Positions 1 to 64,000 of a DNA stretch of 64,000 nucleotides are shown here, piece after piece. The DNA is from the human T2T-CHM13v2.0 reference genome, Homo sapiens: NCBI RefSeq assembly GCF_009914755.1, contig NC_060927.1. The stretch is one strand, 5' to 3'. A program made the translations under genes and the position numbers. The notes under the pieces were generated by a model. The model searched no databases and was not told the DNA's origin. It worked only from the letters and a program-made list of their open reading frames with translations. Every line of letters begins with the position of its first letter. Within the stretch, counting starts at the first letter, position 1.

Positions 1-240
1 GCTCAGGAGTTCCAGACCAGCCTGAGCAACACGGTGAAACCTCGTCTCTACTAAAAATACAAAAAATTAGCTGGGCGTGGTGGCACGTGCCTGTAACCCC
101 AGCTACTCAGGAGGCACAAGAATCGCTTGAACCCAGAAGGTAGAGGTTGCAGTGAGCGTGGTGCCACTGCACTCCAGCCTGGGTGACAGAGTAAGATGCT
201 GTTTAAACAACAACAACAACAACAAACAAACCAAAAAAAC
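1..240 (+). mobile_element. Alu (partial) with (CAA)n tail
   Basis: Alu consensus from mid left arm onward. Confidence 0.95.
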
Positions 241-378
241 CTCAACAACTCCCCATTGCTCTGAAGATCAAGACCAAAACCTTTAATTTGATCTATAGGA
301 CTCAAGAGATTTGGTCCTCCCTCCAGCTTATCACACACATCTACCTCTTTGCTCCAGCCACCCTAGCTTTCTTCCACA

Positions 379-698
<320 letters not shown>

Positions 699-699
699 G

Positions 700-1290
700 C
701 TTTCTTCCACATTTTCAAAGACACTGGGCTTCTTCCACCTCCGGGCTTTGGCACATGCTGTTTCATCTGCCTGGGTCACACAAATTTTCACACGATTGGC
801 TCTTTTCCCCGTTCAGCATTCAGGACCAATGACCTCATTGGACAGGCTTTCCTAACGCTCCATCTAAAGTCACTCCTCATCCTCAGTCACTCTATCCCAT
901 CATCCTCTTTTACTTTTTTCATAACATTTACTACCAGCTGAAATTAAAATGTTCATTTCCTTGTTACCTGCATCTCCCACAGCATATTAAGTTATATGAG
1001 TTCAGAGATTTTGTGTATGTTGTTCACTGCAGTATCCCTGGTGTCTAGGGTGGTGTCTAGGGTGGTGCCTGGGAACCACTAGGCATTCAAATATTTGTTA
1101 AATAACTGAATGACTCAAAGAAGCTTGGGAGGTAGCAGTTATTACTCCTGTTTTACGAACGAGAAAATGAAGGTCCAAAGAGGTTTTCGTTACCCGCCCA
1201 AGGACCCATAAGCTTGGAAGGGGTAGATCTAGAATGTAAATCCAGACACAGCTCAAAATTGATGTCTCTCTATACTCTAACTCTTTCCCC
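700..1290. mobile_element. L2 3' end followed by MIR fragment
   Basis: L2 terminal motif aaatatttgttaaataactgaatga; MIR core ttttacgaacgagaaaatgaagg...cccaagg. Confidence 0.65.
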
Positions 1291-2014
1291 ACCCCCTTCC
1301 CACTCCTTCTAGTTCTGTCATCTGCTTCAGGACTCCTTTGGGAACCTACAAGTTTTGTCACAGATGCCACAGCAGCAAGTGTTTCAGCCTATTACATACA
1401 CACATACATGCAGACATGCACACACAGAGACATGTACATAGACACCCATGCACAAATAAAAAACAGCTGTCTTTCCTAGCATAAAATTCATCTCATTCAT
1501 CTAGATAATTGATGAAATACAACAGAATTAAGGCAGGAGTGCCAATAATTGCATGAAAAATATTGCCCTGTTGCTAAAGAAAATATTCATGTATTCATTT
1601 ATTCAAGCACCTATTATTTATTGTGCTCTGAGGATGCCAACAGATGAGGAAAAACAGACCAGGGAGGAGCATATGTCCATTTGGCCAAGGCATATTAGAT
1701 ATGCTCTACTTCAGCGTTTCTCAAATAAGGGACAGAGGAACATCTGCACCCACTCTCCTAGAATATGGATTCCTGGGTCTCATTCCCTGCTGAAGCGGAA
1801 TTTCTATTTCACTTGAATTTTGCCATAAAACTATGGCTTGGGCACTATGAGTTGTCCCACTTTAGGGATGAGAAAACAAGCATGGGTGGGTTAAAATGAA
1901 TTGGCCAAGGTCACATAGCTAAGCTAGAAATGAGAACTCATGCATAATTCCCAAATCCACTCTCTTAGCCCCTTAACATTATACACTTCATTCTAGACCA
2001 TTTTAAAGCTCTTT

Positions 2015-2200
2015 TCCCCAGTACTGAAACATACAAGACCCTCACTACTCCAAGTGCAGTCTGGCATCATCAGCGTCACCTGCGGGTTTGTTAGGAGTGC
2101 AAATTCTTGGATCCCAGCCCAGATGTACTGTATCGAAATCTGCATCTTAAAAAGACCTCCAGGAAGTTTGTGTGCACTTGAAAGCTTGAGAAGTATGCTC
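2015..2200. mobile_element. MER5A-like DNA transposon
   Basis: catcagcgtcacctgcggg...gcaaattcttgg...atctgcat...aaagcttgagaag. Confidence 0.65.
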
Positions 2201-2347
2201 CAGATTATTGATTAATGCAAACACAGAAAGCAGAGTAATTCTTGTAACTCCCAGAACCTTTCTAGAGGAGTTTTTCTTGTTAAGCATCTAGTTATTTGAC
2301 TGAACAACTCAAACCGCGAGAGGGTAACAGGAATAAATCCTAGTGTC

Positions 2348-2366
2348 TGCTGCCACCTTGTGGTGA
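2348..2366 (-). promoter_or_regulatory. CTCF-like motif
   Basis: TCACCACAAGGTGGCAGCA on - strand closely fits the CCAnnAGGTGGCAG core. Confidence 0.55.
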
Positions 2367-2509
2367 GAAGTTCCATCACAGGCAGAATTCGCTCTTCACC
2401 ACGAAATAAATGGGGCAATGTTGGAAGGGAGGGGTGGATCAGGTCCTCAATTTAGCAATGTACTTTGAGAGACCACTGCAAAATTCCAAGATGTAATGAA
2501 AACCACCCT

Positions 2510-2932
2510 TGGGGTACATTTTGAGATGTCCAAACAACAACTGGCCTTGTCATATGTGTCCCACAGGACACAGAGAACATTCACCAGCTGTAACTGAGAG
2601 ATCTAACAGAAGCTCAACTTGTGTTAATCAGCGTATCGTTGGTATTCCTATAGGTCCCTACCACTTCAGAGTTCAAATACGCACTTCTGAATGTGGTGGT
2701 CAATTAGTGTGTGGGTGTTTTTTGTTGTTGTTGTTGTTGTTTGATTTTTTTTTTCTATCCAAATGCCAGCATTGAGGCAATCAGATCATCATTTCTGTAT
2801 TTGCCTTGTTCAAGAATCTGTGAAGTGTTCCACAAAGGTCCATGGAATTTCACACAGCTCTGTCAAATACATCACTGGTGACCTCTGTGAAGTTGTAAAC
2901 AGGGCCAGTCCCACAAATAATGTCTCTAACAC
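2510..2932 (-). pseudogene. Possible decayed cadherin-repeat exon (candidate CDHR18P remnant)
   Basis: Strong acceptor tttcccttattcccttccag|; broken frame with V*NS..GT.LHRF, LNSEVVGTY and LDLSVTA-VN resembling cadherin motifs; contains stops, frameshifts and a (CAA)n insert. Confidence 0.3.
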
Positions 2933-3096
2933 CTGGAAGGGAATAAGGGAAAGACTCTAAAAATTTCCTACATATTTTATTCCGAATAGCCCACACCTTG
3001 ACAGTACATTCAGTCACTGGATGATTTTGTATTGAAGTCTGTAAGTTCAAGAACTAAAACAATCCAAAACGGCTACTACAGGTGAAGTTGAGAGCA

Positions 3097-3221
3097 ATGG
3101 CCCAACCTCAGCTGTATCTACCAGAACCCTTTAAGATTGCCTACAGAAAAGTTGGACAGTGCCGAAGATTCCAGCAACTCAAGAAGAAAAATGGCTCATT
3201 CAAAAGGAAGGGGATAGAAAG
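3097..3221 (+). CDS. C3orf49: C3orf49 coding exon 1 (MAQPQLYLPEPFKIAYRKVGQCRRFQQLKKKNGSFKRKGIE-R)
   Basis: ATG at 3097 in good Kozak context (gcaATGG); open frame to donor AG|GTAACA at 3222; 125 nt, phase 2 joins exon 2 in frame; N-terminus matches my recollection of C3orf49. Confidence 0.9.
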
Positions 3222-5074
3222 GTAACAGAGATTCATTTCCTTTTCTGTCAAATGAGAGTCTTTGGGTTTGGCATAGTGGCATGTCCTTTTAAGCATTGCA
3301 TTTAGGAATGAGGACTCTGGATGGATTGGCGGGGAGGGTACTGCGTTGGATCAAGAAATCTAGTGTGACAATGTAAGCTTCATTTTATGATCAGAAACAT
3401 CTTAATTGTAACAGGGAAAACCTTTCCTTTCCACTCGAAATTAAGTTTCAATGTGGCATAGGAGACTAAAATAAGTTCTGATCCTATGTTGATATTTCAG
3501 CATCAGAATTTTGGACATCTCACATCCCGTGAAAATACTATTATTTTGAAAAGTCATTAGTGCATTCTTCGAAATAGGTCCACGATCAGTGCTTTCTTTC
3601 TCCTATCCCAGCAATTTGGGCTGCTGAAATATGTACTAATCACATTTCACTATGGACACATTGTTTAATGTAACGTTAAAACTGCCTTAGACTTGCTATT
3701 TTTTTGCCAATGACAAAACCATATAGACAGGTATGAAACATCCAAAATATAATATATTTTAATTTGGAAAGTCAGTGTGGTGATTTATTTTCCAATTTCT
3801 TTGGGCTTCTCTCTTACCAGGTCCATGGGCTATAGTTCAGACATGTAGAAGTGAGGTGTTTTAATGAGTCCTGGAAGCATCAAAGACCAAGCTTGTGAAC
3901 TTCCATGGACAAAATAAAATACTGCAGAGATTTCCACTTTCAATGAAAAGTAGGCACTCCGGGGGAAGCAATACAACCAAATAAATTCAGTACCAACACA
4001 AAAATATTTAAAAACTTAAGAAGGGGAGGGTTCTGCTCATATCAGAAATTGCAGCAGTGTGTTCCTAGGCTCTGGAGCTAAATCACCTTTGTTAATTATG
4101 TTCTAGATAGATTGGGGATGAGAGTGGGGAGGATGGGAATGGGAAACACCTTCTAGAGATTCTGAGACCACTTAGAACTGGGCTTTTAACATGGGTGGTC
4201 TTCAAAATTCCTGAATCTCCTGAAACTGTATTTGCATTGTTCTGTGTCACAGTATGTGTATGTGTGTACATGTTTATAGTAGTAGAATCACTTAAAAATT
4301 AAATTATTATTAAAGGAGTCTCAGAGGGGTCTACGGGAGATTAATCCTACCCATAAGTTATCTCTGGGTGAATTAGGAAATGGTGCTCCCTCCTCAGGAC
4401 ATTTTACTGCCATCTGCCAGAAAATCATTATAATAACTATACACAAGTCTAAGGATGAAATTGAATAGCACCCCCTAGAAGTCATATATGTACATTTTGC
4501 AGAACCCTGCCCTTGGTCCCAGAAGGGAGGCTGCTAGCTTCTCCCTTATTTTGCCCTCTAGTGTGGGCTCCCTGCTTGCCTTTTAAGTTAATGGATTTTC
4601 CCCATAAGTTAATGGCTTTTCCCCACTGTTCTGATCCACATGGTAATAAAAAGTATCATTTATGGAATGCTTTTTAAGGTTCCAAACACATGAATTATTT
4701 CCTTTTATTTTCATAATTCTGAAAAGATTATGCCCATTTTCAAATGAGAAGACCAAAGCTTATAGAGGTTACATGACATGCCCAAGGTCACAGAGTTAGG
4801 AATTGTCCTGAGTTAAACCAATACCATTCAACTCCAGTGTCTAGGCTGTCACTGAACCACTTCCCATATATAATTACAGAAAAAGGCTGAATGATTTGGG
4901 TTCTGTTTAGAACAGTGTTTTCCTGGAGAGTAGTACATATGCTACTGATGGTACATGAGATATTTTAGGTAATATATGAAGAACATTGTTAATGGTTATA
5001 AATTTGTTTTAATCCATATTAGAAATATATGTTATATATTTAATACAACGTAATAGCATAATATAAAACCTGGG

Positions 5075-5970
<896 letters not shown>

Positions 5971-6874
5971 CACCGAAATTTCATGGATATTATTACTTTG
6001 GGTGAAGCTAACAAAAAATAGTTAATTGAGGAAGAATATTAGGTAATAATTGTATCACCGTACAGGTGATACTCTAGCACAGTGGTGAACAACACAGACC
6101 TCAGGATCAGATAATCTGGACATAAATTATTTAATCTCTCCAAGCTTTAATTTCTTCATGTGTGAAGTAGAGATGAGAATATAAAGATTAAATTATGTTA
6201 TACACATGAAAGCACTTGGAAGAGTGTTTAGCACACAGAAAGCTATCAGGAAATGTTGTCTATTGTTTAGTCTATTGTGTATAATAAAATATGCCAAAAT
6301 TATGAAGATGGTACACGTAGTCACTATATATGAGTTTACAGTATGTTATCTAAATGAGTGTTTTATGTAAATGCAGTATTTATGGGGCCTTGGAGGTTAC
6401 TCCTTATTGACTACCCTAGCAGACTCTCTCATCTTTTATTACTTTCACTTTGAAACTGCCAAATCTAGCAAAAACTATGTCAAACTATCATTGAAATAAG
6501 ATTGCCAATTTGCCAATATAAGTTAATGGATTCCAACAGTCAGACCTGGATTAAAGTCTGCATTCAGCCCTTGGTCAATTAATTTAAACCATGTCTCAGT
6601 TTACTCATAAGTAAAATGAAGACAATAATATAACCTACCTCTAACAGTACTGTGTTTAAATTAAATAGCAGCCAGATTACTATAATTTGGTAACAAAACA
6701 CCAAGTAGTTGCTTTGGCTTTATTTTTCTGTGATTTGATTCTTGGTCTTCAATTTCATTTTTTTTTTCTGAATTGTATAATTGGTTCACATTTGAAGTTT
6801 GTGTTTTAATGATTTAAATTTTTCACTTTTAACTTTTCAGTTTCCCTAATATGAACCATTTTTATTTTGTTTAG

Positions 6875-7194
6875 ATGGCATAGAGCTGTGTCTACCAACT
6901 TACTAAAACAAAATGTATTGGTCCCTAAAGAGGAATCATCCAGTGATAGTGACATGGGATTTCATGAAAGCCAGCAAAATCAGAAAAGTAATTTGAAGAC
7001 GAAAGTGAAGACTGCTTTTGGGAGGATGCTGTCCTACAAGTATAGAAGCAAGCCAGCATGTGCCAGCCAAGAGGGCTCCACTGACCATAAAGAAGCCCTC
7101 CTGTCAAACACGCAGAGCCTTCTCCCTAGGATTGTCAAGGAGTTTTCATCTCCCAAGTTATTTACAGCAAAAATGAGAAAGCTCTCAGAGAATG
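6875..7194 (+). CDS. C3orf49: C3orf49 coding exon 2 (WHRAVSTNLLKQNV...KMRKLSEN)
   Basis: T-rich acceptor tttgtttag| at 6874; lies within ORF 6867..7289; donor G|GTAATC at 7195; 320 nt, phases consistent. Confidence 0.92.
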
Positions 7195-7390
7195 GTAATC
7201 ATATTTGGGCAATTTGTCTTTGGGTTGAGGCCAAGAGGAAGAGTGAAATTAGGATGGATTATCTTGCTACACCAGTATGGCATCCCTGAGGAGCTTGTCT
7301 GAAATGCAGAATCTCAGGCCCTACCTGGGACCTTCTGAGTGAGAAGCCACACTTTAGCAAGATCCTCAGTTGGCTTGTATGTTCATACCG

Positions 7391-7391
<1 letters not shown>

Positions 7392-7443
<52 letters not shown>
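7392..7443 (+). repeat. (TG)26 microsatellite at the tail of a - strand Alu (7445-7715), itself inside a MER5
   Basis: Counted directly; tcatacc direct repeats flank the Alu plus repeat. Confidence 0.92.
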
Positions 7444-7446
<3 letters not shown>

Positions 7447-8164
7447 AGATGGAATCTCGCTCTATCACCCAGGCTGTAGTGCAGAGGCATGATCTCGGCT
7501 CACTGCAACCTCTGCCTTCCGGGTTCAAGCAATTTTCCTCCCTCAGCCACCTGAGTAGCTCGAACTACAGGAGCGTGCCACCACACCCAGCTAAATTTTG
7601 TATTTTTACTAGAGATGGGGTTTTACCATATTGGCCAGGCTGGTCTTGAACTCCTGACTTCAGGTGATCCGTTCGCCTCGGCCTCCCAAAGTGCTGGGAT
7701 TACAGGTGTGAGCCTTGCTCATACCTTTTGAGAAGCACTGAATTGGATTGCCTTGGAGGTTCCTTCCAGTTCAATTAAACAGTGTTCTAATCAGTTTAAA
7801 GTCACTTTTTATTTAAATATATATGTGTGTATATATTCATATATACATATATATATTTATTGGAAAATCAAACTCAAGGGGGATTTTTGGTTTTGTTTCT
7901 GGAAAAAGTAGTGATGCAGACTTTCACATGGCTACTTCTAACAGTGGAGGGGGTAGTGAGACTTAAATGAATAAAATGTATAACTGGTAAGTCATAAAGA
8001 ATGCTCACTTTTATTGCATTTACTTTCTATGTACTGTGTGAAAGAATTAATATTTGAACTGTTAACTTTAAGTCGTTTTTGCAACTAGTATTAATGCCAT
8101 GTGGCATCCTATGAGTCATGACTAACAATACTACCAATGTTTGCATTCTCATCTGTGGCTTTTA

Positions 8165-8495
<331 letters not shown>

Positions 8496-9329
8496 CTATT
8501 TTTATAGCACTTTTATATTTACAGAAAAATTGAACAGAAAATGTAGAGTTCCCATATATGCCCTCCCTTCCCTGATCCCCACAGCTCCTGTTATTAACAT
8601 CTTGCTTTAGAGTGGTACATTTACAATCGATGAACCAATATTGATATATTACTATTATTAACTGAAGTTATAGTTTACATTAGGGTTCCCCCTTTATATT
8701 GTGCAGTTCTGTGGGATTTGACAAATACCTACTTTTATGTCATACTCTGTCATAACATACATCCACCATACATCCACCATAATTTCACTGCTCTATATAT
8801 CCTCTGTAGCTTTTTAATGTCCTTCACAGCACAGAATCAGGAAACACACAGCCCTTCTAGTATATGTAAATATACATACAACCTCACATTTTACACACCA
8901 TGATCAGGCAACAAAACTGATGTGTGCTTTTTCCAGGAAAAAAAAAACAAAAAAAAACCCTGATGGTTTCCAGCCGACTACTTTCAAACAAACTCTGTGT
9001 TCTGGAAAAAGCAGTCATTAATACAAGCATCCAAGCATCTAGCAATTACCTGGTATGGATTGAGCTGTATATTTCTGTTGAAAATAGCAAAGAGGACATG
9101 ATTCTATATTGCTGGGGCTGGAATTGAAGAATCCAGCAGAAAACAGAGGATCAAATTTCTACTCCTAATCTGTGCACTGGTTTATTTTTATCTTAGTTGG
9201 AATAACAAATATCAACTAAGATTTCTCCAGAAAACATGCTCATCCTTTAGGATGTAGCTCAAACATTAATACCCTTTGTTGTGGCCCCAAATCAGTTGCT
9301 CTTCCCTGCTGACCTTCAAAACATGTTTT

Positions 9330-10250
9330 TATCTATTTAACAAATATCTGCTAAGTACTTATTATATGACAGCCACAATATTTGGGATAGAGTAGCACAT
9401 AGAACAGACATAGTCCCTCCCTCATGGAGAGGCTTTCAAACATGCAGAAAATTACATTTGTTCCAAAGGAGCACAGGATGCTATTGAAAGAAATCATAGG
9501 TGCTCTAACTTTAGGGGAGGGGTCTCAGGAAAGGCTTCCCCAAGGAAGGGACAACTAAATTGAGATCTGAAGGATGTCTAAGACATAAAGATGGCTTACA
9601 CAAGGTGGAGGGGGGAGAACAGTTTCCCAGGAATAAGGGAGAGCATGTTCAAGTCACAATATCAAGAGATCACCAGGCACAATTAGGAAATGAAAGAAAT
9701 CCAGTGGAGGTTGGAACACAGAGAGCTAAGGGGAGGCTGGTTGAATTAGGTAGTAAGGGTGTCTGTCATAGGACACATTGAGAATTTTTAACTTTCTTCT
9801 AAGGGTGATAAGAAACCACTGGATACTTTCAAGCTGGGGATTTATATAATCTGATTTGCATTCTTAAAAGATAGCTTTGGTTATCTTTTAGTGTAGACTG
9901 GATTGGATGAGGGTAAGCGCAAATGCAGGAAGAACAATAAGCACCCATACATTCTTTCAGGCAAGGAATGACATTAGCTTGGATTAGTCAGGGCAGTGGG
10001 AATGGGGAGATAAAGGGAGAAATAAGCATAGGTAGAAGTTACAAGAGTTGGGGAAGAGTTGGACAGTGAAGGGTTGGGGAGAGGGAAAAATTTCTGGATT
10101 GAGCACTGGCTTTGAAGGTGGAGGCATCATTCACTAATATAAGGAGCAATGGACCTGGATTGAAAAATAAGTCATGAGTTCTGGCTAGACTTGCTGACAT
10201 AAGGTCCCTGCCAAATAGCCAAGTGGAAGTGTCAAGTAGGCTAATGTATT
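9330..10250 (-). mobile_element. Degenerate L2
   Basis: Typical L2 antisense purine-rich segments (caaatatctgctaagtac..., gaaaggcttccc..., tgatttgcattcttaaaagat). Confidence 0.6.
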
Positions 10251-10419
10251 CATTGAGGTCTGAGGCTCCCAGAGAAGTCCTTATCAATGGACTTTAAGCA
10301 ACAAGATGATTTTAGGTGTGCACACTGCATGAAGAACAGTGTAACACACAGCAAATTGCAAACACCCTTTCCCCAATGCTGTCATCCTTTTGAATACATC
10401 AAGGAAAATGTCTCATTTA

Positions 10420-10671
<252 letters not shown>

Positions 10672-11227
10672 TTACCATACTAGTCTTAAATTTATGGTAG
10701 TGTTTTAAAGTTTCCTTTATAAATACATTTATGGAGTTAAGCACTGAATTGATATGTTTTAAAATGTTAAGGAATCCAAAGTTCACCTGGCTCCTGGATA
10801 TAGGAAAGACAAATCAATGGTATGTAAATGACTGAGCCTTGAGCCACATTTCTCGAAAATAGATAGAAAATTTGCTTTAATCCACAATGAATACCCAAGG
10901 GAGGGCCTTGCATGTTAGAGGGTTACTTTTCTAATTCCACAATGGTTCAGGGGAAAAACTTAAATCTCGAAGAGAGAGAGAGGTGGCTACCTTGTCAAAG
11001 ACTGGGTTGGTGTCCACTGAGGTCATGACCATAACAAAAGGCAAATGCGTGCAGGAGAAAGTGTAAGATTGGGAAGAGCAAATCAATTTTTTATTCTTAA
11101 CTCTAAAGAAAAAAAAAGCCACTGAAGCAGCAAGTGATGCTGTCTTCTAAGAATACTGTATTTTTAACAGGAAGAATGTGTTCCTCATTGTGATCCTTAC
11201 AGATTCCTTTTTCCCCCTTTCTTGAAG

Positions 11228-11352
11228 CGACTATACAACTTGATGTTGTAGAGGCAGAGACAGAGGAGATAACCCAGGGAAACACACTCCTTCGGGCCAG
11301 GAGAACCACCAAGCGGTTATCTGTGACATCTCTTCCTTCAGGACTGCAAAAG
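11228..11352 (+). CDS. C3orf49: C3orf49 coding exon 3 (ATIQLDVVEAETEEITQGNTLLRARRTTKRLSVTSLPSGLQK)
   Basis: Polypyrimidine acceptor ttcccccttTcttgaag|; donor AAG|GTAAAA; 125 nt restores phase 0. Confidence 0.9.
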
Positions 11353-11669
11353 GTAAAACGCTAAATGAATTTGCCTCTGAAGACTTACACATAACTCAAT
11401 GTCTAGAGATTTTGCAAAAACCAAGTTCTGTCCTACCATGAGTCCTCCACAATAAGCCCTTTAAATCTGCTGCTTCTGTCTCCTCTCCAAGAATTTAGGG
11501 TACTCTCTGGGTCAGATTCTTCTACTTCTAAGCTCAAACTGTTCAGCTTCTACTACATCTGGGCAACAGTGGATGGAGTTTGGATTTTTATAACTGACTT
11601 TCTCACTCTTCAAATGTTAGTATATTAGCATTCTGGCCTATCTGTGCATACTATGTGGAGTGGAACTCA

Positions 11670-12740
<1,071 letters not shown>

Positions 12741-13289
12741 CACCACTGTCAGAGTGCACTGATACTAGTTTTGAAGTTTTGCCTTTTGTGTGCTAGGTTC
12801 GTATTCATTTTGCCCCTATTATGTTTTAGGCAGTCTGTAGGTTTGGGGGGTATAGGGTGATCTAATGGACATGGTCTTGCTTCTGTGGAACTTACAGTCA
12901 AATAGAGGAGATAGACATTAAACCATAGCACCATACAGCAGTGGGGTAAGGATAATCTTTTGAACAAATGTTGCTAGAACAATTGGGCATTCATACAGAA
13001 AAAAAATGAAAATTGACCCCTATCTCACACCATATACAAAGATTAATTTCTGTTCAGTTATAGATTTAAGTGGAAAAGGCAAAAATCTTAAAACTCCTGG
13101 AGGACAATAAGAATATCTTCATGACTTCAGGATAGAGAAACACTTCTTAGGACACACATAACAATAATCATAAAGATAAAGATGGAGCAATTTGGCTATG
13201 ATTAAGAATTTCTGTCCATCAAATGGTGTTAGATCAGAGGTTGTCAACTAGCTATAAAAATGTTTTGTTTAGCCCTCAGAATGTTCTCA

Positions 13290-13595
<306 letters not shown>

Positions 13596-14736
13596 ATATA
13601 TATATGTATTTGAATTAATTGTCTACGTTTAGAAATTAGGATATTTCTAATACAATTCTGGGTTTTCTACTTTCTCTTGAAAAATAAAAAGATTTGAAAA
13701 TACTAGGCCAATTCCTCATGGCAACAAACAGGAGCTGCGCCAGGGTACTGCAGAAGGTGTGGTCTCTTCAGTCCATACCAGCCCCAACTAGTCCTGCTTT
13801 ACAAAACTTGCCTAGGCACTAGATTTTACCATAGTTGTATTCAATAAACACAGACATAATGTAGTGACTGCCAAGTATGCTAGTATGCTAGTTGCTTAAC
13901 AGGAAAAAGTACTGGGTTTTATGAAAGAGAAAAAAGAGGGGTCTTACTTTAGATAGATCAGGGAAGATTCTGCAAGTGACATTTGAGCTGGGCAAGCTGG
14001 CAGGGTAGCAGTGGTTCAGCAGACTCCATTTGTAAAGGCAAAAGGTAGGACCCAGATGTGGTCCCATATCCTACTTTGTGTAGGTCTCACAATAGTCCTA
14101 ATGCTAATTATTAAGCACAAGGGGAAGGAAGAGTAAACTCAGTAAGACTAAAAAGGGCATATTAGCTGGGAGCCATGACCTGGGAATGATTTCCAATTGC
14201 AACACTGTTAGGACAGGTACTTGTAACCAGTAAGCCAGGGACAATGGGAAAAGTATCAGGCATGGGGTGAAAAGAACCCAGAGCTTTCTTTTTATGTTTG
14301 AAGACGTGACTGCCGTGAAAATAAGGAAACCTGCAGAAACGAGACCAAATTAACAACTAGATCCACGATAATGAGCTTTCTGGGGCACTGGTCCACAACG
14401 GCCCCACACTCTTACTGTGCTCAGCAGCTGCAGAGGCAATTTCTTCTTCTTCCCCTTACGAATGACCTGCTTTTTTCCTGATGCTGTATATTCTTTCAGA
14501 GCCAGACAATCTCATTTCTCTGTACCCTATAGATCTCTTCAAAGAGAGCTCTGGGCACAAAGAAGATACTTGGGGTGTGGAGAATAATATGAATACAGTC
14601 TGCAATCCAATATTGTTATGTGGCAAATGTTCAGTTTATAAGATAATGTCCTAAGGGTGAGAACTCTTGTTTAAGCACCATCACATAAATAATGTTGGTA
14701 GTTCCTAATCTGATGTGTTTTGCATTTTTACCATAG

Positions 14737-14850
14737 GGGCCATATTCACCAAAAAAGAGACCACACTTTCCAGCACTTAAAAAAAAGAAGCGTGGCATGG
14801 AAAACATCCTTCGAAAATCAGATTTGACAGTAGGAAAGCTTCAAATGCAG
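14737..14850 (+). CDS. C3orf49: C3orf49 coding exon 4 (GPYSPKKRPHFPALKKKKRGMENILRKSDLTVGKLQMQ)
   Basis: Acceptor tttttaccatag|; donor CAG|GTAGTG; 114 nt, phase 0-0. Confidence 0.9.
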
Positions 14851-15306
14851 GTAGTGGACAAAGGCTTTTAACTTTTGAGTCTCAGAAGCATCAGAGAGCC
14901 AGGCTTAAGTAAACGCACAGCCCTGCTAGACAGCATGGGTGTGGGATGAAATTAATGATTAGCATTAAGAAATAATGTTAGCAGGGGGGCATTCTGAAAG
15001 TGGCTAAAGGATTGCCAAGGACACCTAGGATGATGCTGTGTACCTGATAAATGTTAAATGAATTCAGTTAAAATGAAGGCATATACATAGGTTTCTTTTC
15101 AGAAGAACTGAGATTGTCTTTATCACTGGGTGGTAAATGTATGCTTTCAAGCTCCATTTGCTATGACTTGAATTAGAATAATATTTTAAGACTTGCAAAA
15201 TGTCCGCCAGTTCCAGAACTCTTCTCTCAGGAAAAGCAACTATCCCTTTGATTTTGACAAGGCTTTCCAACACATGGCTTCATTTCTTTGTATTTATCTG
15301 TCATAG

Positions 15307-15504
15307 GTGGATGACCTCATAGAAACAGTGACTGATAAATCCATGAAGCTACTGGCCCAAAGACATGCTGAGCTTCAACAGTGTGAGTTTCTGGGGGATG
15401 AAATTCTTCAGTCTTCTAAACAGTTCCAGAGGATATCCAAGAGAACCATGAGGAAGTATAAATTAAAAAATGTGTGTTTCCCATGTACCTGCTGCTGCTT
15501 CTGA
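15307..15504 (+). CDS. C3orf49: C3orf49 coding exon 5, read-through form ending ...KYKLKNVCFPCTCCCF* (total 293 aa); R-SNARE-like coiled coil
   Basis: Acceptor tttatctgtcatag| at 15306; ORF 15307..15504; summed exons 882 nt = 293 aa + stop; internal donor AAT|GTGTGT after 15471 for the alternative form. Confidence 0.85.
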   Translation: MDDLIETVTDKSMKLLAQRHAELQQCEFLGDEILQSSKQFQRISKRTMRKYKLKNVCFPCTCCCF

Positions 15505-15539
15505 CTTTGTTCCTGATTCTTTAAAAGTTATCTTCCCTA

Positions 15540-15895
<356 letters not shown>

Positions 15896-15906
15896 CTAGT
15901 GAATTA

Positions 15907-16317
<411 letters not shown>

Positions 16318-16723
16318 TTAATTCTGAGTCAATATAGGCAAATTTTTGTTTCATAATTCTTACTAATAATGGAAAATAAAAACGATTGTCACAGCATAGC
16401 AATTCTGCAAAGAAATTTCTCCCATGACTTGCCAGATGAAATTAGAGGAAGCATTTATATGTATTATGACACTTTTAATATGACTACAACTGAGCTAATT
16501 TTAAACTTTCATTTTTAAAGATAAAAATTATTATTAAAATTACAAAAATGTAACATCATTAAGGTATGATTCATGCAAAGTGTCATGTTTCTGAACTAAA
16601 ATAAATGGATAAGGATGGAGCTGAACAAGTATTACACATATAATGAAATACTTAAGAAAATTACAAGTGATTCCGCCTTAGCTTAATTTTTAAAAAGATT
16701 ATAAATTCTTTATGCAAGACAAT

Positions 16724-17025
16724 CTTTTTTTTTTTTTTTTTAGACAGAGTTTCACTCTTGTTGCCCAGGCTGGAGTGCAATGGTGCAATCTTGGCTCACC
16801 ACAACCTTCGCCTCCTGGGTTCAAGTGATTCTCCTGCCTCAGCCTCCTGAGTAGCTGGGATTATAGGCATGTGCCACCACACCTGGCTAATTTTGTATTT
16901 TTTTTAGTAGAGATGGGGTTTCTCCATGTTGGTCAGGCTGGTCTCGAACTCCTGACCTCAGGTGATCTGCCCGCCTCGGCCTTCCAAAGTGCTGGGATTA
17001 AAGGTGTGAGCCACCATGCCTGGCC
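16724..17025 (-). mobile_element. AluS (Sp/Sq-like)
   Basis: Reverse Alu consensus. Confidence 0.93.
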
Positions 17026-17512
17026 TACGCAAAACAATCTTAACAAACTATTTACTTCAAACACTCTTCACTTTATCAATACATCTTTTTCTATTGAAAA
17101 TGATTCCTAAAGAACAAAACAGTAGAGAAAACAGATCAACAAAACATTTGAGAACCATATTCCTCTCATATTAAGGAGAGATATATAAAGTAATGTGCAC
17201 TATTTTACTTTGCATCTTATAATTAACGTCCCATACCAGCGAATTTTAACAGCCTGGAACCTCTCTCCACAATAAGCATACACCACTAACATTTTGCATG
17301 TAATTTCACAGGTTCATGGTCCTCCTAAAGCCTCTTCATAGACTCCGTTTTCAGAAGTGTAACCATTTCCAGAAATTGGCTCATTTTCCCATGTACATCC
17401 TAGAAATGCCAACTTCTAACAATTTTCAACTTATTTTGTAAGCCAATCAATGTTACCAGTTAAAAACTACCTAGAATATTAATGAGCACAAACATATGCA
17501 GCTTAAAAGCAT

Positions 17513-17518
17513 TTTATT
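17513..17518 (-). promoter_or_regulatory. THOC7: THOC7 poly(A) signal
   Basis: AATAAA on - strand ~240 nt after the stop, with GT/T-rich sequence downstream. Confidence 0.7.
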
Positions 17519-17758
17519 AAGCATTTTTGGATGTTGCTTCCTACCACTTAAGAATAAAAAATGCATTTTAATAAAAACAAATCTATACTGAAGTCATTTT
17601 CCTTTGTGAGAGGAAATATGAATGAAATACATTCATACTTAAAAACAGAGTATTTTACTGCCAAAACTTTAAATATCTCAAGAGCATACCACATTTTAAA
17701 CACATTATGGTCATGTAGCTATTTCAATATTCCTGGGAGTGGTGGGCAATTAGCCTGT

Positions 17759-17826
17759 CTATGGCTTAGGATCTGTTTCCATGCTTGCTTCCTGAGCTTC
17801 TTCTACCTCTGAGAGTTTTTCATCAT
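17759..17826 (-). CDS. THOC7: THOC7 coding exon 8 (NDEKLSEVEEAQEASMETDPKP*)
   Basis: Acceptor caattacag|; TAG at 17761-17759; all exons sum to 615 nt = 204 aa + stop. Confidence 0.96.
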
Positions 17827-17956
17827 CTGTAATTGAGAAGGAAACATAAAACCTTAGTCAAGTTTGCCTATATTTTATATTCGATGAACACATGAAAACA
17901 TGTTTATCCTTTATTAGCCAATACAATTAAAGCTAAGATGGCTACTAGTTGAATCA

Positions 17957-18310
<354 letters not shown>

Positions 18311-18780
18311 TGGGTCTTAGGCTATTCTTTAAAACAATCAGAAGATCAGGTAACACAAAAATTTCCACTTGCCTATAGTGAATATAAAGAGCAAGTCTCC
18401 AGTTCCCCAAAGCACCCACTACTCAGTGGGTATGCAAATGTTCGTATGTACTGATTTCTTATTATTGCCTGCCTGGGTCCTGAGTTGTTATATTATAGTA
18501 GTCAACTACAGTGAACCAAGAAAGATTCCAAATCTATCATCCTTGAATTTTTCTTAATTTAAACCACTATGTATATGTTTAAATCCTATATTACTACAAA
18601 TTAAGACTTTTCTACATGTATTCAAGAAAGTTGAACATGAGTACCTTCTAACGTCATCCAGCTACACTGTTCAGAAATTGAAGGTATACTGTCTCTCCAA
18701 GATGTATATTTCAAAAGGTACATCCCTGGGTCATTTAAAAAATCTTCATAAGCATTTACTTTGAGACTATTTCTACTTAC

Positions 18781-18850
18781 TTTCCAATGTTTGCTGAAGT
18801 TCATGGATGGTACTAAGAAGAACATGAAACTGTTTCCGTCTCAATTCCAG
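18781..18850 (-). CDS. THOC7: THOC7 coding exon 7 (LELRRKQFHVLLSTIHELQQTLE)
   Basis: Acceptor ttaacacag|, donor A|GTAAGT; 70 nt. Confidence 0.96.
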
Positions 18851-18950
18851 CTGTGTTAACAAGAAAAAAATTTATACAAATGACCTGTATATATAGATAT
18901 ATAGACAGACAGATAGACAGATCATGAAGGCTAAATATATATGCGAATAC

Positions 18951-19017
18951 CTTATCTTCAACACTTTCTTTAATGTGTGAAAGATGCTCTAATTCTTTTC
19001 CCAGAGCCTCTAGTTCC
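18951..19017 (-). CDS. THOC7: THOC7 coding exon 6 (ELEALGKELEHLSHIKESVEDK)
   Basis: Acceptor ttatttccag|, donor AAG|GTATTC; 67 nt. Confidence 0.96.
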
Positions 19018-19927
19018 CTGGAAATAATAAAACAGTGTTACATTTTGCTGAATGGGGGAGAAGAGTTTACAATTAATGCCTAACTTTTAAGTTACTAGAT
19101 AGGATTTTTAAAATAAAAAAAGGGCTTATAAGGAGTTATAACACTCCATTATGGTGAAACTTTTAAAGCTGAGGATGATTTCTTCTTAACTTCTAAATAT
19201 GGACTCACTTTCATTAAAATTACATTTTTGGATCCATTTTTAAAGTACAGAAAAATACAGATAACAGAATAACAAGACCCAAGAAATGATACATATTGTG
19301 AAGTTTAACTTCGAGGGTTTTTTATTTTGGTAAAAGAAATAAAACATTGCCAATTAACTCGAAATACCCTTTGAATCTTACGCCTAGTCCTCTATCCTGG
19401 GCCTTTTTATCTCCTCTACCTCCCACTCAGGCAACTACTATATCATTCTTATTCTTTTTTATGCATATACTTGTATCCCTGAATAATACACAGTATTGGT
19501 ATATAATATTTGAAAGGGGGTTCTAACTTTTATAAATGGTTATTATTCTGTATGTGTTTCAGGAATTTAAATATAATTTAAAGTTTATTATGTGTCTTTT
19601 CACTGATTATGTTTTGAGAGCTGTGTTTTAAAAGGGCATAACTAGTTTATTCTTTTTAACTGAAATTCAATATTTTAATATATGAAGACCATATTCTATT
19701 TATCCATTGTGATATTGATGCATATTATATGCATTTATTTTAGACATATAGCTGGTAAGGTTAGAGGAAAATAAAATCTAACAGAGAAGTATGGGAAAAT
19801 ATAATATTGAATATCTGACCCCTCCTTTTGAAACATATTTATTTCTGCAAAAATGAAATGCCTAGGGTAGTTTTCGAGCATTTATGTATAAAGGTTAGTT
19901 CCTTTCAAAGTAAAGCTCTACACTTAC

Positions 19928-19985
19928 TTTAATGTCTCATGCCTGTCTGGATGGTGCTGAATCACTTTTGCCAAAGCATCATATT
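19928..19985 (-). CDS. THOC7: THOC7 coding exon 5 (EYDALAKVIQHHPDRHETLK)
   Basis: Acceptor tatgtcttacag|, donor AA|GTAAGT; 58 nt. Confidence 0.96.
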
Positions 19986-21602
19986 CTGTAAGACATAAAA
20001 ATATTTATCAAACTAAGGATTTTTTGAATGTGAATTATCAAAACAAAATGTGTAATATCACAAACCTCTCCTAATCACTTTCCTAGTACATCAAGAAATG
20101 AAATCACTGAAAGATGAGTATTGCCAGTTTTAGTTAACTGAGTTATAATTATAACGATACATAACATCAAAAGTGTTCCAAACAGGGGTTTTAGCTCCCA
20201 CTTTTTTTCCATTTATATGTCCTGGACAGAACGTAAGAGGTCAGCATAAGCATAAGCAAATTTAAGTTATTATTGATTATCAAATAGACTGATTCTGAGA
20301 AGGATCTTACTCACTAGTTGTCCAAAAAGTAAAATAAAATAAAATACAATCAGTGAATATATCCTACCATTAATCTGAGTTGTTAGTCAACAGCAAATTA
20401 CACTTCTCACTCATTCCAAAAGTTAAGATTTCAGAAACTTGCAAATAACTTAAAATTCAGGTTCTATTTTCTGCTCCACTGAGACCTCCAAGATAAGTCA
20501 TGTAACTCCTGTTAAGCTTTCTTATGAAGTGATGAGTGGCAGGATTTACTTAAAAGCCTCATTAACCAACGAAAACACTGCAAAATATTTTTAGATGACT
20601 TTAGAACTGATACTAAGTTGGTATATGTTACTGTAAATAAGGCACCAAAACTTCACCATACACATTTTAAACTGAAAAAAAAAACTTGTAAAAAGAGGAA
20701 ATTAAGCTTCATCTTAATTAGTTCATTAAAAAGTGAAAATTCATTGTTTTAGAACTGAGCATATTAATTCAAAGTATGATTCTTTTGGATACAAATTTTT
20801 TGAATTACAAAATAATACATGCCCTATGTAAAACAAAACAAAACAACACAAAAACAGAGAAAAGAACCTAAGCCATAAAAACCCACAACTTCAAAATAAC
20901 CATTAACATTTTCTATTTTCTTCTAGTTTTTCATATCAATGTAACAGTTGTGATTACACATTATATTTTTTATTTTTACTTTTCTTCAATTTACATTATA
21001 AGAAGAGCAGTGCCTCTAACATTAAAAATTATCTTGAAATAGTATTTAGGAACTACATAAGGGTATACTCTAACTTAAAAACAAGAGATTATAACAAAAC
21101 TCAACTTTAACCTTCTTATTAGATATTCTAGGCAGTCTAGAAATGTTTGCTTGCTTTGTACTTAATGAAAACTCAGAGTTTAAATTCTTTTCCATTTCAT
21201 TTTTTGGAAAGTAGCTCTATTAAACAAACAAACAAAAAACCCAAACCATAAATCTAGTATATTTATGTAAATTGCCTCTGCTGATTAACCATAACATTAT
21301 TTAGGCAAAAGGGTCCAAGATGGTAAAAATTTAATACTTAAGAAATACTGGGATAAGAAAAAAAAAGAGAAAAACAGAAAAGAAATACTTGGATAATCAA
21401 TGTAATCCAGCAAAAACATTCTTCTCAACACAGACTTCCTTCTCTATTTTAAAGAATAATATAGTTTTAAGGAATTAAAATTTGGATTTTTTTTAATCCA
21501 GGTTGATTCAGGCTGCAGATTTTACCTCACAACATTAAAAACTGCATGAAAACTGTAGTCAGTAATAATGTATTTGCACATTAAATCCCTCAAAACCCTT
21601 AC

Positions 21603-21689
21603 CTTGGCGATTTTTTCGTATTCGTTTTGCTTGAAGAATTTGCTTTTTGCACTCAGCAATTTTTTCATGTGCTCCAGCTATGCTACATT
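21603..21689 (-). CDS. THOC7: THOC7 coding exon 4 (ECSIAGAHEKIAECKKQILQAKRIRKNRQ)
   Basis: Within ORF 21559..21759; donor AAG|GTAAGG; 87 nt. Confidence 0.96.
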
Positions 21690-21998
21690 CTATATGAGAA
21701 GGTTTTTTAAAAGATAGTTGTAACAAAATCAATAATCCATTTTTAATTTTAAAACGCATTTATAAATTAACCTCTATTGGTAACAAAATAGACACTAGTA
21801 TTTTTAAAAAATAGCTGTAACCCAAAGTACTATATCATCTTAGAATACACATTTTTTATAGCTAACATTTACTGTATTCTTTCCATTAATACAGTAATTG
21901 TTATTATTCTTTTACCACCAAAGAAAATTGTTAGCAGGTATTGTTTCCTTTAGACCATAAAAAATAAAATTACAGATAGAAACATTAAGATTCTTTAC

Positions 21999-22126
21999 CT
22001 ATTTCCTTGTAAATTTTTTCATAATTTTCCATTTCTCTGAGATTCATATCATATACTAGTAAAGTTTTGCCCATTGAAAATTCACATTGAGACAGCGTGC
22101 TCAGCATACGTTGGTACTGGCTATAT
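21999..22126 (-). CDS. THOC7: THOC7 coding exon 3 (YSQYQRMLSTLSQCEFSMGKTLLVYDMNLREMENYEKIYKEI)
   Basis: AG/GT boundaries, 128 nt, in-frame translation. Confidence 0.96.
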
Positions 22127-22539
22127 CTAATGAAAAAGAAAGAAAACCAAAATAAAGATATTTGTGGACTGACAAAAGTGAACTGTTATAATGCAGACAA
22201 ATATTTGCTAATTAAATTATAGCAAGTTCTGAGAGAATCATTTGCTTATTTAAAATTTAGAATATCTGTCCCTTAAGTTTTCTTTTTATCAAATGTAGTA
22301 TTCTTGAATTTAACTACTTTAGTTACAAATGCAAAGGTGGGATTGTTGTTCTTATCAATGCACATTTTATTCAAACAATTATTTGAATTTTGTTTAAAAG
22401 ACTTTAGAAATACTTTAAGATGTTTTTTTAACTTCACAATTCTGTTCCCACAATTTTTTCACTCTATAAAATTATTTATATGGAAAGCAAATTCAAATGA
22501 GAAAAAGTTTGCTATGTTAAAAAATAAATAAATATAGTT

Positions 22540-22828
22540 AGGCGTGGTAGCTCATGCCTGTAATTCTGGAATTTTGGGAAGCCAAGGTGGGCAGATCACT
22601 TAATGCTAGAAGTTTGACACCAGCCTGGCCAACATGGTGAAACCCCATCTCTACTAAAATACAAAAATTAGTCAGTCATGGTGTTGCATGCCTATAATCC
22701 CAGCTACTCAGGAGGTTGAGGCACGAGTACTGCTTGAACCTGGGGGGCGGAGGTTGCAGTGAGCCAAGATTGTGCCATTGCACTCCAGCCTGAACAACAG
22801 AATGAGACTCTGTCTCACAAAAAAAAAG
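22540..22828 (+). mobile_element. AluS in THOC7 intron 2
   Basis: Alu consensus. Confidence 0.9.
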
Positions 22829-23282
22829 ATTAGATATACGTGTGTGCGTGTGTATCAGGTTGGTACAAAAGTAATCGTGGTTTCTGCCATTTCTGCCATT
22901 AAAGTTAATGGCAGAAATCACGATTAATTTTGCACCAACTTAATATATACATACATAGCAGCAGCCTTTTATTAGCAAAGGAGAAAATTCCATTTAGATA
23001 TTTTATCTTATTAAACACTTATGTCCTAAAAGTAACCAAACTAATGAGTCTGAATTTAATCTTCATTTCTCCTTACCAATCTGCCTTCTCCATGTTTTAA
23101 TAAACATATGAGAGGCCTTTGAAGAGAAGAAAAGGCCAAGAAAATCTACTCTTGGTTAATTAAGAGTTGACTCCACTGTACATTTAAGGTGAGTGAAAAT
23201 TTGATCTACTCACAGGACCTTAATATAGGGCCTAAAATCACATTAGGACACTGGTATGGAAACAACAGTGAAAATGAAATAC

Positions 23283-23400
23283 CCCTCTTCCTGGGACCCA
23301 GAGTTGCACCATTTAATGAAACTCTTCACTAGCAGATTAATTCTCCGATCATCTCCAGCACCATCTCCATCAATGAGGAGACGCTTCCGTATAACTTCGT
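23283..23400 (-). CDS. THOC7: THOC7 coding exon 2 (DEVIRKRLLIDGDGAGDDRRINLLVKSFIKWCNSGSQEEG)
   Basis: Recognisable THO complex subunit 7 peptide in ORF 23243..23515; acceptor ttctttcctgcag|, donor GG|GTATTT; 118 nt. Confidence 0.97.
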
Positions 23401-23969
23401 CTGCAGGAAAGAAGGGCAATGTTACCATCTGGCTCTTGGTAACTTTCAAGTACAAATAACCAGTATCACTGTTCATTTGTTTATTCAAAAGAAAATTATT
23501 GAAATGTAAATGCATTTAATGCCACTGAACTGTACACTTAAAAATGGCTAGCTAAAATGGTAAATTTTATGTTATGCATAGTTTATGTTATTGTATATAA
23601 TAAAAAATATTTATATACTAAAGAAAAAAGAAAGTTATTGCATGACTATTGTGTGTCAGGTACTATTCTAGGGGCTGGAGTAATAGCAGTGAAAAGACAT
23701 CGTTACAGAGTTGGCAGTCTACTGGGTTGTTGAGTGGAAATAATTTTCAGGTACAATCAAGGAAATAAGCCAATAATTCATAGAGAACCTTTTGTGAAAT
23801 AACCTGCCCAGACAGACAGAACTCCAAATGTTAATGTCTCTGGCTGTTGAGAAGCACTGACAAAAGGAATAGACAGGAAATATTTAAAAGATGTAGTGGC
23901 AAACTAGGAAAAAAAAATGAGATGGGTGAGGGAAAAAGGAATGGATTTGTTAGATAAACATATAATTTA

Positions 23970-24250
23970 AGGCTGGGTGGGGTGGCTAAGGGAGTATCAC
24001 TTGAGCCCAGGAGTTTGAGACCAGCCTGACCAACACAGTGAGACTCTGACTCTACAAAAAATAAAAATTAGCTGGGTGTGGTGGCATGTGCCTGTTAGTC
24101 CCAGTAACTTGGGAGGCTGAGGTAGGAGGATCACTTGAGCCTCGGAGATCAAGGCTGCATTGAGCCATGATCTCACCACTGGACTCCAGCGCCTATTGGC
24201 AACAAAGCGAGATGCTGTCTCCAAAGAAAAAAATAAAAAATAAAAAAATA
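23970..24250 (+). mobile_element. AluJ with left-arm deletion
   Basis: Alu consensus lacking ~35 nt after gtggct. Confidence 0.85.
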
Positions 24251-24369
24251 CAGATGACAATGATGGCCAACAAGTGGGGTCCAAATCTGTCTGCCTGGCA
24301 GTCCTGAGCTAGTGCTCTTTCCTGGACAAAATGATGCTGGATCGTAACAAGAGCAAGGCAAGTTAAAAC

Positions 24370-24980
24370 CACAGTAAAACGTCATTTTTCAACTATCAGA
24401 TTGGCAAAAGATCTGATAAAACTGTTGGCAAGGGTGTTAGAAAACTGCACTTTTATACACTAATAAAATGCAAACTGGTAATTCTTTGTAGGGCCACTGA
24501 ACAATAACAAATAAAATTAAAAACACACTACCATTCTGACCCCATAATTCCAATTCTAGAAGTTTGTCCTATAGAAGTGCACTCATGCACAAAGACAGAC
24601 ATAAAGGGATGTTCTTAGTGGTACTGTTTATAGTAGAAAGATTGCAAACCTATTCATCAGTAAGAAACTGGTTAAATGATGAAACATTCACATAATGTAA
24701 TAGTATGAGCCAAAAGAATAGTGCAGATATACTGATACCAAAAAACTCTCCTTAGATACATTAAGTAAAATGAAAACAAAACAGGTGTAGAAAAGCATAT
24801 ACAATATGTTGCCATATGTGTGGAAAAAGGAGGCTTTGCGTGTGTGCATGTGTATCACACATGCATGTGTGTATTCAGAGACTATCCTTGGACAGATCCA
24901 CAAGAAACTTGTAATAGCGGTTATTTCTGGTAAGAGGGACTACAGATAGAGGTGGGAAAAGATAATTTTCCTGCATGTCT
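24370..24980 (+). mobile_element. Old L1 (L1ME-like) fragment
   Basis: Degenerate L1 ORF2 end / 3' UTR motifs. Confidence 0.6.
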
Positions 24981-25721
24981 TTGTAGAATTTGGGGGGTTT
25001 TCTGTTTTGTTTTTTATAGTACGCAGTAATTATTTTTTAAAATAAATTTTAAAGTGTGAATAATTCCTGGAGAGCCTCCATGCTGAATCAACAGCAAAAT
25101 CTTTAAACAATAGTTCCTGTGTGTAGGCAGAAGTATTTTTGAGCGCAGGTGCAGCGGAGATAAACTTTGGAAGGCAGATGGCTCCAGTTTTAAAATATAT
25201 TGTGATAATATCAGATAAACATTTTTAGAATTGGGTTTGGTTCTCAGAGTCATGGCTTTGACAGACTGCTCAAGCTACATATTCATCAAGTGTTTTAATT
25301 TTATATTTTAAAAATACAAACTAATGCTTTCGGTTTTTTAACCACCAACATTATTATCTGAAGAGACTGAGACAAATAAAACATAGTCCTTGAAGAGATT
25401 AAAATGCAGGAAATAAATACTAATAGAATTTTCTTACTACAAATGTTTTAAGTTTATTAAAAAGAAGCATCTAGTGGGTGAATCTGGTGGCACTGATGGT
25501 ATTCAACAGTTCCTTTGCTAGTCTTATCTGTGTTCTTCTCAAGTCTCCAAGAAATACCATTTTTTTTGCTACATGCCTGGATCTCCAACTGTATTGAGGA
25601 CTGGGGATTTCAAATGTAAATACATTAAAGTAATAGGAAAACAACATCTAAGGCAACCTGGGGAGTGAGTGCCCTGATTGAGAGGAAAAAATATTAATAG
25701 ATCTAAGAGAGATTAAAGTTT

Positions 25722-28572
<2,851 letters not shown>

Positions 28573-28649
28573 AAGTGTTGCCCAAGTCTAGAATCATAAA
28601 TAAAGACAATTGAGATCTTTACATTTGTTGTAATTTTGTCTCTTGACAG

Positions 28650-28679
28650 ATGACCACAAAAGGACCTGGAGACAGCTGA
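28650..28679 (+). CDS. C3orf49: Alternative last coding exon of C3orf49 (MTTKGPGDS*), ERV-derived; gives a 292-aa isoform when spliced from 15471
   Basis: Acceptor aattttgtctcttgacag| at 28649; 283 + 9 codons = 292 aa, matching the length and ending I recall for annotated C3orf49; possible weak donor AAG|GTGATG after 28709. Confidence 0.7.
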   Translation: MTTKGPGDS

Positions 28680-30035
28680 CCTGAGACTCCTTGAGGAACA
28701 CAGGAAAAGGTGATGCTAACCTTCTTTTCTGGGGGTGGGGGGTACTATCTCCTTCATGTAGCCCTGAGGGTTAAGTCCCCCTCAGATCTGAGCTCTGCTC
28801 TCTTTAAGTATTTAAGCTCGCTGATATCTTTGGCTTTGGGGGTATCAAGATTAGTTTGTGCTATGAGAGGACATTTGACTTTGGGGTACCTAGGGTTAGT
28901 TTGTACTGTGGCAGGGCACATGACTTCTGGGTTCATAGTGGCTGACAAGTCACTGGCAATGACTACATTGTTTCGGCTCCCACTCTGGTGATATCTCATG
29001 CATGATGCCATAAAAGGCTTGGGTCAAGCCCTGAAGAATGTGGCTGGACAGAAATACGGGTTGCATCCCATTGGTGACCAGCATATGACCAGAGGGAAAT
29101 GTGCGTTACACTCTCTGTGGCTACCATAAAGGGCTGCAGTAGTAAAGGTAACCAACGGCAGTCACAGTAAGTGGTTATTACCATGAGGTGGAGGGGGACA
29201 TGAACTCTGGCTTTTGGAATTCATAGGTATGTGTGTTCTTTTTTTCTTACATGTTTAGATGAGGGAGGCCTCAGGCATCTGACTGGGTCAGACAAAAAAG
29301 AAACTGAAATGTCATTAGCTAAGTTGGTCAAGGCGATCTCAAAGCCAAAGCCATTTTGGCTTTGGAAGACCCAATATCCAACATAAAATGGTTTCTTTAA
29401 TTTCTAAAGATCTGAGTACCCTCCCTTCTGGCCAGTCTGCCTTTTTTGTGTATAAGGTTTCTGGTTCTGGAAGCTACAAATATTTACAAATGGCAAAATC
29501 TTACAAAAGATAATTCAGAATTATGATGCCATTACATGGAATGTTCCACATGAAAAAGACTATTCATCTAAGAAGTGCACTCGAACCCCGAGCCTCCCAA
29601 ATTATGCAGAGAGAACAAAATTCTTATTGGCATTCAGAAGCCTCAAAGAGACAGTCCTCTAAAATCACCTTTTAAAAAGATTCACTGTAAAGAGCTAATG
29701 AAAAGCTGGAAATGGAAGATATTCCCTTACCAAGGATGGTAAAACTGATGTAACTCCTACTGCCTCTCTCTCTCTTTCTTTGCCTGAATATTTACAATCT
29801 ACTACTAAATATTCAGTCTGCTTTGTCTGAATTGCCTTTCTTCCCTGAAAAAAGCAGTTAAACAGTTTCCTTATAAGAGAATCGTCTGAAAAATCAGGAG
29901 ATAATCCCCAAGCGACTTGCACTCCCTGGACAAAAATGGACTTCAGGGCCACAGTTCAAGATTTTCCTAAACCTAGAGAAAAATTTCACAAGTTTTCTGA
30001 AGAATTCAGGGTCTTACTAGTAACTTATTATTTAA

Positions 30036-30337
<302 letters not shown>

Positions 30338-31030
30338 TTACTGGTAATTTATAACCCCAGTATACTTGATCTGTACCAACTAGTATATGTGTTGGTGTAC
30401 TCTAGGGAGCCCCACATGGATGAAAGAGGCAGAATGATAGTCTCCTGAGAATTCTATCAAGTACCCAACAAGTCCCGTCCGATCTACTTATGGGTCAGGC
30501 AAAACCCAAAAGACTGCAAATTACAGTTTGAAAAGCCATTCCCCAAGTATTTCAGCTCCATGACAACCAGCAACCTAGAATGACATTTGGGCCTGTCCTA
30601 GGGTGCTTCCCCAAATAAGCAATCCCTAAAACAGCAGTTTCCAAAAATTCACTAGTAGGAGGGCTAGAACGCCTCCTAGTTTGTTGGGAATGGATCGAAG
30701 AATTGCGTAGGCGAATAGGAAGTACCACCACTTGTGCAAATAACCAGGACATTGGAAAAAGGACTGCTAAAAAAAATTTCTAGGAAAGCCCCTAAAATCA
30801 GGCTTCCCACCCACCCTGTGATAAAAAAAGTTCCTATAAATCTGGTATGTATTGGTATAAATGCTATCAGTCATAATTTTGGTTGAAAAATAACCAAATT
30901 TCCTTGTCAATTTCATCATTATTTTAATGAACTCTCATCAGGTTTTAACCATGGCCATTTTAAGTCATGTTGTCCACAGTTAATTGTTTTGGTTCTAATG
31001 CCTTTTATGAAAGCTTTCTGCAAGCAATTA

Positions 31031-31405
<375 letters not shown>

Positions 31406-31447
31406 TTATACCATTGGACAAAATTTCCAAAAGTTTAATGAAGAAAC

Positions 31448-32292
31448 TGTAAACCAAAAATAAAATTCTAAGCCCTCCAGCCAATTGAATGGACACCCAT
31501 TCAATAGGCCAAGGGCTTTCCAAAGTAAACCTGAAAAACTAGTTTAGGCCATGATGGGAATGGGGGTGGGGTCAGAATGCCTCATTACACCCTCCTTCTA
31601 GAATTCAGGCACAACTGACCAGCATGAACATTAAAACAGAGATCTTAAGACTGACCAAACAGACTCTTTGTACCAATAAGATACATCACATGACAGCAGA
31701 CATTGAAATAAATTGAAGTATTTTACTCTGAAATATATTTCTTTGATGTATTTAAAAATGGCCCTGCAAAGTTGTCTCATAAATCTACATTCTGTGGAGA
31801 ATCCCCTTCCCTTTCCAGGTCTTTTCCTGATCCAGGAGAGATTAAGAGTCTGGCACCTTTTTAAGTCTGATAAGAAATATTTACCATCTATTCTCTGTGA
31901 AGCCTGCTAGCTGGAGGTTTCATCTGTGTCAGAACCTTGGCCTCCACAACCCCTTATTTCAACCCAGAAATTCCTTTCTATTGATTCCAGGTCTTCAGAC
32001 AATAACTTAACCAATTACCAATCAGAAAATCGACTCCACCTATGAGCTGGAAGTCCTTCCCACCCCCCACCTTCAAGCTGTCCTGCTTTTCTGTACTGAA
32101 CCAATATACATCTTACGTGTATTCATTGATGTCTGCCTGTAACTTCTGTCCCCCTAAAATGCATAAAATCAGCTGTAATTCAACCACCTTCGGCACATCT
32201 CAGGACCTCCTGATGCTGTGGCATGTCTTTAACCTTGGCAAAATAAACTCCTAAATTGATTAAGACTTGTCTCAGATACTTTTTGGTTGACA
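31448..32292 (+). mobile_element. MER4-type solo LTR inserted in the ERV internal region
   Basis: TGTAAACCAAAAATAAAATTCTAAGCCC start and TTTTGGTTGACA end; AATAAA at 32242. Confidence 0.8.
31991..32270 (+). other. C3orf49: Probable non-coding terminal exon of the long C3orf49 isoform inside a MER4-type LTR
   Basis: Acceptor ttcctttctattgattccag| at 31990 and LTR AATAAA at 32242-32247; linkage to upstream exons is inferred. Confidence 0.45.
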
Positions 32293-32733
32293 AATTTGAT
32301 GGGTTTGTAAAACTGCTAACCAAGATCAAACAGAGCACGAATTAATTACATGAGACTGATTGAACTGATAAATAAAAACTATGGGTTTTCATGGCTTCTT
32401 TATTTGAAACATTGCTGTTTTTTTTAATATTTTGTTTTACAGATTTAAGGAAACTTCTTTTTTTAAAAGCTATCTATAGCTTACAGCAATTTGGTAAAGC
32501 ATACTTTTATGAATAAAAACAGAAACATTTGCTTTTTCTTTCTACCTGATGATATCTCCAGAATTTGGAAACTATTTGTTAGTACTGTTATTTTTACGGC
32601 AATTTGGTTGTCTGCATAAGTTCAACAAAGAATCTGTTCTCTTTAACAGGATACAATTGGAAACAGTGGTTATATTATCAAGGCTCTGACAGGAATACCA
32701 TATTTGAAAATGTTCTTAGAATGCCTAGCTTCA

Positions 32734-33023
32734 CCTGGGCATGGTGGCTCACGCCTGTAATCCCAGCACTTTGGAGGCCAAGGCGGGTGGATCATCTGAG
32801 GTCAGGAGTTCAAGACCAGCCTGGCCAACATGGTGAAACCCTGTCTCTACTAAAAATACAATAAATTGGCCGAGTGTGGTGGCATGAGCCTGTAATACCA
32901 ACTACTCAGGAGGCTGAGGCAGGACAATTGCTTGAACCCAGGAGGCGGAGGTTGCAGCGGGCCAAGACTGCGTCACTGCCCTCTAGCCTGGGTGACAGAG
33001 TAAGACACCATCTCAAAAAAACA
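32734..33023 (+). mobile_element. AluS
   Basis: TSD agaatgcctagcttca on both sides. Confidence 0.93.
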
Positions 33024-33795
33024 AGAATGCCTAGCTTCAAGGATTCTCAGCTTTATAGTGAATGAGTAAAGGTTGTCACTTCCTGGCAGGCCCATGAACC
33101 TCAAGGTACTAGATACAGCAGGCAAAGTCTGATGTGTGCCTTCATTTGGCTTCCTAACATTGAGAGGTTTCTAAAATTCTAATCTGAGATTCCTTGTCAA
33201 AGTTTGCAGCAAAGCAAATTTAAAAGACGGCTATGTAGTTATTCTTGCTGCACTTTTATAAATAATCAGGCAAATTGGTCTGTGATTATCTTTTGTAGAA
33301 ATGAGGGTGAATGTAGAGAAAAAAATTACGTTAAAAAAAGTTATAGTGGCCTTGTTATTAGATTGTAGCCTGGCTCATTGTTTTTGCTTTTCTTTTTTCT
33401 TTTTCTCCTTTTTTCACTAGTAGACTAGACTGGATTCTGAATTCTTCTAGTTTTCTCTAATATCTGGCTAAGACTCTCAAATAACAAAAACGGCTGTTTC
33501 TCAAGCCCTATAAGCAAAAGCTGGACAACTCGATGTAAATTTCAAGGGAGATATCTCATACCTGATACATGTGCCACATAGAGAATTCACCAGAATGCCT
33601 GATGTCACACCAGAGACAATCAAACTGCAAATCAGGATGAGAAGTTGTTGACTTCATGCTGGGGACAACTTTTCCCAAGACCATTGGAATAAGACTCCCC
33701 ATCATAAGAAGACTCTTACTCCTCTTAATTATTCCTTATTTATGCCTACTTCTTTCCCTTGACTAGATAATGCTATACAGTTTCACAATCAGTAA

Positions 33796-34512
<717 letters not shown>

Positions 34513-35522
34513 CTCTGCTTTAATTTAAGATAGTCATGGGAGGCTAGATATCAATTAATTAAACAGGGATCCATCTGTGCAACTGATATTTCTTGTTGCA
34601 CATAAATACATTGGGTATTGTAGAGCAGATTACTTTGTTAAAACATGTAGACTCCTCATCTAGTTATTTGATTTTAGTTGGTTTGGCTCATGGGAATCCT
34701 GGCTAAGGAGAAAGCTCCAAACTCTTCATGTTTTCCACCTGCTAATCACAACAGTAGTCTCCCTGGTGTACTGTATCTTCTCAAAAAGTTTTAAATGTTT
34801 CCAGAGAGCCATCTGTCAAGCATCAAATGGTATGTCTTTAGCTGGAACAACAAAAACTCAAACAAACTTATAATAATGGGGAGGACACAATAAGCTATAA
34901 ACACATGCTGAGACTAGAAACTCAGAATGATGGCAACTGATAGTACTGATGACCTAAGTTTTGGTTACACTCTCACCTACATAACAACCTGACCAAAAGG
35001 GAAAACTGTCAAATAAAAATTACAGGAGGCCATTGTTTTGGACTAAGTTCTTGTACTATGTCCCAATGGACCAGACTAAAAATCAAAATGGAGTCACCCA
35101 TGCTAAAGTTCCATGTCACCAAACCTAGACTAAGTCGTTACCCAACCTTGTAAGAGATCAGAAGAGAATAACAGCTAATTTCCCAAAGAGGCCAGTTTAA
35201 ATCTTCCGTGGGTATAATAATGAAGTTCCTTCTACTTTAGTCCTTGCTTCTCTACAAAAAAGGTAGGCTGAAATAACCTCATGTTAACTAATTAGTTATT
35301 TTTCTATCGTTGGCCTCTCTGTCCCCAACTTACAAGAAGAGTAGCTTTGAAATGACTAATATGCTGTCTGTTCTGTGCTTCTACGTTCTTTAGCCCTTCT
35401 CTGTATATAAAGCCAGCCTCTGCTCCTCGGCTTATTGGAACACTTATTCTATTTTATGGAATGATGTCTGGCCCAATTCTAGAATCGAGAATAAAGCCAA
35501 TTGAGATCTTTAAACTAAAAAA

Positions 35523-35920
35523 TAACCTTCAAGTCTGTCCCTCCCACCACAGACCCAGGCCCAGAACTATAGGCGGGTAGAATGGTTTTGGAGGACTGAC
35601 CTAGGGTGCCCTCCATAGGTTTGCTGCCCAGAGCTACCTTGGGTCTCTGCTCCCTGCATTCTGGCACAGTGCTCCTCGGCCACCCCAGTTGTGGTTCAAG
35701 AAGGCCCAAGTGCAGCTTGACTTACTACTTGGGAAGATACAGCCATAAAACTTGGTAGCATCTACATGACGCTAATTCTGCAGGCATGCAGAATGCAAGT
35801 TGTTCTCTGACCTTCCAAGAGATCCGCCTAGATTTCAAAGGATGCTGTGGACAGCCTAGAAGCCCAGACAGAGACCCGTCAAAGGGGCACAAGGAGTCCC
35901 TACTAGTGCAGTGCTGAGCA
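35523..35920 (+). mobile_element. MaLR (MST) internal fragment
   Basis: ccctcccaccacagacccaggccc...agaatggtttt...cctagatttcaaaggatg, typical MaLR-int. Confidence 0.65.
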
Positions 35921-36495
35921 GTATAGATACCCTGGAAGGATATACAAAAAACTAATAAAAGGGGTTACACCAAGAGAGAAGGCAGTATAAGTGGGGTGGA
36001 TGGGGAACAGACTGGAAGATTGGAGATTATCTTTTTATAGTATTTGATTTTTGAACCATATGTACTCAAAACTTGTTAGCTGTTGTTAAAAAAGAAAGCT
36101 GAAGTCCTTTCCTTCTTCTCACCCCAGGCAGGGAGAAAGCTGTGCTCTAGCAGAGGCTGGGTGGGGAATGAAAGGCTGAAGCTGGGGCATGAGTGTGTAG
36201 AACACTAGGGAGGCTGGATGAGTGAAGACAAATAGCAGGACCCAAAGATATACAAGCAGTTGGGAGTCAGATTTTGGGAGTCACACCAGTAAATACTATA
36301 CTTGTACATCTTGCTGGTAGGAAACTGGGAGTTGTTAAAGATTCATGGGCCAGAATTTTTAGGAGGATGTACAAACTGGATTGTAACTGGGAAAAGCCCA
36401 GAGGCAGGGAGGCTAGTTAGGAGGCTACCAAAGCATACACAGTTAGGAGCTAACATGGCCTGAACTAAAAAGGAGAGATTAGAATCACAGGTCCT

Positions 36496-36948
<453 letters not shown>

Positions 36949-37253
36949 TCACAGGCCCTCCTCCCACTCAGCCCTCTCCCTCTTTAGTCTAAGCACACCT
37001 CACAGCCAACTGCCTAGACCAGAAAAACGAAACAAAACAAAAACTGGACCCAATGTTTACTGTGTGTGCATGTGTGTATATTCACGTAAGACCAACATCT
37101 GATTTCATCTGTAAAATGGGAATAAAACTATCTACTTTATAGAAATATTGGGAAACTTAAGGGAAATAAAAGTATACAAAGGAGCACAATGTCTGTCTAT
37201 AGTACGAAAACAAAAAATATGTTATCCTTATGTTTATGTTAAATTTAATTCAC

Positions 37254-37575
<322 letters not shown>

Positions 37576-38353
37576 CTATAAAAGTCAGAGTAAATGTTGA
37601 AGATTTATCTATAGATATATCTATGTAGATACATATTAGGCATTTATGCATATCAAGTTTTGCCCAGTTAGGATTCCTTACAAATTTGCTTCTGTCTCAA
37701 ATTTACTGGGAAGGTCATGGCGTTTCTAGCTGAAATTGTGCACAGAGAGTTGCTGCCTAGAAAACTCTGTGGACAAGAATTATTGAAATAACATGTATAA
37801 AGTACAGAGCACAGCTCCAACAGAAACAGAATAAAACAAAAAGGTAAGCTCTCAGTTTGAGAATAGCCTCTGTTCTTTTTAAATTTAAAGATGGACTGCT
37901 GCTGATAGTTCCTAACACAAATGCCATGAGCATTATTATTTTTAATGACATCTTATCAATTAGCTCCATAATGAACACACTTAAAATATGTTTTGTTTAC
38001 TATACATGTTGACTTCACAAATTATCATGCTTGAAACCCTCTGTAAGCAGTTTGAATGCTTATATTAGTAATTCTGCTGGGCTTTGGTCTATCCTGTAAA
38101 AACAGTAAAGATGGCTTAGCAGATTTTTTGTTATTTTTTTTATGTTATCAACATCACTCCTTGTCATAATTACTTTCTTTACTATGAGGATGAACATCAT
38201 CTGGAAAGAGTTTCTAAACCAAAATACTTGACACCTGCTGTGAGGATGGTGGTTTTCCACCTGGCTTTAGGCTTGTAGGACAATGGCTGGATAATACCAT
38301 CCATCTAGCTCCTGGAAAGACTGTGGAGTGTGAATCTGAGTCAAGAAAAGGAG

Positions 38354-38685
<332 letters not shown>

Positions 38686-39589
38686 TTAGTGAGTAATATG
38701 ACCACACATTGTCTAGAGTATACTGTCTATGAGGCAGGGGCATGAGATACATATTTGCTCATCAAAATGCCTCATATCCAATATGCCTAAATGTTAACCA
38801 CTGAAAACATAAAAAAACAGGATTGGTTTAACAGTAGACTATTATCACAATTCTAGAACTTATGACTTCCTACTGGATTTCGTTATACCATAATTGCACA
38901 TACAAAATATCTTTCAAAATCAGTTTAAAATCAGTAATGACACATTTATGCTGAAATGTAAATATTTACTTGCAAAATGGGATACATATATGCCAACATA
39001 TAGCCAGAAGAAATATAAAATTATTCAAGACACCAAATAAGCCTCAAAAAGTCCTTAGATCTTAAAACTCTATGTTTCATAAACATAGAGGCAGGAAGAA
39101 ATGACTCCTTTACAGTTACTAGAGCAACTCTAGATTTCTAGGCCTCTGGTCAGATGACACAGCCATTTTAGCTGTGCTCTCATTTTAGCATAAAAGGGAG
39201 TTTCTCATAAACCCAGACTAACGTTTTCAAAATTCATAATTGTTCTTTCCCTATATTTGCCATTAAAACCTTGATTACAAAACAACTTCAGAGACAGGTC
39301 AAGGCTTGACAACCAGAGGCAATAGCATCATTGTTATGTAACTCCTTGCTAAGGCTAAATTGCAGGTCAAATGTGGTTCCCTTTGAGGGAAGGCTGCAAT
39401 CTCACCTGCCTTTGTGAACTAGTAATCCTGTGATCTACCAGTGAGGATTAGCATTTCCTTTCTAAATGCAGTTTGGCAAAAAATTTGGTAGGTACCAAAC
39501 TGAAAGCCACAGGAAGGGATAACAATTTCAGACAGGATTATAGTGGGGAAAACAGCTAGCTACTAAGGCATTACAGCAAGATATACCAA

Positions 39590-40170
39590 AATTAAAGACA
39601 CATATACCTTTTGACTTATCTTTTAGAAATTATTCCCACAAGTACGCGAATATATCTATGCAAATATCTCCATTGTAACACTGTTTGGAAGAGTAAAAAA
39701 CTGAAAACAAACTAAATGCCAATAGAGGATCTGTCTAAAAAATTAATAGACTATACACACTGATATAAAAGAATAAGGTAGATTTATATTCAAAAGAGCT
39801 CCATGATAAGCTAAAAATTGAAACAACTGAACTCATGGAGGTAGAAAATAGAGATGGTTACGAGAGGCTGGGAAGAGCTGTGGGGTGTGTGGTGGCAGGG
39901 GAGGGGCGGGGATGCTTAATTAGTACAAAAACATAGAGTGAATAGGATCTAGTATTTGATAGCACAATAGGATGATTATAGTCAACAATAATTTATTGCA
40001 CATTTTATACCAACTAAAAGAGCATAACTAGAATGTTTATAACAAATGATAAATGCTTGAAGACAATGGATATCCTATCTACCCTGCTGTGATTATTTTG
40101 CATTGTATGCATGTATCAAAATATCTCATGTACCCCATAAATATACGCACCTACTATATCACTTAAAAAA
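39590..40170 (+). mobile_element. L1 fragments (L1MA-type 3' end 39810-40170)
   Basis: L1MA 3' UTR consensus ending in A-rich tail. Confidence 0.75.
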
Positions 40171-40350
40171 AATTTTATGGGTACACAGAAGTTGAATACA
40201 GACCAGTGTGTAAATGACTGTATAAAATTTTCAAGCATATATACCCACTGGTATACTAGCCAGCAGATACGTAACACTTAAATATGCTAAGGACTGCTTT
40301 AGATGCTTTTCACATATAAACACACTTAATCTACACAACAGCATTATAGA

Positions 40351-40644
<294 letters not shown>

Positions 40645-42719
40645 TCATTATAGATATTCTTATCCCTATTTTACCAATGAAAAAGCATCTTGCCAAAAAT
40701 TAAATGTCACAGGAAGTAAGGAATAGAAATGGAACTCAAACTCAGGAGTCAGGCTCCAGAGAAGATACTTTTACCTTTTAGAGGCATTAAAAATCATTCT
40801 GGGAGAGGAATTATTACGGAAGGTAAAGAGGGGAAGGTTTTCATTTTTCATATTGTGCATTTCTTCTTGAATTTACTGACATGTAGTACTTTTTTTATGA
40901 AGTAGTAACAGTGGTTAACTGGGTGGTAAACTTATTTATCATTCTCAGGTACTTCATTTTCTCTGTATTAAAAATTCTACTCCGTTACTGAATAAAGCTA
41001 TGATATGTTAACAACAACAAAGAAAACTGGCTTGATTTGACCTACTTTAAATGAACAAGAAGAGAGACTAAGGCCATGTAAAAAAAATGTTCATGCAGAT
41101 TCCTGTAAGATTTATCGTTAGACCACCACAGCTCATGTTATTAAGATGAATCACACATATTAGCCCATTGTGTTACATTCCTTATGGTAAAATAACACCT
41201 GGTCCCTCCTTTCAAAAAGCTCAAAGCCATTAAAACAATTTTTAAGGTCAACAATATTAAGGAGACACATAAAAGGTGGGTGGAAGGAACAATAAGATGG
41301 TTTGATTCCTCCATGTAGATATTAACCTCTCCTAAGATACTTCTGACTGGTCTACATAAATTGCTGATGCCAAGGTAAATTACGTGCACCAAAATTAAAT
41401 TTAAAATTTTAAAAGGAAAATAAATGCAAAACATCATGTTGAGGTCCTTTGTCTTTTCTCTCTATTTAAATGTTTAGAGTAGTATAGTGCTAATAAAGTC
41501 AAGGTGAAATGTCCATCTTGCTTTGAAAAACCAATTATCTTGGCTAAAGAAACATCATTTCATAGTTGAACTGCAGCAGTTATCCCTGTGTTGGGGCCAC
41601 AGAAGATGGAAGAAAGTGGGCAAATGCAATGGCACTAATGAAAAAAAAACCCAAAAACAAAAGAACCCTGTGCCCACAAATGTCTAATTAACATTGGATC
41701 AGCAATTGAAATAGGAATAACAGCAGCAGCAAACACTTGCACAGCATTTATACCACCCTAGTTGGTGACCACACAACCCATTTGTTTCTTTTCACTCTGA
41801 AAAGTGTCCTGGTTTACACAATAAATTAAATGGTCACTCAACTTCAAAGTGCTTTACATATATTATCATGTTTCATCCTTGAAACAACTCTACAAAGTGT
41901 GTACTATTATCTTCCTTTCACAGATGAGTTACTACTCACCTCTGCATTCACAGAAAAATATATACAATTACATTATTAGAAAGTCATAATGCAGCTCCAT
42001 TATTCTGTCATATTATTCGTAGGCATATTAAAAACCATTATTTCACATTGCAACAAGTACATATTCATGCATTACATTTTTCTAAGTTAAAAAAAAAAGC
42101 TACCGTCAAAACCAGCAAGCTTTATTAAATAGAATGTAGAGCCACATTCCACCCCAACCCCTTTCTCCATCTCTCATCTGTTGCTCTGGCATATCAATAT
42201 ATCACCTAATGTTCTCTGTAGTGCAAAAAGTGCTTCTGAAATGATTTCTATCAGGGTACTAACAATATTTAGCATCCTTTAAATTAACACATACAAAATA
42301 CAGTTAACATAGTTTAAATTAACAGTGACAACATCCACACTGTTTTTCAGCTAGCCAGACTGCTAGAGTTGGCAACAAGGGAAGGAGAGAAAATGGCTTT
42401 GTCACAAACTACCTGTGTGACTGCAAGTCACTAACTTCCAAAGACCTCTACTTTTTCACTTATAACATGACAGTAGTGGTGAAAATATCCAGTCTAGTAG
42501 CTATAGCTACTCTAAAGCAGGGCAGTTCCTCAAACTGAGTGCAGGAAATAAAGGGCTGCTTCTTCAAGAGCTCCCAGTCCAACTGGATACGCAGACCCAG
42601 AGGAATGGATTACATGAAGGGACAGTGATACAGGCACATCAAATTTGTAAAAGACATTGGCTCTTATGTAAGCTCCATGGACAGGTACTGGTACTCCTCC
42701 AAGAGCTTTCCAGGAGGAT

Positions 42720-43400
42720 GAATGAGATATCAAGAGCATCCACTTCTATCTTCCACACTAACATCGCTCTAATCCAAGCCCACATTTCTCTCATCTGGAA
42801 TATTTTGCATTGGACTCCCTGTTTCCATTCTTGCCTTCCTAGAATCCATTTTTTATGCAACTCAGAATGATCTAAAAGATGAATTGGATCACTAACTCTC
42901 CTGCTTACAATCCTCCTATCATTTCTAAATGCCCACAAAGGACAATTCAGTCTCCTTTCCAAAGCCTGCAAGGCTCCTCCTGAGCTCCCTTTTACCTCCT
43001 TTTGCATCGTACTCCTCTTGGCCCACCTGGATGCAGTCCTGTCCCTAGATCCAGCCCAGTGGCTTTCCTTATTTCCTCTAAAGGGTGCAGAGCTTGTTTT
43101 CACCTCGGGCCTTTGCACTAGTTGTTGTCTCTATCTGGAATACTTTCCTGGGCTCTTCATGTGGTTGAACCTGTCAGGTATCACTGCCCTCCCCCATTAC
43201 TCTCTGTCCTCATTCCATCAAGTTCATTCTCAGAACTTAATTACATTCCTTTTCAGAAATTATCTTATTTACTTATTTGATTGCACACTATGGCTTCTTT
43301 CCCCAAAGCAGGGGCCAGGGCCCTCCTCTGTCTAGTTCACTGCAAAGTAGCCAGGACCTCGCATTGTGCCTAGAAGGTATGCAATAAATACTTGTTGACG
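42720..43400 (+). mobile_element. L2 3' fragment
   Basis: Pyrimidine-rich L2 consensus ending caataaatacttgttga. Confidence 0.65.
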
Positions 43401-43596
43401 GATCACACATACCACTCATTTCAGCTTGATTTTTTCAAAAGCTCAGCTGACAAAAACCATGTTTATAGAGGATTGTCTGAAGAAGTTGTAGTTTGTCTTT
43501 CCTCTATGGTCTAGATATTCAATCAAAAAACCCTGATTTGAATCAAGCCAGATCAGCAGAGCTACCCACTACCCACCTAAACCACATTGTCCATTG

Positions 43597-43974
43597 ATTT
43601 TATTTATTTATTTTTAGACAGGGTCTAGCACTGTTGACAGGCTGGAGTGCAGTGGTGCAATCATGGCTCGTTGCAACCTCAAACTCCTGGGCTCAAGTGA
43701 TCCTCCTGCCTCAGCCTCCTGAGTAGCTGGGACTACCTACAGGTGTGTTCCACTCCACCTGGCTAATTTAAGAAAATTTTTAGTAGAGATGAGTAGCTGA
43801 GACTACAGGTGCACACCACCACACACGCCTGGCTAATTTGAAAAATTCTGTAGTATAGATCATGTCTTGCTGTGTTGCTTAGGATGGTCGCAAACTCCTG
43901 GGCTCACGTGATCCTCCTGCCTTAGCATCCCAAAGTGCTAAGATTGATTACAGGTGTGAGCTACCACACCCAGC
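43597..43974 (-). mobile_element. AluJ with internal duplication
   Basis: gagtagctg(g/a)gactac...cctggctaattt segment occurs twice. Confidence 0.85.
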
Positions 43975-45393
43975 CTCTACTGGCTTTAGAATGTCTTTCT
44001 AAATTGTGATTTAGCCTTCTTTTACCTAGCAAGGGATGTGCTACAAAACAGCTCTATGATCTTCAGTGCTGAAAAGAGGTTAAGGATATGACACTGGCTT
44101 TCATTTATAAAGACCTCAATGATAAACTTTTCCTCTAGTTCAAATCAGAAAAAAAAAGTGCTTTTCCTGGGCATCTAAGATTGCCTTCTCTCATGAACAC
44201 TAGATCACAGAGCAGACGAGGTCCTGCCTCTCAGAATGGCCTACTGGAGAAACAGGTCACTTACAGCTTGGTTAATTAATGTACTAGACTTTATCCTCCT
44301 GCATTTTGAGGATCACCCCACTTCTGACTTCCCTTTATTTTTCCTAATCTCAATGTTCTTTTTGTCTTGTTTTCTAATCCGTTTAATTTTTATATTTTCT
44401 CATTACAGTGAACTGCCTTAAATGTTTTCTAGCATAAGGCATATAAATAACGTATTAAGGGTGACAGCAGCAATATGCATAAAATAATATGGCTAGTAGG
44501 CAGAAGGTCAACTACTTCTAGGAAAGAAAAGAGGGGATTTTTGAGGTGGGTCTTGAGGAATAAGTGGAGTGTCACCTGATAGAAAAGGCAGGAAAAGGCA
44601 ACCTGTGCAGATTAAGAGAGAAGGCAAAGTCCACATCAAAGGAAAGTGGAAGACAGATTAGTAAAACAACTCTGACATTAATATTTACTGAATATTAATT
44701 ATTATGTGTTGGACTCAATGCAAAGCCCTTTACAACTTTTTGTGTTTAATCCTCAAAACAATCCGCTGATGTGGATTTTATTATTATCTCCGTTCAGAGA
44801 CTGAAGCTGAGACAGTCTGTAAGTGGCAGGGTAGAGATTCCTGTGGCTTTTAAGGATGTGGGGGGGCACTTGACTGCAGTCATTACTTTAGAACTCATCT
44901 TCTGTCCCTATCTCCCATCTGACAAAGCCTGTTGCTCCTTTGGACATCTCAATCTCAATAAATAGAAAAGTAGCACTAACAGGCACACAGTGAAGTCAAA
45001 AACCTGGGATCATCCTAAATCCCTTCTCCCACCATCCATTCAATACCTGAAGTCCTGACATTCTACCTCACAAATTTCCCTATTTCCCTCCCACCTGTCC
45101 TCTTTGCATTCCCTCTTGGTCACAGTCCTCATTGTCTCTCACCAGGGCCACTGCAGAAGTAGCAGACACAGGACGCATAATAGTGAAGAGCAGGAACTCG
45201 GCAGGTGGTCTCCCTGCCTTTGACCCTCTATAACTACTATCTGTGCGACCTTAGGCAAGCTAACCTGTGTCTGTTTCATCTGTAAAATGGGGATAACAAT
45301 TAGAATAATACCTAACAGCACTACGTAAACGTTAGTAAGTGGCGAGGAAACTTAGCTCCTCATTTTCTCTTCCTCTAATCATTCTGCACATAA

Positions 45394-45730
<337 letters not shown>

Positions 45731-47398
45731 TAATGCCAATCTGATTAACACCACACCAGTGTTAAAACTTTTAATGGATTCCTATTGCCCTTAGAGATCT
45801 CTGGCTCATAACTTTCTAAATTCTAGCAATACTTGTCAGCTTTGAGTTCTTCCAACATCTTGGGGTCTTTATACAAGTGGCTACCAACCCAGAACACCAG
45901 TCCAATATCTATTTATTCTTCAAAAATGGGATTAACTTCGAGGAGGCTTTCTCATTTCCATTGATTGGATAAATAATCTTTGTTACATGTTCCTACAGTT
46001 CCCAACCTTGTACTTCCTTGTGGTAATATTTGTCACTCTTAAAACTCATTAGTCAATGTTTCTTTCCCTTCAGACCAAAATTTTGGAGAGGGAAAAGTTC
46101 TTGCTTGTTAGTTCTGGGTTGTAATCCCAAAGCCTAGTCCAGGAAGGATAAATATCCACTAAATAAATGAAACTGGAATGAAGCAAAGCTGAAATTCCAC
46201 ATGAAGTTCCTGGGTCTTTAGTAGCCTCCCACCTCCACTACTCTTTATCAGTCTGGAAATTTGGGCCTATCACTGTTCTTCCCATGGCCAGGCCCTTTAA
46301 TGTGGAGACCCTGGTGGTCTTCAACTCTTAAGAAGTGGCCTCTCCACAGGCATTTACAGTTACCGGTCACCATCTCCTGAAAAACACCCAAGAGCCCTAG
46401 ATATCCCCTTCCCAGATATCAAAGGACCTCCTTCCTCCCTAACCAGATACCTTGTAGGTTCTCCCTCCAGTTGCCAATCATGCCCCTTCCCCCAAAGTGT
46501 CACCTTATTTCCGCTCTCAGTCCATAGACCATCTCCCTTAGACTGTCCACAAACCCAGCCTTTGCCCCTCTAAATTCATCCCAGCTGACAACCACCCTTC
46601 CTAACACACACACATACATCTTTTATCGTCCTGATCTACCCTAGACGGTCTCATCACTATACTGGCTCCTCCTTACCCCCGTAAATCTCCCAGGTACACT
46701 TCCTGATCACCCTCCGGATACCTCATCCCTATCTATTCCTTTTATAAATAATTCCCTGCTCCTCCTTCTCACCCACAATCCACTCGCAGTTCAAGGCCTC
46801 ATTGCCATCGACTCCACTGTCTGTGAGTGCTTCCCAATATGCCCCAGGACCCCTCCTGGTGTCACGCTCTGTATCCTGACACCCCTTGTAGACGAGTCCC
46901 GAAATTCCCGCCCCGTCCCTGGAGCTCCCACTCCCTCCCAGACCTCCACAAACCTTCCAGGCCCCCAGCCCTAAGCCCGGCACCACTGTCCACCCTTCGC
47001 GGCTCCTGGGTCCTCACCGCGCCCCTAGACAAACCCGGACTCCCTCTGGTCCCACCCGCCCTTGCACCGCTTCTAGCCGTCTCGGCCACCCACGTGTGTT
47101 CCCAGCCCACCGACCACGCTCCCGGCACACCCTATAGCCCCGCGCTGCCTCCGGGAGAGCGGACGGGGAAAGCCGAGGGTCTCCGAGGGGCGCTCGGGCT
47201 CTGGCGAGAGGAGGAAGGACTCAGGGAAGCAGCCGGGGAGGCCCGGGGCTCCGGGGAGAGGTCGGGAAGGCCGAAGCGCTCTGGCGAAGAGGCCGGGGAG
47301 GCCGAGGGGTTCCCGGAAGCGGGCCGGGAGGCCAGGGGTCTCAGGGGAGGCCCAGCGGGCCGTGCAGCGGGCGCGTGTGGCGGCGAGCGGGGCCTCAC

Positions 47399-47417
47399 CG
47401 TCAGTCACGGCTCCCAT
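47399..47417 (-). CDS. THOC7: THOC7 coding exon 1 (MGAVTD-D)
   Basis: GCCATGG Kozak on - strand at 47417; donor G|GTGAGG at 47398; 19 nt. Confidence 0.95.
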
Positions 47418-47424
47418 GGCGTGC

Positions 47425-47451
47425 GCGGCGGCGGCGGCGGCGGCGGCGGCG
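47425..47451 (+). repeat. (GCG)9 trinucleotide repeat in the THOC7 5' UTR / ATXN7 promoter
   Basis: Nine uninterrupted GCG units counted directly. Confidence 0.95.
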
Positions 47452-47486
47452 CAAGCTGAGGCGGCGGTTGGCGGCGGCGGAGGTCA

Positions 47487-47503
47487 AACTCCCACAATGC
47501 AGC
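47487..47503 (+). promoter_or_regulatory. ZNF143/Staf (SBS)-like site
   Basis: AACTCCCACAATGCAGC matches the TCCCAnAATGC core. Confidence 0.6.
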
Positions 47504-47766
47504 CGGGTAAACAGCCATGGAGGAGGAGGCGGCGGCGCCCGCGGCCGCCTGCTCCGACGCCTGAGCCGCGCCGCGCCGCCGCCGCCGGGACCCGCGCTCC
47601 CCGCGCTCCCGGTACTCCCCGGGGGCGGCCGCGGCCGGCGCGAGTTGGGGCGAGGCTTGGCGGCCGGCGGCGGCCCCGGCTGCAGCCCGGGCTCCCGCCG
47701 CCCCCCTTGCAGCCCCCGCCCGGCCCACGCCCAGAGGCCGCCCCGGAGGCCGCAGCCAGCCGCCAG
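47500..47766 (+). other. ATXN7: ATXN7 non-coding first exon (5' end approximate)
   Basis: GC-rich exon ending at strong donor CAG|GTGAGC (47767); known head-to-head THOC7/ATXN7 arrangement. Confidence 0.75.
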
Positions 47767-48178
47767 GTGAGCTCGCCCGGACGCCGCCAGGGCTGCGGGG
47801 GTGCGGCGGGAGCTGCGGGCCGCCCGCAGTCGGGGTCCCGGCTTCTTCCCCGGGAAGGTGACTGCGGCCCCGCCGCCCCATCCAGGGTGACGCTGCTAGG
47901 GGTGGGCTCGTTTCCCTGGGGGGTGGGGAGGGTGACGGGGACGCCCGGATCCGGCTGAGCCCAGGAGAGGCGGGACTAGGGGTACCGAGGGGGGCGCGTC
48001 GCTGGGGGTCCCCGCGAAGTTGGCGCCCACGCGCGCTGGGGCGGGTCTCGAACGCCGGCACTTGCGCGGGGCGCGGCCGGCAATCAAAAAAGGCCCCGGG
48101 TTCCAGGTCGCGCGGTTCCGGCCCCTGCGGCCGCCCCCTTCCTTCCTGGGCTCGGCGGGTGCGGGAAAAAGGGTGAAA

Positions 48179-48607
48179 GAGAAACTTGGCGACCTCCCGG
48201 AGGAGTTCGCGAAGCGACCAGGAGCGTGTTGCCATCGTCCTCACCCGGCACCCAATTCCACCACAGAGTCGGGATTTCGTCGGTGATCGTGATGGGGTGC
48301 TTTTATTTTTCTCTTTGATTTTCAAAAAATGTCTATGTGACTGTCCCTATCTTAAGGGGAAGTTGAAAGTGGGGGCGGGGGTGCTCAATGAGAAACGTTG
48401 CCTTGTGTGTAGTTGTTTGGAGCACACTGCAAATTATATTGGCATCTCTTTCCAAAAGTCACTTTGATTCAACTTCGATAGCTTTCTCGTAAATGGCACG
48501 TTTAGGTGGTGAGAGGTGGATGAGGAAACAGGCACCAGTGCAGCTGATTTGACCTCCAGTGGGATAGATACGATTAGCACCAGGATCGTGTCTCATTTTG
48601 AACCCAG
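48179..48607 (+). other. ATXN7: ATXN7 alternative non-coding first exon
   Basis: Sequence gagaaacttggcgacctcccgg...ttttgaacccag matches my recollection of an ATXN7 mRNA 5' UTR; donor CAG|GTTTGT at 48608. Confidence 0.65.
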
Positions 48608-49217
48608 GTTTGTTATTTTATTCAGCCATACCGTTGTTTTCCAATTTTCCTGTCCCCCAAGTAGATCTTGCATCTTCATATCCGGGATGAAGAAGTTGTG
48701 TAGGATAAACTTGGTTGTTTCACTTTCCTTACTAAATTTAGGTACATTCTCCCTGTTTTCCCCCAGTTCTTTCAAAGAGGAGAAGTTGCAGATGCAAATG
48801 TATTAAAGTGAAGTGTGTTTAACCTCTAGCAAGAAATATGTACAATTTTAGTCATATTATGTGAGACCAGTGACTTCAATAATACCATTACAGTGCTCTC
48901 AAGAATTAGTGCTCAAGAACTTGACTTTTGTCACAAAGACAAAAATTACTTTACATGAAGATTCTGAGATGTGACTTGCTCTCCCCTAAGGTATGAAGTT
49001 TCCGACTTTGAAAAAATACTGACCTAAACGCTGGCTGTAGGTGGGCATCATCAGACCCTGTTCATTTCCTTGGTTTTAGGAGACAGGGCACTCTAAGAGA
49101 AGAATTGTTTTAAATCTTAAGTACTACAGATTGTAAACTGAAATTGTCAATTGATTGGGGTTCACAATACCAAGTTGCATTTTGGTGGGGATAGTTATTG
49201 TTTAGAAAGTAATTGTC

Positions 49218-49576
<359 letters not shown>

Positions 49577-49853
49577 TTAATCTTATCATAATACTGATTT
49601 TGAAACAGTGTCAGTGATTTAAAATAATCTGTAATATTTTCATGGGAAAGTATCACTGCCCCCTGTAACTTAAATTTTCGTGAGATACTCTCTGAGTTAT
49701 TCATAAATGGAGTGCTGTTCAAACATTTCTATAAGTTAATTTGATAACCTATAATTTTGTTGGATGATGCTAGAAATTTTCTGGAGTAATAAGACCAAGA
49801 GGAATTTGAAAGACTTTAAAGTTTGAGCTGTACCTGAAAATAAACATTCCTGA

Positions 49854-50173
<320 letters not shown>

Positions 50174-50927
50174 TGACTCAAGTGGTGGGAAACACATAAT
50201 TTGAGCCTTTATGAACTCTAAAATCTATTTTGTCAGCTACATGATTTTACTTGCAATTGCATTGACACAGATCTATTCATTGAACATTTAAGAATTGTCT
50301 TTTCATCATATCGTATATCTCATATATATGAGAGAACATCTTTTAGTAAACTTTACAAGTGGTCTTCTTTTTACATATTAACATGTTGATGAATGTTAAA
50401 GTAGCAAAGACTCAAGCCCTTACCATACTAATGTTTCTTCTTTTCAAGACAGATCTTTATGGGCAGAAACACAGAAATGGAAGTAGCAGATTTTAAGAAA
50501 ACTGATTCAGACTTTGAACTTGTATGACCTTATATTTATTGATTTATTTGAGTCATAAGATTTCTGGGTTTTTTTTTTTTTGAGAATATGAAAGACTAGT
50601 TAAGAAAATTTGTGTGTTTATTTGATATTTGCTTTCTGAAAATATAAAAAATTATGAGAGAGCTAGCTATATATGGTCTTTATTCTGGGTCTGTGAAATA
50701 ATGTAAGGAATTTTGTACTATGCTTTTAGAGCAAGAGTTATCCTGGGGGTCTGTGACCCTCCAAGGGTTGGTTTCAAGGGATTCCTGAACTCCCTGTAGT
50801 TGTGACCAGAACTTTTTGTGTATGTGTATTTTTCTGGAAGAGGGTCTGTAGTTGTTTTAGAAAAGAGATCCAGGACTTAAAAAAATTAGAGACACATCTT
50901 TTTATTGAATAAAATGGAAGTTAGAAT

Positions 50928-51100
50928 TCTTTTCTTTTCTTTCTTCTTTTTTCCTTTTTCTTTTGAAACAGGGTCTCACTTTGTTGCCCAGTCTGGAATG
51001 CAATTGCATGAAACTGGCTCACTGCATCCTTGACCTCCTGGGCTCAAGTGATCCTCCTGCCACAGCCTCCCAGAGTGCTGGGATTACAGTCATGAGCCAT
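50928..51100 (-). mobile_element. Alu monomer / deleted AluJ
   Basis: Single-arm-length reverse Alu. Confidence 0.8.
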
Positions 51101-51184
51101 CACAGAATGACCATTCTAAAGAGAAAAAAACATTTTTGAAAAGTAGATCTGTGTGCTCGTTACTTGCCTTTTAAAGTTATCTTC

Positions 51185-51527
51185 AGGCTGGGCACAGTGG
51201 CTTATGCCTGTAATCCCAGCACTTTGAGAGGCCAAGGCGGGTGGATCATTTGAGGTAGGCCGAGGCGGGTGGATCATTTGAGGTCAGAAATTCAAGAGCA
51301 GCCTGGCCAACATGGTGAAACCCCATCTCTACCAAAAATACAAAAAAAATTATCCAGGCGTGGTGGTGTGGCCTGTAATCCCAGCTACTCAGGAGGCTGA
51401 GGCAGGAGAATCACTTGAACCCAGGAGGCTGAGGTTGCAGTGAGCCGAGATCACTACACTCTAGCCTGGGCAACAGAGTAAGACACTGAAATAAATAAAT
51501 AAATAACAAACAAATAAATAAATAAAG
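51185..51527 (+). mobile_element. AluS with 28-bp internal tandem duplication and (TAAA)n tail
   Basis: aggcc(a/g)aggcgggtggatcatttgaggt twice (51229-51284). Confidence 0.92.
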
Positions 51528-53019
51528 TTGTCTTCAGACTTAGAGGTGTAAAAGCACTTCCATTTTATTCCCACAACAAAGCATTGCCTATCAGTTGATA
51601 AGCCAAGCTGGTCTGACGTGCTAGTCCTGCATGTACTGTGGCTGTGTTTTTAAAAAATTATATCTAAAAATTCAGACCAGATCGTTTGATGGTAGATAAG
51701 CAAAGATTTGATCTTGACACCAGCCGTTGGAGTAAATGGGTCTTTCAGCTCCACTCTCTTCTCTCCAGAAAATTTGAAATTTGACTCAAAGGGAATCATT
51801 GTAAGAAAATGTGTTTGTGCCTTGGCAGGACAGTAGAACATGATGGGAAAAACACAGTTTGAGTCAAAATAGACTTAAAATTCAAATTTGGTTTCCTTTA
51901 TTCACTGTAGCTACTTACCCTGCTTGACTCTTCAGTTACTCATCTGGATATGGCTAACTAGTAGAGTTGTTGGGAGGCTAGCTAGAAGTTTCCCGTATAA
52001 AAGTCTTAGCTCCTCTTTGGCCCGCAAGAAGGACTTACAAGCCAGGTTTGGGGAACCATTAATAAACATCTGAGGAAACATGTATATTCATGGTATAGGA
52101 TAATAAGTACATTATTTCCAAATTGGTGTGATGAAGATATTAACACTTAAAACATTGTTTTTTAAGAAAAAGATTTTCAAAAATGAGTTAGGATTGAGTG
52201 GTCCCCAAATATAGATATTTAGAGGAAAGTGGAAAATGATGGTTTATTTGGCAGAGGGGAGGACATGGATGCTGCTGGGCAGGAAGAAATGATAGCCACC
52301 CACCAGCATTATATTTCTCTCTGTGGGCAAGATTCCATTTAACATTTTCTCTTCACTTATAATCTGAATTAAAAAATTAAAATACTGCACATGTACTTTA
52401 TAGTCCATCACCCCTAAAAGTGCTTCAGCACTCCTTTCGTTTTGAGACCTTCACAGGTAACCCAGGGACTTCATGGGTGGAAGTTACACTTATAACTTTA
52501 GTTGTCTAATTCTGCTGTCTTTAAAATGCCTTCACAGTTGGGTACCTGTGTTGATTTTTGTCAATAGGAAAGGGTCTGGCAGGACTGAATCATATTTTAC
52601 TTTAAATGCTGAAGTAAGAGAGGGCATTATGAGTCAAAAGAAAGTGTGAGATACGTAAATAAAATACTGTATAATGCTTATGGCCATAAAAATAAACTTG
52701 CTTCTACTATTTCTATAGTCTTAACCTTTCCTGTCATTTATTCGTGGTGATCATTTATGCTTTCTGCCCTTGGGTTGGGAAATGGTTATGAACACAGCCT
52801 TTAGGCTTTGAATATGGCCTTGATTCTCATTTCCTGAGCTCTCTGGTTGTGTTCAACTTGGTCCAGTCTCCTTCTTTGAGTCTAGAGGAGATGACCATTA
52901 AATGGGATAATAAATGCAAAAAAGTTTTGCTTACTCCTAGGCTCCTAGTAAGTACTCAGAAAGTGGTAGCCATTTTGAAGACAGTTACATTCTCATCTTT
53001 AGAAGGAGATATCATACAT

Positions 53020-53330
53020 CTTTTTCTTTTCTTTTCTTTTTGTTTTTTTTTGAGACAGAGGCTCATTGTTGCCAAGGCTGGAGTGCAGTGGCATGATCTT
53101 GGCTCACTGCAACTCCTGCCTCCCAGGGTTCAAGCTATTCTCGTGCCTCAGCCTCCCTAGTAGCTGGGATTACAGGCATGTGCCACTACGCCCAGCTCAT
53201 TTTTGTATTTTTAGTAGAGATGGGGTTTCGCCATGCTGGCCAGGCTGATCCTGAGCTCCTGACCTCAGGTGATCCACCTGCCTCGGCCTCCCAAAGTGCT
53301 GGGATTACAGCTGTGAGCTACCGCACCCTG
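53020..53330 (-). mobile_element. AluS
   Basis: Reverse Alu consensus. Confidence 0.92.
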
Positions 53331-53634
53331 CTAGAGATACTATACATCCTTTTAAAGAGAATACCTTTATTCATCCTTATTCCCACTTAGACCTTCTGGA
53401 ACCATCTTACTTTCAACTCAGAAAAGCCTTTTACATTTTCTTGTTATGATAGGCAGGTATCCCAACATCTTGATGACCTATTGGACTTCTCCATTGTTCT
53501 TAGCCAATGGGGTTGCATTCTCTATTGGCCTGGCAGGTTATATCAAAATCTTGGATATGTCAGGGGCCAAACCAACAAGCCTGCACAGGTTTGGAGCTGT
53601 GATCCATCAAACAACTGTGTGATTTTATAGCCTG

Positions 53635-53950
53635 GAACAGAGATCAGCAAATTTTCTGTAAAGGACCATATAGTAAATATTGTTTACTTTGCCAGCCATC
53701 CAGGTCTCTACACCTACTCAGCTCTGCCATGATAGCAGGAAAACACTCATAGATATAAATGAATGGGTATGACTGTGTTCCAAGAAATGTTGATGAACAC
53801 TGACATTTGAATTTCATGCAATTTTTATGTGTCACGTCATATTTTATTTTTTCAACCATTTAAAAATGTGAAAGTCATTCTTAGCTCCTGTTATATACAA
53901 ATCTTAGCTAGATTTGGTCCATGGGCCATAATTTGCAGAATCCTTGCCTA
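53635..53950. mobile_element. MER58-like DNA transposon
   Basis: cagcaaattttctgtaaaggaccatatagtaaatatt...ctactcagctctgcc. Confidence 0.7.
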
Positions 53951-55865
53951 GAATATTAGATGCATAGATTTGTGGCATTGCCAAGCAACCACCCCCAACA
54001 TGTGCACACACACGTATGTGTGTGTGTGCTCACACACTGCTGTTTTATTTAGCATACTCTGCTTTTGGTATGGCAGTTTGATCTAATGCCTCATCTCTTT
54101 GGATAGGATGAAACTTCAGTCAATAAGTTTTTATTAGTCATATTGTGTGGCCGCCTTAGCACATGCATGATTCTGTCACCAATTAATTTTATTTATTGTT
54201 AAGTGTTCTCACCTTGCCCATTTTTTTATAGAGCTTGATGATTGGACCCTCTCAGATGTGATGGTTTTTGAAGGGAATCAGTGCTTTTGGAGCTGTCTTT
54301 TGCTTAATGTTCCTATTAATCCTTCTTTGCCGTGGAAGGGAAGTAATTAATACTGGCCTCTCAAGCTGCTAACTAGACATTCTTTCCTAAAGGAAATCTG
54401 TATCCTGGCCTTCCCTATTCCCTTTCTGCATGATATGTTTGGCTTTATAAAGCACACAAAAATTCCTCTTGTGTTCTAACCCCTGGAGATTAGCTCTAGG
54501 ATTGGTGTGTACAGAGCATGTAGATATATATGTCTGTGTGTAATTTCATCCGGCCATCACTGAAGCTCTGAGGGCTGCTTCTTTTAGTTTCACCTTTTCA
54601 CTCCCTCTACCTTTCTCTCCTGGCCATTGTGTAAGGATGCAGATTTGGTGACCTGATAACTGCTCTAACTGATTGGTTTATTTTTTGCTTCGTTTCCTGC
54701 TTTTCAACATTCTCTACTGATTTGCTTATTTTGCAGCAAGTACACTCTTTTTGGAGTTTACCTTTTCAAAACAACATTGTGCTGAAAATAAAACCACTAG
54801 AGATTATTTGGGTATTGTAGGATTTTTCCCCCTCCAAATGTACAGTAAATACAGTATAAGAGGCATGACTCAGTATTTTAGATATAGAATGCAATTTAAA
54901 AAATTGTTTGCCATTTTATATATAGATATTAGAGGTGTAAAATGTGTTCTTACTTTTAGCATTTAAGGGTTTCCTTCTTGTTAAAAAAAGTAAATTTGCT
55001 ACATATCTTTTGGATAACAGTTTGGGCAATATGAACCCAAAGTCATTACAAAAAAAGAAAAAAAGGTAAATTCACATCTAGGAATTTAAAGAAACAGTTG
55101 GTGAAGTATGCACAGATGTATGTACCAGATTGCTCACCTGTCCTTTTTTTATAACAAAACATAGAAAGTGATCTAAATACCTATGGATAGGGGATTAAGT
55201 GAATTAGGGCCTATCCATGTAGTGGAATATGCTGCAATCTTTAAAAAGAATGATGCAGTCAATATTTATTCATAGAAAAAAAGGTATATAATGAGACTAT
55301 GTATAAGATGGAACTTTTAGAATAGGGTTTTAGTCATCTTTGAAGTATATGGAAGAAAATGCCAGGAGCAAGAATTGTTACAGGGGAGAATCTGTTTTAA
55401 TTATTAAATTATAATCTAAAACTATAATTTTGATTATTAAACATTATTATAATCTGGTTTGTTTTTAAATTTAAAAAAAAAACAGATTATAATTTAATGC
55501 TTTAATTATCAATTAAATTGTTCCTTTTTTTTCCTTAGCCAGTTACCTTCAAATTCAACTCACCTTTATTTGCACCTGCATCTTTGTGGTTTAACTATGA
55601 TAATTTTAGCAAATTTTCACTTCAGTTATTTTGGCTTTGGAGTATGTTCTATCTCCTATGCCCCACATTCTGGTGGAGATACAGTTCATTGTTTATATGA
55701 AATTAGCAACATTGATCTAGCCTTGACGAATGAGAAACGTAACCACATCTGGCTGTGACATAGTGACTCTTTGTGGACTTTGGGCCTTAGAGTTTGTTAT
55801 AGGAAACTTTAGGACGTGAATACACTATAAAATATAGAAATATTACGATAATTCATGAAGCATGT

Positions 55866-56330
55866 CTGTCAGTTATCTATTGTTAACAACCCATTCCAAA
55901 AGTTTGTGGCTTAAAACACATACCATTTTATTTGCTCATAATTAGGGCAGAGCAGTTCTCCATTGGTAGTGCCTGGCCTGAGGTCACTAATGTGGCTGCA
56001 GTCCTCTTAAGTCTTGAGTCAGAACTAGTTAGTCAAGCTGGGCTATCTCTCTGAGCTCCACATAATCTCATCTTCTAGCAGCCTAGATCAAATTTCCTCA
56101 GGTGGAGGCACTTTGTTCCAGGAGGGTGAGAACTGCAAGGTTTCTGGAGGCTTAAGCTTAAGAGTCACACAGTACCACTCTGCCATATTCTGCTAGTCAA
56201 AGCAAGTCACAAGGCCAACTCAAATTTTAGGAGTTGGACAAAGATACCCCCTCTTGATGGCAAATGCTGCCAAGTCATATTGCACAGGATAGCCTACAGG
56301 GAATTGTTGCAGCCATCAACATATGTGCCA
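55866..56330. mobile_element. MLT1-type MaLR LTR
   Basis: tgtcagttatctattg...tggcttaaaacac...gtcaaagcaagtcacaaggcc. Confidence 0.7.
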
Positions 56331-57309
56331 ACCTGCTTTTGTTATAGTAACTAAACTCTGTTTGTTTGCCATGATTGATAAAACTCTGTTCTGAGGAACA
56401 GTGCTAAATGGTTTCCTGTGTTACCTCTTGGGATAACAGCTCTACATGTAGGTAGTATTATCCCATTTTAAAGGTATGAAAAGTGAGCCTTAGAAAGGTT
56501 AAGTAACCTGCCCTAGAGCTTTTATCTAGTTAGGGACAGATCTTAAAAGTTAAGGAAAATTTATGTCTATACCAGTGTTTCTTAATCCCATCACTAAAGA
56601 ACTTGCATGGGGGAGGGAGAGAGGAAGGGTGGGAAGTGGGAGGAAGCGTAGTTTTTAAAATCTCAAAATCCATTATCTTAAAATTTTACATGAATTTTGT
56701 ATTCTACTCTATAATATATCCCTTTTCAATGTGAAATTCATGGTTTAATTACTTGCCAATCAAATTAAATTTTATCCCCCCAATTTTTAAGAAAATGCAA
56801 TTCTTCTAGACACAGTATAACAGCTAATCAGCCAGAGATCTTTGGTTGTAAGCAGTAAGAACTAAATCTGACTACTTTAAACATAAAGAGATTACTGGAG
56901 GGATGTGGTGACAACAATGCCAAAGAATCAGGCTTCAGAGTGAACCAGATCTAGAGCAGCTTCAGGGATCCAGGTAGCAGGACTCAGTAGACAGTCTTCT
57001 CAGGATACAGGAGGGCCAACCTCTCCAGCAGTTTTTAATCCCACTTTCTACTGAGAGTATATCTTTCAGGCCCATACTGGGTCCCAGCAGGTGCCTTGGT
57101 TATTGCCTCACTCAGCCAGTACCCTTTAGGGGAGTTGTCATTCCCCAGAAGTGGGAATTGATGGAGGGCAGGTAAAACCAACAGATATTTACTATCTGAA
57201 CATTTGTGGGCCACTATGAGTGGACTTGGTTTAGACATTGTATCACATATAAGCGACACCATAATGATCCCTGGTTCACCCGTCTCCTTCCCAACCCTAC
57301 ATCTAAGGG

Positions 57310-57608
57310 TTTTGTTTTGTTTTGTGTTTGAAACAAGCTGTCCTTCTGTCACCTAGGCTGGAGCGCAGTGGCACAATCGTGGCTTACTGCAGCGTTGACC
57401 TCCTGGCCTCAAGCAGTCCTCCCACTGCAGCTTCTCAAGAAGCCGGGGATACAGGTGTGTGCCACCAAACCTGGCTAATACATTTTTTTTTTCTTTTTTG
57501 TAGAGACTGTGTTATCTAGACTGGTCTCCCATTTCTGGGCTCAAGCCATCCTCCCACCTTGGCCTCCCAAAATGCTAGGATTATAGGCATCAGCCACCAC
57601 ACCTGGCC
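57310..57608 (-). mobile_element. AluJ
   Basis: Reverse Alu consensus. Confidence 0.88.
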
Positions 57609-58408
57609 CCGAGGATTCTTAAACTCCCATCTTTAAAAGCATTCTTGTGGCTCTACACTGTCTATTTCCATTTAACCTTACTGGTACTTACCACTCTAAA
57701 TGCAATACTACATGTGTTTTTTACATGATAATCTTTCCTAAAATATGCATTTTCCTCATTTTTAAAGAAAAGCATATAGACTCTAACCATTTGTTGGTAA
57801 CAGAGTCACTATAAACATTTTTATCCAGTGCATAGTGATCCCCTTAGAACCCAGTGAGATAAAGTTTATGGTCTCTGCACTAAATTTTCTCAAATTTCTC
57901 TGCATTTATTTTTCGGTCTTCTTGTGTCTAAGTGCTTTCACTGTAACTTTGCTAATACTTTAAAATACGCATGTTAGACTTTATAAAAGCTTATAGGCTG
58001 AAGGGGCAACTTACATTTATTTGGCCTTTGTAAGTATGAGTTAAACCACACTTCAAATGATAAAATGCTGTGCATATACAGTGTGATTTTATACAGAGCA
58101 TTTGCACGTATGTTCTCCTGTTTCATTGTATATTCCAATCCTTTGAAGTCAGGGAAGAGGAGATATTTTCTCTATTTTTCAGCTGAGGATAAGGTTTAGA
58201 AAGGGTGATTTCCCCTCCAACCTAAGACTACTGCAGAATTCAGGTGTTCTGATTGCCCATGCCTTATTGAGGGTGGTTCTAGAACAGTGGTTTACTAACT
58301 GCAGAAGCTCCTTTTCTGGATTCTGAAGTTTCCAGGCTGAACTGGAGATGGGTAAACTAATGTTTGGCCTCATTTGAGTAATGTTCCCTAATTGTAGTGA
58401 CGTTGGTG

Positions 58409-59050
58409 TGTGTCTTAGTCTGTTCAGGCTACTCTAACAAGATACCATAAACTGGGTAGTTTGTAAACAACATACCTTTGTTTGTGACAGTTCTGAAGGC
58501 CGAGAAGTCCATGATCAGGGTGCCAGCAGATTGTGTGTCTGATGAGGGCTTGTTTCCTGTTTCATAGAAGGTGTCACATGGTGGAAGGGGCAAACAAGCT
58601 CCTGGACCTCTTTCGTAATGGCACTAATCCTATTCATGAAGGTTCTGCCCTCATGACCTAATCACCCTGCAGAAGGTCCCACATCCTATTACCATAACTT
58701 GGAGGGTTAGGATTTTATTTTATTTATTTTATTTTTATTTTTTGTAGAGATAGGGTTTTGCCATGTTGTCCAGGCCGGTCTTGAACTCCTGAGTGGCAAG
58801 TGATTCTCCCACCTCAGCCTCCTGAGTAGCTGGGACTGCAGGTGCATGCCATTACACTTAGCTAATTTTTTGTGTTTTTTGAATAGACAGGGTCTTGCTA
58901 TGTTGCCCATGCTGGTCTTGAACTCCTGAGCTCAAGTAATCCTCCTGCCTCAGCCTCCCAAAGTGCTGGGATTACAGGTGTGAGCCACTGTGCCCAGCCT
59001 AGGATTTCAACATGTGAATTTGGGAGGACATAAACATTCCGACCATGACA
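58409..59050. mobile_element. MLT1A/MST-type LTR with Alu insert (58713-58999, -)
   Basis: tgtcttagtctgttcaggct...aacattccgaccatgaca; taggattt TSD around the Alu. Confidence 0.8.
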
Positions 59051-62000
59051 GTGTGTAATGGTGGTGTCTAGTAGTCACCTTGGTAATTAGTAGCTGCTGC
59101 TGTTTATTCTTGCCTTGGAGGCCCAGCATCTTTTTATTTCCCCACAGATAGCCAGGTGAGGAGCTGATTTACCCCATCTCTTCTTGCCACAATTAGCTGG
59201 GTTTGAAGTACCTCTTGGAGCCCTTCGATCTGGCCTTTTTTATTTCTTTTCCCTGTAATTACCACTTTGTGATGTAGTCACTCGTCCTTTCAGCCCCTGG
59301 ACTCTTCTTTTATATGGTCCTGGCTGTTTTCTGCTGACAGGTCTATCACTACAAGAGGTTTTGAGAGGAGCACTTGACACTTTTGTTTAATTAAGGTCTC
59401 CAGACAGTTTTCTGTTAATAGCAGGGTTGTATGTTAGGCTCTTTCCCCCCATTACTTTTAAAGTTTCATTGTAGTCTGGATCATAAACTTGTCTGTGGTG
59501 GTAATATGGTGGTTCTTGTTTGGCCAGACCTTTTTGTAAATACACACATCCCAAGACTTCTGTAGCTTTTGGAACCTTGTTCTGACATTTAACACTAGTT
59601 TTAAAGTTGTCTTTTTCTAATTTGTTTCAGGCACTGATTTCTACAGCTTCTAACCATGTTTTGATAAGCACTAGTCAAAAAACTATTTTTTCCTCTTGCA
59701 TTTTTAGTTTGTTTGTTTTTTGTCTTATGGTTTTTGTAGATACTGTGAGCCTTTGGAATCCTTCAACTTAATTCTGAAAAGAATGCGAGTAAAGTTCTAC
59801 ATTGAAAAATAAGTATTTTTCATTTCCTTATACTTTTTTCACTGGCATTTTTAAGTTTTAGCATACTGAACAGAAAGGCATTTTTAGTGTTCTGGCTCAT
59901 AGCTCCTCTTAGCTGCTCTAAGAGGAGATATTTAAGGCTCAATTCTCTGTGTCCTCCACTCCGTACCCTGTTTATTATTATTGTGGTAGTTATAACTATA
60001 AATCATTTGCAGATCGAAGTTAGAAAAGAGACCATTTGTCATTACATTAAGACAGTTTAAAGGAATCGCTTGTTCAAATTTACTAGCTTCCTGAAGCTAG
60101 TAAAGATGTTTATGGTTTCCAAGATTCCCTGTTAATATATTTCAACACTACAAGACAGTGAATAACACATGTTCAGCTATTATAGATTATGAGGAAAGCT
60201 AGCTCCTAGAAAAGATTTTTCAGTACTATAAATGGCACTAAACTGAAAAATCAGTTGTCATAATAAACAGCGGTCCTGATCTGAGAGTAGGCAGGTTTCT
60301 TGGTGTGTCTGTGCTTTTAGCTAATGGCCAGCAATGAGTAGCTCTCTTTTCCATAAATCTGGTATCAAGTATTAATCAGCTGTAGACTGGAAAGTTTTTA
60401 TTTGCTAGCATTTGTAGTGGAGGAAACACCAGTCTGTTTTATCTGTCTCTTAGCCATATAACTGCATATGATATCATCTGCATGGCGTTCTTACAGAGAG
60501 AAATAGTTGTATTCTTTTTCATTTGTAGTCGGAGTACTTCAGAATATTAAAATAGTGAACTTTGACCTTGAAGCATCTAAATTGTCTCAGTTAAGATTGT
60601 GATGTATACCAGAAAAAATTTACACCTTAAATTCAATTTAGCATTCTTGTTTTGCACATTTTGAATGGTTTTTTTAATTTAAGAGCAAAGTCCATAGAAT
60701 GATTGTACTATTGAAAAATCTTAAATCTCAAAAGCTAAGAAAGGTAATTTAGATTTTAAGTTTCAAGAATTACGTAAATTTGGGTCTTAAGGAAAAACTG
60801 AAATTCCTGAATGCTTACAGAGGTTTTTGTTTAATTTTTTTTCGTGATTACAGAAATCATAAGTGTTTGTAGAAAACTCAGAAAATTCCACAGATAGAAG
60901 GAAATAAAAGTTACTCATACTTCTACCCAGAGATATCACTATTAACATTTTATGTATATCCCCCCAGCTGCTTATAGAGTTCTCCAATAAAATATACTTT
61001 GAAATGCATGCTTAGAAGTAAGGGTAGAAGAGTGGTAGAAATGGGTACATAGTGTGAACCAAATTTTGTTAATCCTACTGCTTGTCAGACTGCCCGCCAG
61101 GTGTTGCCTTCAGGCTGATGAGAGCTGCCTGGCCCTTTGGCCAGCTTTGGCTGATTTGCAGCAGAGCATCTTTTCTTAGACAACTGTCTATATCTGTCTG
61201 TGTCTTTATCTTAGCAACTGTTTCTTGTCAGCTCCAAATGCCTGCTGGTTGCAGAGAGAGACATTTGGGGTCCTTGTTGGAGTGGCTTATTGATATGAGC
61301 CATAAGTTCTTATCAACCCCGTGGAAAAATTCTTTAAATCAGCTCTTATTCAAAAGAATGCCCGAATATTCACAAATATAGTATCCTTCAGATTACTTGC
61401 ACCAAGTAACAGCAAGGTATTTAGAGACTCCCAGGTGATTTCAATTAACATCTAACCTCAAATCCGGTCTCCTTGGTAAGAGAAAAATCCAGAGAAGGAG
61501 CTCAAAGCAGATTATGGTATAAGCATATGCCAGTCCTCTCCTGTGGAAAAAGAAAAGTGCTAATCTGGTCAGAACTGTTAAAGAGACAGGCAAGGCTGAG
61601 CACAGCAGAATTCTCTCATCCTGTTCATCTTTTGCATTAGTGCAGAAAAAAGATTTATCTCAGGATGAAAGAAAGAAGGAAGGATGGCAGGCAGGTGGCT
61701 AGTAATAGGAGATGGTTGGTTCTCTTCCTCTCTGCCTGGGCTAGTGGTAAGCAGGTCCTCAGGTCTGAAAAACTAGTAAAAGTGAAGTGACACACAGGGC
61801 AGCTTCCCCAGGCAGTGATACAACTTGTTGGTATTCAGTGTGAAAATACAAAGCTGACTTTGATTCCTTGCCATCAGCCAGAGGAAACCCTGGAGAAGTA
61901 GGAGGCAGTGGCATCTCTTTGTAAACATTTTATTCTTGACAAGTAACAGACTCCTACCTAGAGAATTGTAAGCGTTGGCCCCTCCATTCTGCCAGCTGTC

Positions 62001-62149
62001 TTTCAAGAGCACTCTCAGTATTCTCCTGCACTGACCAGTTTAAAAGGTGTCGTTTCTGCTCCCATGCAGTGCTTGGTGTGAAGGAATTAATTTGCAAGAT
62101 GAATAACCATTGTGATAACTGCTCACATGCAAAGGAGAGAGATTGCTGA

Positions 62150-62680
62150 TTTTACAGGTGTGTGGTTTGCTTTCTTAGATCTGGCAGGAAACAGAGTCCA
62201 ACTCAGATGGTTTAAGAGACTTTAAATGAAAGAATTATTTTCAGAAGGACGGGCAGAGTTCAGGATGACATGGGTTTCTGTCACCTAGAAACTAATAGGA
62301 ATGGCAAGCTGTTATCACTGCTAGATCTGAGGGAGCAAAGAGAAGAAATAGTGTTACTGGAGTCTAGTGAGAGCTGGTGCCATAGTGGATGGGCTGTTAA
62401 GACAGGAGCTATAGTACTAGAGGCATTCAGCCACTGCCAGAAAAGGGAGCCCAGAGCAGGGAGGGAACAAGGAGGGAATATTCTCCTCTCTGACTTTTTT
62501 CTTTGCTCTTTGATCTTTTTCCAGTGCCTTCTATTGGCCAGACCCACCTGGAAGCTGGCCAGCAGGTGAATCTATGATGCTGCCCATAGAGGTCAGCCTC
62601 TTGGGACTCAGCAGGGCCCAGTATGGTGGAAAGTTGGTCTGGGGGTGGAAAGTGGATCAGACAAAATTATACCATACCCT
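62150..62680. mobile_element. Old MLT1-type LTR
   Basis: ggcaggaaacagagtccaactc...cttctattggccagacccacctggaagc. Confidence 0.55.
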
Positions 62681-63095
62681 ATAGCATATTCTTAATTTCA
62701 CTTTCATCATTTTATCTCATCATCCTCATCTCCTGAAATCCCAAAATAAACCTTAAAGCATGTGAACTATTGATTATGACTCAGTTCTATCTTTTAATAT
62801 AAATAGCCCAAAGAGTTACCCTACTCTTATCAGAGAAATTAAATATTCAAAGAGAGAATCTGAACAGTTCTCAGAAGAATTGGAAAATCACTGAAAGACC
62901 TTCTGTTGGGGCATTTTGTTCTTGGTTAAAATTAAACTAACATTTAAAAAATATGCATATGAACTGTACAAGTGATTTATCTTAAAATATAAAACTTGTA
63001 CTTTTAATGACACATTGCTGAAATGTGTTTTTTATTATTAAGGTTAAGGTGCAAAAGGAAAGTGCAACTTAAGTCCTTATGGATTATCTCTTCAG

Positions 63096-63355
<260 letters not shown>

Positions 63356-63408
63356 TGAATTAGCAAAAAGATTCTTATTCCACCGATCTAGAAATACAAG
63401 AACAGATG

Positions 63409-63723
<315 letters not shown>

Positions 63724-64000
63724 TTATCAAAAGAGAGTCTGTTTTAGTCCATAACTTTATTGAGTTTTGAGGTTTGAGAAATGGGAAGATGAATATTTAC
63801 TCTGTAAATATGAATGGTGAAAAGAGGTCCACACTTACCTATAATAATTGGTGCTTTAATAAAAGCATCAGCTGTGGGATTAAAAAAGAGGGAAAAGTGA
63901 TGTAGTCTGTCTTTATCAGAGATTCTTTTAGACAGGTCACAAATATTTATCAAAAGTCTACAGTTGCCGTGTCCTAGAAGTACAGATGAAAAAAGTGCCA

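What the first reader, a model, noticed from the sequence alone, without database searches (positions are those of the whole stretch)
14830..15504. C3orf49 looks like an unrecognised, lipid-anchored R-SNARE (synaptobrevin/VAMP-like)
Seen: the spliced C-terminus reads LQMQVDDLIETVTDKSMKLLAQRHAELQQCEFLGDEILQSSKQFQRISKRTMRKYKLKNVCFPCTCCCF*. Known: the VAMP2 SNARE motif (from memory) is [59 protein letters not shown]. The two align with a single one-residue insertion. QVD is shared, the zero-layer Arg is R247 (codon 15361-15363), and layers +1 to +7 are L,C,G,I,S,F,S versus L,L,A,L,A,F,A. The QF pair and the juxtamembrane RKYxxKN motif are in register. Where VAMPs have a TM helix, this form has five Cys ending in CCCF-COOH, a CaaX-like box with nearby palmitoylatable Cys, as in the lipid-anchored R-SNARE Ykt6. 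Inference: C3orf49 may be a divergent fusogenic or inhibitory (amisyn/tomosyn-like) R-SNARE with a long basic, low-complexity N-terminus. I cannot check whether domain databases already flag this.
Basis: partly seen in the sequence, partly recalled or inferred. Interest (0 to 1): 0.85.

Follow-up and report, generated by a model that had tools for sequence, protein, structure and literature searches.

The report
C3orf49 is a divergent, cysteine-anchored R-SNARE
The uncharacterised human gene C3orf49 ends in a helix that is a genuine but unusual relative of the synaptobrevin/VAMP vesicle-fusion proteins, followed by a cluster of cysteines instead of a membrane-spanning segment; it is conserved from lamprey to human, so it may be an overlooked part of the cell's membrane-fusion machinery.

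Summary

The VAMP likeness is real homology. A family profile against six human VAMP motifs gives hhalign probability 97.2%, P 3e-11, score 56.9. By comparison, 498 heptad-preserving shuffles reach at most 20.7 and Q-SNARE profiles reach at most 15.5. Synaptobrevin is the top Pfam hit in 10 of 10 orthologs, but only 1 of 10 passes the curated cut-off; the ape sequence, 98% identical to human in this part, scores 19.4 against 26.4.

The family runs from lamprey to human, with Arg in 109 of 112 distinct cores.

Two points need correcting:
- The tail is not a CaaX box: 0 of 66 distinct tails fit a strict one and 32 end in Cys. It looks like the Cys-cluster tails of the two single-exon syntaxins.
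- It is not wholly unrecognised. Three orthologs carry an automatic V-SNARE name and 8 of 120 a precomputed Synaptobrevin domain. No paper links the gene to SNAREs.

A one-residue skip at the zero layer is conserved family-wide. A four-helix model with a syntaxin and SNAP-23 scored 0.83, best control 0.22.

The parts
3097..14829 (+). Coding exons for the N-terminal ~221 residues (3097-3221, 6875-7194, 11228-11352, 14737-14829). The region is basic and predicted to be disordered. It holds family-wide conserved blocks: RWHRAVSTNL (3220-3221 + 6875-6902), ATIQLDVVEAETEE (7194 + 11228-11268), RARRTTKRLSVTSLPSGLQK (11293-11352) and a basic run (14752-14796).
   Evidence: CDS joined and translated. 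AlphaFold2 pLDDT is mostly below 60 for residues 1-207. In 211 residues K+R = 47 against D+E = 17.
14830..14850 (+). Start of the SNARE motif in exon 4 (V222-Q228; layers -7 and -6 are V222 and L225).
   Evidence: heptad and hydrophobicity profile; hhalign alignment.
15307..15447 (+). Rest of the SNARE motif in exon 5 (V229-T275). Layers -5 to -1 are V229, L232, V236, K239, L243. Layer 0 is R247. Layers +1 to +8 are L251, C254, G258, I261, S265, F268, S272, T275.
   Evidence: Exon 5 starts in phase 0. Pfam PF00957 match. PDB profile search. hhalign. Core positions are the most conserved.
15358..15363 (+). Q246-R247: the zero-layer Arg plus the one extra residue ('QR' where VAMPs have 'R'), which puts the two halves of the heptad pattern one residue out of phase.
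   Evidence: The gap is placed here by HMMER and hhalign. The V229-to-R247 spacing was the same in the divergent members I read. The hydrophobic phase shifts by one residue between the halves. R in 109 and K in 3 of 112; Q246 in 106 of 112.
15451..15471 (+). Brevin-type juxtamembrane motif RKYKLKN (R277-N283), ending at the optional splice donor AAT|GTGTGT (15471|15472).
   Evidence: In register with RKYWWKN/RKFWWKN of VAMP2/VAMP8. Donor context.
15472..15504 (+). Cys-cluster tail VCFPCTCCCF plus the stop codon; it takes the place of a TM helix and is the likely S-acylation anchor.
   Evidence: Cys-cluster tail in 142 of 161 members; 66 distinct tails carry 3-7 Cys. The 12 divergent members fetched whole all end in a Cys cluster with no TM segment.
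15505..15885 (+). 3' UTR of the read-through (Cys-tail) transcript; it contains a masked repeat (15538-15849) and AATAAA hexamers near its end.
   Evidence: Hub annotation (other-transcript exon 15307-15885; masked stretch); hexamers read.
28650..28679 (+). Alternative terminal coding exon of the RefSeq-selected transcript (MTTKGPGDS*). It replaces the Cys tail and so gives an anchor-less isoform.
   Evidence: Among the 161 family members held, this tail occurs only in two Old World monkey models.

Best explanation
C3orf49 encodes a vertebrate-wide, divergent brevin-type R-SNARE. About 207 basic, disordered residues lead into a single helix of about 75 residues. That helix carries a SNARE motif with Arg at the zero layer, a VAMP-like C-terminal half and the RKY..KN linker. 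It runs directly into a cluster of about five cysteines instead of a TM helix.

Shown here: homology to synaptobrevins; conservation of the layer residues and of the Cys cluster from lamprey to human; and a conserved one-residue skip at the zero layer.

Inferred: the Cys cluster is multiply S-acylated and holds the protein on a membrane. There the helix zippers with a Qa and a Qbc (or Qa, Qb and Qc) SNARE into a four-helix bundle, with the brevin-like C-terminal half and linker pulling on the lipid anchor. The skip would make N- and C-terminal zippering two separable steps.

I favour a specialised, regulated v-SNARE. The anchor-less splice form would act as a soluble competitor.
For: - Profile against profile. 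The family core (24 sequences) against 6 human VAMP motifs gives probability 97.2%, P 3e-11, score 56.9 over 65 columns. Against VAMP8, VAMP5 and VAMP4 alone it gives 96.9%. The best single paralogue is VAMP8, at 96.6% and P 5.7e-10.
- Controls. 200 column shuffles reach at most 17.5 and 498 heptad-preserving shuffles at most 20.7. Reversed profiles score 14.2 and 15.5. Qa, Qb and Qc profiles score 15.5, 10.5 and 15.0, all at 2% probability or less.
- Pfam. PF00957 is the top hit in 10 of 10 orthologs (E 2.7e-6 to 0.041) and matches 21 of 24 diverse members. No other family matches more than 2 of 24.
- Reverse search. The family profile against PDB sequences gives 8 VAMP8 or VAMP2 chains among 11 hits at E<=1, best E 0.019.
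- Conservation. R247 in 109 of 112 distinct cores, L251 in 112, C254 in 110, G258 in 112, S265 in 110, F268 in 109. Mean entropy is 0.78 bits at a/d positions, 1.11 at e/g and 1.36 at b/c/f, permutation p 0.008.
- Range. Lamprey, chimaera, sharks and rays, bowfin, gars, sturgeons, eels, amphibians and mammals.
- Fold. A single helix spanning 208-282, with 10-residue block means of pLDDT 86-96 over residues 221-270.
- Anchor analogy. The two single-exon syntaxins of the same genome end in Cys clusters directly after KN-P. A paper's title states that S-acylation is required for syntaxin 11 function (PMC4049605, title and start of abstract seen in the listing).
- Complex model with the syntaxin-11-like Qa motif and the two SNAP-23 helices. 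Score 0.83 against a best of 3 controls of 0.22. That mark was reached by 51 of 78 solved complexes and 2 of 108 mismatched pairs. The runs agree in at least 96% of contacts and the partner's pLDDT is at least 83. The interface runs from 221 to 282, with same-layer pairs such as Qa 252 with 261, 256 with 265, 259 with 268 and 263 with 272.
Against: - The ape ortholog used for the full-length tests (98% identical to the human exon-5 peptide) is below Pfam's curated cut-off, at 19.4 against 26.4 bits. Only 1 of 10 orthologs scanned passes.
- Single-sequence phmmer of the exon-5 peptide against the PDB finds no VAMP at E<=10.
- The heptad pattern is interrupted by one extra residue, which canonical SNARE motifs do not have.
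- Three of the 112 cores have Lys at the zero layer.
- Layer +8 is Thr.
- Over-expressed C3orf49 went to nucleoli in a 2023 preprint (10.1101/2023.03.09.531820, passages read). The isoform and tag were not visible in those passages.
- The human RefSeq-selected transcript lacks the Cys tail.
- The complex pass may reflect the model's memory of solved SNARE bundles. It shows likeness, not binding, and the job differed from the tool's calibration.
- Lipidation and membrane localisation are pure inference.
Confidence: 0.6

Rival explanations
1. It is a non-fusogenic, inhibitory R-SNARE. It enters Q-SNARE complexes but, because of the lipid anchor (or, in the spliced isoform, no anchor) and the register skip, cannot complete fusion. 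It therefore clamps fusion or competes with TM-anchored VAMPs, working like tomosyn or amisyn.
For: - It rests on the same homology and complex evidence as the best explanation.
- Yeast Snc1 and Sso2 with a geranylgeranyl anchor in place of the TM domain assemble into SNARE complexes but dominantly inhibit fusion after docking (PMC2192637, abstract read).
- The skip sits at the zero layer.
- Anchor-less splice forms that use the donor after ..KN are modelled in several species.
Against: - The best-conserved and most VAMP-like parts are the C-terminal layers and the linker that abuts the anchor, which are the force-transmitting parts.
- Syntaxin 11, also Cys-cluster anchored, is reported as required for function in NK cells, not as an inhibitor (PMC4049605, listing only).
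- There is no specific sequence relation to the amisyn-like exon (hhalign 5.2%).
Confidence: 0.25
2. It is mainly a nuclear or nucleolar, RNA-associated basic disordered protein. The helix would be a SNARE-derived coiled coil now used for something else, such as oligomerisation, and the Cys cluster would bind metal or form disulfides.
For: - Over-expressed C3orf49 targeted nucleoli and formed stress-cap-like assemblies after actinomycin D (10.1101/2023.03.09.531820, passages).
- The N-terminal 211 residues hold 47 K+R against 17 D+E.
- The selected human isoform has no Cys tail.
Against: - Conservation is highest at SNARE core positions.
- R-SNARE-specific small residues at +3, +5 and +7, and Phe at +6, are kept for the whole history of vertebrates.
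- The Cys cluster sits exactly where VAMPs enter the membrane, and 142 of 161 members have it.
- In that preprint, cationic GFP variants partitioned into nucleoli in a charge-dependent way, so a highly basic over-expressed protein may go there by default (passage).
Confidence: 0.1
3. The resemblance to VAMPs is a chance similarity between coiled coils.
For: Individual E-values are marginal: Pfam 0.003 for the human exon peptide, PDB profile hits 0.019-0.28, and no single-sequence phmmer hit. Atlas scores of 0.84 are in the range that shuffled proteins reach a third of the time.
Against: - hhalign P 3e-11, with 698 shuffles all at 20.7 or less against 56.9. This includes shuffles that keep the heptad periodicity, and no signal appears against Q-SNARE coiled coils.
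- The alignment covers the full motif with Arg on Arg and the linker motif in register.
- Some orthologs pass the curated Pfam cut-off.
Confidence: 0.02

Closest known systems
VAMP8 (endobrevin) and VAMP1/2/3 (brevin-type R-SNAREs, Pfam PF00957)
   Same: - Homologous SNARE motif, with Arg at layer 0.
- Small residues at +3, +5 and +7, and Phe at +6.
- RK[YF]..KN linker in register.
- As in VAMP1/2/3, the motif core lies in one exon with phase-0 boundaries.
   Different: - One extra residue at the zero layer.
- Cys cluster in place of a TM helix.
- A basic disordered N-terminus of about 220 residues.
- Exon boundaries offset by 3 codons (5') and 2 codons (3') from VAMP1/2/3.
- Separated by a 99/98-supported branch from all 8 human VAMP-type rows in the tree.
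Syntaxin 11 and syntaxin 19 (single-exon Qa-SNAREs; the names are my reading of loci L034 and L035)
   Same: No TM helix. A Cys cluster directly follows the SNARE motif and a K/R-N residue pair. The syntaxin 11 cluster is reported to be S-acylated and required for function (PMC4049605, listing).
   Different: They are Q-SNAREs with a syntaxin N-terminal domain. There is no sequence relation to the C3orf49 core (hhalign 2.0%). This is an analogy of anchoring, not homology.
Ykt6 (lipid-anchored longin R-SNARE)
   Same: An R-SNARE without a TM helix, anchored by C-terminal cysteines (recalled knowledge).
   Different: Ykt6 has a longin domain and a true CaaX box (recalled). C3orf49 has neither: no longin hit in the Pfam scans and strict CaaX in 0 of 66 tails. 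The partial Ykt6 exon gave no hhalign signal, but it was too short to count.
Tomosyn and amisyn (regulatory R-SNARE-motif proteins)
   Same: A C-terminal R-SNARE motif behind a large non-SNARE N-terminal part. The spliced human isoform, like them, has no anchor.
   Different: There is no specific similarity to the amisyn-like exon (5.2%). The conserved isoform carries a probable lipid anchor and a brevin-type linker, which those proteins lack (recalled).

Membership tests
Synaptobrevin / R-SNARE (Pfam PF00957) | Match to the family profile above the curated cut-off (26.4 bits) | tested here: inconclusive
   The ape ortholog, 98% identical to human in the exon-5 peptide, scores 19.4 bits and the human exon peptide 17.8, both below the cut-off. 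One of 10 orthologs scanned passes (27.6). PF00957 is still the top hit in 10 of 10 and matches 21 of 24 at E<=0.1. Precomputed PF00957.28 is on 8 of 120 listed members.
Synaptobrevin / R-SNARE (Pfam PF00957) | Homology to bona fide R-SNARE motifs by profile-profile comparison, specific against Q-SNAREs | tested here: met
   97.2%, P 3e-11, 65 columns. Q-SNARE profiles reach 2% or less. 698 shuffles score 20.7 or less against 56.9.
Synaptobrevin / R-SNARE (Pfam PF00957) | Arginine at the central (zero) layer | tested here: met
   R in 109 and K in 3 of 112 distinct cores; aligned to the VAMP Arg.
Synaptobrevin / R-SNARE (Pfam PF00957) | Sixteen uninterrupted heptad layers (-7 to +8) with no indel | tested here: not met
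   There is one extra residue at Q246/R247 in the alignments. The hydrophobic phase of the N half is shifted by one residue relative to the C half.
Synaptobrevin / R-SNARE (Pfam PF00957) | C-terminal TM helix after the linker | tested here: not met
   The tail is 8-16 residues with 3-7 Cys in 142 of 161 members. Only 3 aberrant models show a hydrophobic stretch.
Synaptobrevin / R-SNARE (Pfam PF00957) | Forms a parallel four-helix bundle with Qa, Qb and Qc motifs | tested here: inconclusive
   Prediction only: score 0.83 against a best control of 0.22. The mark was reached by 51 of 78 solved complexes and 2 of 108 mismatched pairs. The pass may stem from likeness to solved SNARE complexes.
CaaX-prenylated SNARE (Ykt6 type) | Conserved C-terminal CaaX box | tested here: not met
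   Strict CaaX in 0 of 66 distinct tails; 32 of 66 end in Cys; the last residue is C, F, Y, L, W or S.
CaaX-prenylated SNARE (Ykt6 type) | N-terminal longin domain | tested here: not met
   No longin family among the Pfam hits at E<=1 in 10 orthologs, or at E<=0.1 in 24 members. The N-terminus is predicted to be disordered.
Cys-cluster (S-acylated) SNAREs: syntaxin 11/19, SNAP-23/25 | Cluster of at least 3 Cys next to a SNARE motif and no TM helix | tested here: met
   142 of 161 members. Compare the tails of L034 and L035 and the invariant CCGLCVCPC-type cluster in 16 SNAP-23 sequences.
Cys-cluster (S-acylated) SNAREs: syntaxin 11/19, SNAP-23/25 | Cysteines actually S-acylated and needed for membrane binding | not testable with these tools
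   Needs acyl-RAC or acyl-biotin exchange, and Cys-to-Ser localisation experiments.
Tomosyn/amisyn-type soluble regulators | Specific sequence relation to their R-SNARE motif | tested here: not met
   hhalign against the amisyn-like exon gives 5.2%, score 16.2. A tomosyn-like exon was seen only as a weak hit and was not compared.

The most novel reading that the evidence does not exclude
C3orf49 is a functional extra human SNARE that inventories of the family have missed. It would be a vertebrate-specific R-SNARE, anchored by acylated cysteines, whose conserved one-residue skip at the ionic layer builds in a pause between N- and C-terminal zippering. That would make it a self-clamped, two-stage fusogen or a reversible membrane tether. 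It would be switched by palmitoylation cycles, by the conserved basic-kinase-like RR.S..VSVTSLP site, and by splicing to an anchor-less form. It would serve a specialised organelle, for example the vacuoles of notochordal cells, where it is listed among markers of nucleus-pulposus-dominant clusters (PMC10225674, passage).
Probability: 0.25. Interest if true: 0.88.

Novelty: new variant of a known kind. Interest (0 to 1): 0.74.

Why it matters
As I recall it, the human SNARE set has been treated as essentially complete for two decades. A further R-SNARE, conserved from lamprey to human and unstudied, would add a player to vesicle-fusion maps.

Its two departures bear on open questions about how zippering is staged and how much a lipid anchor can transmit force. 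These are a lipid-type Cys-cluster anchor on a brevin-type motif and a conserved register skip exactly at the zero layer. They offer a natural experiment on both questions.

There are practical consequences too. The human transcript chosen as reference encodes a tail that is not conserved and lacks the probable anchor. Expression constructs, antibodies and localisation studies built on it, possibly including the reported nucleolar localisation, may miss the conserved form.

The gene also lies in the THOC7/ATXN7 neighbourhood, and several of the papers listed that mention it are schizophrenia-locus, brain eQTL or association studies.

Tried and rejected
- Single-sequence phmmer of the exon-5 peptide against PDB sequences gave no VAMP at E<=10, only FAP210 at 6.4. 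The signal needs profiles.
- Intron-position test. I hoped the introns flanking the motif exon would coincide with those of a VAMP gene. They do not. VAMP1/2/3 boundaries are 3 codons (5') and 2 codons (3') away, the VAMP4 5' intron is 3 residues upstream in another phase, and VAMP8 and VAMP5 split the motif elsewhere. This says nothing either way about homology.
- The exhaustive profile search of 1.84 billion representatives gave 63 hits at E<=0.001. All hits fetched (26 of 63) were family members or fragments. No TM-bearing or VAMP-bridging relative appeared.
- Foldseek of the AlphaFold2 model against the PDB had a best E of 4.3 (vimentin). A lone helix is uninformative.
- The tree of motif sequences separates the family from the VAMPs but resolves no sister paralogue. 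The tool warned of long branches.
- L003, first taken as a full-length VAMP reference, is a VAMP5-like retrocopy and was dropped.
- The protein atlas gave Synaptobrevin-bearing clusters at ranks 1 and 3, but with scores of 0.84, so it is a lead only.
- Literature. 'Gm11100' gave 2 irrelevant papers. 'STX19 + S-acylation + SNARE' gave 1 irrelevant paper.
- The isoform and tag used in the nucleolar localisation experiment were not in the passages I read. bioRxiv supplements are closed, so its Table S2 may hold this.
- I could not name the lineage of several divergent representatives, including the three with Lys at the zero layer. No bird, reptile or non-eel teleost name appears among the 120 rows listed. 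Thirty-six further hits were not listed, so absence cannot be claimed.
Full report
**What is in the sequence.** Joining the annotated C3orf49 exons and reading exon 15307-15885 through gives a 293-residue protein. Exon 5 starts in phase 0, so window:15307-15501 translates directly to the last 65 residues. R247 is codon 15361-15363, and the finding's start, 14830, is the codon of V222. By the hub's gene table, the RefSeq-selected transcript instead uses a donor at 15471|15472 (AAT|GTGTGT) and a small exon at 28650. This replaces the Cys tail with MTTKGPGDS. AATAAA hexamers lie near the end of the read-through exon.

**Is the VAMP likeness real?** Taken singly, the scores are marginal:
- The exon peptide hits Pfam Synaptobrevin first among 24,736 families, but at E 0.003 and 17.8 bits against a cut-off of 26.4.
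- phmmer against PDB sequences finds no VAMP at all.

With relatives the picture sharpens:
- Synaptobrevin is the top family in 10 of 10 full-length orthologs. One of them, a tenrec, is above the cut-off.
- It matches 21 of 24 diverse members, while no other family matches more than 2.
- A profile of 24 orthologs searched against PDB sequences returns 11 sequences at E<=1. Eight are VAMP8 or VAMP2 chains. Each is aligned over the whole motif, with Arg on Arg and RKY..KN in register.

I then rebuilt the SNARE motifs of human VAMP1, 2, 3, 4, 5 and 8 from their exons in the same genome and ran hhalign:
- Probability 97.2%, P 3e-11, score 56.9 over 65 columns.
- 96.9% against VAMP8, VAMP5 and VAMP4 alone.
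- VAMP8 is the best single paralogue, at 96.6%.

Controls:
- 200 column shuffles reach at most 17.5.
- 200 and then 498 heptad-class-preserving shuffles reach at most 20.1 and 20.7.
- Reversed profiles score 14.2 and 15.5.
- Profiles of Qa (two syntaxins), Qb and Qc (16 SNAP-23 sequences) score 15.5, 10.5 and 15.0, all at 2% probability or less.
- The positive control, VAMP8/5/4 against VAMP1/2/3, scores 82.1.

The likeness is therefore specific to R-SNAREs and is not a coiled-coil artefact.

**The family.**
- The exon peptide finds 180 proteins at E<=0.01. The 120 listed all carry a precomputed Pfam family, PF28264, which the atlas names 'C3orf49'.
- The Cys-tail form is 100% identical over 65 residues in bats, a mole and an armadillo, and 77-85% identical in frogs and sturgeons.
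- An exhaustive profile search of 1.84 billion representatives finds only 63 proteins at E<=0.001.
- I read 26 of them. The 12 divergent members fetched whole all end in a Cys cluster with no TM segment. The other 14 are fragments or models with other or truncated tails.
- A profile of 13 divergent members puts names on the range: lamprey, chimaera, many sharks, skates and rays, bowfin, gars, sturgeons, eels, salamanders, caecilians, frogs, a monotreme, marsupials and placentals.
- Across 112 distinct cores the zero layer is R in 109 and K in 3. L251 and G258 never vary. C254 and S265 are kept in 110, and F268 in 109.
- In a tree, the 24 family rows sit on one side of a 99/98-supported branch against 8 human VAMP-type rows. 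No sister paralogue is resolved.

**Anatomy.** AlphaFold2 with the ortholog alignment gives disorder for residues 1-207 and a single helix spanning 208-282, with 10-residue block means of pLDDT 86-96 over residues 221-270. Within the helix, predicted a/d positions are the most conserved. Mean entropy is 0.78 bits, against 1.11 for e/g and 1.36 for b/c/f, permutation p 0.008.

The C-terminal half follows the VAMP layer pattern from R247. The N-terminal hydrophobic series (V222, L225, V229, L232, V236, K239, L243) is one residue out of phase with it. HMMER and hhalign place a single extra residue at Q246/R247. In the divergent members I read, the V229-to-R247 spacing is the same.

**The tail.**
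- Of 161 members held, 142 end in a Cys cluster. The other 19 are alternative-exon, truncated or run-on models.
- Among the 66 distinct Cys tails, 32 end in Cys, 21 in F, 5 in Y, 4 in L, 2 in W and 2 in S.
- None fits a strict CaaX with an aliphatic a2, and no longin domain is found. The Ykt6-like reading therefore fails.
- The same genome's two single-exon syntaxins, which I read as syntaxin 11 and 19, end in very similar Cys clusters directly after their SNARE motifs.
- SNAP-23 has its invariant Cys cluster.
- A paper's title states that S-acylation is required for syntaxin 11 function, and the start of its abstract says that syntaxin 11 binds SNAP23 (PMC4049605, listing only).

Multiple S-acylation is thus the likeliest anchor, by inference.

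**Complex test.** After eleven queue-full or too-early answers the one job ran. The chains were the syntaxin-11-like motif (194-273), SNAP-23 residues 7-78 and 141-211, and C3orf49 212-285 as the partner. The alignments were not used.
- The score was 0.83 in the median of three runs, against a best of 3 controls of 0.22.
- That mark was reached by 51 of 78 solved complexes and 2 of 108 mismatched pairs. The tool notes that these counts hold only roughly for a four-chain job.
- The runs agree in at least 96% of their contacts, and the partner's pLDDT is at least 83.
- The confident interface runs from residue 221 to 282. It includes same-layer pairs in the expected register: Qa 252 with 261, 256 with 265, 259 with 268, and 263 with 272.
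- Partner residues missing from the interface list are spaced by seven from 242 onward (242, 249, 256, 263, 270, 277). Further N-terminal they fall at 234 and 227, not at 235 and 228. I read this as the model absorbing the extra residue between about 235 and 241.
- Because many SNARE bundles are solved, the pass shows likeness to them. It does not show that this protein binds.

**Against the reading.**
- In a 2023 preprint, over-expressed C3orf49 targeted nucleoli (10.1101/2023.03.09.531820, passages). The isoform and tag were not in what I could read.
- In the same preprint, cationic GFP variants partitioned into nucleoli according to their charge.
- The N-terminus is very basic.
- Lipid-anchored versions of yeast SNAREs assemble into complexes but block fusion (PMC2192637, abstract). 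This keeps an inhibitory role alive.

**What is known.**
- Nineteen papers mention C3orf49, none in the title or abstract.
- None holds both C3orf49 and SNARE.
- One proteomics table lists the protein in an iPSC neuron and microglia model (PMC10350077, passage).
- One single-cell study lists the gene among markers of nucleus-pulposus-dominant clusters. It describes those genes as previously reported markers of notochordal cells (PMC10225674, passage).
- Databases partly flag the domain. Three orthologs have the automatic name 'V-SNARE coiled-coil homology domain-containing protein', and 8 of 120 listed members have a precomputed Synaptobrevin domain.

**Verdict.** The anchor claim is redirected from CaaX to a Cys cluster. 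The function is still inferred. C3orf49 is best described as a new subfamily of brevin-type R-SNAREs with an unusual anchor and a conserved register skip.

Noticed in passing
L008 (G000:C4:85649607-85649738, + strand): An isolated VAMP8-like exon on chromosome 4 scores 40 bits to Synaptobrevin and has Lys at the zero-layer position. Against PDB sequences it hits Nyv1 (3.6e-6) and VAMP8 (5.7e-6), with 19 hits at E<=0.01. No second exon turned up in the genome scan. It may be a relic or an unannotated R-SNARE-like exon.
   Followed up: partly
L003 (G000:C17:47579257-47579505, + strand): An intronless VAMP5-like open frame (111 aa from a GTG start) has His where the zero-layer Arg should be and keeps a hydrophobic C-terminal segment. 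It looks like a retrocopy.
   Followed up: partly
window 15471-15472 and 28650-28679: The RefSeq-selected human transcript drops the tail conserved across vertebrates in favour of MTTKGPGDS. Among the 161 family members held, only two Old World monkey models share this tail. Other species' models use the same donor after ..KN with unrelated tails (cat, seals, mole, gibbon, sawfish). An anchor-less isoform may therefore be recurrent, or these may be gene-model noise.
   Followed up: partly
P0131, P0137, P0146 (unnamed representatives): One sub-lineage of the family has Lys instead of Arg at the zero layer (..LLAQKHAEL..) and His-Phe-Pro at the start of the tail. Its taxon could not be named with the searches left.
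   Followed up: no
window 11293-11352: The block RARRTTKRLSVTSLPSGLQK (aa 171-190) in the disordered N-terminus is conserved down to cartilaginous fishes and lamprey (S180 and V181 at 90% or more; K190 nearly invariant). It looks like a basophilic-kinase phosphorylation site, which would suggest regulation.
   Followed up: no
window 15538-15849: A masked repeat fills most of the 3' UTR of the read-through transcript. Its start reads like an Alu (my reading). The A-rich end supplies AATAAA hexamers just upstream of the annotated transcript end.
   Followed up: no
L013 (G000:C14:19017240-19017389, - strand): An exon with an R-SNARE-like stretch (..NERGERL..), which I take to be the amisyn gene, scores 29.4 bits to Synaptobrevin. 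It served only as a comparison sequence.
   Followed up: no
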